DNA of 64,000 bases from Candidatus Woesearchaeota archaeon (GCA_018303445.1 JAGVYE010000003.1:2366-66365); one strand, 5' to 3'; positions 1 through 64,000 are shown, counted from the stretch's first letter. The notes: generated from the sequence alone by a model not told the origin. Numbers and translations are program-made.

Positions 1-909
1 GCTAAACTTTGGATTAATGGAACGGATAATAATACTCATGTAAACATTTCCAGCATTAATATTGTCATGCAGGCTGAAGATGATTATCATGTGGGCATAG
101 GCCAAACTTTATCTAGAACCATTGCGGCGCAAAATGAGAATAAAGAGGTCCTCTTAACAACAACCTGGGATGTTCTGTTTAGAAGTTACAATCAACAAGC
201 AAATACGGCGACAATCCAAATAGGAAAACCATGTCCGCCTTTAACGTATAGCTGCACTGATTCTGATCAGGAACGTGATTATGCGGTGCGAGGACAAGTT
301 AGTGCTTTCGGCGTCACGTATCAAGATCGTTGCGTCGGGAATAATGTACTGGAAGGAGTTTGCGTTGGAAAGAGAGTTGGTTTTGAGTCGTATGCTTGTT
401 CAAATGGATGCGGCAATGGGGTTTGTGTAACGATGTCTGGATGCAGCTCTTCCAATAAAGCCGCTTGTAATGCCGCAAATTGCGCCACTCTCGGTCAAGG
501 TGTCTGGGATACAACAGAAGCCATACCCTTATGCAGGGAAGGACGATGTAAAGGGACAGTTTCACAACATGCAGAGTTATGTCCAGGAGATAGGCAAAGT
601 TTGACCGTCGATACTCCGAGAACTGTCGTCGAACGTTGTCGTGGATTTGGAAGTTGCCTATATGTTTGCAGTTCAGGATTTACGTTGCGCAATGGTGATT
701 GCGTCGCTAATGAAGCCTGCGCTGATGGAGAAGATAATGATGATGATGGGCAGATTGATTGCCTGGATGCTGATTGCGCGGGACTAGATGGACCGAGCGG
801 AACGTTATGTTGCCAGCAAACTGCAGATTGCAGAACGGGAGAAACCTGCCGCGGTTCACAATATACTATCACGGGATCTAATGTCACGATAACTCATTTA
901 CCACGATGA
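1..909 (+). CDS. Cys-rich secreted surface protein, 5'-partial (reading frame is open from base 1; ORF-track start at 67 is probably internal)
   Basis: No stop in frame from position 1. Very Cys-rich. Shares the C-N-x-x-N-C-x-T-L-G-Q-G-V-W module and the D-N-D-D-D-G-Q-I-D-C..CCQ..DCR module with the 13860..16331 paralog. Stop overlaps the next start (ATGA). Confidence 0.6.
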   Translation, partial: AKLWINGTDNNTHVNISSINIVMQAEDDYHVGIGQTLSRTIAAQNENKEVLLTTTWDVLFRSYNQQANTATIQIGKPCPPLTYSCTDSDQERDYAVRGQVSAFGVTYQDRCVGNNVLEGVCVGKRVGFESYACSNGCGNGVCVTMSGCSSSNKAACNAANCATLGQGVWDTTEAIPLCREGRCKGTVSQHAELCPGDRQSLTVDTPRTVVERCRGFGSCLYVCSSGFTLRNGDCVANEACADGEDNDDDGQIDCLDADCAGLDGPSGTLCCQQTADCRTGETCRGSQYTITGSNVTITHLPR

Positions 910-2138
910 TGAAAAAAACATTTTACATATTAGTACTGATGCTTTTAATGTCGGCGGTACTGGGCGAGCTTACCTTAACACTTGACAAAAGCCCGCCCCT
1001 TTATGATCGTGGCAGCAACAATAGGGTGGAAGTCAGCGTGAGCTGCGCGGTGGGAAACAGCAGTACCGTGCATATTCGCAATGCGGAAAATCCTTCGCGG
1101 TTAGTGTATATTGCCGTCGGAAATGGAACTTGGATAGTGAATTATAACACCTTCTCAGATTTAAGCGACGGGAGATATGTGCTTGAAGCTTTTTGCCAAG
1201 AAGGTTCAAATGCGACGGCAAACTTTTGCGTTAATGCAAATAATTGTTTGAATATACAAGGGCCGCCGGATCTTCCTCCCACGTGCAGCGATGGAATCAA
1301 GAATGGAAATGAAGGTTGCGATGATGGTGATACAAGCAATGGTGATGGCTGTTCTGCAACGTGTACAGTCGAATCGGGCTGGAGATGTACGGAAAATGCA
1401 GGCGGGCTTTCAACTTGTACTAGAGTAGGTGGCGGAAGAGGCGACGGAAGCGACGGTGGTGGAGACGGAGGCGGCGGTGATACTGGCAGAGATTCATCTT
1501 CTTCTGGATCTGGAAGCGGCCGCCGCAGGTGCACATCTTCCTGGAGTTGCGATGCCTGGGGATTATGCAATGCTACTTTAAAACAGTCGCGCACCTGCAC
1601 TGACGAAAATCAATGTGATCGAAAACCTCGAGTCGAGGCAAGATCTTGCACCAGCTGTCAAGAGTCGTGGGTATGTTCCCTGTGGAGCGAATGCCGTTCC
1701 GGTTCTCAGTATAGAACCTGTGATGATGAGTATAAATGCGGGACTTTTGTTCAAAGGCCGGAGACAGAGAAACGATGCGATGCGCCTACAGTAGGATTCA
1801 CTCCCCGCAAAATTTCAGAACCAGTGGCAGCGCCTCCTTCAACTTTTCCCCCTTTCGGACAAGAACCAGTCACACGACGGCCGCCAGCAGTTCCTCCAAG
1901 TTTCTTAAGCAAATATCAAAAATTTGCAGTTAGGGGCGGCATTGCTCTGGGAATATTAATTATTCTCGTCGTCATTATTGTTTTGTTTATCAAAAGGAAA
2001 GGTAAAGTAAATTCAGAACTCGCGGCTTGGATAGGACAGGCGCGTAGCGGAGGCAAATCCGATACGTATATTCGAAATGCGTTAGTGGATGAGGGATGGA
2101 CAGAAAAAGAGATTGAAAAGGCGTTGCGAAGGAATTAA
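906..2138 (+). CDS. Cys-rich surface protein: signal peptide, one Myxococcus-type CDDGN..DGCS repeat, Gly/Asp-rich linker, 2x W-x-C-x2-W-S-x-C 6-Cys module, Pro-rich stalk, C-terminal TM helix and conserved cytoplasmic tail
   Basis: N-terminal hydrophobic signal (MMKKTFYILVLMLLMSAVLG). Motif GCDDGDTSNGDGCSATC. Two copies of the SW.C..WS.C...Q.R.C.D...CG module. C-terminal hydrophobic stretch GIALGILIILVVIIVLFI, then tail ..SDTYIRNALVDEGWTEKEIEKAL. Confidence 0.75.
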   Translation: MMKKTFYILVLMLLMSAVLGELTLTLDKSPPLYDRGSNNRVEVSVSCAVGNSSTVHIRNAENPSRLVYIAVGNGTWIVNYNTFSDLSDGRYVLEAFCQEGSNATANFCVNANNCLNIQGPPDLPPTCSDGIKNGNEGCDDGDTSNGDGCSATCTVESGWRCTENAGGLSTCTRVGGGRGDGSDGGGDGGGGDTGRDSSSSGSGSGRRRCTSSWSCDAWGLCNATLKQSRTCTDENQCDRKPRVEARSCTSCQESWVCSLWSECRSGSQYRTCDDEYKCGTFVQRPETEKRCDAPTVGFTPRKISEPVAAPPSTFPPFGQEPVTRRPPAVPPSFLSKYQKFAVRGGIALGILIILVVIIVLFIKRKGKVNSELAAWIGQARSGGKSDTYIRNALVDEGWTEKEIEKALRRN

Positions 2139-2212
2139 TTTCTATCTTGCTGAAAAGAGTGCGTATTAAATCACCGCAAGATTTATATATTGTTGTATGA
2201 TTAATCATACAT

Positions 2213-2803
2213 ATGTATGGAAAAATTAAAATGACGGAAAACACCTTGCAGGTGTTATCTCTATTCACAAACGATTTTAAGAGAGAGTATTATATTCGGG
2301 AAGTTGAAAAATTGTTAAAAATAAGCCCGAGAACCGCCCAGCTTATTCTTGAAGATTTAGAGAATAAAGGAATAGTAGAATCAAAAACAAAAGGAAAAAT
2401 TAAAGCCTATAAGATCAATCCCAGCGAATTTACTAAAAAGTATCTTGTTTTTGCAGAGCAATATAAATCAATTGCATTTTTACAAAACAGGCTTTTAATT
2501 AAAGAGATTATAGACAAGATCACTCCGCAGGTTAAAGGAATGGGAATTATTTTTGGGAGTTATGTTAAAGGGCTGGAACAAGAAGGTTCTGATCTAGATG
2601 TGTTTGTTGCTGGAAATTATAACAAAGACGAGATAAAAGCAGTTTCCAGAAATTTAGGTGTAGAAATAAGTATCAAATGTTATCCCCTAAAAACATTTGA
2701 GAAAAATTTGGCTAAAGATATTCTCCTGAAGGAGATATTAAAAAATCATGTTGTTTTTATTAATGCAGAGCAATTTATACAAAAGGTATTCAAAAATGGA
2801 TAA
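2213..2803 (+). CDS. Nucleotidyltransferase (MNT/MntA-like) with N-terminal winged HTH; antitoxin-type partner of the downstream HEPN gene
   Basis: GSYVKG....SDLDVFV matches the GS-x9-DxD minimal nucleotidyltransferase motif. N-terminal HTH-like region. 8-nt overlap with the following HEPN ORF. Confidence 0.7.
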   Translation: MYGKIKMTENTLQVLSLFTNDFKREYYIREVEKLLKISPRTAQLILEDLENKGIVESKTKGKIKAYKINPSEFTKKYLVFAEQYKSIAFLQNRLLIKEIIDKITPQVKGMGIIFGSYVKGLEQEGSDLDVFVAGNYNKDEIKAVSRNLGVEISIKCYPLKTFEKNLAKDILLKEILKNHVVFINAEQFIQKVFKNG

Positions 2804-3275
2804 AATAAAATGGTGTGCTGGAAAGAAAGAAGGATTAAGTTTAATTGAGCCAAATTCAGATCTTACCAACGCTTACATTAAGAAAGCTGAAGAAGCTTTG
2901 GAATCTATGAGAGTGAATATTATCAAAGATTGGAAAATTTCAACGGCATACTATACAATTTACTTTTCGCTTTATGCCCTTCTTACAAAAATAGGGGTAA
3001 AATGTGAAATTCACTCTTGCACTATTGAATTCGCAAAAAAATTCCTTAAAGATTATTTTGAAGAGTCTGAGTTAAATTTTACTGAAGATTCCTTAAAAGC
3101 AAGAATTGATTCTCAATATTATATTGATAGAACCGTTCCAGATGAGCAATACCATAAGATGATGCGAAAAACTCCGGAATTCTTGGTTAAGTGCAAATCG
3201 ATTCTTATTAAATTGAATGAGAAGAAGATTAACGAGATAAGAGGCAAATTTCAAATAGCGAGTAACAGAAAATGA
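2796..3275 (+). CDS. HEPN-domain protein (HepT-like toxin partner of the MNT). Start moved to the internal ATG at 2796 (MDKIKW...), which overlaps the MNT stop
   Basis: All-alpha ~160 aa protein directly coupled to the MNT gene (ATGGATAA overlap). R-x(4-8)-H-like stretch (DRTVPDEQYH) near the C-terminus. Classic MNT-HEPN gene order. Confidence 0.55.
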   Translation: MDKIKWCAGKKEGLSLIEPNSDLTNAYIKKAEEALESMRVNIIKDWKISTAYYTIYFSLYALLTKIGVKCEIHSCTIEFAKKFLKDYFEESELNFTEDSLKARIDSQYYIDRTVPDEQYHKMMRKTPEFLVKCKSILIKLNEKKINEIRGKFQIASNRK

Positions 3276-3298
3276 AACGAAAGATGCTTTTCTCTTTA

Positions 3299-3451
3299 GC
3301 GAATGAATGACGGCGGGCCGTTCGCTCAGTGGTTTTCTGGCGGTAATCTCAATATAAAAATAAAATTTTTTATCAGAAGAAAACCAACTGTCAACAGATG
3401 CATAGCAATAGCAGTTCCTCGCAAGCATCTTGGCCTTGCCGTCATTCATGG
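3299..3451. repeat. Intergenic element flanked by a 12-bp perfect inverted repeat (atgaatgacggc / gccgtcattcat) with a nested imperfect IR (cagtggttttctgg / cagaagaaaaccaactg). Rod-like ~150-nt structure
   Basis: Direct reading of the sequence at 3301-3314 vs 3438-3451, and 3328-3341 vs 3375-3391. No ORF inside. Confidence 0.5.
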
Positions 3452-3721
3452 AGTTGAATAGTATCAGATTTAAGAGGTTGTTGCGAAACTCTTCATTAGT
3501 GCTGGTGAGAGGCTTGTTCCGCCTCTCAACTTCGCTCCGCTCAAGTCGAATTGCTGAACTCTACAAGGTTAGCTTCATTGGCAAATTATACCCCAGCACA
3601 GACTTTCGCAACAACCTCTAAATTTGGCATTATTGAAAAGTTCTCGTTTCACTTGTGGAGCACCAGCTACGACCTAGACTATTTCTTTGAAGGCTGACGT
3701 TCCCCGGATGGGGTAACCCCC

Positions 3722-3789
3722 CTTGTCAGCTTTATTTCATACTTCAAGTGGTCTCCGCAAGTGGTGCTCCAAACACTTTTCAATAACGC
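3722..3789 (+). repeat. 68-bp conserved intergenic element, copy A. 64/68 identical to copy B at 55765..55832. Ends 50 nt upstream of a + strand start codon
   Basis: cttgtcagctttatttcatacttcaagtggtctccgcaagtggtgctccaaacacttttcaataacgc. Contains a TTTATTT TATA-like box. A partial inverted partner lies at 3630-3667. Confidence 0.6.
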
Positions 3790-3838
3790 CCTAAATTTAG
3801 GAAAAATATATAAAGATTATTTTCTTGCTATCGTAGTG

Positions 3839-6724
3839 ATGTTTAAAAAAAGAGCGTGGATCATGGCGATTGTTTTAATTTTATTAAATTCAACTTTCTT
3901 GCTGGCTGATCATCAGTTAACAATTGGCTCTGTCGGCTGTCCAATTGGCGCTTCCAATCATTGCGTGGAAAATGCTTATTGTCCTTCTTCCGATTTTTAT
4001 GATGGCACAACTCGAATTGCCAGGCAAACGGTATGCACCGAAAAATTGATTAATTACCGACGTTGTAATGCAGATGAGCCTGCTGATCGGAGAGATCAAC
4101 AGTGCTTAGGAATTCTTAGAAATCCTAATCTTCCATTCTCAGCAACAACCAATCCTGTTGATCTGCAAAGCAGATGCCTGCCGGCGGAAACTGATCAGCG
4201 AGGAAATAACCCTCAATTAATTGCAGGACAATATTATTGCCTTCCTATCTATCGCGGACCTACACTTTTTCCTAGTTATGATGGCCAGCAGTGTTACAAC
4301 CAAGAACAATGTTCTAATGGCATTTGCGATCGCAAGGCTGATTTTGAAGATAAAAAAATTTGCCAGCGGGCCTTGATTTCGTCAGCCAACCATTTGGGAG
4401 GGGTCGCTCCTGACGTAACCATTCGCGGCGCCTGTTTTTTTGACCGCCAATGTTTTGGCTACGATCCTCAGAGTAATGCTGATGCCTGCGCTGGAGAAGA
4501 TCGCGCTGTCGTGCCTTACAGTCCGGGAGTTTGCCGTTTGCGGCAAGGACAACCCCAAATCGGGTTTACCATTCGTTCTGACCTTTGGGGAAATATTGAC
4601 GGGACGCCAGCAGCAGCTGATGCTACTAGAATTAGTGTTTATCGGGGAGAAACAATTGAATTAAACTGGAATGTTATGGCGGATACCGTCAACAGCGGTC
4701 CAGTTTCCTGCACGGGAATTAGCAATCCTCCAGGCCTCTGGACGTATTCTCTGCAAAACTGGGAGGACCGTTCCTTTGCGCCCTATCCTTTGCTATGGAG
4801 ACCAGAAACTCCTATTTCTCAGAGAATAGGGCCAATTACTCAGGATACGTCGTTTACCTTTTCTTGCACTAATAGGGAAAGTAGCACTCCCATTTCCAAG
4901 ACCGTACAGGTTACTTTGCGTCCAGTTTCTCCTCCCGCTTGCTCTGGGAATGAAAATAACTGTCTTTTAGCTCATTTGGATTTTGAACGGCCAGAAATAA
5001 ATGGTGAATCAGCTGGGAGACAAATATTTCCCGGCGGTCCTGAAAGCTCTTGCCGTTTTCCTCAAGTTTGCACGAGAAACAGGCTGGGAGAATATTTGCC
5101 CGGCAGATTGCAAGGAAATCCAACTCTAATACCTTCAATAGATTCAAACCAACCTGGACCTAGATTCTACCAATTGGATGGTGTTGATGATGTTGTTTCT
5201 CTTCCTTTAGATATCCGCGACCCGGTTTTTTCTAATGGAGTTACCGTTTCATTTTGGGTTAAGCCGGGAAGTAATAGAAATGAGGACTTATTGGTTTGGG
5301 CTGATTCTGTAGGCGGAAGAATTTTGAATATCCTTTTAAATCCTTCTTCAGGTGGCCAAATTATGACTGTGAGTGCAGGCGGTTTAGGCGGTATAATATT
5401 ATCCCCGTTTTATGGTTCACGATGGAATCAGGTTGTTTTCTCCATCCAGCCGCAGTCAAATCAGCAAACTCTAACTTATCGTGTTTATATCAATGGTCAT
5501 TTAAAGTTTGAAGGGACCCAATCAAATATTCTTTTTCAAACCGGAAAAATGCTTTTGTTTGGTGGGGTTCGTGATTTTTTAAATATCCCACCTTTCACTG
5601 GCAGCATAGATGAAATAAAAATATTTCGTGAAGCGCTGCCAATGAGGCAAATAGCTAATTTATATCGTACAGATGCACTTCAAAATCATAATTACTGGAG
5701 AGGATGTTTGGGAAAAGTGCCAAGTTCCCAGCTTTGTACTATCGAAGTTAATGGTGCAAACTTAGATGATCGTATTGTTACCAATTTGCTAGACAACCAA
5801 GGCCAGTGTCCAGCTACAGTTGGAAGTCGTAATCTTTGCCATGCTTACTGCCTGCCAGGTTATGTCGTCCAGCCAGGCAATAGTATCGGAGAATCCCGCT
5901 GTGTTCCGGAAGGGCAGCAGGATTTGGCTCCTCCAACAATTACCAGTCAACAAGCAACGGATATAACCTCTACTTCTGCTACCTTGCGAGTAATTACCAA
6001 TGAACCAGCAACTTGCAGATATGATCGTATTGATGGCGGTTCTTATAATTCGCTGATCAATCCATTTGCCACGACAGGAGGCACGAGCCATTCTTCTGTT
6101 ATTAACGGTTTAGAACCGCAGGGATACATTTATTTTTTTAATTGCCGGGATAATTTTGGCAATGTGCGCGCCCAAAATTATCAAATCTCATTTGTAATCC
6201 CAGTTGAAACCACTCCGATGCTCTATTATTGTTCCAGCGACCGTAATGAGCCTAATCAGGCCAACAATCCTCCTGCCGGAGGCGTAGGTTTGAGATATTC
6301 GGGATATAATACTCAAATTAGGGGCACTTCGAACATGGTTGATGGTATCTCCCAAACAGACGTTTGCGAATCAGCAACAGCCTTGCGTGAATTTTATTGC
6401 TGGTCAGCGAATGGACGATATATTAACCCAGATAGCGCCGCTGCTGGTTTATTACGATCGGAAGTAGTTAACTGCAATTGTCTTGAGGGCGCCTGCGTCA
6501 GCGCTCCGCCTCCAGCCGCGGCTTGCGGCGATATTGACGCCAATGGCATAATAAATATTGCTGATATTAACCGCCTGATTGCTCATGTAGTGAATCGACA
6601 ACCGCTTACTGCCGATGAACGGCTTAGGGCTAATGTTGACGGGGCTGGAGAGATTACTTTTGGAGATATTTTCCGGTTAATTGATAAGGTGATTAATCCA
6701 TTAACATCTTTGGTCTGCTCATAA
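3839..6724 (+). CDS. Large secreted protein: N-terminal signal/TM, Cys-rich region, LamG/ConA-like lectin domain, C-terminal dockerin (two Ca-binding repeats)
   Basis: Start set at MFKKRAWIMAIVLILL (the ORF-track start at 3761 lies inside the conserved 68-bp element). LamG-like stretch: VTVSFWVKPGS...WNQVVFS...YINGHL...GSIDEIKIF. Dockerin: GDIDANGIINIADINRLIAHV + ANVDGAGEITFGDIFRLIDKV. Confidence 0.75.
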   Translation: MFKKRAWIMAIVLILLNSTFLLADHQLTIGSVGCPIGASNHCVENAYCPSSDFYDGTTRIARQTVCTEKLINYRRCNADEPADRRDQQCLGILRNPNLPFSATTNPVDLQSRCLPAETDQRGNNPQLIAGQYYCLPIYRGPTLFPSYDGQQCYNQEQCSNGICDRKADFEDKKICQRALISSANHLGGVAPDVTIRGACFFDRQCFGYDPQSNADACAGEDRAVVPYSPGVCRLRQGQPQIGFTIRSDLWGNIDGTPAAADATRISVYRGETIELNWNVMADTVNSGPVSCTGISNPPGLWTYSLQNWEDRSFAPYPLLWRPETPISQRIGPITQDTSFTFSCTNRESSTPISKTVQVTLRPVSPPACSGNENNCLLAHLDFERPEINGESAGRQIFPGGPESSCRFPQVCTRNRLGEYLPGRLQGNPTLIPSIDSNQPGPRFYQLDGVDDVVSLPLDIRDPVFSNGVTVSFWVKPGSNRNEDLLVWADSVGGRILNILLNPSSGGQIMTVSAGGLGGIILSPFYGSRWNQVVFSIQPQSNQQTLTYRVYINGHLKFEGTQSNILFQTGKMLLFGGVRDFLNIPPFTGSIDEIKIFREALPMRQIANLYRTDALQNHNYWRGCLGKVPSSQLCTIEVNGANLDDRIVTNLLDNQGQCPATVGSRNLCHAYCLPGYVVQPGNSIGESRCVPEGQQDLAPPTITSQQATDITSTSATLRVITNEPATCRYDRIDGGSYNSLINPFATTGGTSHSSVINGLEPQGYIYFFNCRDNFGNVRAQNYQISFVIPVETTPMLYYCSSDRNEPNQANNPPAGGVGLRYSGYNTQIRGTSNMVDGISQTDVCESATALREFYCWSANGRYINPDSAAAGLLRSEVVNCNCLEGACVSAPPPAAACGDIDANGIINIADINRLIAHVVNRQPLTADERLRANVDGAGEITFGDIFRLIDKVINPLTSLVCS

Positions 6725-7132
6725 AAAGGTATGTATTAAGTCTGGGGCTTTAACATCAACCCGTGGGCCTTCTCGCCAATTAAGATCCAGCAAAAAGGGA
6801 ATTCATGAAATGTGAAAAATATCACATTTCAGTACTGAAAATAAATCTCTGTTTATTTTCATGTTCCAAAAGGAATTTTTGCCTTTGAGTTGCAACATCG
6901 CGTTCTCTAGGTTCGTGAAAATTGCTAAAATATCAAAAATCACTCAGAAAGTGAAATGTGCCCACATAGTTTACGACAAAAATAAATTATAAAGCAAGGT
7001 TATAAACTCTCGTTAAGGATTAATTCAGTTTCAACCAATAATCCATAGCTTATTTATGTCGCCAATTAACAAAAGAAAAAGTATATAAATGGCAAGATTT
7101 TCTCTTAAAGTTGAAAAAAAAGGATGAATTAG

Positions 7133-8572
7133 ATGAAGTTAAATGAGGTTAGTGCAAGTAAGAGTAAACTATCTCGCTCTGTTATTTCTGGCTCTCAGAT
7201 TTCTTCTTTCAAGAAAACAGGGCTGATAGTAATGATAGCAGTTGTGATTTTAGCCATAGGGTTCTCGTTTCTGTTTCCAGCTTCTAAGAAGGGACTGGCA
7301 GGGCGGGCATTCGGGGAAACTGTTGGTGGACCATCAATACCACTCACAAGTTGTGGTCTAATCACTGCGCCAGGAGTCTATACTCTTAACACTGTTCTTT
7401 CTGTCGCTGATTCCGCGTTATCAAATAATGCCTGCGTGACAATTACAGTTGATAACGTCGGCATTCGCTGCACTGCTGGAGGAGGATTTACGTTCACAGG
7501 AAGCAATCCGCTAGCAAAAGGAGTGCGTATCATGAATGTGAATGGTGTGGAAGGTGTTAAGGTGACAGGATGTCAGTTTCTTAGTTTTCCACAGCGCAGC
7601 ATAGAAGTTGAAGGCAGCAGCGGCATTGTTCTTAATGATAATGTCATTATACAATCGGGAAGTATGGGGCAGGGTATTTCTCTTTCAGCTTCACAACGTT
7701 TGTTAGTTGATAAAAATAAAATTTCTGCTCCTATAGGTCTGGCGATGGATAGTACCACGGAAAGTGTTGTCAGCAGGAACATTATTCGCGCGGCACAGAC
7801 AGGAATCTCCGTTGGGCAAGGAAGCAGCATGAATTCTTTTTTTGAGAACACTGTTTCTGGCAGGCAAGCAGGAATAACCGTTGCGGCAACGGATAAAAAT
7901 GATTTTTATCTTAATGTTATCTCCGGAAGCCCGGTAGGGATATCTTTTAGCGGCTCGACAAATACTGGTTTCGGCCAGAATACTTTATGCGGGAATTTTC
8001 AAAATGGGGTGGCCTGCACAAGTACTCCTCCAACTACCTTTAGCGGCGGCAGTGGTAATTTTCTGACGGGAAATAGTTGTTCTAGTTTAGTAGGGGCTTC
8101 TTTTAGTGATTGTCCCAATCCTGCGGTTACTCTTTGCGGCAATAGTTGGGTTGATAATGGCGAACAATGTGATGATGGAAATACTGTCGGAAATGACGGC
8201 TGTTCAAGCACGTGTCAGAATGAACAACCTTCCTTCTCTTGCGCCACTCCTGCCCCAAATAATTCTGATCCTTGCGCTAATCGCGCTAATCCAACTACTG
8301 CCAACACTCCCAATGTTCTGTTTGCTACTTGCCCAACAACTAATGTTCCTGCTTGCAGTTATAGTTGCCGAAGTAATTTTCGATTAAATGCAGGAGTGTG
8401 TGAAGCTGTTCCCGCAGGTTTACCGGCTTGCCATGTACTTAAACAGAGGTGTGATACAAATGAAAAAATTATTATTGATGTTGGCATTATTGCTCCTTCC
8501 TTTTGCTTTAGCAGATATTTCCATAACTTGTTCTCCATCCTCAGTTCAACCAGGCGAAGCTGTGAATTGTAA
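7133..8572 (+). CDS. Membrane-anchored surface protein with a right-handed parallel beta-helix (PbH1-type repeats) and one Myxococcus-type Cys-rich repeat
   Basis: N-terminal TM (LIVMIAVVILAIGFSFLF). Repeating G-x-x-V/I-x-x-N-x-I/V units (NVIIQSG.., NIIRAAQTGISV.., NVISGSPVGISF..). CDDGNTVGNDGCSSTCQ motif. The 3' end overlaps the next gene by ~110 nt in another frame. Confidence 0.65.
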   Translation: MKLNEVSASKSKLSRSVISGSQISSFKKTGLIVMIAVVILAIGFSFLFPASKKGLAGRAFGETVGGPSIPLTSCGLITAPGVYTLNTVLSVADSALSNNACVTITVDNVGIRCTAGGGFTFTGSNPLAKGVRIMNVNGVEGVKVTGCQFLSFPQRSIEVEGSSGIVLNDNVIIQSGSMGQGISLSASQRLLVDKNKISAPIGLAMDSTTESVVSRNIIRAAQTGISVGQGSSMNSFFENTVSGRQAGITVAATDKNDFYLNVISGSPVGISFSGSTNTGFGQNTLCGNFQNGVACTSTPPTTFSGGSGNFLTGNSCSSLVGASFSDCPNPAVTLCGNSWVDNGEQCDDGNTVGNDGCSSTCQNEQPSFSCATPAPNNSDPCANRANPTTANTPNVLFATCPTTNVPACSYSCRSNFRLNAGVCEAVPAGLPACHVLKQRCDTNEKIIIDVGIIAPSFCFSRYFHNLFSILSSTRRSCEL

Positions 8573-9947
8573 CGCAGCTACTACGACTACGTTAAATAAT
8601 GTTGGCAGGTTAAGCTTTACAGTTAATCCCGGAACCTTATTTGAGATTACTAGCACATCTGGCCTTGCAGGAGTGACTTTTAATCCCGCTAATGGCATTG
8701 GAACCTATACCAATGCTCAAGGCATTAATTTTAATGCTAATGCGGTATTATTTACAATTAATTTACGCGCTAAAACTGGAGTTCAAGGCAGCGAATCGAT
8801 TTCATTTAGCCGATTTATCGTAAGAGATCTTACTCCCGCAGATATTAACTTTGGCACTGTAAGAAATTCGAATATGATCACTGTTGGTTCTGCTGACCGT
8901 GCTTGTTCAGAAGCAGATTGGTGTGGTCCATGGGGCACTTGTCCTGCTGGAACTCAAACTAGAACTTGTAACACGCCTGCAGGTGCAGCTTGTACTAGCG
9001 GTGTGACTGCTGAACCAGCAGAAACGCAATCTTGCACTCCAAGTTGCGCTGGAGTTGCGGATGGCGCAGCTTGTACTTTAAGCGGCGCTGCCGGCACTTG
9101 TCAAAGTGGTGGTTGTCAGACAGTACCTGGAACTTGTACTGCTCGCGCCACAACTTGTAATGTAGCTGGTGTTGATTGTCCTAATGGTCCAACTGGAACT
9201 CCTGTTCGTGTTAACCGAATAATTTGCCCTAGCGAAACTCCTTGTAATCCGACAACTGGATTATGTCAAGCAGTTGCATGTACTGCTCGCGCCACAACTT
9301 GTATTCAGGCAGGTGTTAGTTGCCCCTCTGGTTCATCTGGTGCTGCTGTTACAGTAGCTCAAGTAGTTTGCAGTGATGCAACTCCTGTTTGTAATACTAT
9401 AACTGGTTTATGTGAAGCCGCTCCTGCCTGTATTGACGCAGATAATGATAGGTATTACCCTGGAGAGTTTAGTACTCAATGCTTTATAACTGGCCAACCT
9501 TTGGGTTTTGGAGATTGCAATGATAATAATCCTCTCATTCATCCTAGCGATAATGAATTGATTTGTAATGATGGATTAGATAATGATTGCAATGGTTTCA
9601 CTGATTGCGCAGATGTCTTGGCTTGCGTTCGTTTAGCTTGTGTAACCGGCGGAGTTGCCGGAACTTGCCAAAATAATGGTATTTGTCAACCGCCTGCTGG
9701 TCGTGGAGCAACAAGTTGCACTGAAGGTCAATCCATAACTGGAACACCGTCTTGTAATTGTGATGCAAAAGTTATTTCCGGAGCAACTTATCAGCGTCAT
9801 GAAATTGGCGGACAATGCACCCTTCTGCTGGGCAAAATTAAAGCCGAATTTGAATCATCGCGTAATGCTTTGCAAAAAATGGTGAATATGGCGCGGTTGC
9901 TGCGTTGTTACATTTCCAGTACCAGAGCAACTTGCATGGAACAATAA
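8460..9947 (+). CDS. Secreted Cys-rich protein: signal peptide, N-terminal Ig-like (possibly cohesin-like) domain, W-C-W module, 2x A-T-C-x-x-A-G-V-x-C-P...V-C-S..T-P-x-C-N-x-x-T-G-L-C-E repeats, conserved GQCTLLL..IK C-terminus
   Basis: Start moved to MKKLLLMLALLLLPFALA (signal peptide). Paralogous in its N- and C-terminal segments to 12269..13822. Confidence 0.65.
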   Translation: MKKLLLMLALLLLPFALADISITCSPSSVQPGEAVNCNAATTTTLNNVGRLSFTVNPGTLFEITSTSGLAGVTFNPANGIGTYTNAQGINFNANAVLFTINLRAKTGVQGSESISFSRFIVRDLTPADINFGTVRNSNMITVGSADRACSEADWCGPWGTCPAGTQTRTCNTPAGAACTSGVTAEPAETQSCTPSCAGVADGAACTLSGAAGTCQSGGCQTVPGTCTARATTCNVAGVDCPNGPTGTPVRVNRIICPSETPCNPTTGLCQAVACTARATTCIQAGVSCPSGSSGAAVTVAQVVCSDATPVCNTITGLCEAAPACIDADNDRYYPGEFSTQCFITGQPLGFGDCNDNNPLIHPSDNELICNDGLDNDCNGFTDCADVLACVRLACVTGGVAGTCQNNGICQPPAGRGATSCTEGQSITGTPSCNCDAKVISGATYQRHEIGGQCTLLLGKIKAEFESSRNALQKMVNMARLLRCYISSTRATCMEQ

Positions 9948-9951
9948 GATC

Positions 9952-12240
9952 ATGAAAACTACTGCTGAAGATAATCTGGACCATTCTAAAATAAAGAATG
10001 AAAAGAAAGGGCAGGCAAATCAGAAATTAGTAGTAATCAGTATCTTTGCAGTAGTATTATTAGGAGCGCTGATAGTGTTATATTTCTTTACGGACACTTT
10101 TGTGGGAAGAGCGTTTCAAACTGGAATTAGGAATTCTGCCGGATTGGATTTCAGCGGCGGAATAGAAAATCTGCCTTTAAATGACGAGGGAACTTATCCT
10201 CTTAAAGCTAATGTTGATCAAGCCGTGAGAATCAATGCGATTAATTTTGTGATGAAGTATGATTCTGCCAAGTTATCAGTTAATAATTGCCAGCAGCGAG
10301 TTCAGCAAACTTTAGATAGTTATTTTAATTATAATCTCATTAATGATTTATCCTTAATACGAGAAGTTTCCTGTGATCCAGCAGGAAAAATAACGGTTAA
10401 TTATGTTTTTGCCTGTGATCCAACCAACAATTGCAATAATTTACCGGCTCCTGCTGCCTCCGGAGATATTTTCTTGGCAATATTTCTTTTTACTGGCATT
10501 GCGGCAGGAACTGCGGACGTTTATTTTGAATCATTAGACATTTATGATGTTAATTCACTGCCTGGAACTACGGCAGTTTCATTAAATTCTCCGACGAGAA
10601 CTAGCCCGGATAGAATTACTGTACGTCAGACTACGGAAACTGTTGATCAATCACTAGCTTGCACTAGTTCTAATGACTGTTCGACAGGACAAACATGCAG
10701 CGGCGGTATTTGTATTTCACCCCGTTGCGGCAATGGCGTACTTGAAGTAATAGAACAGTGCGATGATGGAAATACTGCTGGAGATGACGGCTGTTCTTCA
10801 ACCTGTCAAATTTATGAAGCAGGATGGCTATGTAATACACCCGGTCAGCTCTGCCAAAAATTATGCGGCAATGGGGTTGTTGAAGTTGCAGCTAGTGAAT
10901 GGTGTGATGATGGAAATAATGCCAATGGCGATGGCTGCACTCGTACTTGTCAAATGGAGAACGGATATGTTTGTCCAAGAAGAGGCGGAGTATGTATTTT
11001 AAGTACACAGGCTTGCGGCGACGGAGTAGTGCAAGTTGGTGAATATTGCGATGATGGAAATGCCGCTTCAAGTGATGGCTGCGCAGCTTGTCAAATTGAA
11101 AATGGATATACTTGCAGTGGCAGCCCTTCTGCTTGTGTTCGTATGGGGGAGACCACTTATATAAATTTTTGTGGCGATGGAATAATCCAAGACAATGGCG
11201 GGAATGGAATTGCCGGAGATATCGATGATGAACAATGTGATGACGGCAATCGAAATGATAATGATGCTTGCACTAATATTTGCCGCACTGCCTTTTGCGG
11301 TGATGGAGTTGTCAGAGCTGGAACAGAACAATGCGATGACGGCAATCGAAATGATAATGACGCTTGCACTAATATTTGCCGCACTGCCTTTTGCGGCGAT
11401 GGAGTTGTCAGAGCTGGAACAGAACAATGTGATGACGGCAATATGGTAAATACTGATGGCTGCACCACTCAATGTCGTACAAATGTTTGCGGTGATGGAA
11501 TTGTTTGGATAAGAACAGAATATTGCGATGATGGCAATCTAGTGAATGACGATGGTTGTTCAAGTACCTGTCAAATTGAGTTAATAGGCCGCTGCGGTGA
11601 TGGAACAGTTAACCCTAATGAACAATGTGACGATGGGAATCAAAATGATAATGACGCTTGCACTAATATTTGTCGCACTGCCTTTTGCGGCGATGGAGTT
11701 GTCAGAGCTGGAACAGAACAATGTGATGACAGCAATCCTGCAAATTATGATGATTGTACCAATGAATGTCGTATTGCCGTTTGCGGTGATGGAATTACCA
11801 GAGCTGGAACAGAACAATGTGATGATAGGAATACTATTACTGAAATATGTGCTTATGGTCAACGATCGTGTACTGTCTGTAATAATCAATGTCAATCTGT
11901 TGCTGGCGCAGCGACGTATTGTGGTGACGGAATTATACAAACGGGTGAACAGTGCGATGATGGAAATGCAGTTCTTGGTGATGGATGTTCAGCAACGTGC
12001 AGCGTAGAATCTAGTGGTGCTGGGTTATTGGGCGATGTAAATGGCGATGAGGTTGTAGATTTAGCTGATGCTATTGATGTTGCCAGATTTGATTTAGGTA
12101 TTTCGACTAGTCTAACATTCAATGCAGCGCGGGGAGATGTGACCTGTAATAATGGAGCAGTAGACATTGCTGATGCTATACTTATTGCCAGGGTTGATTT
12201 AGGAATTCCTGGATTTAATATCCCTAATTCCTGTTCATGA
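9952..12240 (+). CDS. Scaffoldin-like surface protein: N-terminal TM anchor, Ig/cohesin-like domain, ~14 Myxococcus-type Cys-rich repeats (C-x-DGN-x6-C-x3-C), C-terminal dockerin
   Basis: TM: VVISIFAVVLLGALIVLYFF. Repeats: CDDGNxxxxDxC(T/S)xxC..CGDG. C-terminal dockerin: GDVNGDEVVDLADAIDVARFDLG + GDVTCNNGAVDIADAILIARVDLG. Confidence 0.75.
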   Translation: MKTTAEDNLDHSKIKNEKKGQANQKLVVISIFAVVLLGALIVLYFFTDTFVGRAFQTGIRNSAGLDFSGGIENLPLNDEGTYPLKANVDQAVRINAINFVMKYDSAKLSVNNCQQRVQQTLDSYFNYNLINDLSLIREVSCDPAGKITVNYVFACDPTNNCNNLPAPAASGDIFLAIFLFTGIAAGTADVYFESLDIYDVNSLPGTTAVSLNSPTRTSPDRITVRQTTETVDQSLACTSSNDCSTGQTCSGGICISPRCGNGVLEVIEQCDDGNTAGDDGCSSTCQIYEAGWLCNTPGQLCQKLCGNGVVEVAASEWCDDGNNANGDGCTRTCQMENGYVCPRRGGVCILSTQACGDGVVQVGEYCDDGNAASSDGCAACQIENGYTCSGSPSACVRMGETTYINFCGDGIIQDNGGNGIAGDIDDEQCDDGNRNDNDACTNICRTAFCGDGVVRAGTEQCDDGNRNDNDACTNICRTAFCGDGVVRAGTEQCDDGNMVNTDGCTTQCRTNVCGDGIVWIRTEYCDDGNLVNDDGCSSTCQIELIGRCGDGTVNPNEQCDDGNQNDNDACTNICRTAFCGDGVVRAGTEQCDDSNPANYDDCTNECRIAVCGDGITRAGTEQCDDRNTITEICAYGQRSCTVCNNQCQSVAGAATYCGDGIIQTGEQCDDGNAVLGDGCSATCSVESSGAGLLGDVNGDEVVDLADAIDVARFDLGISTSLTFNAARGDVTCNNGAVDIADAILIARVDLGIPGFNIPNSCS
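11233..11814 (+). repeat. Tandem 96-bp (32-codon) repeats inside 9952..12240. Three copies are almost identical at DNA level (11233-11328, 11329-11424, 11623-11718) and others are diverged
   Basis: Repeat unit caatgtgatgacggcaatcgaaatgataatga(t/c)gcttgcactaatatttgccgcactgccttttgcgg(t/c)gatggagttgtcagagctggaacagaa. Confidence 0.85.
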
Positions 12241-12268
12241 AAAGGTGTTCATGAAAAGGTGAAATAAA

Positions 12269-13822
12269 ATGGTGCAAAGAAAATTTAAATCTTGGATGAT
12301 CATTGGTTTATTCATTTTAATGCTTCCCATAGCGGCCGCGGTTAATTTTAATGTAAATTGTCCTGCTTCATCTCTTTCTGGTCAAAGTTTTACCTGTCAA
12401 GTAAATATGCCGACGCCTCTGGCATCAGGTCTTTCATCATTGAGTTTTACTGCTAATGCTGGCGGAGCAACTATTGCCGTAACTTTTCCCCAAGGCACCA
12501 CGGTCAGCAGTGGCGGCACGTATGGTTTTTTTACTCCTACGCCAGTAACTAATTCTAATCCTTTAGCCTCCGTGCAAATAACTCCTATTACTGGCCAAAC
12601 CTCTGTAACATTACAATTGACTGGTGTGCGAGGACGATTGGGAGATAATACTTTACTTCTTCCTGCAAATCCAGCGCCAAATAATATTGCATTTAATAGT
12701 CCAACAGTAACTATTGGCTCTACTTGTACGTCAACAGGAAATGCAGAAACTAGTTGTAATGGAATAGATGATGATTGTGATGGCAGTGTTGATGAAAATT
12801 TCGTTGGAACGTCTACCACTTGCGGAGTAGGAGTCTGCGTTGCAACTGGATTGACAACCTGTCCGAGAGCTTCAGGTCAAACAACTGTAGGCAATAGCTG
12901 TACTCCTAGAACTCCAATAGCTGAAGTTTGCACTGACAGTTTAGATAATGATTGCGATGGAACGGTTAATGAGGGTTGTACTGTTTGTGTTCCTCGTGAT
13001 CCCACTGCCTGCACAACTGGTGTTGAATGTCCAAGCGGGAATAGTCTTCCAGCTTTAGGCTGTTCTAATGGTCAAAGTTGTCAGGGAAGTCCGGCTAGTT
13101 GTCAACCAACAGCAGCAGGAAATAATCTGCCGGTAGCAGAAGATGATACTTTTACCGTTGTTTTAGGAGCTGGTGCTGGCAGTCTAGAAACTACTTTTAA
13201 TGTTTTAACTAATGATCGAGATCCAGATAATGATGCTTTACGTATTACCAGCACCACTCAACCGGCTAATGGTTTAGTTTCTTTGCCATCAAACCGAAGA
13301 ATTTCTTATCGCAGCAACGCTGGATTTACAGGGACAGATTCATTTACTTACACTATCAGCGATGGCCGCGGCGGAACAGCTACGGCTACGGTAACGGTGA
13401 CAGTGAGTTCTTCTTTAACTTGCACTTTTCGCGCCGCAACTTGCAGTCAAGCAGGTGTTAATTGTCCTGATGGCTCTGGCGGCGAACCTGTTAGTATTGA
13501 CCGGGTAGTTTGCAGCGGTGTAACTCCTTTTTGTAATACTAAAACTGGCTTATGTGAAACTGGCTGTGCGGAAGGAACCTTGTTAGCAGATCCACCTGTG
13601 TGTACTTGTGTTGCTCCTTTGCAGAATGTTGATGGTGTTTGTAAATGTCCTCCTTCAGCAGGAAGGGCTCAGCATCTGGTGAGAGGGCAATGCACACTTT
13701 TACTTACAGAAATTAAAGATTCTTTAGAAAACGATCAGCAATATAGCGGAATAATGCAGAAAGTTTCCCGTATCGCTGAAGCGTTGAAGAATTTCCTGAG
13801 GGCAGTTCATTTAATTAATTAA
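12269..13822 (+). CDS. Secreted Cys-rich protein, paralog of 8460..9947: signal peptide, Ig/cohesin-like N-domain, Cys-rich region, C-terminal conserved GQCTLLLTEIK helix
   Basis: Signal: WMIIGLFILMLPIAAA. N-terminus NVNCPASSLSGQSFTCQVN parallels SITCSPSSVQPGEAVNC in the paralog. Shares the CTFRAATCSQAGVNCPDG...VVCSGVTPFCNTKTGLCE module. Confidence 0.65.
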   Translation: MVQRKFKSWMIIGLFILMLPIAAAVNFNVNCPASSLSGQSFTCQVNMPTPLASGLSSLSFTANAGGATIAVTFPQGTTVSSGGTYGFFTPTPVTNSNPLASVQITPITGQTSVTLQLTGVRGRLGDNTLLLPANPAPNNIAFNSPTVTIGSTCTSTGNAETSCNGIDDDCDGSVDENFVGTSTTCGVGVCVATGLTTCPRASGQTTVGNSCTPRTPIAEVCTDSLDNDCDGTVNEGCTVCVPRDPTACTTGVECPSGNSLPALGCSNGQSCQGSPASCQPTAAGNNLPVAEDDTFTVVLGAGAGSLETTFNVLTNDRDPDNDALRITSTTQPANGLVSLPSNRRISYRSNAGFTGTDSFTYTISDGRGGTATATVTVTVSSSLTCTFRAATCSQAGVNCPDGSGGEPVSIDRVVCSGVTPFCNTKTGLCETGCAEGTLLADPPVCTCVAPLQNVDGVCKCPPSAGRAQHLVRGQCTLLLTEIKDSLENDQQYSGIMQKVSRIAEALKNFLRAVHLIN

Positions 13823-13859
13823 TGGGGTTAGTTTATGAGGGTGAAGATGAGGTTAGTTT

Positions 13860-16331
13860 ATGAAAGTGAAGAGAATAAAAAAAGGCAAGCATAGTGTTTT
13901 ACGGTACAAGTCATTGCCTCCTCACACCAATGAAGCAGTTCCTGTTACACATCTGGGAGAAGTAAGCAAACCTTTTATTATTGTTGCCATTACTATTGCT
14001 GCTATTGTTTTGTTAGCGGTATTCTTAATGTTTAAAGATCAGATTGTTGGAAAAGCGTTTTTTGTGGCTGGTGTAGTAGATACAGCAGGCATCGCAAATC
14101 CTGGTTCAGTTTTGGAGAATACGCCTTTTTCTTTGCTGGTTAGAGCTAACATTGGAACGAAAGAAACAACAGGCATAGAATTTGAATTTCCTTTGCCTAC
14201 AGGATTACGTTGCCGAGTGGCAAATCCAATTGAGAATTTGTTGGGATGGAATGCCCAAAATGGGGCGCTGCTAGAGGAAGCAACGTGCGTGAATAACGTG
14301 GTGCATTTCCGTTATCTTACCGTGAATGGGCAAGAAGCGAAGAGAGGAGAGTTTGATATTGCACGAATTCATGTTGAAGGCGCAGCGGCAGGAACATACA
14401 CTTCAACTTTCCGTCTTTTTAATATTATTAATCTTGCTACTCCTCAAGGCGATATCATTAGCAATGGGTTGGTTGATCCTCTCGTTGTACGACAAGTGGG
14501 ATTCTGTCAGGATAATAGCCAATGCCAGCAAGGAGTATGTAATACGCAAACGAATCGATGTGCGCAATGTGTTGCTGATGCGCAATGCAGTGGAACTACG
14601 CCGATTTGTAATACCCAAACTAACCTGTGTGAAGCTCGTGCGCCTGCCTGTGGCAATCAGCAAATTGATGTAACAGAACAATGCGATGATGGTAATACTG
14701 CAAATGGAGATGGTTGTTCAAGCACTTGTCAAAGAGAAGCACCTCCAGAAATAACTTATCGCGTCAATTGTCCTCAAGATAATATTTCTATAGGTCAAAC
14801 AACAACGTGTGAAATTATTTTAAATCAGGCCGTAACGGAAACATACGGAGAACAATTTACGATTTCCGCTCCTGGATTTACGGCAGCAACTCCATTTATT
14901 GAAGGTGTTACAGGTATTACTGCATCTTCGGCAGGAATTGGAGGAACAACCCTTCTCGTTGAAAGTGATCACTTAACGAGCCGAGGTCAAGCGGCAGGTG
15001 TCGTGGCTCGGTTTACACTTCGCGCGGGAAATGCGGGAGGAATATACACAGTCTCTTTGAGCAACTTAGTCTTGGGAAGTTCTGCTACTTCTGATATGAT
15101 AACAATTTTAGCAGCGGAAAGAGAATGCAGCGCAACTAATAAAGCAGCATGCCAAGATCGAACATCATGCGAAGCTACACTTGTCGGCGGATATTGGTAT
15201 AATAATCAATGCAATACCCAACCGGAATGCCGCGTCAATAATTTAGCTGGCTGTCGAACACAAGCACAGTGTGAAGCGACAGCTATTGGCGGCCGATGGA
15301 ATGCGGCAACAAGCACCTGCAGTGCAGCGCCAACATGCAGCCCAACTAATCTGGCTGTGTGCACACAAACAAACTGTGTTACTGTTGGTCAAGGAGTTTG
15401 GAATACAACGGCAAGCAGCTGTGATACAGCAGTTGAAATTTGTAATGATGGACAAGATAATGATCAAGATACTCAAGTAGATTGCGTCGATACGGAATGC
15501 AGAGGAAGAGCCGGTGCCAATGGCGCTCTCTGTTGCCAAGCAGTAGCTGATTGTCGAGAAGGACAAGAGTGTCAAGCAAATCAGTGTAGAACGGTAACAA
15601 TCCAAACAACAACAACTTCTTCGTCTGGCGGAGGCGGTGGCGGAGGAGGCGGAGGCGGTGGTTGCGTTTCCAATTGGCAATGTGATCTTTGGAGTTACTG
15701 TAACTCTACTTTGCAGAAATCGCGAACTTGCATAGATTTGCGAAAATGTATCCAAAAGCCAAAATTAGAAGTTCAATCCTGTCCTGCTTGTGAAGAATCA
15801 TGGTTGTGTACGTCGTGGAGTCAATGTTTTGGCAGTACAAAAACGAGAACGTGTACTGATGAGCATAAATGTGGAACGTTGCGGCTAAAACCATCAGAGC
15901 AGCAGCAATGCACACTTCCAAGTTCGCAATTGCCTGTGCAACAGGTACAGCAGCCTCAACAGTTTTATGTGCCTCCCCCTTCAGTTCCATATCAAGCTCC
16001 ACAAGTACAAAAGCCAAGCGTCTTTAGGCAATATCAAACGTGGTTTATCAGTGGGGCTTCTCTCTTACTTTTAGTTATAATCTTAGGCCTGGTCTGGCGT
16101 TTAACTCATCGTCCTCAGCAACTGGGTTATAATATCGGTGAATTGAAAGAATGGATTAAACAAGAACAAGCAATGGGAACTTCAAACGAAGACATTAAAG
16201 AAATCCTCTCTGATAAAACGGGATGGACAAAAGAAGAAATTGAAAAGGCCTTTGAAAGTTTAGGAAGCGCGCTCACAGAAGAACAACTTCAATCTTCAGA
16301 AGAACAAATCATGGAAATAGGGGGGAAATAA
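13860..16331 (+). CDS. Giant membrane-anchored surface protein: N-terminal signal anchor, Ig-like domain, Myxococcus-type Cys-rich repeats, poly-Gly linker, 2x W-C-W 6-Cys module, Gln/Pro-rich stalk, C-terminal TM and conserved cytoplasmic tail
   Basis: TM1: FIIVAITIAAIVLLAVFLMF. Motif CDDGNTANGDGCSSTCQ. Linker SSSGGGGGGGGGGGG. Modules CVSNWQCDLWSYC.. and CEESWLCTSWSQC... TM2: ISGASLLLLVIILGLVW. Tail: NEDIKEILSDKTGWTKEEIEKAFESLG. Confidence 0.75.
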   Translation: MKVKRIKKGKHSVLRYKSLPPHTNEAVPVTHLGEVSKPFIIVAITIAAIVLLAVFLMFKDQIVGKAFFVAGVVDTAGIANPGSVLENTPFSLLVRANIGTKETTGIEFEFPLPTGLRCRVANPIENLLGWNAQNGALLEEATCVNNVVHFRYLTVNGQEAKRGEFDIARIHVEGAAAGTYTSTFRLFNIINLATPQGDIISNGLVDPLVVRQVGFCQDNSQCQQGVCNTQTNRCAQCVADAQCSGTTPICNTQTNLCEARAPACGNQQIDVTEQCDDGNTANGDGCSSTCQREAPPEITYRVNCPQDNISIGQTTTCEIILNQAVTETYGEQFTISAPGFTAATPFIEGVTGITASSAGIGGTTLLVESDHLTSRGQAAGVVARFTLRAGNAGGIYTVSLSNLVLGSSATSDMITILAAERECSATNKAACQDRTSCEATLVGGYWYNNQCNTQPECRVNNLAGCRTQAQCEATAIGGRWNAATSTCSAAPTCSPTNLAVCTQTNCVTVGQGVWNTTASSCDTAVEICNDGQDNDQDTQVDCVDTECRGRAGANGALCCQAVADCREGQECQANQCRTVTIQTTTTSSSGGGGGGGGGGGGCVSNWQCDLWSYCNSTLQKSRTCIDLRKCIQKPKLEVQSCPACEESWLCTSWSQCFGSTKTRTCTDEHKCGTLRLKPSEQQQCTLPSSQLPVQQVQQPQQFYVPPPSVPYQAPQVQKPSVFRQYQTWFISGASLLLLVIILGLVWRLTHRPQQLGYNIGELKEWIKQEQAMGTSNEDIKEILSDKTGWTKEEIEKAFESLGSALTEEQLQSSEEQIMEIGGK

Positions 16332-16559
16332 AATAGATCTTTCTTTTTGTACAGTTTCCTCATTTTTTGGCAATCTCTAATTTTTCTATTTCTTGCACTA
16401 GCTGGTAGCTCACTTTTACCAGCCATCGCTTGAATGGTTCTACTTTAGTTCAGAATTTAAGCCCCCCTAAAAGTTTGGTGTCGTATCTGGATAGTTGTGA
16501 ATAACCAAAAGATTTAAATACTAGTTAAGATATATTGACTATTATAAGGAGGTAACAAA

Positions 16560-16997
16560 ATGAGCATAATGAACAAAATCCAATCATATGCCCTTGCTTT
16601 AGGAATAGGAGTCTCAGCTTTGACTGGATGTGCAACTATCCCAAGAGATAATAAGCCTGCACCGCAAACCACACAAAAAGAAATGCAACTTGAAGAAGCT
16701 ATGAAAGTATTGGATGTAAGAAGTCTAAGCATGATTCAAATGAATCTTCCAGCGGGCTATAAAACATCAAGATTTGAAGATGGAATTTTGAGGACTCTTG
16801 CTGGAATATATGCAGGAACTGTTGGAGTAAAAAGAACAGAAGAAGGATATGTTGCAAAAGGCTATTATAGCCAATTACAGCAACCTGATGCAATGCGAAG
16901 AGTATTAAGAGAAGCTGATACAAACGACGATAAAATTATCACAAGACAAGAAGCAAGGGATTTGGCAGTTAGATTGTATGAAGAAAACGCAAAATAA
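16560..16997 (+). CDS. Small secreted or lipobox-type protein with a C-terminal EF-hand-like Ca-binding loop
   Basis: Signal peptide ending in LTGC (lipobox-like). DTNDDKIITRQE fits the D-x-N-x-D-x-x-I-x-x-x-E EF-hand loop. Confidence 0.5.
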   Translation: MSIMNKIQSYALALGIGVSALTGCATIPRDNKPAPQTTQKEMQLEEAMKVLDVRSLSMIQMNLPAGYKTSRFEDGILRTLAGIYAGTVGVKRTEEGYVAKGYYSQLQQPDAMRRVLREADTNDDKIITRQEARDLAVRLYEENAK

Positions 16998-17021
16998 TTT
17001 TTTTCATATTTTTTCAAATTT

Positions 17022-17366
17022 TTACTTCTTAATAATTTTACTGGCAATAACTTCTTTCTTTCCTTTATACTCTTCTACAGTGCCGCTAATTTCGACATAG
17101 TCTCCTTCCCGCAGATAGGGAGTTTCTTCCGTAAAAACTACCACGTCTATGGTAACTATTTGTTCTCCTTCAATCTGAAGAAAAAGAGTGGTATCTTGAA
17201 ATGAGAGGCGTTTCACAATTCCCTGAATGTTAACTTTTTCTTCTGGTCTAATTGTTTCCAGATTCTGGATAGTGGCGAAATCATATTCTTCTACGTAGAA
17301 AAAGAGAAAAATAAGTCCGATGATAATTACGATGAGAGAGAAGCGTAAGATGGTTTTTTCTTGCAT
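17022..17366 (-). CDS. Membrane-anchored OB-fold-like hypothetical protein
   Basis: N-terminal TM (FSLIVIIIGLIFLFFY) followed by a beta-rich ~80-aa region. No recognisable catalytic motif. Confidence 0.4.
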   Translation of the reverse strand: MQEKTILRFSLIVIIIGLIFLFFYVEEYDFATIQNLETIRPEEKVNIQGIVKRLSFQDTTLFLQIEGEQIVTIDVVVFTEETPYLREGDYVEISGTVEEYKGKKEVIASKIIKK

Positions 17367-17400
17367 GGTTTTTACTAAAATCAGCTCTTTTTCTTAAAAA

Positions 17401-17649
17401 TTGCCCAAATATTTATATAGTCTCTTTTTTGCTGATCGTACTATGTCTCCAGATGAGATTATTAATATACGAGAACAGCTATTTCAACTAGAACGACGTA
17501 TAAAACCTTTAGAATGGGACTCCAGCAGGAATCAGATCAATGAGTTTAAGAAACTAGAATTAGGGAAGTTACAAGCAGAGCATCTTTCTTTATCAAAAAA
17601 GCTGCAAGAGTTACAGGAGGAGAGGAAGAAGGGAGAGCAGAAAGAATAA
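17401..17649 (+). CDS. Small coiled-coil hypothetical protein
   Basis: 82-aa ORF in an otherwise empty gap, with a heptad-like K/E/L-rich C-terminal half. Weak support. Confidence 0.3.
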   Translation: MPKYLYSLFFADRTMSPDEIINIREQLFQLERRIKPLEWDSSRNQINEFKKLELGKLQAEHLSLSKKLQELQEERKKGEQKE

Positions 17650-17789
17650 AGGATATTTTTCTTCTCAAAAATTCTTTTATCACAATCTTTATAAAGAACG
17701 ATCTAAAAATAATCTTAAACTGCTGAGATACCTCGCGAGAGGGAGAGCTGATAAGTTCTTTGGTCTCGGAATCAAAGGTGATGTAAAGA

Positions 17790-18212
17790 ATGGTTGAATT
17801 TAAAGTTGTCATAGGAACAAAATCAGGAAAAACTTACCAGAAAGAAATTAAGAGTCCAGAAGCGGATAATTTGTTGAAGAAGCGTATTGGCGAAACTATT
17901 TCTGGAGATCTGTTGGGCTTTTCCGGGTATGAATTTGAAATGACAGGTGGTTCCGATAAAGCAGGATTTCCCATGCGAAAGGGAATTCAACAGCCTCGGA
18001 AAAAAGTTCTTATTGGGAAAAGCGTTGGCTTTATTGGAAAAAAACGTCGTTTACGGAAAAAGCCAAAACGGAAAAAGCAGCAAGGTTTATTGCGAAGAAG
18101 AACGGTCTGCGGTGAAATGATTACAAAGATTATTCATCAAGTGAATCTGAAAGTGCTGAAAGAAGGTGCGCAACCGTTAGCTGAAGCACCAGTACAAGAA
18201 AATAAAGCTTAA
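17790..18212 (+). CDS. rps6e: 30S ribosomal protein S6e (eS6)
   Basis: MVEFKVVIGTKSGKTYQKEI...GDLLGFSGYEFEMTGGSDKAGFPMRKG is the typical eS6 N-terminal signature. Basic C-terminus. Confidence 0.85.
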   Translation: MVEFKVVIGTKSGKTYQKEIKSPEADNLLKKRIGETISGDLLGFSGYEFEMTGGSDKAGFPMRKGIQQPRKKVLIGKSVGFIGKKRRLRKKPKRKKQQGLLRRRTVCGEMITKIIHQVNLKVLKEGAQPLAEAPVQENKA

Positions 18213-18275
18213 ATTTTCTCTGAAGGATTCTTTTTTTAATCTTTTTTTTTGAGTTGAGATTACTCTTCCTGCATT

Positions 18276-18383
18276 AGCGTACGTATTAAGTTTGCTCTTT
18301 TGTGGACAGTGCCGACTCGCCAAAAGCCGTGTTCGGCTTGCGGTATGCAGCTCACGGTCCGCCCACAGACTTAAATACGTACT
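18276..18383. repeat. Intergenic element flanked by a ~14-bp inverted repeat (agcgtacgtattaagt / acttaaatacgtact) enclosing ~77 nt of GC-rich sequence with internal hairpins. Candidate structured sRNA
   Basis: Direct reading of the sequence. gccgtgttcggc hairpin inside. No ORF. Confidence 0.35.
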
Positions 18384-18431
18384 GGCAAAAGTAATATAAA
18401 GAATACCTCTCTTCCTTCTGGAAGAAAAGAG

Positions 18432-20009
18432 ATGAGAAATGTCAATAAAGAAAAAGTATTGGTAGCTCTAGCTATTATTATTCTTATCGCAGCTTTTCTA
18501 CTAACTTACATCCCTAAAGGGCCGTTGTTTGGCAAGGCCGTAAGTACAGGAATGACGCATGCCATCTCCATCCAAAATTTTGCTTTCTCACAACTGGAAG
18601 TTACTATTAATGTTGGGGACACAGTCACGTGGACAAATAATGACCAAGCTACACATATGGTAGTTTCGAGAGGAAGCGGACCTTTAGATTCTGGTACGAT
18701 GGTAAACGGGCAAAGTTATAGTTATACTTTTGTTGCTTCTGGCACCTATGAATTCTTTTGTTCCCTTCATCCATTTATTATGATCCCTGGAAGGGTTATA
18801 GTTATTAATGCCACCCCTGCCATTCCGCCGACTCCGCCTTCGCCTCCGCTAGACTCGCTGCCTCCCCAACCTTCGCCACCCCCTCCTCCGCCAGCGGCAA
18901 CGCCGCCTGTGATAGAGATGCCTTCATTAAACATAACTCTTGTCACTCCTTCTCACTCAGGTGCAGTTCAGAATGGAACAGTGAATTTCACGTACCTTTT
19001 TCAGGGAATAACTCCCAGCCAATGTATGTTATATGGAAATTTTAGCGGCACGTGGCAGCCAGGTCTTGCTCAAACAGTAGCTGTTAATGGGAGTTATACA
19101 TTTACTTCTAATCTTTTGAATGGAAGTTACCTTTGGAATGTTCTCTGCAGCAGCAGTTCAACGCAAGGGCTGGTAAGTAAATGGGGAAGCAGGAATTACA
19201 CTTTAACTGTGGCTGTACCAGCAAGTTCTCTTTCCGTCCCTAATATTTCTCAACAAAATCAAATCATGGTTGCTCTTCTTACTCCTGCTGATCGTGCCGC
19301 GTTGCAAAATGAAAGCGTTTCTTTCTCTTTTTCTTTTACAGGACCAACTCAAGGAAGTTGTCAGCTTTATGGCGATTTTAATGGCAGTTGGAGTATGAAT
19401 ACCAGCCTGGCTTCTCTTAATAATGGAACCTCTCGTCTCACTTTTAATGTTGGTAATGGACGTTATCTCTGGAACGTACATTGTGTTGATAGTGCTAATC
19501 TTTCTAATGAAGATTGGAGTGATTATAACTGGAGTGTTAGTGTTTCCCAATTGTCTGTGAATGTCTCGAGTCAAACAAATGCCACAAATATAACTTCTTG
19601 TTTAGAAGCCTGGAGTTGTACAGGGTGGTCTTTATGTGAATTTGGCAGGCAAACACGAATATGCACTGACCAAAATAATTGTGGAACCTTTTTACAAAGA
19701 CCGCCTCAGACCCAAGTTTGTGTTCAGCAGCAGGCAGCAGCAACAACAACTTCTCCAGCAAGTGGAAGTAATTTTCCTTCTACGAACACTGCAGCACAAC
19801 CAACACGGGCTCCTCCTTCCTTTCCTGCTCCTTCTCTTTCAGATACTGAAAAGAAACCTTTGGTGCAGCAGCCAAAAGAAACAACACAGAAAAAAAGTAC
19901 TCTTCTCTTCCTTATCCTTGGCACAACTGTTGCTTTGGTGGGTTTCATCCTCTACCGTAGGCACGTTGAAGTCATATGTGGCAAAAGACAGGATGAGAGG
20001 AGTCAATGA
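18432..20009 (+). CDS. Membrane-anchored surface protein with N-terminal type-1 copper cupredoxin domain, Pro-rich linker, 2x Ig-like N-glycosylated repeats, W-C-W module, C-terminal TM. Apparent +1 frameshift before the conserved cytoplasmic tail, which continues in frame +1 to 20082
   Basis: Cupredoxin ligands: H in ATHMVV, then C..H..M in FFCSLHPFIM. PPTPPSPPLDSLPPQPSPPPPPP linker. Repeated NGSYLWNVLC / NGRYLWNVHC. CLEAWSCTGWSLC module. TM LLFLILGTTVALVGFILY. Tail homolog (VNDTAIRQNLAQAGWNKNDIDEAMKK) is encoded in the other frame (ORF 19636..20082). Confidence 0.7.
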   Translation: MRNVNKEKVLVALAIIILIAAFLLTYIPKGPLFGKAVSTGMTHAISIQNFAFSQLEVTINVGDTVTWTNNDQATHMVVSRGSGPLDSGTMVNGQSYSYTFVASGTYEFFCSLHPFIMIPGRVIVINATPAIPPTPPSPPLDSLPPQPSPPPPPPAATPPVIEMPSLNITLVTPSHSGAVQNGTVNFTYLFQGITPSQCMLYGNFSGTWQPGLAQTVAVNGSYTFTSNLLNGSYLWNVLCSSSSTQGLVSKWGSRNYTLTVAVPASSLSVPNISQQNQIMVALLTPADRAALQNESVSFSFSFTGPTQGSCQLYGDFNGSWSMNTSLASLNNGTSRLTFNVGNGRYLWNVHCVDSANLSNEDWSDYNWSVSVSQLSVNVSSQTNATNITSCLEAWSCTGWSLCEFGRQTRICTDQNNCGTFLQRPPQTQVCVQQQAAATTTSPASGSNFPSTNTAAQPTRAPPSFPAPSLSDTEKKPLVQQPKETTQKKSTLLFLILGTTVALVGFILYRRHVEVICGKRQDERSQ

Positions 20010-20145
20010 TACTGCCATTCGCCAAAATTTGGCACAGGCAGGATGGAATAAGAATGATATTGATGAAGCGATGAAAAAATAGATTTAAGTTTTCTTGTTG
20101 TAGGTGACGTTACTTTATCAGTATCAAAAAAAGCTCTATAGAAAA

Positions 20146-20262
20146 AGTCGCTGCCTAGGCCAATAAGTAACCTGAGAACTGCCATTCGTAAGACCAGTTG
20201 GTAGGCGCCGCCACTCAAAATAAGATCTTAAAGCGGCACGAAGGTTACGGCCAAGGCGACTT
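20146..20262. repeat. Intergenic inverted-repeat-flanked element (aaaaagtcgc..ggcc / ggcc..gcgacttttt), ~115 bp
   Basis: IR arms at 20146-20165 and 20243-20262. Confidence 0.35.
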
Positions 20263-20546
20263 TTTCGAGATTTTCTACAGGGACCCAAAATAAGTAACCT
20301 TTTTATACCTTCGTTATATCCTTGAGAGCATGAGTTTAATGGAGCAGCTTACTGAATTTCCTGGAAAGATTAATTCTTTCTTTACATTTATTGGAAATCA
20401 TCTGACACATTTCGGTACCCTAAGTAGGGGAGAACAAGTAGCATACCCTTCCATCGGGTTAGGTCTTATCTTAATCATTGTAGGTGTTGTATTATTAATA
20501 TTATAATAGTATTTTCCGCTTATCTTAACAAAAAACGGTGTAAGAA

Positions 20547-20936
20547 ATGAAAGCTATCAAAATATTTGCTTTTTCCCTGGGTTTGATCTTTCTTTTCCTT
20601 GCCGGATGCCATGAAAATTTCGTGTCTTTAATTGGATATGCTGTTGCTCCTCTTCCTCCACAAAAAGGTACGTTTCCTCAAGTTTTTGTTTCTTGCCCAA
20701 GCTCATTTACAAATCAAGGCTGTATTTGGGGAAATGAAGCTATAATTAATTTTCGTCCCTTATTCCAAGTATGGTCCGTACCGGAAAATGAACTTGTTGG
20801 AGCTAGGATGATCTTTGGCAAACCAGAATGCATCTATCAAAAGAAAGGAGGAACGAATGTTTATCGTTTGCAAGGAAAGGTTATACAAGGCGGTAATTGT
20901 GTAGCCCAAGAGAGGGGATTTTGGTGTGAACGATAG
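20547..20936 (+). CDS. Small secreted or lipobox-type Cys-containing hypothetical protein
   Basis: Signal peptide ending in FLAGC (lipobox-like). 129 aa, with several Cys. Confidence 0.45.
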   Translation: MKAIKIFAFSLGLIFLFLAGCHENFVSLIGYAVAPLPPQKGTFPQVFVSCPSSFTNQGCIWGNEAIINFRPLFQVWSVPENELVGARMIFGKPECIYQKKGGTNVYRLQGKVIQGGNCVAQERGFWCER

Positions 20937-20983
20937 TACTTACTTTAATACTTTCTTTTCTCCAGAATACAGTCCCATTTTGG

Positions 20984-21661
20984 TCATTTGTTCATATCAG
21001 CGGCTACGTTGGAAGAAATGGTTTTATGTAATTTGATAGCTGAATTATCTGGATCTTTAAACACGGACCTTAAAACAGGATCTGAACGTATGGACTCTGT
21101 GATTTCATTTGTTAATTTAAGACTGGTATTTTTGAATAGGTCTCCATAGATGTTAAATCTGAGTAATTGGCCGCATCTTTTACACTCTATCTCCTGTAGT
21201 TTATAATCGGAGGAGCAACCATGACACTCAAGAATACTTTTATTTCGTATATTGGCTAATAAACTTCTTGTTTGTTCTAGTGGTTCAATTTTTACTTCCA
21301 ATTTGGCCCCTTTTATGGAAAGTAGCCCAATTCCTTGGTGTTTAAGAAATTCAAAGTGTTCTTCAGACAGCTCGTTTTCCTCATCATAGTCTCGTTCTAC
21401 TGCAAGGTACAAGTATAGATGGTCGCTCCAGCATAGTTTTCTCATAAGTTGTTTATACAATAAAATCTGTCCAAATCCCGCCCTTATTTCATTTAGATTC
21501 TTTTTAATTTCTACAAGGTGCAACTCTGTCTCTATTAAATGTCCAAATTTTGAATCTTCGTTTCTTGGTCCAATTCTAAATTTTCCACCAATAATATCGG
21601 CGCGGAACTTACCAAGAGATACTTGTGATGAGACGTCACTACATTTTTTGGTAGTGCACAT
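20984..21661 (-). CDS. Putative PD-(D/E)xK-family nuclease (NucS/RecB-nuclease-like core) with Zn-ribbon-like Cys pairs
   Basis: D..(21 aa)..ELHLVEIKKN...GFGQILLYKQ resembles the D-(E)xK + Q-x-x-x-Y restriction-endonuclease-fold signature. CxxxxC at the N-terminus and CHGC...CKRC later. Confidence 0.4.
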   Translation of the reverse strand: MCTTKKCSDVSSQVSLGKFRADIIGGKFRIGPRNEDSKFGHLIETELHLVEIKKNLNEIRAGFGQILLYKQLMRKLCWSDHLYLYLAVERDYDEENELSEEHFEFLKHQGIGLLSIKGAKLEVKIEPLEQTRSLLANIRNKSILECHGCSSDYKLQEIECKRCGQLLRFNIYGDLFKNTSLKLTNEITESIRSDPVLRSVFKDPDNSAIKLHKTISSNVAADMNK

Positions 21662-21719
21662 ATTTGACTGATGGATTATTGCTTTTTATGCAAGAATTAG
21701 TTTAGCGTATCAGTCATTT

Positions 21720-21920
21720 CTACACACTACTCATTTTTTTTTCCATTAATAAGAATGATTCTACTAATTTATATGCTTTTGAGGTAGATTTGTTTTGTAG
21801 GAAAAAATTAAGTAATTCTCCATATGATTTGAACGATGGATTTTCTTCTAAAAGTTCTTTTAGTAGATTTTTAGTCTTAGAATTTATCCTTATCAAAACA
21901 GATTTACTTCCGTCCTCCAT
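21720..21920 (-). CDS. Ribbon-helix-helix (CopG/Arc-like) small DNA-binding protein
   Basis: 66 aa. N-terminal beta-strand SVLIRINSKT followed by two helices (NLLKELLEENP, SYGELLNFFL). Located immediately upstream and co-oriented with the nuclease-like gene. Confidence 0.5.
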   Translation of the reverse strand: MEDGSKSVLIRINSKTKNLLKELLEENPSFKSYGELLNFFLQNKSTSKAYKLVESFLLMEKKMSSV

Positions 21921-22039
21921 GGCGTATACTTTATGTAAACATTTAAATTATTTTCGCTACTGCTGTCTACTTGTTGTAAACAAAAGTAAAACGTTAACTA
22001 TAAATATTCTAGATCTTTCCTTCCTATACTGAAGAAAAA

Positions 22040-22720
22040 ATGGGTGATATTATAGAGTTAATCAAATCACGAAGAACAATTAAACATTTTCTCCCTAAAT
22101 TTGTCTCTTGGGAGAATATTTCTAAAATAATTGATGCGGCACGGCATGCGCCTAGTTGTGGGAATTTACAGAATTGGAAATTCCTCGTTGTGCTTGATTC
22201 CAATCTTAAACAGGCCGTGGCAGAGGCGGCTCATGAGCAATATGAAATTGCGATTGCCGGAGCACTTATTATTGTTTTGGGAGAGCCAGAAAAAGCAGAG
22301 AGGTATTATAGTTTACGAGGAGAAAGGCTCTATACTGTGCAAAATTGCGCTGCTGCGATGGAAAATATGCTGCTGGAAGCTCATTCTTTAGGCTTAGGAA
22401 CCTGTTGGATAGGGGCTTTTGATGAAGAAGCAATTCGCATGATGTTTAAAATTCCAGAAAATATACGGCCTCAAGCTATCGTCGCCGTCGGATATCCCAA
22501 AGAAATTCCACCTAAGCCACCAAAATATCCTCTCGAGGCCGTAATTTATTTCCATAAATGGCGTAATAAAGTGCGGGATCCGGCAAAGTACATGAATGAT
22601 ATTGCAGTCATTTTAGCACGGCGTACGGAAAAAATCAAAGAAGCGGTGCAGAAGGGAACTCAATTTATCGTTGATAAAGCAAAGGAAACGATAAAAGAAA
22701 GGGAAGAAAGAGAGAACTAA
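22040..22720 (+). CDS. Nitroreductase-family flavin oxidoreductase
   Basis: N-terminal RRTIKHF, conserved P-S-x-G-N-x-Q and the C-W-I-G..D pattern typical of the nitroreductase/NADH-oxidase family. Confidence 0.7.
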   Translation: MGDIIELIKSRRTIKHFLPKFVSWENISKIIDAARHAPSCGNLQNWKFLVVLDSNLKQAVAEAAHEQYEIAIAGALIIVLGEPEKAERYYSLRGERLYTVQNCAAAMENMLLEAHSLGLGTCWIGAFDEEAIRMMFKIPENIRPQAIVAVGYPKEIPPKPPKYPLEAVIYFHKWRNKVRDPAKYMNDIAVILARRTEKIKEAVQKGTQFIVDKAKETIKEREEREN

Positions 22721-23049
22721 TGCTTTTTTTCCCATTATTTTCAATATTTATCTTTTTAAGAATAGAAATACTTAAATACTAAGACTATATTCTTTACAGA
22801 AGTTTTGGTGGTTTGGGTAATAAACGGCTGGTAACCGTTTGTGTCCACAATTAAGTTTGAACTGATAGATGCTAAATTTTGGTTTCTCGGTTTTGGTTAG
22901 TTAATATTACTTGATCGAAGTTGGTTAAGCTTCTGGAGAAAGGAAAGGTCATACTCCTATATATTATTTTGCGTTATGCAAAATATATATCCGGGGAGCT
23001 AAAGCTCCTTGTGGGGGTTAAATATTAAGTTAAAGAGAGGTGGGTATAT

Positions 23050-24117
23050 ATGGAATTTATCGTCGAAAAAGCGCTGGACAATGTTTCAGCATACGATGGA
23101 CTTGACATGAGTCAAGCAAATATTAAAGTAATAGGTGTGGGTGGAGCCGGAAATAATATGGTTGGTTGGCTCTATAAAAAAGGAATAAAAGGAGCGGAGA
23201 TCATTGCAACAAACACTGATCACCAGCATCTTAACATTACTGGTGCGGATCGTAAGTTTCTTATCGGGAAAGACTGCACACGTGGTTTAGGTTGCGGCGG
23301 ATTTCCAAATAAAGGAGCCGAAGCAGCACAAGAATCTCTTATGCAGATTAAGGAAGCGTTGAAAAGCTCTGACATGGTGTTTGTTTGCGCTGGGATGGGC
23401 GGTGGTACGGGAACTGGAGCAGCTCCTGTTGTCGCTCAAGTAGCAAAAGATACAGGGGCCATTGTTATTGGAACAGTGACGATGCCTTTTAACATCGAAA
23501 GAGCACGCTGTGACAAAGCTGAATTTGGTTTGCAGCAACTCCGACAAGTCTCAGATACAGTTATTGTCATTGATAATAACCGTTTGGTGCAAATTGCCGG
23601 AAACTTGCCAATACAGCAAGCCTTTGCTGTTGCTAATGAACTTATTGCCACAATGATTAAAGGAATTGTGGAAACCATTGCCGTGCCTTCCTTAGTCAAT
23701 CTTGACTACGCTGACGTTAAAGCGATTATGACTAATGGCGGTGTAGCAGCTATCGGCGTAGGAAGTTCAGACACTAATAACCGGGTGGAAGAAGCGGTGA
23801 AAGGGGCTCTCTCTAATCCTCTCCTTGATATTAATTATGAAGGAGCTACCGGAGCTTTGATTCACATTACGGGAGGACCGGACATGACTTTGGATGAAGT
23901 TTCCCGAATTGGCGAATTAGTAACAGAATCGCTGGATGATGATGCTAATGTAATTTGGGGAGCAAGAGTAAGCGATGACATGAAAGGGAAATTAACCGTG
24001 ATGACGATTATTACAGGAGTCAATTCCCCTTGGATCTTAGGGAAAGTAGATCAGAAACGGGCTTCAGAGAGTCGAGCGCATACCTTAAGCAGGGAATTAG
24101 GGATTGAACTCGTATAA
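23050..24117 (+). CDS. ftsZ: Cell division GTPase FtsZ (paralog 1)
   Basis: GVGGAGNN and tubulin signature GMGGGTGTGAAP. NTD and T7-loop present. Confidence 0.9.
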   Translation: MEFIVEKALDNVSAYDGLDMSQANIKVIGVGGAGNNMVGWLYKKGIKGAEIIATNTDHQHLNITGADRKFLIGKDCTRGLGCGGFPNKGAEAAQESLMQIKEALKSSDMVFVCAGMGGGTGTGAAPVVAQVAKDTGAIVIGTVTMPFNIERARCDKAEFGLQQLRQVSDTVIVIDNNRLVQIAGNLPIQQAFAVANELIATMIKGIVETIAVPSLVNLDYADVKAIMTNGGVAAIGVGSSDTNNRVEEAVKGALSNPLLDINYEGATGALIHITGGPDMTLDEVSRIGELVTESLDDDANVIWGARVSDDMKGKLTVMTIITGVNSPWILGKVDQKRASESRAHTLSRELGIELV

Positions 24118-24157
24118 GAGAGTGGCGCTCCCACCTCTTAATCGTACTATTCAGAAA

Positions 24158-24227
24158 TCCTGCCCTTTCCCTTCTTCTTGCACCACCCCCGTGCAGCTGG
24201 AAGGACAGGATTTTTTTTCTTTTTTTT
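24158..24227 (+). terminator. Stem-loop followed by a long oligo-T tract downstream of ftsZ1
   Basis: tcctgccctt...aaggacagga stem with an internal gcac/gtgc sub-stem, then ttttttttcttttttttg. Confidence 0.5.
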
Positions 24228-24311
24228 GAAAAATGTTTAGGGTCAAGGTTTATTTTTGTGTATTTTTCAGTAAAGATATATTTATAATGAAATTCTTTAA
24301 TTTTATATAAA

Positions 24312-24626
24312 ATGATTTGGTCTGAGAAGATTTACGTCGGTATTATGGGCGTTGTTCTGGCAGGACTTGCTGCCCTCACCTTAAAGGCAGGGTATGATGT
24401 AGAAAAAGCTGAGCGAGAATACGAAAAAACTCGCTGTTCTGCAATTATTCGAAAATACCGGCCTTCTTCCCAAGAGACAAATTTGGCAGACTTTTGTAAT
24501 GACCCTTGTTATGCTCGTGAAGTTGTATCTTTAGTTGACAGGGCGAGAGAGAAGTTCAAAAATGCAGATGATCTTTCCAGTGCTGCACAAGAGCGCTGTA
24601 ATGTGTTTGTACCTCTGCCGATGTGA
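24312..24626 (+). CDS. Small membrane-anchored hypothetical protein
   Basis: N-terminal TM (VGIMGVVLAGLAALTL). No recognisable domain. Confidence 0.4.
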   Translation: MIWSEKIYVGIMGVVLAGLAALTLKAGYDVEKAEREYEKTRCSAIIRKYRPSSQETNLADFCNDPCYAREVVSLVDRAREKFKNADDLSSAAQERCNVFVPLPM

Positions 24627-24734
24627 TTTGAATTTGTTGGCAATACAAGTAAAGTCTTGATAGAAAGAGTGGGGTCTTTTTTCTTGGTGAGAGCATACAA
24701 ATCTTTATAAAATACTCCTTTCTTCTAATCACCT

Positions 24735-26183
24735 ATGCTATCTCAGGATACAAAAGGACTTACGGCGAGGAAGTCGGATGATTTCTCAGAATGGTACACG
24801 CAGCTTATTCAAAAAGCGGAGCTTATCGAATATAGCCCAGTCTCTGGCTGTTACATTCTAAGGCCGAGCGCGTATCACATCTGGGAAAAAGTGCAGGAAT
24901 ATTTTGATGCTTTGATAAAAAAAGACGGTGTTAAAAATGTTTATTTTCCGTTGTTTATTCCTGAATCCTTGCTGACGAAGGAAAAAGAACATGTGGAAGG
25001 ATTTGCTCCTGAAGTAGCCTGGGTGGAAACCGGGGGCAGCAGTAAATTACAAGAAAGGTTAGCGGTGCGGCCAACTTCAGAAACAATTATGTATGATGCT
25101 TTTGCAAAATGGATTCGTTCTCATAAGGATCTGCCTTTACGCTTAAATCAGTGGTGCAACATTGTCCGTTGGGAGTTTAAACATTGCATGCCTTTCTTAC
25201 GCAGCCGGGAATTTCTCTGGCAGGAAGGACATACAGCCTTTGCGGCAAAAAAAGAAGCCGTTGCTGAGGCAGAGAAAATGTTGGATTTTTATGAACAAGT
25301 TTTTAGAGATTTGTATGCTATACCGGTGTTGAAAGGAAGAAAATCGGAAAGTGAGAAATTCGCCGGAGCTGAATTTACTCTTTCTGTGGAAATTCTTCTG
25401 CCTCAAGGAAAGGCTATTCAGGGCGCTACTTCTCATCATCTCGGCCAGCATTTTTCCCATGCTTTTGAAATCACGTTCTTAGATCAAAATCAAAAAAAAC
25501 AATATGCTTGGCAGAATTCATGGGGAATATCTACTCGTTCTATTGGCATTATGATTATGGCGCATTCCGATGATAAAGGGTTAGTGCTTCCTCCCAGAGT
25601 TGCGCAAATTCAAGTCGTGATTGTGCCGATTTTGTTTGATAAGTCTAAAGAAAGAGTGCTGGAAGTTGTAAAACAAGTTGAGAAAAGTTTACATGCCAAA
25701 CATCTTCGTGTTCATGTTGATGACCGGGAAGATTATTCTCCAGGCTGGAAGTTTAATGAATGGGAATTGAAAGGAGTTCCCATTCGTCTGGAGATTGGTC
25801 CTAAAGACATAGAGAAAAATCAAGTGACGGTTGTGCAGCGTGATCTTGGCCAGAAGGAATTTGTTCCTGTTGATGATGTAGGGTCGGAAATCGTGTTGTT
25901 GCTGGATCAAATGCAGGCCCGCCTTTTTGAAAAAGCTACTAAAGTGTTAGAAGAATCAGTCATTGAAGTTTCCACGCTGAAGGAAGCAGTGAAAGAGTTA
26001 GAGAAAGGGAAGATTATTTTTGCTCCGTGGTGTGAGTCTTTGGAATCAGAAGAGTTGCTTAAAGAAAAAACAGGAGCAAAATCATTAAACGCCCCCTTAA
26101 AGCAGCCTGCGGTGAAGGGAAAGAAATGTTTCATTACCGGAAAACCAGCTACGCAGTGGTATTATTTTGCAAAAAGTTATTGA
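24735..26183 (+). CDS. proS: Prolyl-tRNA synthetase, archaeal/eukaryotic type (class II)
   Basis: Class II motifs. LRPSAYHIWEKVQ, FRDLY..., the archaeal-type C-terminal domain and anticodon-binding region. Confidence 0.85.
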   Translation: MLSQDTKGLTARKSDDFSEWYTQLIQKAELIEYSPVSGCYILRPSAYHIWEKVQEYFDALIKKDGVKNVYFPLFIPESLLTKEKEHVEGFAPEVAWVETGGSSKLQERLAVRPTSETIMYDAFAKWIRSHKDLPLRLNQWCNIVRWEFKHCMPFLRSREFLWQEGHTAFAAKKEAVAEAEKMLDFYEQVFRDLYAIPVLKGRKSESEKFAGAEFTLSVEILLPQGKAIQGATSHHLGQHFSHAFEITFLDQNQKKQYAWQNSWGISTRSIGIMIMAHSDDKGLVLPPRVAQIQVVIVPILFDKSKERVLEVVKQVEKSLHAKHLRVHVDDREDYSPGWKFNEWELKGVPIRLEIGPKDIEKNQVTVVQRDLGQKEFVPVDDVGSEIVLLLDQMQARLFEKATKVLEESVIEVSTLKEAVKELEKGKIIFAPWCESLESEELLKEKTGAKSLNAPLKQPAVKGKKCFITGKPATQWYYFAKSY

Positions 26184-26210
26184 TACTATTCCTCGCTGTC
26201 CTATTCAAAT

Positions 26211-26615
26211 ATGACTATTCCAAAAGTTATCAGTTTAGAGCATCTGAAAAAAGTTAGAGGCGTTAGTTTTGAAGATGTCGTGTCCATTCTTTCTCAAGGA
26301 AACATAGAATCTGCTATTTGTCAAGAACCGCAGGTAACAGATAAACAATATACTAATGTTCTGTACTTTCGTGATTCCAGAATCGTGATATTTCAAGGCG
26401 ACGCTTATAAAGTATGCTCTTTGCTTCCACGATTTGAAACTATTCGGGGAAACCGTTTTTCGTTCAAAACTTGGTATGAACTGGGGCCGGAATTTGATAT
26501 ACGACAATTAGATGGGCCAATAGTTTTTAGAGAGGGATTTCTCGTGGAAAGAGTTACAGTTCACGAAGAATCGACAAGAGAAAGTGTTCTCCGCTATAAT
26601 TTCAAATATCAATGA
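26211..26615 (+). CDS. Hypothetical protein
   Basis: 134-aa ORF with coding-like composition. No motif recognised. Confidence 0.35.
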   Translation: MTIPKVISLEHLKKVRGVSFEDVVSILSQGNIESAICQEPQVTDKQYTNVLYFRDSRIVIFQGDAYKVCSLLPRFETIRGNRFSFKTWYELGPEFDIRQLDGPIVFREGFLVERVTVHEESTRESVLRYNFKYQ

Positions 26616-26795
26616 CTCTGAGACATTGTTTGTAAGTAATATGTCTTCTTTTGTCTTTAGCATCGGTTCGGCTTATTATTCTGCAAAGCAAGTGAATTTT
26701 TCTCTCTGGAACCCCGAAAAATCCTTGCAGTGGAATCAGAAAAGCCTCACTTATTGATGCTAAAGACCCAGACATATTACTTACCATTATTTCTT

Positions 26796-27341
26796 TTAAT
26801 TCTCTTTCAAATAGCCTTTGTATTCATACTTCTTCGTCTGCAAGTCAAGGTGTTGTTTAATGAGGTTGTGGAGGTTAAGAACGCGATAGGTTAACGTATC
26901 CCAGTGGATGGAAGAAAGGTCTTTTTCTAATCCTCTAATGAGTATTTTTCCGAGCCATTTCCGGAAAGGGCTTCCTTTAAATACGCTCTGCCAATCCCAA
27001 TGGACTCGGCCTTCAATTCTGAACGAAATGCGGCCGTTAATAAGGGCTTTTTTCTTTCCATTATAATCAATGGTGACTTCTTTCATTTCATAGATGTGAA
27101 CCCAAATTAGAATTTCATACTTGTAATAATGTGTCGCGTTTTTGCTTAATACCCACTCTAATTCCTGTTCTGCTCCTAAGGCAGAAGGAACTTTATGTTT
27201 GTAGGTTCTTTCATGCCACATGAAACCATAATTCTTCGCCCAATCAACAACGGCGGTATATAAACTGTCAAAATCGAAAAGTCCTGAATAGTGGATACGT
27301 TGCATTCCCGCAGAAGTGTTTACATACCCTTGCGCTTCCAT
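26796..27341 (-). CDS. Hypothetical protein
   Basis: 181-aa ORF rich in W/Y/H. No motif recognised. Confidence 0.35.
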   Translation of the reverse strand: MEAQGYVNTSAGMQRIHYSGLFDFDSLYTAVVDWAKNYGFMWHERTYKHKVPSALGAEQELEWVLSKNATHYYKYEILIWVHIYEMKEVTIDYNGKKKALINGRISFRIEGRVHWDWQSVFKGSPFRKWLGKILIRGLEKDLSSIHWDTLTYRVLNLHNLIKQHLDLQTKKYEYKGYLKEN

Positions 27342-27441
27342 AGAATTATCTGGATATTAGAAGGTAATATAAAGATTTCTCTCAAGGTCATGCTATTGAA
27401 GAAAAAAGAATATAAAGGCTTTCATCATTTCCGGTAGTAAG

Positions 27442-28416
27442 ATGAGTTTAGAGCAGATTAAAAAATCTTTAGATTTTAGAGACAATTATGAAGCTAGGGT
27501 AGCCAGAGCTGCAGATTATGTGAAAGACAGATTAGGAAATCATAAGCCTGTTTTTGGAATTGTTCTAGGAACTGGGCTTGGTGATTTAGCAGATTCGATT
27601 AAAAGAGCAACAGTAATTCCATATCTGGAGATCCCTGATTTTCCTATAACAACAGTTCCTGGGCACCAAGGAAAAATGTTAATTGGAGAAATCGAAGGCG
27701 TTCATGTAATTGGATTAAAGGGGAGAAAACATTATTATGAAGTTGCTGATGAGCCATTTAATAATGGAGTTTTGTAAGCAGTTTTTCCTGTTCATGTTCT
27801 GGCAGAGCTCGGAGTGCAAAATTATTTTGTAACTAATGCGGTGGGTGGTTTAAATTCACTGTATCAAGTTGGAGATCTTATGGCCATTACGTCACATATA
27901 AACTGTATTCGTAATCCTTTGTTGGGTAGGCATCATACTTTTGCAAGAGTTGATAACGGAGAACGGATAGAACGTTTTCAACCCATGAATAATGCTTATA
28001 ATGCGGAGTTACGGAAATTACTTTTACAAGCTGGAGGGAGGAAAGCGGTTTGTGGCATTAAAAAAACGTTGAGTAATATTCTATTTTCTTTAGGACTTAC
28101 AAAAAGATCTCTTCATGAAGGAATATATCTTGCTGTAACAGGACCTTCCTATGAAACAGAAGGGGAGTGTATTGCTTTTCGAGACGGGCTGAAAGCAGAT
28201 GCTGTTGGTATGTCTACTGCTCCAGAAGTTATCGCGGCTCGAAATAGAGGCATGACTGTTGTAGGAATGTCGTGCATTACGAATGTTATTAAAGCTGATG
28301 GTACAAATGCAACAAACCATGAGGAAGTAAAAGCTATCTTGGAATCTAAAGAAGTTAAGGACCGTTTATCCTCAACAGTAAAGGAGTTCTTTAAGTTATA
28401 TCAAAGAAATATCTAA
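27442..28416 (+). pseudogene. Purine nucleoside phosphorylase family (PNP-I/MTAP-like) gene interrupted by one in-frame TAA at 27775-27777
   Basis: Both ORFs (27442..27777 and 27814..28416) are in the same frame. N-part: GIVLGTGLGDLAD...TVPGHQGKM...GRKHYYE. C-part: VTNAVGGLN...HIN (PNP signature). Read-through gives ...NNGVL*AVFPVHVLAELGVQNYFVTNAVGGLN. Confidence 0.7.
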
Positions 28417-28430
28417 GAGAACAAGAGAGA

Positions 28431-31280
28431 TTAGATTACTTCTAGCGCGATCTGCACCAGTACGTCATTCACCATCACTTCCTTTTTCTTCACTTTGCTC
28501 GGAATGGCAAACTCAACTTGGTCTGCTTGTACACCTTCGGCAATCTCAGGCTGAAATTTTTCAATGCTTTGGTTAATCGTGGAGTCTTTCACCATCACGT
28601 ACAAAATAATTCTGTCTTCAATGGTGAGCCCTAATTCTTTGCGGTAACTGTTGATAAGTCGTATTAAAGTGCGGGAGATTCCTTCTTTGATGAGTTCTGG
28701 TGTAAGCTCAGTATTCAGATCGACAGAGAGAACGTCATCTTCTTTAAAGATGATTTTCTTTACATTCACTTCATCACCAATGAGGTCTTGGTACCCTTGT
28801 TCCAAGGTTACGCCACGAATGGTAAGAACAGAAAGCGCTTGTCGTATGGGGATTTTGCTCTTTTCTCTTTGATCAAGAGCTTTCCTGACAATGTCTCTGG
28901 TGATGTCCATCGTCTGGTGAAGTTCTTCATTAATGAGTTGTTGATCAGGGCGCGGCCAAAAGTCAAGATGCACTGATTCTGGGAGAGTTTTATTTTTATT
29001 CCGCAGCATCTGGTAAATTTCTTCAGCGATAAAAGGCATAATTGGAGCTATGACCTTAGAAAAGTTTACAAGCACATAGGCTAAAGTGTGGATGGCCTTC
29101 TCTCTCTCTTTGCTGTTCTCTTCCTTAAAGCGATCTCTGCTGCGTCGAATATACCATGTAGAAAGCTCATTGATAAAAGAAGAGATTTCTGTACAGGCGG
29201 TGAGAGGATCGTATTTTTCTAAGGCATTTGTTGTAGCACGGATAAGAAAGTGTAGTTTGCTGATGATCCAGCGGTCAAGAAGATGTGTGGAAGAGGCATC
29301 TGTAACAACTTTGTTGTCCTTGGCGAAAAGCTCGTAAAAGTTTTTGATATTACTTAAAATGATCATAATTTTGCGGTATACTTCCAGAAGATTTTCTTCT
29401 TTGAAGTTAAGGTCCTCTGCTTTCATCAAAGAAGAAGACATGAGATAAAAACGAAGTGCATCAGCTCCATATTTGTCAAGAACATAGCTCGGATCAGGGT
29501 AATTTTTTTTCGATTTTGACATTTTTGACCCATCAGCAGCTAAAACATTCCCGCTGACTTTGATGTTGCGGAAAGGAGCGTGCTCAAAAAGAAGAACACC
29601 CATGACGTGCATATAATAAAACCAAGCCCGAACCTGGCCGATGTATTCTGAAACAAAATCGCAGGGAAAATTGTTGGCGAACCATTCTTTATTTTCAAAA
29701 GGGTAATGTTTTGCGGCATAAGGCATAGATCCAGATTCAAACCAACAATCAATAACTTCCGGCACTCGGTTCATCGTTCCTTTACATTTTCGGCATTTCA
29801 GGTGGATATTATCCAGGATGTGCTTGTGAAGGTCAACATGGTTAGAAATAGTCTCGATAGCTTGTTCTTGCAATTCTTTTATACTGCCGATAACTGTCAA
29901 TTCTTTACATTTTTCATTGGTGCATTTCCATACCGGAATGGTCGTAGCCCAATATCTATTTCGGGAGATGCTCCAGTCTGGAGCAGTTTCCAGGATATTC
30001 TTAAAGCGTCCTTGTTTTAGATGAGAAGGATGCCAGTTAATTTCTTCGTTTTTGTCAAGAAGTTTTGATTTTATTTTCTGTATGTCAATAAACCAAGAGT
30101 CAACGGCATTATAAAAAAGAGGCGTTTCACAACGGTAACAGAATGGATAAGGGTGAGTGTAATCTTCTGCTTTATAGAGAAGATTTCTTTGCTCTAAATC
30201 TTCTAAAACGTGTTTATCCGCTTTTTTAAACCAGACATTAAGCCATGATTGAGGTCCGGCAATAAGCTTGCCGTGTTTTCCCACATGCTGAATGAAAGGA
30301 AGATCATATTTTTTAATCATCTGATAGTCAAATTCTCCGTATGCTGCCATGTGCACAAGACCAGTTCCTTCTTCAGCGGAAACTTCATCGCCGCCATTAA
30401 TGACATAATGTCCTTTCTTTTCTGAAGGGATGGGGTACAATGGTTCGTATTCTTTGTGAAGAAGAGCTTTTCCTTTACATTCGCTGATAACTTTGTAGTT
30501 ACCTCTTATTTCTTGCAATCGATCTTTGGCGACGATCAGATTTTCCTTTCCTTGTTTTATTTTAACATAGGTGAACTGTTCATTGACGGCAATGGCCACG
30601 TTTCCAATAAGCGTCCAAGGCGTCGTCGTCCAGGCCAGAAGATAGGTATCGGGTTCTTTTTTAAGCTTGAATTTTGCCGTGGCGGATTTCTCAGTTACCG
30701 TTTTGTAACTGTTGTCCATGGAAATTTCGGCATTGGCAAGGGGCGTTTCACAATGGGGGCAGAAGAGGAGAACTTTCTTCCCTTCATAAATGGAGCCTTT
30801 CTGCCATAACGTTTTAAAGATGTACCACACCGTTTCCATATAACTATTGTCCATCGTTTTGTAGGAGTTGTTAAATTCCATCCAAATGCCGATTCTGTCG
30901 ACCGTTTTTTTCCATTCCTCTGCAAAAAAGAGAACTTTCGATCGGCAAAATTCGTTGAATTTTCCTACTCCCATGGTTTCGATCTCTTTTTTTTCTTTTA
31001 TGCCGAGTTCCTTTTCGGCAAGGTTTTCAATGGGAAGACCATGGCAATCCCAGCCCCAGCGGCGTTCGGAACGATAGCCGCGCATCGTCCAGAAACGAGG
31101 GAAAAGATCTTTACATGTCAATCCTTGAATGTGGCCATAGTGCGGCAGCCCCGTGGCAAAGGGCGGGCCATCATAGAAGATGAACGTTTTGTTGGTTGGC
31201 CGTTGTTCTACTGATTTATTAAAGATATTCTTTTCTTTCCAAAATCGGACAATCTTTTCTTCGTTTTCTTTGCAACTCAT
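28431..31280 (-). CDS. ileS: Isoleucyl-tRNA synthetase
   Basis: HIGH-region (PHYGHI), KMSKS motif (GSKMSKSKKN), CP1 editing domain. 949 aa. Confidence 0.9.
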   Translation of the reverse strand: MSCKENEEKIVRFWKEKNIFNKSVEQRPTNKTFIFYDGPPFATGLPHYGHIQGLTCKDLFPRFWTMRGYRSERRWGWDCHGLPIENLAEKELGIKEKKEIETMGVGKFNEFCRSKVLFFAEEWKKTVDRIGIWMEFNNSYKTMDNSYMETVWYIFKTLWQKGSIYEGKKVLLFCPHCETPLANAEISMDNSYKTVTEKSATAKFKLKKEPDTYLLAWTTTPWTLIGNVAIAVNEQFTYVKIKQGKENLIVAKDRLQEIRGNYKVISECKGKALLHKEYEPLYPIPSEKKGHYVINGGDEVSAEEGTGLVHMAAYGEFDYQMIKKYDLPFIQHVGKHGKLIAGPQSWLNVWFKKADKHVLEDLEQRNLLYKAEDYTHPYPFCYRCETPLFYNAVDSWFIDIQKIKSKLLDKNEEINWHPSHLKQGRFKNILETAPDWSISRNRYWATTIPVWKCTNEKCKELTVIGSIKELQEQAIETISNHVDLHKHILDNIHLKCRKCKGTMNRVPEVIDCWFESGSMPYAAKHYPFENKEWFANNFPCDFVSEYIGQVRAWFYYMHVMGVLLFEHAPFRNIKVSGNVLAADGSKMSKSKKNYPDPSYVLDKYGADALRFYLMSSSLMKAEDLNFKEENLLEVYRKIMIILSNIKNFYELFAKDNKVVTDASSTHLLDRWIISKLHFLIRATTNALEKYDPLTACTEISSFINELSTWYIRRSRDRFKEENSKEREKAIHTLAYVLVNFSKVIAPIMPFIAEEIYQMLRNKNKTLPESVHLDFWPRPDQQLINEELHQTMDITRDIVRKALDQREKSKIPIRQALSVLTIRGVTLEQGYQDLIGDEVNVKKIIFKEDDVLSVDLNTELTPELIKEGISRTLIRLINSYRKELGLTIEDRIILYVMVKDSTINQSIEKFQPEIAEGVQADQVEFAIPSKVKKKEVMVNDVLVQIALEVI

Positions 31281-31307
31281 GGGTAAACGCCAGAAGTGAG
31301 AAGCACT

Positions 31308-31670
31308 TTAAAAATATTGTTGCTTGTTCTCTACAGGGAGAAATGTATTGCAGATATCCTTGGGTATTCTTTTTGCTGCTGCTGTTGAAGATGAAAAGAC
31401 AAGGAAATGAGAGTCGTCTGCTATAACTTCAAGAGGGATTTCTGTACATCCTTGAATTTGATTTCTCTTTATGCAATTTGCCGTGTAATCTAATATGGCC
31501 GCAAAAGAAGTATCGCCGCTTCCATAGCATACCATTTCTTGTTGGAACTCCTCGGCGAGAGTTTTTTTGGTCCCATAATGAGAGATTTCTGGCATAGCAC
31601 TGGCGAGGGCTATTCCTACGGCAGCAATAATCCCTCCTCTCGTTACAACATAGCTCACAAGTGATTTCAT
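31308..31670 (-). CDS. Hypothetical protein
   Basis: 120-aa ORF directly downstream of ileS on the same strand. Confidence 0.35.
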   Translation of the reverse strand: MKSLVSYVVTRGGIIAAVGIALASAMPEISHYGTKKTLAEEFQQEMVCYGSGDTSFAAILDYTANCIKRNQIQGCTEIPLEVIADDSHFLVFSSSTAAAKRIPKDICNTFLPVENKQQYF

Positions 31671-31760
31671 AGGTTGTTAATTCTTTTATTTTTCCTCAAG
31701 ACCTTTGTTCTTTTTATATAATTTCTGACTTATTTCTCACGGATCCTTAAGGTTCGGAGG

Positions 31761-32504
31761 TTACTTTTCTAGTTTCAGCAGCAGAACATTCCCCCTTCCT
31801 TTCTTAACTTTTTCAATTTTCCCTTTATGTTCTAATTCGGTCAGAATGAGGCTAATTTTTGCCTCTGAAAGATGGAGCATTTCCCGGCGGATTTCTTTTT
31901 GGGTTATCCTTCCGTCATTCTTTTTAATGAGCTCGAGAACTTGTTCTAAGTATCCTGGTTCGTTGGCAAGATCTTCTTTGTGTTGCTCAAGAGTTTTCTG
32001 TTGTTCTGCTTTTACTTTTTTTCGGAACAGAGACAAGAGGCCATACTTACGGCGCACTTTGATGAAGCGAATGATGGCGAAAATGAAAACAACTCCTAGC
32101 AGGACATAGCTGATGATTTCCCGTATACTTCCCTTTCCCAACTCTTTTGTTTCTACATCGAGAATAAGTTCTTCTTCCGTTTGCTGCCAGAGTTGTTCTT
32201 CGTCATCGAGATTGGGGATGAGAAAAATATCCCGAATAAATGCGCCTTCTTTCACAATATTTATTTCTTCTTCTACAACTAAAGAATTTTTCTGTGCGGA
32301 GAGAGTAAATTTTCCCAAGGGCACTTCAAAAGCATAGGTGCCGTTTTTTGCCAGAAGTTTCTGTGAAGGAGCGGTACCCATTTCCACGAGAACATTTTTT
32401 TCGATCTGCAAGTTGGAATTATACACCGAACCGCTAAGGGTTGCTCCCAAGATGAAAGGAAAAATGAATACTAAGGCAAGAATGACCGCAAGCGGAAATT
32501 TCAT
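31761..32504 (-). CDS. Membrane-anchored putative transcription regulator: signal peptide + carboxypeptidase-regulatory-like beta domain outside, single TM, cytoplasmic C-terminal winged-HTH
   Basis: Signal: MKFPLAVILALVFIFPFILGA. Beta-rich SGSVYN...GTYAFEVPLGKFTL. TM: IISYVLLGVVFIFAII. C-terminal ITQKEIRREMLHLSEAKISLILTELEHKGKIEKVKKGRGNVLLL (wHTH-like). Confidence 0.5.
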   Translation of the reverse strand: MKFPLAVILALVFIFPFILGATLSGSVYNSNLQIEKNVLVEMGTAPSQKLLAKNGTYAFEVPLGKFTLSAQKNSLVVEEEINIVKEGAFIRDIFLIPNLDDEEQLWQQTEEELILDVETKELGKGSIREIISYVLLGVVFIFAIIRFIKVRRKYGLLSLFRKKVKAEQQKTLEQHKEDLANEPGYLEQVLELIKKNDGRITQKEIRREMLHLSEAKISLILTELEHKGKIEKVKKGRGNVLLLKLEK

Positions 32505-32954
32505 AAGAGAAAGTGGGGGAAATGCTGACTATAAAAAGATTTGCTTACTGTTAATCCAATTTTCTAACTATACTCCCTGCTTGGTAAAGCCTTGGGGGGG
32601 TTGCCATCGACTCACTTTTTTACTTTTAGAATAGGTAGTGCGAGTCTCTCCCGGATAGGGCGACCCCTTACCCACAATAGACTTGTTTTTTGATACGATC
32701 GTTCGTGTATTGATGGCAGCCTTCCTTTACTAAGTCGATACTTAAGAACTTTACTTAACGTATGCGATCGCTGTTATGCTCTCTGACTGAAAGAAAGACG
32801 AAATTTTAGTGCAACGATGCCGAAGGCAAAAATTTCGAGTTGAGAAAATGGCGTCTTCAAGTGCGAAGCACCATTAATTTGGATTTTTAGGGCTTTGGAT
32901 TTTATCATATTAACTATGTAGTAGTTACAAACCGAAAGGTTTATAAACCTGTTA

Positions 32955-33317
32955 GTGTTATCTTATTGTATGTTCGGTGCACAAGATTATTATCAAACAG
33001 CAAGAAAAAATGAAGAAGTATTTAGGAATGTATTAAGAGACTTACGAGATAATAGAGGAAAAAGACCTATGGGAATATATATTCCAGAAGATTTGAAAAC
33101 AGAAGTAAGTCTCGATGAAATCTTCCAGCAATATTCAGAAGGACAAAGAATGGGAAGATTTACAATTACTTCATTTTCTAGACCAGAAAAAACAAGAGCA
33201 ACAATTGGATTTAGAGATGTTGCTCCGCTTTCAGGAGGAGGAGCCGAACTGGAATATTTGGTAAATGATGATAACTCTGTAAAGTATGAAAAACCTGGTT
33301 TTACAATGATGAGTTAA
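32955..33317 (+). CDS. Hypothetical protein
   Basis: 120-aa ORF flanked on both sides by aaacc-gaaa-ggttt hairpins. Confidence 0.35.
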   Translation: MLSYCMFGAQDYYQTARKNEEVFRNVLRDLRDNRGKRPMGIYIPEDLKTEVSLDEIFQQYSEGQRMGRFTITSFSRPEKTRATIGFRDVAPLSGGGAELEYLVNDDNSVKYEKPGFTMMS

Positions 33318-33506
33318 AGTCCAAAGCCCTTTCTCTAAAATAGCCGTTTTCTCAATTGAATATAACACCTACTATACTCTTTCTTTTATTCACTACTTTA
33401 AAATACTGAAATCACCGAAAGGTTTATATAGAAGTCCCCTCTTAACTTTTCCAAACATCTATCACCTCTTTTTCCCCGGCCAGCTGCTTCGGTGGTTGGC
33501 AGGGGT

Positions 33507-35342
33507 TTATATTCCTAAAAGTTCGCTTTTCCGTGCCCCTTTGGGTTTTCCTTTTTTCTTCATAATTAAATACATGCTTCCTAATCCTAGGGCAAGCCCC
33601 ATACCAAAGTACCACCATTCTTTCCGTATCTTCATTCCCCCTATCCTTTCCAGAAATTTCTTTTCTTCCGGGAAATAAATCCCCAGATCACTCATCTCTA
33701 AGGCATATTCTAAATATACTAACGTGGCAGAAGAGGTTTCATTTCTTAATGAATTGGCATATTGATAATAAGAGTAGCCGAGAATAGGAAAGATTCCTTC
33801 GACACTATTTTCGGCAATAAGGCGTTCCACGGCGGTTTGTTTGCTGTTCAGAAAATCTTCAAAGGCCTCGTCTTGAACGCCAATAGAACTCAAAATGGCA
33901 TTCGCTTCTGCTTTGGCCTGTGCTGCGGTAATAAGGCAGAGGGCAAATTCTCCATTAGCGAAAGATCCTTTGGCATCGTCAATCTTTTCTTTAATGTGAA
34001 TGATATTTACTGGACCAATAAATAAAGTTACATATTGATGGCGTTCTTCACTTTCGGCAATTTTTTGCTCACAGGACTTTTGCAATAGTGTCCCCTCAAA
34101 ATGGTATTTTTTTCCTTCCATGTTAAAAAATTGCATCCAGGAAATAGCAGAAAAGTATCGTTCTTCGGTATAAGCTAATAAGCCGTACAGCTCTTCTAGA
34201 GGCTCTTCTTTTTTGCTCTCTTCAAATTTTTTGAGCTGTTGTTTCACGTCGTTGAGGCGTTCTTTAACGACCATGAAAGCTTGTAAGTCTGAAATAGTCT
34301 CAATTTTTTCTAAATCTACTTTTTTTTCTAAAGCATAGTTCTTTTTTTCGATCTTGGCAAAATTTTTGGTTATTTCAGCCCGGTTTAGTTTTTGCAATTT
34401 AAATAAAGCGTTTTTAAGACCGATATTTGCTCCAAAACAAAAACTGGCGGCAGAATAAAAGTCATCTTCCGCGGTAGCATTTTCTGCCCGGCTTTTTTTC
34501 TTTTCCACGGTGGAGAAAGTTTCATTATCCAGAATAAACTTTTCTTTCTGAAATTCCTTTTCAATTTCTGCGGTTCTGGTGCAGAGTTCTTCCTGAAGTT
34601 GTCGCATAATTTCCCGATAGGCCTTGTTTTCTTCTATACTAACATTCTTATGGTTCAGGTCCACGCCAGTGAAATGAAAAATGACTTCATCAAGATCGAC
34701 AACTTCAATAATTTCCAGGCTGAGGTTCTCTTTTCCATATTGTATGAGGTTAAGATGTTCTTCTGTAGTGTTATTTTTAGTAGTATTGGTGATGTTCTCC
34801 GGCAGGATTGGTTTATGAAGGGCCGTCCCTTTGGGGATCAGAACTTTTTGGAGGCCATTTCTTGCGGCAGCTTCCATCTTCTCTTTTACGCCGCCCACAG
34901 GACCAATAATACCTCCAGAATTAATCGTTCCGGTAATGGCTATTTTGTCATCGTATTTTAGATTGAGGATGCCGATTGTGGTTAGAGCGGCAATGGCTGC
35001 TCCGGCGGAAGGACCGCCAATGATATTTGTTTTGGCTTTAATAGTGTAAATAAAATCGTGTTGATTACAATTCAGTTTAAAATGGTTGCAGGCAATGTCT
35101 TTAGCGAAGCGTGTTGAGATCTGAGTGTCAAATTTTGTCAGAGGGAAAGTTTCTAAGAAGACACGGCCAGATCCTTCTTTTATTTCGAGAAATAAATCCG
35201 CGTCGCTTCCCTCGTATTCTTTTCCATCATCCTGCACAGCAAGAAGCTTGAGGTGATATTGTTTATTCTCTTGAGCGTTTACTAAAGAGAGGCTAAAAAT
35301 AAGGATTATTATACAGAAAAATATCGCGGCTCCTTTTTGCAT
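33507..35342 (-). CDS. Secreted, membrane-tethered Lon-like S16 peptidase domain protein lacking an AAA+ module
   Basis: Signal peptide. GGPSAGAAIAALTTIG...GGVKEKMEAAARNG matches the Lon Ser-Lys dyad proteolytic domain. Long alpha-helical region. C-terminal TM FGMGLALGLGSMYLIM. Confidence 0.7.
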   Translation of the reverse strand: MQKGAAIFFCIIILIFSLSLVNAQENKQYHLKLLAVQDDGKEYEGSDADLFLEIKEGSGRVFLETFPLTKFDTQISTRFAKDIACNHFKLNCNQHDFIYTIKAKTNIIGGPSAGAAIAALTTIGILNLKYDDKIAITGTINSGGIIGPVGGVKEKMEAAARNGLQKVLIPKGTALHKPILPENITNTTKNNTTEEHLNLIQYGKENLSLEIIEVVDLDEVIFHFTGVDLNHKNVSIEENKAYREIMRQLQEELCTRTAEIEKEFQKEKFILDNETFSTVEKKKSRAENATAEDDFYSAASFCFGANIGLKNALFKLQKLNRAEITKNFAKIEKKNYALEKKVDLEKIETISDLQAFMVVKERLNDVKQQLKKFEESKKEEPLEELYGLLAYTEERYFSAISWMQFFNMEGKKYHFEGTLLQKSCEQKIAESEERHQYVTLFIGPVNIIHIKEKIDDAKGSFANGEFALCLITAAQAKAEANAILSSIGVQDEAFEDFLNSKQTAVERLIAENSVEGIFPILGYSYYQYANSLRNETSSATLVYLEYALEMSDLGIYFPEEKKFLERIGGMKIRKEWWYFGMGLALGLGSMYLIMKKKGKPKGARKSELLGI

Positions 35343-35452
35343 CGTTTTAGAAAGGTGAGGAAGGATTATAAAGGTTGCTGTCGATATGGAGATTGTATTC
35401 TAAAGACATTTGTCATCTCCTTTAAATAAGCTTCTTTTCGCTGAATTATGCT

Positions 35453-35854
35453 TTAGGCGTGATTTATCCAAAAAACACTATAATCGACCAAAGAATGGCA
35501 ATTATAATCAATACAATATGCCACCATTTCCATTTTCGTGGTTGGTAATTTTTCTCTGTTTGAGCTAAGTAATAGTTCATCGCCTTCAAAGGGGCCAATA
35601 AGGGTACAAATGTAAATAGACCTATAAAAAAACCAAGATACGGCACTGCCGACAGAAAACTCATTATTATCCAAAAAAAAAGTTCTCCAACCGGAAGTAT
35701 ATTCTTTTTTGTATCCTTCTTTTTTGGCGTATTCCAACATTTTTTTGAAAAGGGAATTTATGAAGAACATGGCAAAAAATGCTCTCAAGAAAGGAGAGAG
35801 GTCTAATTTTTCTTTTTCTCTAAAAAATTTCCAACTTCGATAAAACCATACCAT
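35453..35854 (-). CDS. Small integral membrane protein
   Basis: Multiple hydrophobic segments. 133 aa. Confidence 0.4.
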   Translation of the reverse strand: MVWFYRSWKFFREKEKLDLSPFLRAFFAMFFINSLFKKMLEYAKKEGYKKEYTSGWRTFFLDNNEFSVGSAVSWFFYRSIYICTLIGPFEGDELLLSSNREKLPTTKMEMVAYCIDYNCHSLVDYSVFWINHA

Positions 35855-36112
35855 TTCATAAATTCCAAAAGAAATAATAGACAGAAAAATAAAATTGCCG
35901 ACTGAAATTTGATTAGAATATTTTGGGGTTTTGTTTTTCTCTGACAGGTAGATAAAAAGACGATTGAACTTTATAAAAGTTTAGACTCCATTTTTGCAAT
36001 AAAAAAGTGAGGTTTATGTAAATGTAAAATTTCGAGATCTCAAAACAATGATATTCTTCAGCACAGAAAACTTTATTAAATGTTTCTTTTTGCTTACTGT
36101 TAAGGTGACATC

Positions 36113-36979
36113 ATGTTAAAAGATAATGTGAAATTAGAAGTAGTATACCAGGGAAGCAGAGATAGCTTGTCTAAAGGTATTGACGAAGCTGTTGATGGGG
36201 CTTTATTGCAGAGAACCGGGCTAATGCCTGCTGAAGTCTCTTTTGTAGGCGTACGATATAAAGTTACTCTTTTCGCTGCAGCTGCACAACCAGTAGCGCG
36301 ACAAGAAGGAGAAAGCTTGCCAGTTTCCGAAGAACAGACTTATTTGGGAACAAGCACAAGAAATCTTGACGAAGCTATACAGAGTGCGGGACAAAATTTC
36401 CAAGATGCCGCGCGAGAGGCACCTGGTAAATTTGATGAAGCGCGGATTACAGTTGAAGTAACTCAAATCGCAGAAGTTCCTTATTTTGTTCTGCCAGTGG
36501 TAGTGCGATCTATTGATAAAGAAAAATTAGTTGGCTATCATGCGGAAGGAGTTAAGCAATTGGCTGCCACTTATGGCAATCGTTTAAATCAGTCTCCCGA
36601 TGCGGTAGGGTATATGGTGCTTCATACTAAAAAAGATTACCGAAATGATACCTGTTTACCTCGAGAAGGAATAAAAAAAGAGGATATTAAAGCATTTGGT
36701 GTTAGTAGTAAATCACTTGATGATGCCATTAAAAGAGCTGGTAAAAAGCCGCGGAAATCCAAGAGGACGGTGTATGAACAACGTTCAGAGATGATAGTAT
36801 ATGGTTATCCTTGGCGCCAGGAAGTAGTTGAGAAGATTCAAGAAGTAACGATTAATACTAGAGAAGTAGCTGCACCCATGGTTGTTGCCGGGAGTAAGTC
36901 TGGAAGAATGTTCCCACGAGGGGCTCCTCCCGCGGGAAAGGAACCGGTAGCTCTTTCTAGCTTGGCAGAGTTAATGTAA
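36113..36979 (+). CDS. Hypothetical protein with three G-x-S-x3-(A/G)-I-x-x-A-G beta-alpha repeats (dodecin-like?)
   Basis: Repeats GSRDSLSKGIDEAVDGAL, GTSTRNLDEAIQSAGQNF, GVSSKSLDDAIKRAGKK. Converges with and overlaps the 3' end of 36957..38657. Confidence 0.4.
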   Translation: MLKDNVKLEVVYQGSRDSLSKGIDEAVDGALLQRTGLMPAEVSFVGVRYKVTLFAAAAQPVARQEGESLPVSEEQTYLGTSTRNLDEAIQSAGQNFQDAAREAPGKFDEARITVEVTQIAEVPYFVLPVVVRSIDKEKLVGYHAEGVKQLAATYGNRLNQSPDAVGYMVLHTKKDYRNDTCLPREGIKKEDIKAFGVSSKSLDDAIKRAGKKPRKSKRTVYEQRSEMIVYGYPWRQEVVEKIQEVTINTREVAAPMVVAGSKSGRMFPRGAPPAGKEPVALSSLAELM

Positions 36980-38657
36980 TTTTATTAATTATTTTTTTTT
37001 TATATTCTTCTAAGCATAATTCTGATAGTGTTACGGCAAAATGCCCTAAGAACTCAGCAAAAATTCTTGCATACCCGGCAAAAAGGGCGGTTGAATAATC
37101 TGTTCTAAACACGGTTCTGGCGATGCTTTCAATTTGACATTCTTTCCCTTTTATTTTTCGATTGTAAAAAACTAACCTGTCAATAGCATCAAGCATGTAC
37201 GTTGGTTTGTGGTTAAGAATGTGTTCTAATCGTTCGTGTTCGCTTTCAAGAGCAAGAAAACGGACAATTCTGTGATCTTCTATTTGATCAGGACGTAATA
37301 AAAGTGATCTTTCATGGGCTGTAAGTCTTGGTTTTCCTTTTAATCCCTGTCTCTCTAAAGCTTTACTATAACGCTTGAATCTTTCTGCCTCTTTGACATA
37401 AAAAGCGAACAGCGGATCAACATTTTTCAATTTCTCTGTTTCTTTGTCTCTCTCTCCTGGTGTTAGGTAACTTTCTCTTGGTCCTTTTTCATGTTGGTAT
37501 AATGCTTCTGCCGTGGCCATGGCGACTATTACGGCTCCGTGTTCTGATTGCTGTACTCTTTCAAATGATTGATGTGCAGCCAGGATACGATGGCGCTGTA
37601 TATCTGAAGGAGAAGCGCTTTGTTTCATAAGCTCCAGTTCAAATTTTGCTCGTTCTGGAAGAGGAATTTCTTTTAAGCCTTCTAATAGAGGAAGAATGTC
37701 TTCGAGAGGAAGATCTACCATCGGTCTTGGATTCGTGAACTCAGACCAAACCATCCCCGTGCAGTAATAGCCAAGAACTCTTTCTTCTTTCACTCGATGA
37801 TCTGTTCCTAATGTAATTTTATACTCTAATCCTCGGCTTTTAATTCCCGGCCTGTCGATAAGTATACGAGATACAATATCTCCACGACTATTCTCTGATT
37901 TATCGGGAATGAATTTTAAGTACCAGCAAGCTTCAAGAAGCTCTTCGGTCTGCCAAGAGTCAATAAAAGGAATGGCAATGCGTTGCCCTTGATAAAGAAC
38001 AACTTCAGGGTGTGATCTTAAAGCTTTTATATTGGCAACAATTTCGTCTTCATGGTTGTCAATTCTGGCAACAAATTCAAATTTTTGGATCTTATAATCC
38101 CGGCGATGGGTCTTTCCCTGTCTTGCGCTAAAATCTTCGACAGTTACAGTATTGTTTCCAAACCTGATCAGTCCATACATACGCTGAGCTTGGTCAATGG
38201 TCCATAATTCTGGTTTACCTTCTTCTCCGACATCAACAACCACAAGAGCGTGGCCAGCACGTTGTGCGTCGCCTTCTTTCAACAAGCCGCTGAATTCAAC
38301 AAGAACAGGGTTTAAACCGCAAGTTTTGGCAACAACATAATTAGCAATGGCTTGTCCGTAACAATTAGTCATGGAACTTTCATCTGGCCAGGGAGTCCAG
38401 TTATCTGTCTCTAACGCTTCCCGAAACCCGTATCTAAACCGGAGATTTTCAAATAATCTCGTGGCGAGGTCAGCTTTTGTCGCTGTACCATGAGAAAGAG
38501 TTTCTAAAACTCCTGTTTCTTTTAAAAAATTATCTCGAAATTCCTTTTGGAGTGAAGAAGAAAAGTTTATTTTGGCTGGTTGAGGATTTCTAAAAGAAGA
38601 GAAGAGCCGATCTTTAATTTCCTCAGCCCAAGTAATGGTGTGATCAGGAAATGGCAT
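36957..38657 (-). CDS. Transglutaminase-like cysteine protease-fold protein with a large uncharacterised C-terminal region
   Basis: TGL core: NCYGQAIANYVVAKTCG (Cys) ... AGHALVVVDVGE (His) ... D. 566 aa. Confidence 0.6.
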   Translation of the reverse strand: MPFPDHTITWAEEIKDRLFSSFRNPQPAKINFSSSLQKEFRDNFLKETGVLETLSHGTATKADLATRLFENLRFRYGFREALETDNWTPWPDESSMTNCYGQAIANYVVAKTCGLNPVLVEFSGLLKEGDAQRAGHALVVVDVGEEGKPELWTIDQAQRMYGLIRFGNNTVTVEDFSARQGKTHRRDYKIQKFEFVARIDNHEDEIVANIKALRSHPEVVLYQGQRIAIPFIDSWQTEELLEACWYLKFIPDKSENSRGDIVSRILIDRPGIKSRGLEYKITLGTDHRVKEERVLGYYCTGMVWSEFTNPRPMVDLPLEDILPLLEGLKEIPLPERAKFELELMKQSASPSDIQRHRILAAHQSFERVQQSEHGAVIVAMATAEALYQHEKGPRESYLTPGERDKETEKLKNVDPLFAFYVKEAERFKRYSKALERQGLKGKPRLTAHERSLLLRPDQIEDHRIVRFLALESEHERLEHILNHKPTYMLDAIDRLVFYNRKIKGKECQIESIARTVFRTDYSTALFAGYARIFAEFLGHFAVTLSELCLEEYKKKIINKITLTLPS

Positions 38658-38658
38658 T

Positions 38659-40179
38659 TTACATGAGTTTTTCTGAAAGGAGTGTTCTAGGTTTAGCAGG
38701 CTCCATAGGTTGGTTTATTTTTTGATATTGTAAAGGAACATTGCTGGCTATCCTTAGTCTCCATTTTTCATGTTCTCGTTCTAATACTTTTTCGACGACG
38801 ATAGAAAGAATCCGATAATCTGAATGTAACTCTGTAACTTTTCTCACCACATCTCTTGATGCGAATCGCGTTACGCCAAATTCTTCAATAGCTTCTTCCA
38901 CACATTCGATTTGCCGTGCTGTGGGAATGATTTCTTTAAATCTGTAAACAGTAGATTTTGATCTTTCAGGAGAGATTTCTTCTACTCCTGCTGTTGTTCT
39001 TAAGTTTCTCGCAACGTAAATGTTACTTACAGGCAATCCTTGATTTTCGGCAATGCGGTTAAGATGCTCTTTTGTGAATCCTTCATATGCCGGCGGCTGT
39101 TCCCGCAATAAAGCCAAAGCTTTTTTGAAGTAAAAGTCGTTAACTTCCGCTAGATCGGGTGTTTGTAAATGTTTAATCATATAGTCTATGAAACTTTTTT
39201 TGTCTAATCTTTGGCCTGTTTCTCGTCTCATAAAAACTCTGGCTCCAGCCCGCTCTACTTTCTGTAAACAAAAAACTGTCATCTCATATTCTAAATAGTT
39301 AGCGAGTCCTTTTGTCCCTATTACTTCTATGCCTAATTTCTCTTTTACATAAGCAGGACTGATGGCCGTTCCTGAAGTTAGTTTTGTAATATGTTCATAA
39401 ATCAGATATAATTCCTCTAATAGCTTAGGCAGAGTTTCTAAATTCAGATCTCTTTGCTTGTCATTTGGCAGAAGGCTCGGAGGCGCACTAGTTCGTGAAA
39501 ATAGGTTTGTTATTGCCGCTTTTCTGGAGACGATGAAAGGATCAAAATCAGGGCCGTTATAAGCGTCATTTCCCAGTCTTTTTGAAATTTCCTCCGCGGA
39601 AGGAATACGGTAATGGACAGCTTCAATCCCACTTTCGATAAGAGTTCTCAAAGTCGTCTCTACTTTAGATACACTGGCAATAGAACGATGAAGCTGTTCT
39701 CTTTCTCGTTGAGTTTCATCAAGTTGAGAAATTTTTCTTTTTAGGGCTACAACTTTGGTAAGTTCCTCTTCATTCATTTCAATTACGGTTTTTTTTCCTA
39801 ATTTTGTTAAATAATCTCTGTCTGCTTGTCCCTTAGCTAGTTCTTTATCATATTCTTCAAGCAGTCCTTTTTGGGTTTTAATTTCTTCATTTACATTTTT
39901 AATAACTTGTTTTGCATACCTTTGCTGCAGCGTAACCCATTGTTCGGTAATTGCTTCTAAGCGGCTATCTCCAGCTATTGCCGCTACAGTTGCGAATGCG
40001 GCTATTTGTTGCCTTAATTTGAGGTACTCATCATGTTTAATAGGCATTGAAGCTTCCGGAATTCTGATTTGGGGCAGTCCATTAAGAAGTTCTGTTAAAT
40101 TTTTTTTTGCTGGTTCTGTTATTACTGCTGAAATTTCATCAGCCCCGATACATGAAATAATGCGTTGTAATTCGGTCAT
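38659..40179 (-). CDS. Large cytoplasmic hypothetical protein, translationally coupled to the downstream transglutaminase-like gene
   Basis: 506-aa ORF ending 1 nt before the TGL gene start. No motif recognised. Confidence 0.45.
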   Translation of the reverse strand: MTELQRIISCIGADEISAVITEPAKKNLTELLNGLPQIRIPEASMPIKHDEYLKLRQQIAAFATVAAIAGDSRLEAITEQWVTLQQRYAKQVIKNVNEEIKTQKGLLEEYDKELAKGQADRDYLTKLGKKTVIEMNEEELTKVVALKRKISQLDETQREREQLHRSIASVSKVETTLRTLIESGIEAVHYRIPSAEEISKRLGNDAYNGPDFDPFIVSRKAAITNLFSRTSAPPSLLPNDKQRDLNLETLPKLLEELYLIYEHITKLTSGTAISPAYVKEKLGIEVIGTKGLANYLEYEMTVFCLQKVERAGARVFMRRETGQRLDKKSFIDYMIKHLQTPDLAEVNDFYFKKALALLREQPPAYEGFTKEHLNRIAENQGLPVSNIYVARNLRTTAGVEEISPERSKSTVYRFKEIIPTARQIECVEEAIEEFGVTRFASRDVVRKVTELHSDYRILSIVVEKVLEREHEKWRLRIASNVPLQYQKINQPMEPAKPRTLLSEKLM

Positions 40180-40262
40180 TTTACTACTTGAGAATAAAAA
40201 TCTGGCTGGTTTTAAAAGGATTTTGGTTCATTAATCTAATTTTATTAAATGTTAAGTAAACA

Positions 40263-40868
40263 TTAAAACAGAACCGTTTTCCGATACTCTCCAATCTCTT
40301 GTACCGAAATGAGAAGTATGTTCTGTTTTTCGGCGAAATTTTTCAACTCTTTCCCCCGCATCATCGTGCCATCTTTGTTCATGAGTTCGCAAATAACAGC
40401 TACAGGCGGAAGTTTACTCAAGTTGAGTAAATCAATGCTTCCTTCAGTATGTCCCTGCCGCTCTAAAAGCCCCTTCTCTCTCGCTGCTAAAGGGAAGACA
40501 TGACCTGGTCGGGCTAAATCGTTCATCTTTCCGCAGAGCAGTGTTTTAATCGTCGCTGTTCTATCAAAAGCACTTACTCCTCCGTCTCTAATGTTTTTGG
40601 CATCCACAGAAATAGTGAAGGGAGTTTGAAATTTGTCTGAATTCTTTTCTACCATTCTGGGAAGGCCTAATTCCTGCAGGCGTTTCTTAGTCATGGGAAC
40701 GCAAATCACACCAGAACAATGATTAATCATAAACGCGATTTTTTCTGGCGTAACATGTTCTGCGGCCATCATGAGATCAGCTTCATTTTCTCTTTCTGGA
40801 GAATCGAGAATAATGACAAAGTTGCCTTTTCGTAATGATTCTTGAGCTAAAATGATTTTTTCGCGCAT
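40263..40868 (-). CDS. ribB: 3,4-dihydroxy-2-butanone 4-phosphate synthase
   Basis: RENEADLMMAAE, HCSGVICVPM and the GHTEGS family motifs. ~200 aa, typical length. Confidence 0.8.
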   Translation of the reverse strand: MREKIILAQESLRKGNFVIILDSPERENEADLMMAAEHVTPEKIAFMINHCSGVICVPMTKKRLQELGLPRMVEKNSDKFQTPFTISVDAKNIRDGGVSAFDRTATIKTLLCGKMNDLARPGHVFPLAAREKGLLERQGHTEGSIDLLNLSKLPPVAVICELMNKDGTMMRGKELKNFAEKQNILLISVQEIGEYRKTVLF

Positions 40869-40924
40869 GATAAGGTTATAGAAAGAGATTTGTATTTATG
40901 TGTTATGAAAGTTTTATGTTCTTC

Positions 40925-41374
40925 TTATATAATTCTAATTTTCTCCAGGTCTCGCCATTTTACCCTTTCTTTCTTTCCACCATTTCTCTGGTGTAAGAAA
41001 ATTTCTGTTCCTCTATTTATGACCATATACTCCTCTCCTTTGTAGAAAACCAAATCTCCTTTCTTGAATGATGCTTGTCTAAAAAGGACCGTTCCTCGAT
41101 ACAGTTCTTTACCTTTTTTTTGCGTATGCAGGGTTGCGGTATTAATGATCTGCCCACCAAAGGTTTCCTGAAGTTTCTTCCCCAGAGCTTTTGTAAAAGA
41201 GTTGTCTGTAAGGTAGTAATCATAGCCATTCTGTACTTTCTTAATTTTGGCGATGGGGAGGTGTCCTTTAGTAATTTGCTGTTCAGTAAAAGCAAGTACT
41301 TCTGGAGTGACTTCCCGCAGTTGAAGTATCGCTTCAAAATAGTTGGCGTGTTTTCCTTCCAAAGAACGGACCAT
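40925..41374 (-). CDS. Hypothetical protein, possibly a short NMD3-family homolog
   Basis: YFEAILQLR motif reminiscent of NMD3. Lacks the Zn-binding N-terminus. Low confidence. Confidence 0.3.
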   Translation of the reverse strand: MVRSLEGKHANYFEAILQLREVTPEVLAFTEQQITKGHLPIAKIKKVQNGYDYYLTDNSFTKALGKKLQETFGGQIINTATLHTQKKGKELYRGTVLFRQASFKKGDLVFYKGEEYMVINRGTEIFLHQRNGGKKERVKWRDLEKIRII

Positions 41375-41412
41375 AGTACTAAGAAGAGGTTCAGGTTATT
41401 TAAATCTGTTTG

Positions 41413-41715
41413 TCAGTTAACAGATCTTGGTTCTAGTAGAAAATAAAGCTGTAGGTATTCATTTCCAGGAGTGCTATACACCTTTCTTCCTGGACCAAGC
41501 TCCTGAACTTTTACAATTTCTGCCGTTGTTAACGTTGCTCCGTATCCGAGAGGAATAGTTACTCTTTTTCCTTTCATGTCAAGATCTTTTTGTGCTATGG
41601 CTTCAAGGGCCTGGAAAGCGGAGGAGGGCAATTCTGCTTCGTTGACACAAACACAATAGACGATATTGGGAGTTGCAGAAGAAATAGGAATGTTGTCTTT
41701 TATTACTTTCCCCAT
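41413..41715 (-). CDS. Hypothetical protein
   Basis: 100-aa ORF. No motif recognised. Confidence 0.3.
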   Translation of the reverse strand: MGKVIKDNIPISSATPNIVYCVCVNEAELPSSAFQALEAIAQKDLDMKGKRVTIPLGYGATLTTAEIVKVQELGPGRKVYSTPGNEYLQLYFLLEPRSVN

Positions 41716-41846
41716 TGTTCACCTCCCTTTGCTTCTCATAAGAGCTCGTGGTCTTTAAAACTCTTATCTGTTGAATTTCACGAAAAATGCAATATCTGCT
41801 TAATTTTCTGAAACTAGGCAAATTTTTATAAATATTCTTTTTTAAA

Positions 41847-42194
41847 CTAGTTTTTATACTTTAGTAAAATTTTGTCGAGATCTTTAATAAGCCTTTTTCT
41901 CCAATCATGTTCTAGTTGGGTTCTTATAAATTTAATTAAAAACTTCTCCTCTTTGTTTAGTTTTAATTTTTCGAGCCGTTTGACTTTTGATAAAATTTTA
42001 TAATCTTCATCAATGGACATAACATATTTCTTTTTCTCTGTTTTTGTCAGCAAGATTTTTTTAGTCAATTTCTGTTTTCTTTCTTTGAGAAGCTTTTGAT
42101 AGTCTTTATCTTCAGACAAAATTTTGCGGAACTCCTCTCCTTTGTAACCCTGGCTTATGTAGAAATCTCCAATTTTTTGTAAAGATTTTGTCAT
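41847..42194 (-). CDS. Lys-rich hypothetical protein
   Basis: 115-aa highly basic ORF. Confidence 0.3.
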   Translation of the reverse strand: MTKSLQKIGDFYISQGYKGEEFRKILSEDKDYQKLLKERKQKLTKKILLTKTEKKKYVMSIDEDYKILSKVKRLEKLKLNKEEKFLIKFIRTQLEHDWRKRLIKDLDKILLKYKN

Positions 42195-42324
42195 ACTAAA
42201 GAATATTATCTCAGTAGTTATAAATTTTGCTTTTCATTGAATTTTGAGCCCCAAAGTTGATCTGACTTAACTCCTTCTTTTCTCGCTCGCAAGCTTTTTA
42301 AAAAAGGTCTCTTTTTTTTTAATT

Positions 42325-43476
42325 ATGATGTTAACTCCAGCAGCGAAGGCAGAATTGGAAAAACAGCAATATCGTATCATTGGCAGTCATAGCGCGGTTA
42401 AAACCTGCGGCTGGACAAAGAATATGATTAAAGGAGAAGGCGGTTGCTACAAATTGAAGTTCTATGGCATTATGAGCAACCAATGTATGCAGATGACTAC
42501 GTCTATTAGTTGCGCGAATCGCTGCACATTCTGCTGGAGGGGATATAAAGCGCCCGTAAGCAAAGAATGGAAGTGGGATGTCGATGAGCCAGAGATAATT
42601 CTGGAAGGAAGTTTAAAATCACATCATGATTTGTTAGTGGGTTTTAATGGAAATCAGAACGCAAATAAAACCGCGTATCAGAAATCAAAAGAAGTATGTC
42701 ACGTTGCTTTATCTCTTACCGGTGAGCCAATTATTTATCCACGAATTAATGAGCTGCTGGATCTGTTTAATAAAAATCATATTTCTACATTCTTAGTCAC
42801 AAATGCGCAATATCCTGAACAAATACGTGATCTTAATCCTGTAACGCAACTGTATGCTAGTTTGGATGCGCCAGAACAACAGATGTTGAAAGAAGTTGAT
42901 AAACCTCTTTTTGCTGACTTTTGGGAGCGTCTGAATCAGAGTTTGGAATATTTAAGTAAAAAAAAACTGAGGACTTGTATCAGATTGACGATGGTAAAAG
43001 GGGTTAATGATCGGATGTTTGATAAATATGCGGAAATGATTCAGAAAGGGAGTCCTGATTTTGTTGAAGTCAAAGCTTATATGCATGTGGGCCCTTCTCG
43101 GGAGCGTCTGAATAATGAGAATATGCCTCTTCATGAAGAAGTTGTAAAGTATTCTCAAGAATTAGTGAAACATTTGCCAGAACATGAGATTGTTTCAGAG
43201 CACATTCCTTCCAGAGTAGTGATGTTTGCGAAAAAAAAATATAAAATTGATGGTGTCTGGCATACCTGGATTGATTTTGAAAAGTGGTATGAGTTACTTA
43301 ATTCAGGGAAGGAGTTTACGTCTATGGACTATATGAAGAAGACGCCGCAAGTAGGATTAAGCGGTAAAGGGACGATTGATTACATGCCAGATGAGGTGCG
43401 GGAAAGATATTTGAAAGAACATCCAGAATATACTTTTGTTGATGAGAAGACGAATGAATTGAGCTTTTATGAATAG
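42325..43476 (+). CDS. taw1: tRNA 4-demethylwyosine synthase (TYW1/Taw1), radical SAM
   Basis: CANRCTFCW radical-SAM cluster motif. Second N-terminal Cys cluster. Family-typical C-terminal region. Confidence 0.8.
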   Translation: MMLTPAAKAELEKQQYRIIGSHSAVKTCGWTKNMIKGEGGCYKLKFYGIMSNQCMQMTTSISCANRCTFCWRGYKAPVSKEWKWDVDEPEIILEGSLKSHHDLLVGFNGNQNANKTAYQKSKEVCHVALSLTGEPIIYPRINELLDLFNKNHISTFLVTNAQYPEQIRDLNPVTQLYASLDAPEQQMLKEVDKPLFADFWERLNQSLEYLSKKKLRTCIRLTMVKGVNDRMFDKYAEMIQKGSPDFVEVKAYMHVGPSRERLNNENMPLHEEVVKYSQELVKHLPEHEIVSEHIPSRVVMFAKKKYKIDGVWHTWIDFEKWYELLNSGKEFTSMDYMKKTPQVGLSGKGTIDYMPDEVRERYLKEHPEYTFVDEKTNELSFYE

Positions 43477-43588
43477 TCTTATTGCTATAAAGTACGGCCG
43501 CATTCGTTTTTAGAGAGAGCCAGCTAGGTCGTATTACTATTGTAAAGACAATAAAATCTTAAAAAGGTTATTATTTTTTCTCGTATAG

Positions 43589-44845
43589 ATGGTCCAGGAG
43601 AGGAATGTTCATGAACGTGCAGGGTGCTTGGAAAGGCTAAGAAGTGTCGTCTTACTGGAAAATTTTCTTTATGATCAACAGCATTTGCAGCAGAAAATCC
43701 AGGAAAGAGCACGTAAAGAATTTCCTTCATCTACTCCCGCTGAATCAGATCAATTAGAACATCTGCTCGAAAAGTGTTTAAAATTTGCTCCTCGTGAAGT
43801 AAAACGGTTTAAGAATTCTGAAAGTTTTGTAAAAGTGTTAACAAATGTGCGTGAAAAGGATGTCCACTTGTTCTATAAATTTAAGTTGCCGGAAGATCCT
43901 TTAGCCGCCGAAAATTCAGAGTCTTCCCTCGTTGATAGTTATCTTCTGCAATTATGTGTAACCTTAGATGGTTTGATGCGATCTGGCGTTAATTCCATTA
44001 CTGTGTATGTCCCTTTTCTTCCTTATTTACGCCAAGACAAGAAAGACGATGGCCGAGTGCCGATAAGTGCCAAGTTAGTTTTTAATCTTCTAGAAAGCGC
44101 CGCGGCAGGAAAACTTAAACGTATTTGCACATTTGATATGCATGCCCAGCAGGAACAAGGTTTTTGGGATGGTCCTGTTGATGACCTTCCTGCCGGACCG
44201 GAATTTGCGGCTTATTATCGCGGTTTGTTTAGTAGTGAAGAAGGTTTTGATGTTCATAAAATGGGCGAGTCTGTTGAAGTTATGGCCGCTGATGCAGGAG
44301 GGGTAAAGAGAACGGATAAAATGGCGCAAATGCTCAAATGCCGCTGGGATGTTTTCACGAAGCTAAGAACAGCTCATAGTGAAGCTGATACAAGGCTTGA
44401 TTTAACACAAAGTTTACAGGGTAAAAAAGTTATTATTGCTGAAGACATGATTGATACCTGCGGTTCAATAGCCGGTGAAAAAGAGAAAGGGAAAGAAGGG
44501 CCGATTCCTTATCTAATAAGAAAAGGAGCTCAAGTTTATGTTTGTGCCACTCATGCTGTTTTCAGCGCTAAGAATGGAATTTCAGCTGAAAGGAGGTTAA
44601 GAGAAAGTGGAGGAAAGATTGTAGTTACGGACTCTTTACAGCGGCGACGCTCGGATTATTATCAAGAACATAAAGATTGGTTGACAGTTATTTCCTTAGA
44701 TTATGTTTTAGCGAAAGCCTTTTTCTGTAACCAAGCCGGCGATTCTATAAGTGATTTTCTGAGAAATAGAGAAGAGGGGATTAAAGCAGAAAAAGTTGAT
44801 TTTAAAGTAACCGCTTCCGGTTCTAAATATACTGTCGAAGGCTAA
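43589..44845 (+). CDS. prs: Ribose-phosphate pyrophosphokinase (PRPP synthetase) with N- and C-terminal extensions
   Basis: EVKRF..., ITVYVPFLPYLRQDKK, PISAKLVFNLLESAAAGKLKRICTFDMHAQQEQGFWDGPVDDL, and the PRPP-binding loop VIIAEDMIDTCGS. Confidence 0.75.
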   Translation: MVQERNVHERAGCLERLRSVVLLENFLYDQQHLQQKIQERARKEFPSSTPAESDQLEHLLEKCLKFAPREVKRFKNSESFVKVLTNVREKDVHLFYKFKLPEDPLAAENSESSLVDSYLLQLCVTLDGLMRSGVNSITVYVPFLPYLRQDKKDDGRVPISAKLVFNLLESAAAGKLKRICTFDMHAQQEQGFWDGPVDDLPAGPEFAAYYRGLFSSEEGFDVHKMGESVEVMAADAGGVKRTDKMAQMLKCRWDVFTKLRTAHSEADTRLDLTQSLQGKKVIIAEDMIDTCGSIAGEKEKGKEGPIPYLIRKGAQVYVCATHAVFSAKNGISAERRLRESGGKIVVTDSLQRRRSDYYQEHKDWLTVISLDYVLAKAFFCNQAGDSISDFLRNREEGIKAEKVDFKVTASGSKYTVEG

Positions 44846-44907
44846 AAAGCAGCGGTTGTTCTTTTTACCAAAACTCTTATAAAAACCATTCTAAAACAGA
44901 GAATCAT

Positions 44908-45312
44908 ATGACCCCTGAAGAAGGCTTACAGGAAAAATTTGCCCAGTTTAAGATGCTGCAAGAGCATATTGAGAAACTTTCAGAACAATTGCAGCAAATA
45001 CACTTACATGTAGAGGAAATAACTTTTTCTCAGGATTCCATTAAAGAACTGAAGGAAGCTCCTCTTTCTTCAGAAGTTCTCTGTCCTATCGCCAATGGAA
45101 TTTTTATCAAAGCGCTCTTAAACGAGAAAAAAAGTCTGATTGTCAATGTTGGAGCCGACACGATGGTGGAGAAAACCTTTGACCGGGTTGTAGAAATGCT
45201 CGAACAACAGAAAAATGAGTTTCATGATAAAATGAAAGAAGGGGAAGCGATGCTGCAACAGATGCATATTCAAGCCATGAAAATCTATCAAGAATTAGAG
45301 AAATTGGAATAA
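44908..45312 (+). CDS. pfdA: Prefoldin alpha subunit
   Basis: Coiled coil-beta hairpin-coiled coil architecture. LCPIANGIFIKALL...SLIVNVGADTMVEK. The conserved archaeal pfdA-ftsY neighbourhood. Confidence 0.7.
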   Translation: MTPEEGLQEKFAQFKMLQEHIEKLSEQLQQIHLHVEEITFSQDSIKELKEAPLSSEVLCPIANGIFIKALLNEKKSLIVNVGADTMVEKTFDRVVEMLEQQKNEFHDKMKEGEAMLQQMHIQAMKIYQELEKLE

Positions 45313-45317
45313 GTCCC

Positions 45318-46712
45318 ATGTTTAACAAACTAAAAGAAAAACTCAAAAGTGCCTTAAGTATTTTTTCTAAGAAGGCGGAAGAAGCAGCAGTGCCTCTGGA
45401 AAAAGCGCAGGAAGAGGAGGAAAAAATTTCTGAAAAAGCTACGATTTCTCCAAAAGAAGAGGTCGCATCTAAAAAAGAAGCAGGAAAGAAAAAAAAGATT
45501 GAAGAAAAGAAGGACTTTTCTCCAGAAAATCTAACGGAAAAAGTTTCAAAAAAGAAAGAAGAGGCAAAAGAAAAGAAGAAAATAGAAAAAGAGAGGGAAA
45601 AAGTTGGCTTACCAGAAGCCTCGCAACAGAAGAAAGAGGTTCTAGAGGAAAAATCTGTAGAAGTTAAATTAGCCCAAACAGTTCTAGATGAAGAAAAGGA
45701 ATCTCCTTCATTCTTGGAGCGAATTAAAGAAAAGTTTAGAGGAAAGAAGAAGGAAGAAATCACAGAAGAAAAAAAAGATTTTAGAGAAAATGAAATACCT
45801 GCAGAAGAAAATTTTCCAGAGAAAAAAACAGATCAGGAAAAAACCTCTTTTTTTGGAAAAGTAAAACAAACCTTAACGACGAAGACTATTTCTGAAGAAA
45901 AATTTGAAGGATTATTCTGGGAATTAGAACTTGGGTTATTGGAAAACAATGTTTCCGTCAACGTCATTGAAAAAATTAAGGTTGATCTTAAAGAAGAATT
46001 GGTGGAGAAACCCCTGCCTTGGAATGTGGAAAGAAAAATTGAAGAGACGCTGCGCGCAACTCTTAGTACCATTTTATCACAGGAGCCAATAGATCTTTTG
46101 AATAAAATAAACGGCAAAAAGCCTTACATCATTGCTTTCTTTGGTGTCAATGGGGCGGGAAAGACCACGTCGATGGCTAAACTTGCTTATTATTTGCAGC
46201 AACATCATCATTCCGTGGTGTTGGCAGCAGGCGACACTTTTAGGGCCGCGGCGATTCAACAATTACAGGAGCATGCCGATCGTTTAAGTGTTCCCCTTAT
46301 TAAACAGAATTATGGAGCAGATGCAGCGGCTGTCGCTTACGACGCAGTGAGGTATGCGGAGAAAAATAAACTGGATGTTGTTCTCATTGATACGGCAGGG
46401 CGTCTTCATTCCAATACTAATTTAATGGCGGAGTTAGAGAAAATTATTCGTGTGGCAAAACCAGACCTTAAAATTTTTGTTGGCGAAAGCATCACTGGAA
46501 ATGACTGCATTGAACAAGCTGAGAAATTTAACCAACTTGTAGAAATGGATGGGGTAATTTTAACAAAAGCCGATGTTGACGAGAAAGGGGGAGCGCCATT
46601 ATCTATTTCTTATGTGATCAAGAAACCAATTCTTTTCTTAGGGGTCGGACAGCGATATAAAGACTTTGAACAATTTGACAAAGAAAAAATGTTAGAAAGG
46701 TTGGGAATTTAA
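45318..46712 (+). CDS. ftsY: Signal recognition particle receptor FtsY with long K/E-rich N-terminal domain
   Basis: SRP-GTPase NG domain: GVNGAGKTT, DTFRAAA, DTAGR, TKAD. Confidence 0.9.
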   Translation: MFNKLKEKLKSALSIFSKKAEEAAVPLEKAQEEEEKISEKATISPKEEVASKKEAGKKKKIEEKKDFSPENLTEKVSKKKEEAKEKKKIEKEREKVGLPEASQQKKEVLEEKSVEVKLAQTVLDEEKESPSFLERIKEKFRGKKKEEITEEKKDFRENEIPAEENFPEKKTDQEKTSFFGKVKQTLTTKTISEEKFEGLFWELELGLLENNVSVNVIEKIKVDLKEELVEKPLPWNVERKIEETLRATLSTILSQEPIDLLNKINGKKPYIIAFFGVNGAGKTTSMAKLAYYLQQHHHSVVLAAGDTFRAAAIQQLQEHADRLSVPLIKQNYGADAAAVAYDAVRYAEKNKLDVVLIDTAGRLHSNTNLMAELEKIIRVAKPDLKIFVGESITGNDCIEQAEKFNQLVEMDGVILTKADVDEKGGAPLSISYVIKKPILFLGVGQRYKDFEQFDKEKMLERLGI

Positions 46713-48229
46713 AGGAGGTTGTGTCTGGCTTTCTGATGATCATAAGTGAGGTTGGAGATTTTTCGAATAAGATCTCCGCGCGACTTAATCCAGGCACCAT
46801 AGTTCGAAGTTCTTGTTTTCTTTTCAACGATCCCAATTAAAGTATAAGCATGACGTCGTCCGTCCCTGCCTCTGGCATAGAGAATACTCATATCTCCACA
46901 TAGTCTTGCCGTGCTTCCTGTTTTGTTGTACACCAATGTTCCAGTGGGAACTCTCTCTGCTCCGGTATAAACTCTATCCCTTCCAGGAAGGGCCATTAAT
47001 CTTCGCATTTCTCTTGCTTGAGGAAGATCATCATTCCATAAAGCGTATAGGAAACGACTGTAGTCATGTGCTGAGGCTTTATTTCTGTAGGTTTGTCCTC
47101 CGCTAGGGATGTATTCTACTATAGATATATCTTTAAAGATATTTCCATAATGTTCAGTTAAAATTCTTTTCATGGCTTGAGGTCCGCCAACTTGCCGCAT
47201 TACCCAGTTTGTGGAAGCATTGTTACTTTTTTGAATCATTTTTTTCATATGCTTTTTAGCTTCTGCGTTGTATTGACGTTTTCCTTGTTGCACTAAATGA
47301 AAATAGGCGAGGGCAGCAAATGGTTTCATCATACTCGCACTCTGTCTTGGAGCGTCTTCGTTTATAGAAACAATTTTCTCTCCGGTTGTAAAGTCATATA
47401 CTGACCAAGAAGTTTGTTCATCAGCAGTGCGATGATTTTGTACATACTTTTCAATTTTTCTTTCCAGACTGTCGGGAGCAACTGGTCTCCTTGGTTCAGA
47501 AAATTTTCTGGGAGGTTTAATGGGAGGTTCTGTTTCGTCTAAGTAACTTGATTCTCCGTATTCAACTTGATTATTATTTTCCAGAATCGTGGAAGGGTTG
47601 AAACCTTTTTCTTGCAGTAATGTTTTATGCCGCTCTGCTATATTTCTCGTTGAATTCTCATCTCCACGTCGTCTCCAGACGAGAGCATATTTTCCATTTA
47701 CTCTTTCAATAACAAGGTTTTTTCCTACTTCTGGACCTAAAGTTCTATAAACTGTTTCGAAACTTCTTTTTAGAGCGTTAACACTTGTTCCTTTCTTATA
47801 TTCTACATTGAACAAGTCATGATAACCTTCATCTTTGATGATGACTGCTCTGTCAAGTTCCGCTTGCTGAAGAAGTTTGTGATGGTGTTGTGCTGTTTTT
47901 TCCGCATCAGTTTTGGACGCATTTCGGTCATAAATAAGACCAAATCTACCGGAAGTTCCTTGGACAATATGAAGTTCTCGTGCTACATCTGGACCTAATA
48001 TTCGAGCTACATCTTCTTGATAATCCAAGACGGCTTCAATATCTGGATGCCAAAGATAGGAGACATCATATTTTTCTGCTTGCGCCTGAGCCGTTGCAGG
48101 ATGGCTTGCGAGTGTTGACAAAAATGCGGCTATGCCAGCACCTAAAGCGGTATCTCTTGCCAACTGTCTTCTCGTTCTGGGACTTTCCTTCCCAATGCTG
48201 AATAATACCTCTTCTAGTAATTGTAACAT
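46709..48229 (-). CDS. Class A beta-lactamase/D-Ala-D-Ala-carboxypeptidase-like serine hydrolase with Tat-type signal and two SPOR-like repeats
   Basis: TRRQLARDTALGAGIAAF (twin-Arg). Repeats ..GRFGLIYDRNASKTDAEKTAQ.. and ..GKYALVWRRRGDENSTRNIAERH... S-x-x-K (SMMK), S-T-N, K-T-G (NKTGS) motifs. Confidence 0.65.
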   Translation of the reverse strand: MLQLLEEVLFSIGKESPRTRRQLARDTALGAGIAAFLSTLASHPATAQAQAEKYDVSYLWHPDIEAVLDYQEDVARILGPDVARELHIVQGTSGRFGLIYDRNASKTDAEKTAQHHHKLLQQAELDRAVIIKDEGYHDLFNVEYKKGTSVNALKRSFETVYRTLGPEVGKNLVIERVNGKYALVWRRRGDENSTRNIAERHKTLLQEKGFNPSTILENNNQVEYGESSYLDETEPPIKPPRKFSEPRRPVAPDSLERKIEKYVQNHRTADEQTSWSVYDFTTGEKIVSINEDAPRQSASMMKPFAALAYFHLVQQGKRQYNAEAKKHMKKMIQKSNNASTNWVMRQVGGPQAMKRILTEHYGNIFKDISIVEYIPSGGQTYRNKASAHDYSRFLYALWNDDLPQAREMRRLMALPGRDRVYTGAERVPTGTLVYNKTGSTARLCGDMSILYARGRDGRRHAYTLIGIVEKKTRTSNYGAWIKSRGDLIRKISNLTYDHQKARHNLL

Positions 48230-48360
48230 TGTAATTCTTAGTTATTCCTCTAGCTTTTTTTCTGGCGTTATGCTTACTCTAGTTGATCGAGTTTCTTGGT
48301 TCTTCAAAAGAGGTTTTTCTTTATAAATCTTTCTGATTTTTAACCACTTACAAATAACAA

Positions 48361-48549
48361 CTAACTCTGCATTCTTCTTCGCCAGCCTTCTTCACTGATA
48401 GAAGTGTCAATACCTATGCCACTGGAAGGATTCACAGAAGTAATTTTAATAGAAAGGCCTTCTTCTACTTTAGCCGTCTCTTGATTTTTGGCAATCATTT
48501 CGCAACAGGCTTTTTTCAAACGTGGTAAATTTAAGTCAGGTTCGATCAT
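48361..48549 (-). CDS. Small hypothetical protein (TusA-like fold?)
   Basis: 62 aa. LNLPRLKKACCEMIAK resembles the TusA L-x-L-x-G-L-x-C-P motif but with CC. Weak. Confidence 0.25.
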   Translation of the reverse strand: MIEPDLNLPRLKKACCEMIAKNQETAKVEEGLSIKITSVNPSSGIGIDTSISEEGWRRRMQS

Positions 48550-48610
48550 AATCGTTTCTTAAATCTTTTTTTCTATTTAAATCTTTCGGTATTTTGTTAC
48601 TAATAAATGG

Positions 48611-50041
48611 TTAATTTTCAATGAACTGGTTATAAAGAGCATTAACTGCGGTGCGGCCTTGCGATTGAGGGATAACATAAATCAAGCATCGTCTTTTTAC
48701 GCCCTTCGACTCAGCAATAATTTCTATTTTATTTTCTGCTAAGGTGCTTAGGATTAGTGCTTCAAGGTGGTGATCACGGGCAATTCCCTTTCCCGCCATG
48801 ACAACTATTCCTAAATTATCCGTAAATTCCACATCTTTTTTTCTTCTTTCGGTATTGGGAGGAATGACGGTGTCAGCCAGCTCTTGTTTAATTTCACTCA
48901 CCTTTGCGGCAATTTGATCTTGTTCAAGAATTACAGAAATGTCGTCAATGCCACAAGGAGGAAATTCGACGGGGATCTCTCTTCTGGCAAATACGTCCAG
49001 CATCTCATGGAGAAGGCCGATTCTTTCATTGACACCTGATTCTTCAATGCTGAAAGCACAGAAACCGGGTTTATAGGCAATGCCAATAATTGGTTTTTGT
49101 GGATCACTTACTCTATCTTCTACTACTCGTGTCCCTTCTTCAGGGTAAGCGTCTGTACTCCTGATGTGTAAAGTGATAGGAGTTCCTTGAAGAGGTAGTA
49201 TGGCTTCTTGTTGTAGAATCTTAAATCCGGAATATGCAAGGTCACGTAATTCTTTTTGTGTCATTTCACGAATTGGTTTAGCCCCCGGCACGAGAGCTGG
49301 ATCAGCGGCCAAAACAGAGTAATCCGAAAAGTTTTCATAGATTTTAGCTCTTACACCAACAGCAACTTCTGATCCGGTTCTGTCCGATCCTCCTTCATTC
49401 AGAAGACCGATGAGGCCTTCTTCTGTGGCTCCATAAAATCCAGGAATAACTTTCTGCTTATAGGGATATTTTTTGGAAAGTGCCAAAAGCAAGTCATACG
49501 TGACAGGAAGCACTCGGGCGTTTCGCAATGATCCACTAACTTTTATGAATTTTGTTGGATCTATAAACTGTGCACTTATGTCTTCTGCGAGAAGAAATCC
49601 TTGCCAGTATTCTCCGGCCGCAAGAAGATTTGCCCAGTAGGCTTCATGATCTTTTATTTCCGAGGTAAAACGGTTACGAAGGTCAGAAGCAACAGTTTTT
49701 TTGGAACCAGGATAAATATTTTCATAGCGTTGGGCAATAGCATCTAGGAGTTGTGCTGCGGCATCAGTGAGTCTTCTCTCCATTCCCGCCAGATCCTTAA
49801 GAAGTTTTGTAACTTTTGGATAGATTACAGGATCGTGATCTTTTTTATATGAACCAGGTGCGGAAACAACAATATATTCCCTTTTCCCGTCATCGTTTAT
49901 GATTCTTTTAACGTGATCAACTTTCTCTCTCGTTGCGAGAGAGGTTCCTCCAAATTTGCAGACGATCGTTTCGCTCATGGGACAGTTAAAGAAAATTAAG
50001 TGAATTTTTTTACCTTCTGCTTGGAGAAACTTGAGGAGCAA
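48611..50041 (-). CDS. Amino-acid kinase family protein, aspartokinase-like with C-terminal regulatory (ACT-like) region
   Basis: N-terminal IVCKFGGTSL...YIVVSAPG. 476 aa. Confidence 0.6.
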   Translation of the reverse strand: MLLKFLQAEGKKIHLIFFNCPMSETIVCKFGGTSLATREKVDHVKRIINDDGKREYIVVSAPGSYKKDHDPVIYPKVTKLLKDLAGMERRLTDAAAQLLDAIAQRYENIYPGSKKTVASDLRNRFTSEIKDHEAYWANLLAAGEYWQGFLLAEDISAQFIDPTKFIKVSGSLRNARVLPVTYDLLLALSKKYPYKQKVIPGFYGATEEGLIGLLNEGGSDRTGSEVAVGVRAKIYENFSDYSVLAADPALVPGAKPIREMTQKELRDLAYSGFKILQQEAILPLQGTPITLHIRSTDAYPEEGTRVVEDRVSDPQKPIIGIAYKPGFCAFSIEESGVNERIGLLHEMLDVFARREIPVEFPPCGIDDISVILEQDQIAAKVSEIKQELADTVIPPNTERRKKDVEFTDNLGIVVMAGKGIARDHHLEALILSTLAENKIEIIAESKGVKRRCLIYVIPQSQGRTAVNALYNQFIEN

Positions 50042-50351
50042 CTTCTGGCGTTGATTTTAGTTCAATATTAATATTACAGGTTGCCCCGTACGTTATCCTG
50101 TCTCCTTCAAATTTGTATCCTTCTAATACTCTCCAAATTCCATTTTCTGGGTCGTATCCACATCTTTGGCTTTGAATGTCATAAATCTTTTTTGGATCCA
50201 AGTTTAATTGATAAAGATCAAATCTTCTTGTCCCTACTTGGATGTTATCAGAAAGAGCCCACTCTTGAAAGTGTCTGGCAGTGTACCCCGCGGCAGCTAT
50301 AACCAGAGCAGCTACTCCTATTCCGCCTCGTTTTATCCGTTGTGAAACCAT
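50010..50351 (-). CDS. Small secreted hypothetical protein
   Basis: N-terminal hydrophobic segment GIGVAALVIAAAGY. 113 aa. Confidence 0.3.
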   Translation of the reverse strand: MVSQRIKRGGIGVAALVIAAAGYTARHFQEWALSDNIQVGTRRFDLYQLNLDPKKIYDIQSQRCGYDPENGIWRVLEGYKFEGDRITYGATCNINIELKSTPEVAPQVSPSRR

Positions 50352-50475
50352 TTTTATAATTCCTCCTATGAACTATTTTTACTTTGTTGTAGTAACTATA
50401 TAAAAATCTTTTGTTTGTATCGGCTTCTATTTCCTTCGCCGTAATCTTTATATAATCCTCTTCTTCAAAATTTTT

Positions 50476-51747
50476 ATGACTTCCTTTTATATCCATACTT
50501 CTGGTTGTTCAGCAAATCAAGCTGATTCAGAGCAGATGGCGGGTTTGCTGCAGCAGGCTCAGTTCGAGTTAGCTTCTTCTATGGATGATGCGCATATCGT
50601 GATTTTTAATACTTGTACTGTTAAATCTCCTTCGGAAATGGATTTTTTTCATACTCTGGAACAATTTAGAAAGCAATATCCTCATAAAATAGTGGTCATA
50701 ACGGGGTGTATACCTCAAGCTGATCCACAAAAACTTAAAGAGTATTCTCTCATTGGCACGAAGCAGATTCACAACATCGTTCAAGTTGTAGAAGAAGCTC
50801 TTCATGATAATGTCTTGCAGATGTTGAATGACGACGAGATGCCGCCTTTAAATCTGCCCAGAGTGCGAAAAAATCCAATCGTTGAGATTCTTCCTATAAA
50901 CAGGGGCTGTTTAGGAGCATGCACGTTCTGCAAGACAAAGAAGGCGCGGGGAAGTTTAGTTTCTTATCCTCTCTCAGAAATAATTCCAGAAGTTACAACG
51001 GCTCTGCGTCAAGGAGTGAAGGAAATTTGGCTGACATCACAAGACACGTTTTGCTATGGTTTTGATATCGGTACGGATTTGCCGACACTTCTTCAACACC
51101 TGGTGGCCTTGCCGGGAGATTTCAAAATTCGTGTGGGAATGGGAAATCCGGATCATATGCTCAAAATTGGTGATCGTTTGATTGAGATGTACAAAAATCC
51201 GAAAATTTTCAAGTTTTCGCATCTTCCCCTGCAAGCGGGACATGATGATGTTTTAGAACATATGAGAAGGCATTATACTGTTAATGACTTTTGCTACACC
51301 GTGCGCAAGTTTCGTAAGGAGATACCAGAACTAAATTTAATGACGGACATTATTGTTGGGTATCCTATTGAAACAGAGGAACATTTCTGGGGAACGTTGG
51401 AAGTAGTGAGAAAAGTAACTCCTGATTCCATTAATATTTCCCGTTTCTGGCCACGACCAGGAACGCCGGCAGCAGAGTTGAATGAGTTGCCGGGAGACGT
51501 TGTTAAGCATCGCTCTCGGGTTCTTACCGATATTTTTCACAATATTTCTCTTTTGCAAAATGAGCGCTGGTTGGGATGGAAGGGGACGATTATAATCGAT
51601 GACCAAGGCATGGAGAAAAATCAATGGATAGGAAGGAATTATGCTTATAAACCAGTCCTTGTAGAAGGAAATTATAAACTAGGAGATATTATTTCTGTCC
51701 AGATAAAGAAGGCACAGAAGTTTGATTTAGTTGGAGAAGTAGTTTAG
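50476..51747 (+). CDS. MiaB-like tRNA methylthiotransferase (archaeal e-MtaB/CDKAL1-type), radical SAM
   Basis: N-terminal MTTase domain (IHTSGCSANQADSE). Radical-SAM CLGACTFC. C-terminal TRAM domain. Confidence 0.8.
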   Translation: MTSFYIHTSGCSANQADSEQMAGLLQQAQFELASSMDDAHIVIFNTCTVKSPSEMDFFHTLEQFRKQYPHKIVVITGCIPQADPQKLKEYSLIGTKQIHNIVQVVEEALHDNVLQMLNDDEMPPLNLPRVRKNPIVEILPINRGCLGACTFCKTKKARGSLVSYPLSEIIPEVTTALRQGVKEIWLTSQDTFCYGFDIGTDLPTLLQHLVALPGDFKIRVGMGNPDHMLKIGDRLIEMYKNPKIFKFSHLPLQAGHDDVLEHMRRHYTVNDFCYTVRKFRKEIPELNLMTDIIVGYPIETEEHFWGTLEVVRKVTPDSINISRFWPRPGTPAAELNELPGDVVKHRSRVLTDIFHNISLLQNERWLGWKGTIIIDDQGMEKNQWIGRNYAYKPVLVEGNYKLGDIISVQIKKAQKFDLVGEVV

Positions 51748-51815
51748 ATTTTTTTTCCTTGATATTTACTATTTAGTAGTAAAATTTTTAAATAAATGGA
51801 TTTATTTCAGGATTC

Positions 51816-52853
51816 ATGAATCATTTAGGTACAAAGATTATGGAAGCCCTTCAAGGGCTCGATAAAGTATATGCTCCGATAAAAGCTGAATTAGGCGCCT
51901 TGGAACATAAAATAACTGCAGGACGCCAGTCTGTGGAAGACTTACAACGTTACGGAGAACTTGACTTTGCCTGTAGGCCTTTTTTAGAAGTAGTTGAAGG
52001 GCTAATATTTGTACAAGAGCTCATGAAAGAAGCGGGTGATAAAGTATTCAACAGAGAACTTGTTTTAGAAGCAGAAAGATATTTAGCTAAAACTTCTGAC
52101 ATTCTCTTACAACACAGCTTCTCACAACCATATGATTCTCATAATGCTGTTTTAACTCTTGAGATTGGGCAAGGAAAAGGCGGTTTAGAAAGAGTTTTAC
52201 GAGATTTGATTGGGGCTTATGATAAATTTACTGCGAGAAAAGGCTTAAGTCTAGATGAGGTTGAAGTCGGTGATAGCTATGACCGAACAATTAGGGTTAT
52301 AGGAAGAAATTCTTATGGCCTCTTCAGAACAGAGCATGGTGTCCATCGTTTTATTTATTATGTTGCAGATGGAAAGAAACAAACAGGGTTCATAACTGTT
52401 ACAGTAGTACCTGAAATAGAAAATCCTGAAATCGTTCTGAATGAAAAGGATCTTAGGTATGAGTTCCTTAAAGCTACAGGGCCTGGCGGTCAACATAATC
52501 ATAAAAATGCGACTGCGGCACGTATTACACATCGTCCTTCGGGCTTATCTGCCATTGCTCGCTCACGTTCCCGTGCACAAAGTATCGCCAGTGCTAAAGC
52601 AGTCTTAACTTCGAGAGTTCAACAATTATCAACTTCTTCTCGAGACGGTCTTCTAGAAAGTTTTCCTCCTCGAATAGATCCAAGCTATGGAAGTTGTCGT
52701 ACACGAACATACGATTTTACAGGTAACTTTATTAGAGATGACCGATCGGAGGTTCTCTCTACAGATATAGATGCTTTTTTCAAAGGAATTATAGATCCTT
52801 TTATTTACGCTGCTCATGGTATTCCTTTTTCCGTAGGTTTGAACAGTTTGTAA
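51816..52853 (+). CDS. Bacterial-type class-I peptide chain release factor homolog (RF-1 domain with GGQ). No PxT/SPF decoding motif
   Basis: EFLKATGPGGQHNHKNATAARITHRPSG matches the bacterial RF1/RF2 GGQ region. RTRTYDFTG matches RNRTYNF. Domain-2 region reads YYVADGKKQTGFITV where RF1 has PAT and RF2 has SPF. Confidence 0.65.
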   Translation: MNHLGTKIMEALQGLDKVYAPIKAELGALEHKITAGRQSVEDLQRYGELDFACRPFLEVVEGLIFVQELMKEAGDKVFNRELVLEAERYLAKTSDILLQHSFSQPYDSHNAVLTLEIGQGKGGLERVLRDLIGAYDKFTARKGLSLDEVEVGDSYDRTIRVIGRNSYGLFRTEHGVHRFIYYVADGKKQTGFITVTVVPEIENPEIVLNEKDLRYEFLKATGPGGQHNHKNATAARITHRPSGLSAIARSRSRAQSIASAKAVLTSRVQQLSTSSRDGLLESFPPRIDPSYGSCRTRTYDFTGNFIRDDRSEVLSTDIDAFFKGIIDPFIYAAHGIPFSVGLNSL

Positions 52854-53090
52854 GACGGATGCTGTTCAAGGAACGAGTGATTTAAGCTGAAGTTCTCATT
52901 TTCTTAGTAAAAAAGAAGAGGGTGAGAGGCAACTATGAACCAACACACCCCCTTCTTTTTGAGAAAATAATCAAAAATCATTCACGGATTGAACAGCATC
53001 TTCTTTTTGGGGTTCTCTTCTAAAACCAGAAGTTTTTTATATCTCACAATTTTATTTCTTTAAAAAAAGTTAGGAATAAAAGGTGAAGAT

Positions 53091-55760
53091 GTGGGAAAAG
53101 TATTTTTACGTTCATTAGAAGGTAAGGAACCTTCATATCATGCTATTTCTGATAAAGAAGTTTTAAGTCTTCTCCATACGCATGAAAAAGGACTCCCAGA
53201 TCATGAAATTGAACAGCGTTTACATGATTTTGGGTTTAATGAATTACAAGCGGAAATTCCCGTAAGTGCGGTGAAAATCCTTTTAGATCAATTCACTTCT
53301 CCTTTAATCTGGATACTTATGGTGGCTTTGGCGATTTCTTTTTTCTTGGGAGAGCACATCGACGCGATTGTTATTCTAATTATCATTATTGTTAATGCTG
53401 GTTTAGGATTTCTTCAGGAATATAAAGCTGAAAAGTCTATCGAAGCGTTACAGAAGTTAGTTTCTCTTAAAGCGACAGTTATTCGCGATGGGAAAGAACA
53501 AAAAATTGACAGTAAACTTCTTGTTCCTGGTGATATTATTTTACTGGAAACGGGGGATAAAGTTCCTGCGGATGGGCGTCTTCTAGAAATTTATAGTATG
53601 CATACTCAAGAAGGGCCGCTTACTGGCGAATCACAACCAGTTACGAAAAAACTGGACCTTTTTCCAGAGAAAACTCCTCTTGCTGATCGGGAAAATATGG
53701 TTTATGCTTCCACTATTATAGCTAGTGGCCGGGGAAAAGCGGTTGTAACCACGACGGGAATGAGAACTCAAGTCGGAAAAATAGCTCGACTCATTCAAGA
53801 GTCACATGAAAAATTAACCCCCTTACAAAAGAAACTGCGTAGTTTAGGGAAATATCTTACCGTTATTGTTGTTATCGTTGCTGTGATTGTCTTTCTCGTT
53901 GGTGTTTTAACTGGACAGAATGCGACGGTGATGTTCTTAACGGCGATTGCCTTAGCGGTGGCGGCAATTCCTGAAGGATTGCCGGCGGTTATCACTATTT
54001 CGTTAGCTTTAGGTGTTCAAGCCATGATTAAAAAAAACGTCCTCATCCGTCGCTTGCCGTCAGTAGAAACTCTGGGCAGTGTGAGTGTTATTTGTACTGA
54101 TAAGACAGGAACACTTACCCATAATCAAATGACAGTAGTCAAAATTTGGGTAAATAATAGTATCTATGAAATTACTGGTTCTGGATACTGCCCTCATGGA
54201 ACTTTTTTAATAAATAAGAAGTTAGTAAATCCTGATCCATTGCAACAAATACTTAAGATTGGGATGCTTTGTAATGATGCCAAATTTCAAGGAAAGGAAG
54301 ATAATAGAGAAGTTATTGGTGATCCTACGGAAGCGGCTCTTATTGTCTCTGCAGAGAAAGCAAGCTTACTTTTATCAGAGATCTTAAAAGTTGAACCGCG
54401 TGTTGATGAAATTCCTTTTTCTTCAGAAAGAAAAATGATGACGACAATACATAAAGCTAAAAAAGGCCCCATTTCCTATACCAAAGGTTCTCCAGATGTC
54501 GTTTTGAAAAACTGTGACCGGATTCTTGTCAACGGACGTATTTTAAGGCTTAATAGGGAGTTTCTGAAAGAAATTGCGAAGCAAAATGAAATTTTTGCTC
54601 AGGAAGCTCTTAGAGTATTAGCGATGGCTTATAGTGATCAAATAGGGAAGAAAGAGGAAGTTGAGAAAAAAATGATTTTTGTCGGTTTACAAGCGATGAT
54701 CGACCCTCCCCGCGATGAAGTAAAAGGAGCGATTGCCAAATGCCACGAAGCGGGAATTCGTGTCATTATGATTACGGGGGATCAAATTACGACAGCAAAG
54801 GCGATAGCGACAGAACTAGGAATAAAAGGAAAAGCAGTACTTGGTGAAGAAATAGAAAAAATAGATTTGGAAAAAGAAATTAATAATATCGGCATTTTTG
54901 CTCGTGTCAATCCTGAACATAAGTTGCAAGTTGTCAAAGTTCTTAAAAAGCAAGAGCATGTCGTCGCTATGACTGGTGATGGAGTAAACGATGCCCCGGC
55001 CTTGAAAAAGGCTGATATTGGCGTTTCAATGGGTATTGCCGGAACAGATGTGGCAAAGGAAGCCTCAGATATGATTCTTACCGATGATAATTTTACTTCT
55101 ATTGTTAATGCCGTTGAGGAAGGGCGGGGAATTTTTGATAATATTCGTAAATTTGTTAATTATCTTTTATCTAGTAATTTAGGGGAAATTACAGCAATCT
55201 TATTAGCCTCGTTGTTTAAGCTGCCACTGCCTCTCACGGCAATCCAGCTGTTATGGGTGAATTTAGTTACTGATGGTCTGCCGGCAACGGCCTTAGGTTT
55301 AGATCCGCATGCGAAAGAGATTATGAAGCGAAAACCGCGCCCGGCCATGGAAAGTATTCTCTCTAAAGAATTGCGGCAGGATATCCTCATCTTTGGAGTA
55401 TTAGTTGGCATTGGAACAATCATCTTGTTCTGGCTTTATCAGGAATCTCCATTAATAAAAGCACAGACGATGGCCTTTACTTCACTTGTTACCTTTGAAA
55501 TCGTACGCTTATACACAATTCGTTCTTCCTATAAGATTGGTATTTTTAGTAACAAATGGCTTGTCCTCGCAGTTATAGTTTCCATTTTACTTCAATTAGC
55601 AACGATTTATACTCCGCTCAATGCCATTTTTAAAACCACCCCTTTAGAGTGGATGGATTGGGGCGTTATTGCTATCGTTTCTATAGTTCTGTTACTGCTT
55701 CATAAACTGTATAGAGTAATTCTTAATTGGGGAAAAAAAGAGGAAGTTCTTAGTAAGTGA
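53091..55760 (+). CDS. P-type cation-transporting ATPase (type IIA, Ca2+-ATPase-like)
   Basis: CTDKTGTLT phosphorylation motif, TGES, MITGD, GDGVNDAPALKKADIG, ~10 TM helices. Confidence 0.9.
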   Translation: MGKVFLRSLEGKEPSYHAISDKEVLSLLHTHEKGLPDHEIEQRLHDFGFNELQAEIPVSAVKILLDQFTSPLIWILMVALAISFFLGEHIDAIVILIIIIVNAGLGFLQEYKAEKSIEALQKLVSLKATVIRDGKEQKIDSKLLVPGDIILLETGDKVPADGRLLEIYSMHTQEGPLTGESQPVTKKLDLFPEKTPLADRENMVYASTIIASGRGKAVVTTTGMRTQVGKIARLIQESHEKLTPLQKKLRSLGKYLTVIVVIVAVIVFLVGVLTGQNATVMFLTAIALAVAAIPEGLPAVITISLALGVQAMIKKNVLIRRLPSVETLGSVSVICTDKTGTLTHNQMTVVKIWVNNSIYEITGSGYCPHGTFLINKKLVNPDPLQQILKIGMLCNDAKFQGKEDNREVIGDPTEAALIVSAEKASLLLSEILKVEPRVDEIPFSSERKMMTTIHKAKKGPISYTKGSPDVVLKNCDRILVNGRILRLNREFLKEIAKQNEIFAQEALRVLAMAYSDQIGKKEEVEKKMIFVGLQAMIDPPRDEVKGAIAKCHEAGIRVIMITGDQITTAKAIATELGIKGKAVLGEEIEKIDLEKEINNIGIFARVNPEHKLQVVKVLKKQEHVVAMTGDGVNDAPALKKADIGVSMGIAGTDVAKEASDMILTDDNFTSIVNAVEEGRGIFDNIRKFVNYLLSSNLGEITAILLASLFKLPLPLTAIQLLWVNLVTDGLPATALGLDPHAKEIMKRKPRPAMESILSKELRQDILIFGVLVGIGTIILFWLYQESPLIKAQTMAFTSLVTFEIVRLYTIRSSYKIGIFSNKWLVLAVIVSILLQLATIYTPLNAIFKTTPLEWMDWGVIAIVSIVLLLLHKLYRVILNWGKKEEVLSK

Positions 55761-55764
55761 TGAT

Positions 55765-55832
55765 CTTGTCAGCTTTATTTCATACTTCAAGTAGTCTCCG
55801 CAGTTGGTGCTCCCAACACTTTTCAATAACGC
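55765..55832 (+). repeat. 68-bp conserved intergenic element, copy B (see 3722..3789). Ends 47 nt upstream of the FKBP start codon
   Basis: cttgtcagctttatttcatacttcaagtagtctccgcagttggtgctcccaacacttttcaataacgc. Confidence 0.6.
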
Positions 55833-55878
55833 TTCGCAAAGAAAAGGCTTATAAAGTTTCCTAAAAAATCGAGCTTCT

Positions 55879-56559
55879 ATGGGAGAAATAGTGTATCATC
55901 ACGATTTTATTGAAATAGATTATACTGGAAAACTCTTAGATGGTATGGTATTTGACACTACTGATGAGAGTATCGCAAAAAAAAATAATCTTCATTCAGA
56001 AAAAGCAGTATATACGCCTTCCGCGATCTGTGTAGGAGAAAAACAAATTCTTCCTGGTTTGGATGAGCAGCTCGAAGGGAAAGAAATTGGAAAGCATTAT
56101 ACCGTTAAGTTACAGTCTGAAAAAGCTTTTGGCAAACGAGACATAAAAAAGATGCGTATCGTGTCCATGAGTACATTTAAAGAACATGATGTCCAACCTC
56201 AGTCGGGGTTACAAATTGATGTGGATGGAGAATTGGGAATTATTGCTCGAATTTCTGGAGGGCGGATCATTGTTAACTTTAATCACCCTCTTGCCGGGAA
56301 AGAAGTGACCTATGAATTTGTCATGAGAAGGAAAATTACAGAGACGGCAGAAAAAATAACGGCTTTCTTCCATACTTTGTTCAAAATTCCTCAAGAACAA
56401 ATTACGGTTGAAATTAAAGAAGGCCAGGCGGCGGTAAAAATACCAGTAGCTTTTCCTCATGAAATTGCTGAAGCAATTGGAAAAAAAGTCACAGAATTAG
56501 TGACAGAGGTGAAAAGCATCGAGATAAAAGCAGCCAAAGAAGAAAAAACTTCTTCATGA
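55879..56559 (+). CDS. FKBP-type peptidyl-prolyl cis-trans isomerase (archaeal long FKBP/SlyD-like with IF insert)
   Basis: DFIEIDYTGKLLDGMVFDTT, GLDEQLEGKEIG, NHPLAGKEVTYEF are FKBP-fold signatures. Confidence 0.8.
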   Translation: MGEIVYHHDFIEIDYTGKLLDGMVFDTTDESIAKKNNLHSEKAVYTPSAICVGEKQILPGLDEQLEGKEIGKHYTVKLQSEKAFGKRDIKKMRIVSMSTFKEHDVQPQSGLQIDVDGELGIIARISGGRIIVNFNHPLAGKEVTYEFVMRRKITETAEKITAFFHTLFKIPQEQITVEIKEGQAAVKIPVAFPHEIAEAIGKKVTELVTEVKSIEIKAAKEEKTSS

Positions 56560-56625
56560 TCACCACTGTTAGAGTTCAATAATCTTTATATATCCAATCT
56601 TCCCATCCCTTCTTAATAAAAAGGG

Positions 56626-57786
56626 TTGAAGGTTATGGATAATTATGCTCTTCAAAATAGTAATTCTCAAAATAGTAATTCTCAACACTATCCTATTATC
56701 ACTAATGCTCGGGAAGTATCTCCTTTAAAATCACATCGTGATATTGATGAAGAACTTCAACAGCTCATTGCTAGTCATAAAACACGTATTAAAGTAATTG
56801 GTTGTGGTGGAGCTGGAAATAACACCATCAACAGAATCTCTGAAGTTGGTATTAAAGGAATAGAAACTATTGCCATTAATACTGATGCCCAAGATTTATT
56901 GTATACTTCTGCGGATAAGAAAATTCTCATTGGGAAAGAGTTAACACAAGGGCTAGGTGCTGGTTCTAATCCCAAAATTGGTGAAGAATCAGCAAAAGAA
57001 AACGAACATGACATTAAAAAGTCACTTGAAGGATCAGACCTGATCTTTATCACCTGTGGTTTAGGAGGGGGAACAGGGACAGGAAGTGCTCCTTTTGTCG
57101 CTCAAGTGGCAAAAAAAATGGGAACAATGTCCGTAGCCATAGTTACGATGCCATTCGCCATGGAAGGAACACATCGCTTTGAAAACGCCATGATCGGGTT
57201 AGAGAAATTGGAACAAAGTGTGAACACTTTAATCGTTATCCCTAATGAAAAGCTCCTTGAACTTGCGCCTCATTTACCATTACAAACGGCCTTTAAGGTA
57301 GCTGATGAAATTCTTACCAATGCTGTAAAAGGCATTGCCGAACTCGTAACAAAAACAGGATTGGTAAACCTAGATTTTGCGGATGTTAAAGCGATTATGA
57401 GTGAAGGAGGAGTAGCCATGATTGGTGTCGGTGAATCTGACTCAGATAACAGGGCCGAAGAATCAGTGTTGAAAGCCTTAGAAAACCCTCTTATTGATGT
57501 TGACATTTCCAAAGCCACAGGCGCTCTCATAAACATTTCCGGCGGAGAGAATTTAACGTTAGACGAATCCAGAAAGATTGTCGAAAATGTTGCCGAGCGG
57601 CTTGATGGGCGGGCAAAAATTATCTGGGGAGCACAGATTTACAAAGATCTTGACAAGATCGTCCGCACTATGATCATCATTACAGGTGTGAAATCAGATC
57701 AAATTTTTGGCGAGCAACATCAACTGAAGATGGAACGGAAGAAAGTTATGAAATCTGAATTAGGCATTGATATTGTGGACGAATAA
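56626..57786 (+). CDS. ftsZ: Cell division GTPase FtsZ (paralog 2)
   Basis: GCGGAGNN, GLGGGTGTGSAP. Extended N-terminus. Confidence 0.9.
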   Translation: MKVMDNYALQNSNSQNSNSQHYPIITNAREVSPLKSHRDIDEELQQLIASHKTRIKVIGCGGAGNNTINRISEVGIKGIETIAINTDAQDLLYTSADKKILIGKELTQGLGAGSNPKIGEESAKENEHDIKKSLEGSDLIFITCGLGGGTGTGSAPFVAQVAKKMGTMSVAIVTMPFAMEGTHRFENAMIGLEKLEQSVNTLIVIPNEKLLELAPHLPLQTAFKVADEILTNAVKGIAELVTKTGLVNLDFADVKAIMSEGGVAMIGVGESDSDNRAEESVLKALENPLIDVDISKATGALINISGGENLTLDESRKIVENVAERLDGRAKIIWGAQIYKDLDKIVRTMIIITGVKSDQIFGEQHQLKMERKKVMKSELGIDIVDE

Positions 57787-57845
57787 CTACTTTTTAGTTA
57801 TTAATAAGAAAGATTTATATAAAAGGATTATTCTTTTGGTATTAA

Positions 57846-58819
57846 TGGCTGAAAGATCTTTAGAATATCTGGCTGGTGCGGCGGGAAAAGAACCGCCTCA
57901 GAGTATAAGTACTTCTCGAGTATTTCCTTTAAGAACCACTTTTGCATATAAAAGCATCACACCCTCAGAAAAACCTCCTTATCTTTCTATATCTGAAGGC
58001 CGATTGGAAGATTACATCGCCGGCATAATTGATTTCATGCAAGAACAGGGAAGAATGGATCTTCGTGAACAGATTAATACTTTGAGAACAGTGAATGGAT
58101 TTTCTGGATATGTAGTGGGAGTTAGACTTGAAACTCTTCCCACAGTTTTCAGCGATGATATTGTTGTACAGTATTATTTCCAAACTTTGGATAGATTTGC
58201 TGGATATAAACTAGGCCTTCGTGTTGGAATTCTCCGTGACTTCGGCTTAGCCTTACAAACTTCTGACGCTTCTGGTGACAGGGAAGTTGTTACGGAAGTC
58301 TTAAAGTATTTTCATGGAATGAAAGAAGGAGAAAAACCCACCTTGGAAGGCTATCGTGCCGCAAAGAAAGAAGGAGAAAGAAAAGAAGTAGCGAGACTTC
58401 TAACCAGGCAGCTAACTCCTATGGTCAGGGAACCAAAGAGTTTTTTCCAAAAAGATTATGACCATCTTGCCTCGGGGCCAAAAGATGATATTAGTGAAAA
58501 TCCGTTCCATTCAAAGGAGCAACGGAGGATCAGATTAGATTTAGAAAACTACAAAAGGCCCAGAGAACAAGAATTCATACTTACTAAAATAAGACAAGAG
58601 AAGCCTTTCTTTGACAAGTCTCCTCCTGAAATTTTGAAAAATAGAGACTTTGGATTTAAAGATGATCCATTAAAAGAATTTATTCCGCTAAGAGAATCTT
58701 CCCTGCAAAAGTGGATGGAAGAACAAGAGAGAGAAAGGCGAAGAAAAGAAGCTCCTCGGAATGAAGAGCCAGAAGAAGAAATAGCTCTCCTAGATTGGGA
58801 TAAGAAAAATAAAAAATGA
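57846..58819 (+). CDS. Hypothetical protein immediately downstream of ftsZ2 (start moved to MAERSLEY). Possible division-associated protein
   Basis: ORF overlaps the ftsZ2 stop. No motif recognised. Charged C-terminus. Confidence 0.35.
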
Positions 58820-58876
58820 TTCTAAACTAAAATTTCTTTTCTTCAAAAAAGTCAGACAAAAACTTACTATAACACT

Positions 58877-59083
58877 CTATCCCTTTTTCTTATATTCAGT
58901 ATACCCTGTCTTCCCGCACACTAATCTATCTTTATGATTAGCCATGAAATCTCCCGACGATTTGGGAGAAAAAGTATTCTTTCGTACTATTTTATCTCCT
59001 TGAATTTCATATAATTTCCACAATTTGGTTGTTTTCCCACTTTTTTTTCCTTGTTTTGAGGAAGTTTTTTTATCAGCTGCCAT
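58877..59083 (-). CDS. rps27ae: 30S ribosomal protein S27ae (eS31)-like
   Basis: Lys-rich 68-aa protein in the canonical position after S24e. Only a partial Cys motif (RLVCGKTGY). Confidence 0.5.
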   Translation of the reverse strand: MAADKKTSSKQGKKSGKTTKLWKLYEIQGDKIVRKNTFSPKSSGDFMANHKDRLVCGKTGYTEYKKKG

Positions 59084-59085
59084 TT

Positions 59086-59388
59086 TTACTTCTTCGCTCC
59101 TTCTTCTGCTTTCTTTGCTTCTTCTTGCTTCTTCCGCAAATGACTGGTTATCTGTTCAGTCTTGTCGCGCGCTTCTTTTGTTTCATAAACATAAGCCGCA
59201 AATTCTGCGTCTTGATGGCTGAAAAGAGTATGAATTCGTTTCATCACCACTTCACCGTTCACGTGCTTGGCAAGCTCCTCAGCAGTGTCTTTATTCGCTG
59301 GAGTTACTCCTTGAAACTGCACTTTCCCTTTTATTTCAAGGCGATGAAGCAATAGATTTTCTTTTTTTTCCGTGATGGTGAGCTGCAT
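59086..59388 (-). CDS. rps24e: 30S ribosomal protein S24e (eS24)
   Basis: MQLTITEKKENLLLHRLEIKGKVQFQGVTPANKD matches the eS24 N-terminal consensus. Confidence 0.8.
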   Translation of the reverse strand: MQLTITEKKENLLLHRLEIKGKVQFQGVTPANKDTAEELAKHVNGEVVMKRIHTLFSHQDAEFAAYVYETKEARDKTEQITSHLRKKQEEAKKAEEGAKK

Positions 59389-59390
59389 TT

Positions 59391-59585
59391 TTATCGCACC
59401 TTAATAGCATATTCGCCTTTTTCGGTAATACCCACTTTTTCGGCAATCATAGAATGTCCTGCGTCTGAAATATACAATCGACCTTGCCAACTAGTCGTGA
59501 AATCTGCTTTAGGAAGATTAAGCTCTTTAATTTCTGCTTCAGAGAGCAACCGTTTCGTTCTTTTTGAAGCGAGTTTTTTGGTCAT
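59391..59585 (-). CDS. Small protein between rpoE' and rps24e (the Spt4/RpoE'' position), but without a Zn-ribbon
   Basis: 64 aa, no Cys. Gene-order argument only. Confidence 0.3.
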   Translation of the reverse strand: MTKKLASKRTKRLLSEAEIKELNLPKADFTTSWQGRLYISDAGHSMIAEKVGITEKGEYAIKVR

Positions 59586-59594
59586 AATATTTTT

Positions 59595-60146
59595 TTATTT
59601 ACTCTCCGCAGTTTGCTGTTGTTGTTCCAACCATTCTAACTTGCCTAGTCCTTCCTGGCGCATCGTTAACCCAATCTTAGGGTTATTAACATCTTTATAA
59701 CTTATCGCAATAATCCTGGCTTTACATTTATCTCCAACTTTTATACTTTGACCACTTTTCTTGCCTTGTAACACTTTGTCTTTACTGAAGGAAACAAAAT
59801 CGTCCATGCTCTGAGAAATATGCACCATTCCTTCCACGCCGCCAATATCCATAAATGCGCCAAAATCAGTAATGTCGCGAATTTTTCCATAAGTTAACTC
59901 ATTTAATTCTGGTTTAAATGTTAGTAATTCAAACTCAGTTTCATAATATCCTGCACCATCACCGGGAATTATAACTCCTTCTTTAACGAAATAGACAGAG
60001 ACGACATTAAGAACAAAACCAAAATCAGGTGAGATATAATTTTCATAATTCATTTGGATATTTGTCAAGACCGCCTCTTGCTTTGAAAGATTAAACATTT
60101 TAGGAGGAACCCTAATGTAATCCTTCACTTTGACCAGATAAAACAT
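59595..60146 (-). CDS. rpoE: DNA-directed RNA polymerase subunit E' (Rpb7 homolog)
   Basis: Start set at MFYLVKVKDYIRVPP (typical RpoE' N-terminus). C-terminal S1 domain GKIRDITDFGAFMDIGGVEGMVHISQ. The ORF-track 276-aa ORF has an unsupported N-terminal extension. Confidence 0.8.
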   Translation of the reverse strand: MFYLVKVKDYIRVPPKMFNLSKQEAVLTNIQMNYENYISPDFGFVLNVVSVYFVKEGVIIPGDGAGYYETEFELLTFKPELNELTYGKIRDITDFGAFMDIGGVEGMVHISQSMDDFVSFSKDKVLQGKKSGQSIKVGDKCKARIIAISYKDVNNPKIGLTMRQEGLGKLEWLEQQQQTAESK

Positions 60147-60706
60147 CGTAAGAAATTGTTTTAGGGAGTTGTTTATAAAGATTGCGGAAAATTCAGGCTT
60201 TTTATTAAATATCAATGAAATATTGACCCGTATACAAAGATCTATGAAGCACAGAGGAAGGAGTTTAAAACACCGACAGATCTGCTCTACACTGTACGTG
60301 TTAATAGCTCTTCTTGCTACGTTATATCCATCATCTAATTTGGTCGTAGTTGGCGGCGTCCTCTCTAATTTTCTTTCTATTTCTAGGCGTGCTTCCAAAT
60401 GACTAATTGCATAAGTTCCGCACACCGTTTCACCATTTTCATAAGGTGTAAAAAATTTTATTCTCCCGATCTCAGGGTAATGAACTTCACATCATGAATT
60501 AGAAGAATCCCTATGCTCATAAAAATTTTGCCCAGAAGAATGATCAAAATATTTTCTTTGTGAACATAAATCCTTAACATTGTCTTTCCACATCTTCTTG
60601 ACGAAGCAGAAACAAATGGGTACTATAAGACTTTAATAATTTTTTCTATTCTGCCTAAAACTACTCACCGATACTTTTATATAGTCTTTACTTTCTTTTG
60701 GAGAAA

Positions 60707-60814
60707 ATGAAACGCAGTTCCCGTCGCTGGAAAAAGAAAGGACAAATGCGCTGGAAGTGGCAGCGTAAGAAAATCAAGAAATTGAAGCGTAGACGTAAGA
60801 TTGAAAGTGCTTAA
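60707..60814 (+). CDS. rpl41e: 50S ribosomal protein L41e (eL41)
   Basis: MKRSSRRWKKKGQMRWKWQRKKIKKLKRRRKIESA is the extreme R/K-rich 35-aa eL41 signature. Missed by the ORF track (<60 aa). TTTATATA box ~20 nt upstream. Confidence 0.7.
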   Translation: MKRSSRRWKKKGQMRWKWQRKKIKKLKRRRKIESA

Positions 60815-61187
60815 GAATTCTAAAATATTTGTGAAGGTAGAAGTTGCAACTTTAAGTGGAAATTTCTCGTTTTTATTATTATTATTATATAACTATTAGT
60901 AATTCTCTTGCAAAAAATTCTCATCGGAAAAGAAAGTTAGTTTTAGAAAATTTCTTGCTGCAAAATTCCCCCGTTTCAGATTTCTTGGAGTGATAACTGA
61001 AAATGAAAAAGCAAAGCAGGAATAAAATAAGTACCACTTTTTATGCGAAAAGGAAAATATTAACCAAATATATGTGTCCATTACAAGATTACATAAACTT
61101 CATTTTACAATCATTAACGTAGAAACCAAAAAATAATAGAAAGGAGAAATTTCTTCCTCGAAAACGAATTTCTAGATGATAGAAAGA

Positions 61188-61197
61188 TTTATAAATA
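61188..61197 (+). promoter_or_regulatory. Candidate TATA box (tttataaata) for the rRNA operon
   Basis: AT-rich TATA-like octamer ~140 nt upstream of the mature 16S 5' end. Confidence 0.3.
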
Positions 61198-61334
61198 AGC
61201 CACTTTCCTTTATTTATTCTCTACAAATGTGTGCTCAATTAATCTTGAGTGTGAATAGAGGTGATCCAAATTCCTGTTAGTTTAAGAAGTTGCGATTGTA
61301 CATGGGAAAAGGTCCATCATTTTGATTCAGAGTA

Positions 61335-62902
61335 ACTCCCGTTGATCCTGCGGGAGATTGCTGCTATGGGAGTTCGATTAAGCCATGCAAGTCAGAGGGC
61401 TGTCGCAAGACAGCACAGGCTGAATGCTCAGTAACACGTCAATAATCTGCCCTAAGGCTCAGGATAACCATGGGAAACTGTGGATAAAACTGGATAAGGG
61501 ATTGGTACTGGAATGTCCTTTCCTCTAAAGGTAACACCTTAGGATGAGTTGGCGGCCGATTAGCTTGTTGGTAGGGTAACGGCCTACCAAGGCAACGATC
61601 GGTACGGGCCGTGAGAGCGGTAGCCCGGAGAGGGGTACTGAGACACTGACCCCAGCCCTACGGGGTGCAGCAGGCGCGAAAACTTTACAATGTACGTAAG
61701 TGCGATAAGGGAACTCCCAGTGCTCATGCATAAGCATGGGCTTTTGCCAAGCGCAAATAACTTGGAGAATAAGTGGTGGGTAAGACGGGTGCCAGCCGCC
61801 GCGGTAACACCTGCGCCACGAGTGGCAATCGCTTTTATTGGGCCTAAAGCGTTCGTAGCCGGATGAGAAAGTCTTGAGTGAAATCGTTGCGCTTAACAAA
61901 ACGGCGCGCTTGAGATACTACTTATCTTGGGACCGGGAAGCGTTAGGGGTATTCCTGAGGGAGCGGTAAAATGCAATAATCTCAGAAGGACCACCTGTGG
62001 CGAAGGCGCCTAACGAGAACGGGTTCGACGGTGAGGAACGAAAGCTAGGGGAGCAAACCGGATTAGATTCTGGGTCTTTTTGTTGTTGTATAGGTTATTA
62101 TTTTGTCTGTTTGCGAAATTTACGATGATAAAATAAACTGATCAAAGGGCACCAGCTAATTACCCGAGTAGTCCTAGCTGTAAACGCTGTGTACTAGATG
62201 TTGCATATTCTTCGTGAATGTGCAGTGTCGGAGTGAAGACATTAAGTACACCGCCTGGGAAGTACGGTCGCAAGGCTGAAACTTAAAGGAATTGGCGGGA
62301 GAGCACCACAAGGGGTGCGGCGTGCGGTTTAATTTAACTCAACGCAGTGCATCTCACCAGTAGCGACGGCAGAATGATGGTCAGTCTGAAGGGCTTACCA
62401 AACGAGCCGAGAGGTAGTGCATGGCCGTCGTCAGCTCGTGCCGTGAGGTGTCCTCTTAAGTGAGGTAACGAGCGAGACCCATACCTATAATTGCCAGCGG
62501 GTGCTACGGCATGACCGGGCACATTATAGGGACTGCCTGGGAAACCAGGAGGAAGGTGTGGGCAACGGTAGGTCTGTACGCTCCGAATCTACTGGGCTAC
62601 ACGCGCGCAACAATGGCGAGAACAATGGGATGCAACACCGAAAGGTGAAGCTAAACCTCCAAATCTCGTCTTAGTCTAGATTGAGGGTTGTAACTCACCC
62701 TCATGACACCGGAATCCCTAGTAATCGGGCTTCAACATGGCCCGGTGAATATGTCCCTGCTCTTTGCACACACCGCCCGTCAAACCAACCGAGTTGGGTC
62801 TAGGTGAGATGTATCTTTGAGGTATATCGAATCTAGATTCGGTGAGGTGGGTTAAGTCGTCACAAGGTAGCCGTAGGGGAACCTACGGCTGGATCACCTC
62901 CT
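61335..62902 (+). rRNA. 16S rRNA (archaeal) with a ~93-nt insertion at 62069..62161
   Basis: 5' end TCCCGTTGATCCTGCGGGAG. Archaeal 515-region CAGCCGCCGCGGTAACACC. 3' end GGATCACCTCCT. GGATTAGAT|...|ACCCGAGTAGTCC is interrupted by an AT-rich insert. Confidence 0.9.
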
Positions 62903-62960
62903 TTTTTTATTTACTCTCAGAGTAAGTAAAAGTACTCAGTTAGAGTACATATATGTACCT

Positions 62961-63046
62961 GGGCCCGTAGCTCAGGGGTAGAGCGCCTGCCTTGCAGGTC
63001 AGTCCTAGAACGCAGGAGGCCTCGGGTTCAAATCCCGACGGGTCCA
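62961..63046 (+). tRNA. tRNA-Ala (TGC) in the 16S-23S spacer, with a 14-nt intron (62997..63010) at the canonical 37/38 position
   Basis: GGGCCCGTAGCTCAGGGGTAGAGCGCCTGC-CTTGCA[ggtcagtcctagaa]C-GCAGGAGGCCTCGGGTTCAAATCCCGACGGGTCCA. Cloverleaf intact once the intron is removed. No encoded CCA. Confidence 0.85.
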
Positions 63047-63206
63047 TTCCCTATGGGGAAAGAACGTTCCTGAAAATCCTTCTGGATTTCTGGGACACGA
63101 CGTTATCGACAACAACGTTGTTGGTAGCGATTGGTTGAGTTTGATGGAGCATGTATTCAACATGCGAGATAACATCATAATAATGAGCCATATGTAGATC
63201 AAAGTA

Positions 63207-64000
63207 CATCTAGGCATGCTGCTAGATGGATGACTCGGTTCAAAACGCCGATGAAGGACGTGACAAGCTGCGAAAAGTTCCGGCGAACTGAACGTAAGTG
63301 TTGAACCGGAAATTTCTGAATGGGACTTCCCATAACATACCCTTTGGGGTAAGGGAACGCAGGGAATTGAAGCGTCTTAGTACCTGCAGGAAGAGAAATC
63401 AATTGAGATGCCGTGAGTAAGAGCGACCGAAAGCGGTGTAGTCCAAACTGAATCCGTCATAGTAATGTGATGGAGATGTGGTGTTACGGACTTCCTTTTC
63501 CATCATTATTCTGACTTGAAGTTCTCTGGAAAGAGGCACGATACAGGGTGATAGTCCCGTAAAGGTAAGAATGATGATGTTGGAAGTATCCTGAGTATCA
63601 TACCTTGGAAATGGTGTGAGAAGATGGGGGGCATTAACCTCTAAGACTAAATACGTTTTGAGTCCGATAGAACATAGTACCGCGAGGGAACGTTGAAAAG
63701 AACCCCTGACCGGGTGTTAAAAGACTCTGAAATCTAGCAGCTATAGTATGGTAGGGCATTTCGGTGTTCTACCGTGCTCTTTGGATAAAGCGCCAGGGAG
63801 TGTGCTTCTGTGGCAAGGATAACCTGAAGAGGGGAATCCATAGGGAAACCAAGACTCCGCACGCAAGGAGGGAGGCGGTATGAAAGTGCCGTAAGTCACA
63901 GGGGCATGACCTGAAGCCGGGTGATCTACTCCTGGGTAAGGTGAAGCGGGGGTAAAACCTCGTGGAAGCCTGAAGAGGTTCTGCGAGCAAGCGTTCTTCT
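63207..64000 (+). rRNA. 23S rRNA, 5' partial (continues beyond the window)
   Basis: GGATGACTCGGTTC...CGATGAAGGACGTG...AAGCTGCGAAAAG and GTACCGCGAGGGAA are 23S domain-I signatures. Confidence 0.8.

Follow-up and report, generated by a model that had tools for sequence, protein, structure and literature searches.

The 16S rRNA gene of a woesearchaeal rRNA operon is interrupted in the 790 loop of helix 24 by a 93-nt insert that we judge likely to be an archaeal bulge-helix-bulge (BHB) intron, a member of a family with an exon-pairing loop. The reading as a mini-intron, one of two offered by a first-pass annotation of the sequence, is favored by a BHB across the junctions, by covariation in 53 inserts and by the optional occurrence of the insert in relatives. 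The analysis shows the insertion, its ability to fold, conservation with covariation across the family and optional presence among relatives, and from these cleavage by EndA, ligation and a function of the exon-binding loop are inferred.

The window analyzed, a stretch of 64,000 nt, ends in an archaeal rRNA operon that comprises the 16S gene, a spacer tRNA and the first ~800 nt of 23S (Table 1). The host belongs to the Woesearchaeota (DPANN), as its IleRS matches an NCBI 'Candidatus Woesearchaeota archaeon' protein at 100% identity. When the Rfam archaeal SSU model is rerun on 61980–62330, 95 nt occupy the 790 loop as compared to 2 model positions, which corresponds to a 93-nt insertion at U793/A794 and agrees with the ~93 nt near E. 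coli position ~790 claimed initially. The gene reads GGATTAGAT up to 62068, the insert spans 62069–62161, and ACCCGAGTAGTCC follows from 62162; the intron-exon junction sequence is CTAATTACCCGAGTAGTCC. Once 62069–62161 is removed, GGATTAGATACCCGAGTAGTCC is regained, so that the exact restoration of the universal sequence, also claimed by the first-pass annotation, is confirmed. Since T62068 and T62161 are interchangeable, the position of the boundary is uncertain by one base. The insert had further been called AT-rich and ORF-less, and both descriptions hold: its G+C content is 32%, versus 52% in the exons, and no ORF is internal to it, the two short ORFs that touch it (43 and 37 aa) both running into the rRNA exons. 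An assembly artefact was considered and rejected because inserts are found at exactly the same site in at least 52 independent genomes, single-cell genomes included. The 790 loop is located at the ribosomal subunit interface/P site, and a retained 93-nt insert is therefore expected to be harmful.

Table 1. Features of the rRNA operon and of the predicted intron structure, in order of position in the window. Three-digit numbers follow E. coli 16S rRNA.
Feature	Position	Strand	Support
16S rRNA gene (archaeal), host of the insert	61335–62902	+	Rfam RF01959, 1417 bits, model 1–1478
Exon target of X: GCAAAC (778–783, helix 24 5′ strand)	62053–62058	+	
Outer helix H1, 5′ strand CGG (784–786), pairs with 62164–62166	62059–62061	+	100% paired
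Central helix H2, exon strand UUAG (788–791), 4 bp with 62156–62159	62063–62066	+	paired in 53/53
5′ splice-site bulge, A792 U793 / U (intron nt 1), predicted cut after 62068	62067–62069	+	unpaired in MFE and in RNAalifold consensus (53 sequences)
Probable BHB-type intron, 93 nt, E. coli U793/A794, 790 loop of helix 24	62069–62161	+	
Inner helix H3, 5′ strand: CUGG (62070–73) and GUCUUUU (62074–80)	62070–62080	+	MFE
Central hairpin stem S, 5′ strand, pairs with 62124–62126 and 62130–62136	62098–62107	+	
Loop hexamer X (GUUUGC), complement of 62053–62058	62109–62114	+	6/6 perfect, −5.4 kcal/mol
Loop motif Y (UUAC; ACUAC in most homologues), complement of 62168–62171	62120–62123	+	−0.1 kcal/mol
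Central hairpin stem S, 3′ strand: GAU, 3-nt bulge, AAAAUAA	62124–62136	+	
Inner helix H3, 3′ strand: AAAGGGC (62144–50), bulged A62151, CCAG (62152–55)	62144–62155	+	
Central helix H2, intron strand CUAA	62156–62159	+	MFE, alignment, RNAalifold
3′ splice-site bulge, UU / A794, predicted cut after 62161	62160–62162	+	from 4-bp register
Outer helix H1, 3′ strand CCG (796–798), native top of helix 24	62164–62166	+	
Exon target of Y: GUAG (800–803, helix 24 3′ strand)	62168–62171	+	
Spacer tRNA-Ala(UGC) with its own ~14-nt intron, same operon transcript	62961–63046	+	Rfam tRNA, 62.9 bits

In the MFE fold of 62040–62190 the exon sequence GAUUAG pairs with the 3′-terminal CUAAUU of the intron; A792, U793 and the first U of the intron form a 3-nt bulge, followed by helix H3 with one bulged A. 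U62160 and U62161 pair with A787 and G786 in this fold. The resulting 6-bp register of H2 (A787-U, G786-U) is thermodynamically preferred, competes with H1 and abolishes the 3′ bulge. In a canonical BHB the central helix has 4 bp, and each 3-nt bulge is cut between its second and third nucleotides. A fold constrained to this geometry, with a 4-bp H2, spans the junctions and lies 2.4 kcal/mol above the MFE; it contains two 3-nt bulges on opposite strands with the 4-bp helix between them, although the 5–6-bp register competes. The cuts predicted from it, at 62068/62069 and 62161/62162, coincide with the boundaries proposed in the first-pass annotation and join GGAUUAGAU to ACCC exactly. Helices flank both bulges: H3, which starts at intron nucleotide 2, has at least four consecutive pairs in 52 of 53 sequences, and the 3-bp H1 is paired throughout, its pair 784–798 being CG in 51 sequences and GC in 2. 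A mismatch, A787-C795, adjoins the 3′ bulge in the 4-bp register, and the modeled motif appears slightly relaxed by it. RNAalifold, given the 53 sequences, recovers on its own lower helix 24, H2, the 3-nt 5′ bulge and H3. Covariation is unable to test H1 and H2 because they involve invariant exon bases.

As H2 must pair with invariant exon bases, any such intron at this site should end in the complement of AUUAG. On this rationale we scanned one genome per GTDB species with the BHB-constrained 3′ junction pattern YTRRTTACCCNNGTAGTCC. At least 119 loci matched, and at least 52 of these are 16S genes with an insert of 82–144 nt (median 106) at exactly 793/794; ~65 of the 119 listed matches were discarded as chance hits outside 16S genes, mostly bacterial. 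Most of the insert-bearing loci carry the labels Woesearchaeota, Nanoarchaeota or Nanoarchaeia, and single-cell genomes are among their sources. Among the matches listed, the exons are 73–90% identical to the window 16S, the closest intron is that of Woesearchaeota CG_4_10_14_0.2um_33_13 (L075), and the longest member has 144 nt; no homing-endonuclease version at 793/794 was seen among the listed family members. All 52 listed inserts end in CUAAUU, a terminus that was partly imposed by the pattern, although this allowed eight variants. The first intron nucleotide is A in 51 of 53 sequences, the window and L075 having U.

The inner helix H3 occurs as 21 distinct 4-bp helix sequences, and all four pairs carry double changes in about half of the sequences. 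In a MAFFT alignment that was not fitted to structure (A1), 93.7% of the cells are paired according to the proposed structure, as compared to 83.5% in shuffles (0/500), and at most 42% when the partners are slid by 1–3 columns. Double-change cells number 144, against 51 expected. The inserts appear to make up a widespread, conserved and ORF-less family in 16S genes of Woesearchaeota and Nanoarchaeota that is apparently undescribed.

The interiors of the introns are non-random and carry a central hairpin. In the window ten contiguous pairs of stem S flank its loop, and the MFE of the window copy favors a partly different local pairing. Across the family the stem averages 7.3 contiguous pairs versus 3.6 with mismatched partners and reaches at least 5 bp in 41 of 53 introns, and S covaries. 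The apical loop consists of a 6-nt element X, an A-rich linker of 4–11 nt and (A)CUAC, which contains Y. X is the reverse complement of hexamer 778–783 in the exon of the same gene. Thus, exon GCAAAC is matched by X GUUUGC/U, GCAAUC by GAUUGC, GCGAUC by GAUCGU/C, GCGAAC by GUUCGU, GCAAAA by UUUUGC/U and GCGAAU by AUUUGC. The hexamer of the own exon is perfectly complemented in 41 of 53 introns; across 20,000 permutations of the exon labels this number averages 14.4 and never exceeds 27, and shuffled interiors give 3.6. In alignment A1 three of the six X pairs are changed on both sides, namely 780 (AU 32, GC 15), 782 (AU 26, UA 20) and 783 (CG 34, AU 5, UA 1). A G778-U pair is present in 19 sequences, which fits pairing in the sense-strand RNA. 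On an NJ tree calculated with the region masked, exon positions 780, 782 and 783 have changed at least 8, 9 and 5 times, respectively, in intron-bearing lineages; therefore, the covariation of X does not reflect one inherited event.

For Y, 90% of the cells formed by ACUAC and the exon sequence GUAGU (800–804) are paired, and this pairing is untestable by covariation because exon 800–804 is invariant. In the window copy, X is perfect and Y is a degenerate UUAC that pairs weakly; part of X is tied up in a local hairpin in the window MFE. According to the model, X and Y address opposite strands of helix 24 just below H1 and could clamp both. Together, X, Y, S and H1 would close a four-way junction.

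Genes lacking the insert were sought by scanning metagenome contigs for the spliced junction with the A799 signature (ACCCGAG), which returned at least 120 loci. About 40 of the listed loci lie on contigs of more than 2 kb, some of more than 100 kb, and were taken as genomic DNA, i.e. as intron-less genes. Among the matches listed, the nearest intron-bearing relatives of these genes are 92–95% identical in 16S; examples are the intron-less/intron-bearing pairs L208–L063 (93.0%), L182–L075 (92.2%) and L139/L224–L104 (~94.8%). The nearest neighbor of the window overall, again among the matches listed, is the intron-less L208 at 89.8%. On a tree restricted to DNA-derived genes of sufficient length (44 with and 37 without the intron), the distribution requires at least 17 gains or losses; label shuffles on the same tree average 26.8 changes and need no fewer than 19. 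Relatives that lack the insert at 92–95% identity and at least 17 changes show that it is dispensable and has been repeatedly lost or gained.

About 75 of the listed metagenome matches are ~1.43-kb OBEP01/OBAT01 records. OBEP01 accessions are attributed to the collection of Karst et al. (ENA GCA_900214305; PMC12203549), which derives from size-selected SSU rRNA that was reverse-transcribed (10.1101/070771). One such rRNA-derived cDNA, L136 (OBEP010084524.1), lacks the insert and joins GGATTAGAT to ACCC. Over 862 nt it differs at 16 positions from L086, an intron-bearing MAG gene from a different genome (98.1% identity), and 98.1% rather than 100% is the best identity between an RNA-derived sequence and an intron-bearing gene among the matches listed. 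We take L136 as a suggestive sign of insert removal; an intron-less close relative may instead be its source.

The first-pass annotation had offered an expansion segment as the alternative, which would lengthen the 790 loop of the mature 16S rRNA by the 93 nt. DPANN rRNAs are unusual and the insert is conserved in many lineages, as such a segment might be, but the site is a universally conserved functional loop and not a variable region, and a retained segment would need neither the BHB-like junction motif nor its covariation. Relatives at 92–95% identity without the insert, and the uninterrupted loop in cDNA L136, speak against retention as well, and we consider it quite improbable. Bacterial 23S rRNAs contain IVSs that are processed by RNase III and excised without ligation, which leaves the rRNA fragmented. 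The long hairpin formed by the insert resembles these, and a nuclease might likewise excise it and leave 16S rRNA in pieces. A break in the 790 loop would, however, sever a functional site, cDNA L136, from a 98.1% relative, runs through the junction without a break, and archaea have a dedicated pathway of BHB cleavage and ligation whose geometry the insert fits; fragmentation is thus very unlikely.

The insert might also be the remnant of an autocatalytic or protein-mobile element, i.e. a degenerate self-splicing (group I/II) or homing-endonuclease intron. At 82–144 nt the inserts are far too small for a ribozyme core, group I introns typically exceeding 200 nt; there is no Rfam match to group I (RF00028) or group II families at the gathering threshold or at E≤10, and, as no ORF is internal to the insert, no LAGLIDADG ORF either. 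Such an origin is extremely unlikely even though DPANN rRNA genes are known to contain group I introns, where they coexist with BHB introns (PMC6125680; no BHB intron positions are given in its supplement). The 23S gene of L070 contains a genuine one, which the same model detects (3428–3666, minus strand; RF00028, 85.6 bits), and since L070 also carries the 793 intron, BHB-type and group I introns coexist in one operon. Finally, covariation proves pairing but does not distinguish cis from trans, and once excised the intron, possibly as a circle, might serve as an antisense chaperone or guide for other pre-16S molecules by binding their helix 24. Guide RNAs pairing with both exons can reside in archaeal introns, the box C/D guide in the tRNA-Trp intron being a precedent. 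Box C/D RNAs have a C box (RUGAUGA), a D box (CUGA) and antisense elements of at least 8–10 nt next to D/D′. The insert contains no C/D boxes, Rfam C/D matches stay below threshold (14.4 and 9.9 bits, E≥2), and the antisense elements are only 5–6 nt long, short for duplexes acting in trans, and do not adjoin a box D. The loop is, moreover, placed where a four-way junction closes neatly in cis. Action in trans therefore strikes us as unlikely. The C-box-like AUGAUGA in some homologues was dismissed, being made up of strands of the closing helix.

Removal as a BHB intron would proceed as follows. In the primary transcript, exon UUAG (788–791) would pair with the 3′-terminal CUAA of the intron to give a 4-bp central helix flanked by two 3-nt bulges, AU/U and UU/A. 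The top of helix 24 (CGG/CCG) would serve as the outer helix, and CUGG/CCAG plus seven pairs as the inner one. The tRNA-splicing endonuclease EndA would cut both bulges, and the ligase RtcB would join the exons to the universal 790 loop GGAUUAGAUACCC. The apical loop would pair with exon 778–783 and, in most family members, also with exon 800–804, and the four-way junction would prop up the short outer helix and keep both exons aligned. A more tentative proposal, in our view possible rather than probable, is that the intron is more than a passenger and that its hairpin loop is an inbuilt clamp or chaperone for the exons. Much like an internal guide sequence, the loop would pair with both strands of helix 24 (778–783 and 800–804) and keep the 790-loop region in a non-native four-way junction until EndA and RtcB have acted. 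If so, splicing would be a checkpoint in 30S maturation, the intron would have co-evolved with the host rRNA via repeated compensatory changes, and it would provide the first case of a covarying exon-binding element in a protein-spliced (BHB) intron.

A Pfam scan of the 10 window ORFs of plausible size revealed no EndA or RtcB gene. An α4 EndA with an extra loop, which is associated with disrupted tRNA genes, is reported from DPANN lineages, Woesearchaeota being among those surveyed (PMC5829648). The spacer tRNA-Ala of the window has an intron of its own after position 37, where 16 nt compare to 2 in the Rfam model after the anticodon; ARAGORN was unable to type this tRNA (tRNA-???). In relatives the spacer tRNA measures 72 nt (L070, L208) or 94–113 nt (L075, L074, L182, L063), so that the tRNA-Ala intron is polymorphic as well. 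The 16S leader sequence GAGGUGAUCC (61258–61267) perfectly complements the 16S 3′ end GGAUCACCUC (62891–62900, anti-Shine-Dalgarno region), and a cofold pairs the two, which is possibly part of a 16S processing stem; folding of this stem resolved no BHB.

Thirteen loci of 16S introns have been published for archaea, at 374, 548, 722, 781, 803, 901, 908, 919, 978, 1093, 1205, 1213 and 1391; the catalogued introns, almost all from Thermoproteales and Desulfurococcales, have BHB cores, and many are short hairpins (PMC4496867). The first-pass annotation had called the insertion site a known archaeal intron hot-spot. This is correct for the neighborhood (781, 803) only, because 793/794 itself is not among the 13 loci. 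The insert shares with crenarchaeal 16S/23S BHB introns a highly conserved rRNA site, a BHB core, presumed removal by the tRNA-splicing endonuclease, sporadic occurrence among relatives and the interruption of universal primer sites (PMC4496867). It differs from them in its locus, its mesophilic, AT-rich DPANN (Woesearchaeota) host and a conserved interior whose loop covaries with exon 778–783, a feature unmentioned in PMC4496867. Like the internal guide of group I introns or the exon-binding sites of group II introns, a segment of the intron pairs and covaries with both exons; unlike these, the insert has no ribozyme, and its exon targets lie 10–16 nt upstream and 7–11 nt downstream of the junctions rather than at the splice sites. 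The likeness is one of function and not of homology. With pre-tRNA hBHBh′ introns, the insert has in common a 4-bp helix made by the 5′ exon and the 3′ part of the intron and predicted cuts behind the second nucleotide of each 3-nt bulge. It is distinguished from them by its rRNA host, a 3-bp outer helix with an A-C mismatch, greater length and extra structured domains.

The intron extends the archaeal rRNA introns to a new host clade and to a new locus in a loop of critical function, the 790 loop, and its conserved ORF-less family spans Woesearchaeota/Nanoarchaeota 16S genes that are only 73–90% identical to the window. 'Intron-containing 16S rRNA genes' of DPANN have been acknowledged generically, and pipelines routinely remove such insertions (10.1101/2020.05.14.094862). 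A search of open-access papers yielded no description of a 793-site DPANN family, of its BHB motif or of an exon-pairing loop, an absence that is not proof. The covarying intron-exon pairing provides a testable case of a protein-spliced intron that recognizes its own exons, and it bears on the persistence of BHB introns and on proposed BHB/group I links. E. coli 785/787–806 is the site of the most-used universal primers (806R, 785F/805R, Arch806R). As the intron splits this site, intron-bearing Woesearchaeota should escape DNA-based V4 and V3-V4 amplicon surveys.

Several further observations concern the family and its host genes. A is found at E. coli position 799 (window 62167; ACCC(G/C)AG) in all intron-bearing genes listed and in all 173 related 16S sequences, giving rise to a C/A-A mismatch at the 783–799 pair. 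Most archaea have G at this position. As the metagenome pattern, which required ACCCGAG, retrieved many intron-less genes too, A799 is not restricted to genes with the intron and looks like a clade signature. A mimic of exon 785–791, GGA(A)AUUAG, is contained in 22 of 53 introns (e.g. L070, L063, L019 and L026), and neither the window intron nor that of L075 has it. As an alternative conformer or a product-release device, the mimic could rival the exon in pairing with the 3′-terminal CUAAUU. Intron-bearing 16S genes also occur in MAGs labelled as other phyla, namely L003, L020, L039, L070, L101 and L114 (Methanosarcinales), L028 (Aminicenantes), L077 (Altiarchaeota) and L045 (Euryarchaeota SM23-78). 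Their exons are 74–89% identical to the window 16S, within the range of the loci labelled Woesearchaeota/Nanoarchaeota, and the labels probably reflect mis-binning or mislabelling. One MAG, SMAG_U8158, has two different intron-bearing 16S contigs (L104, L105). Elsewhere in the window, two large ORFs of 762 and 823 aa (9952–12240 and 13860–16331, plus strand) encode cysteine-rich acidic repeats (TIGR02232, up to 10 repeats, E=3e-95); their products are probably secreted or surface proteins.
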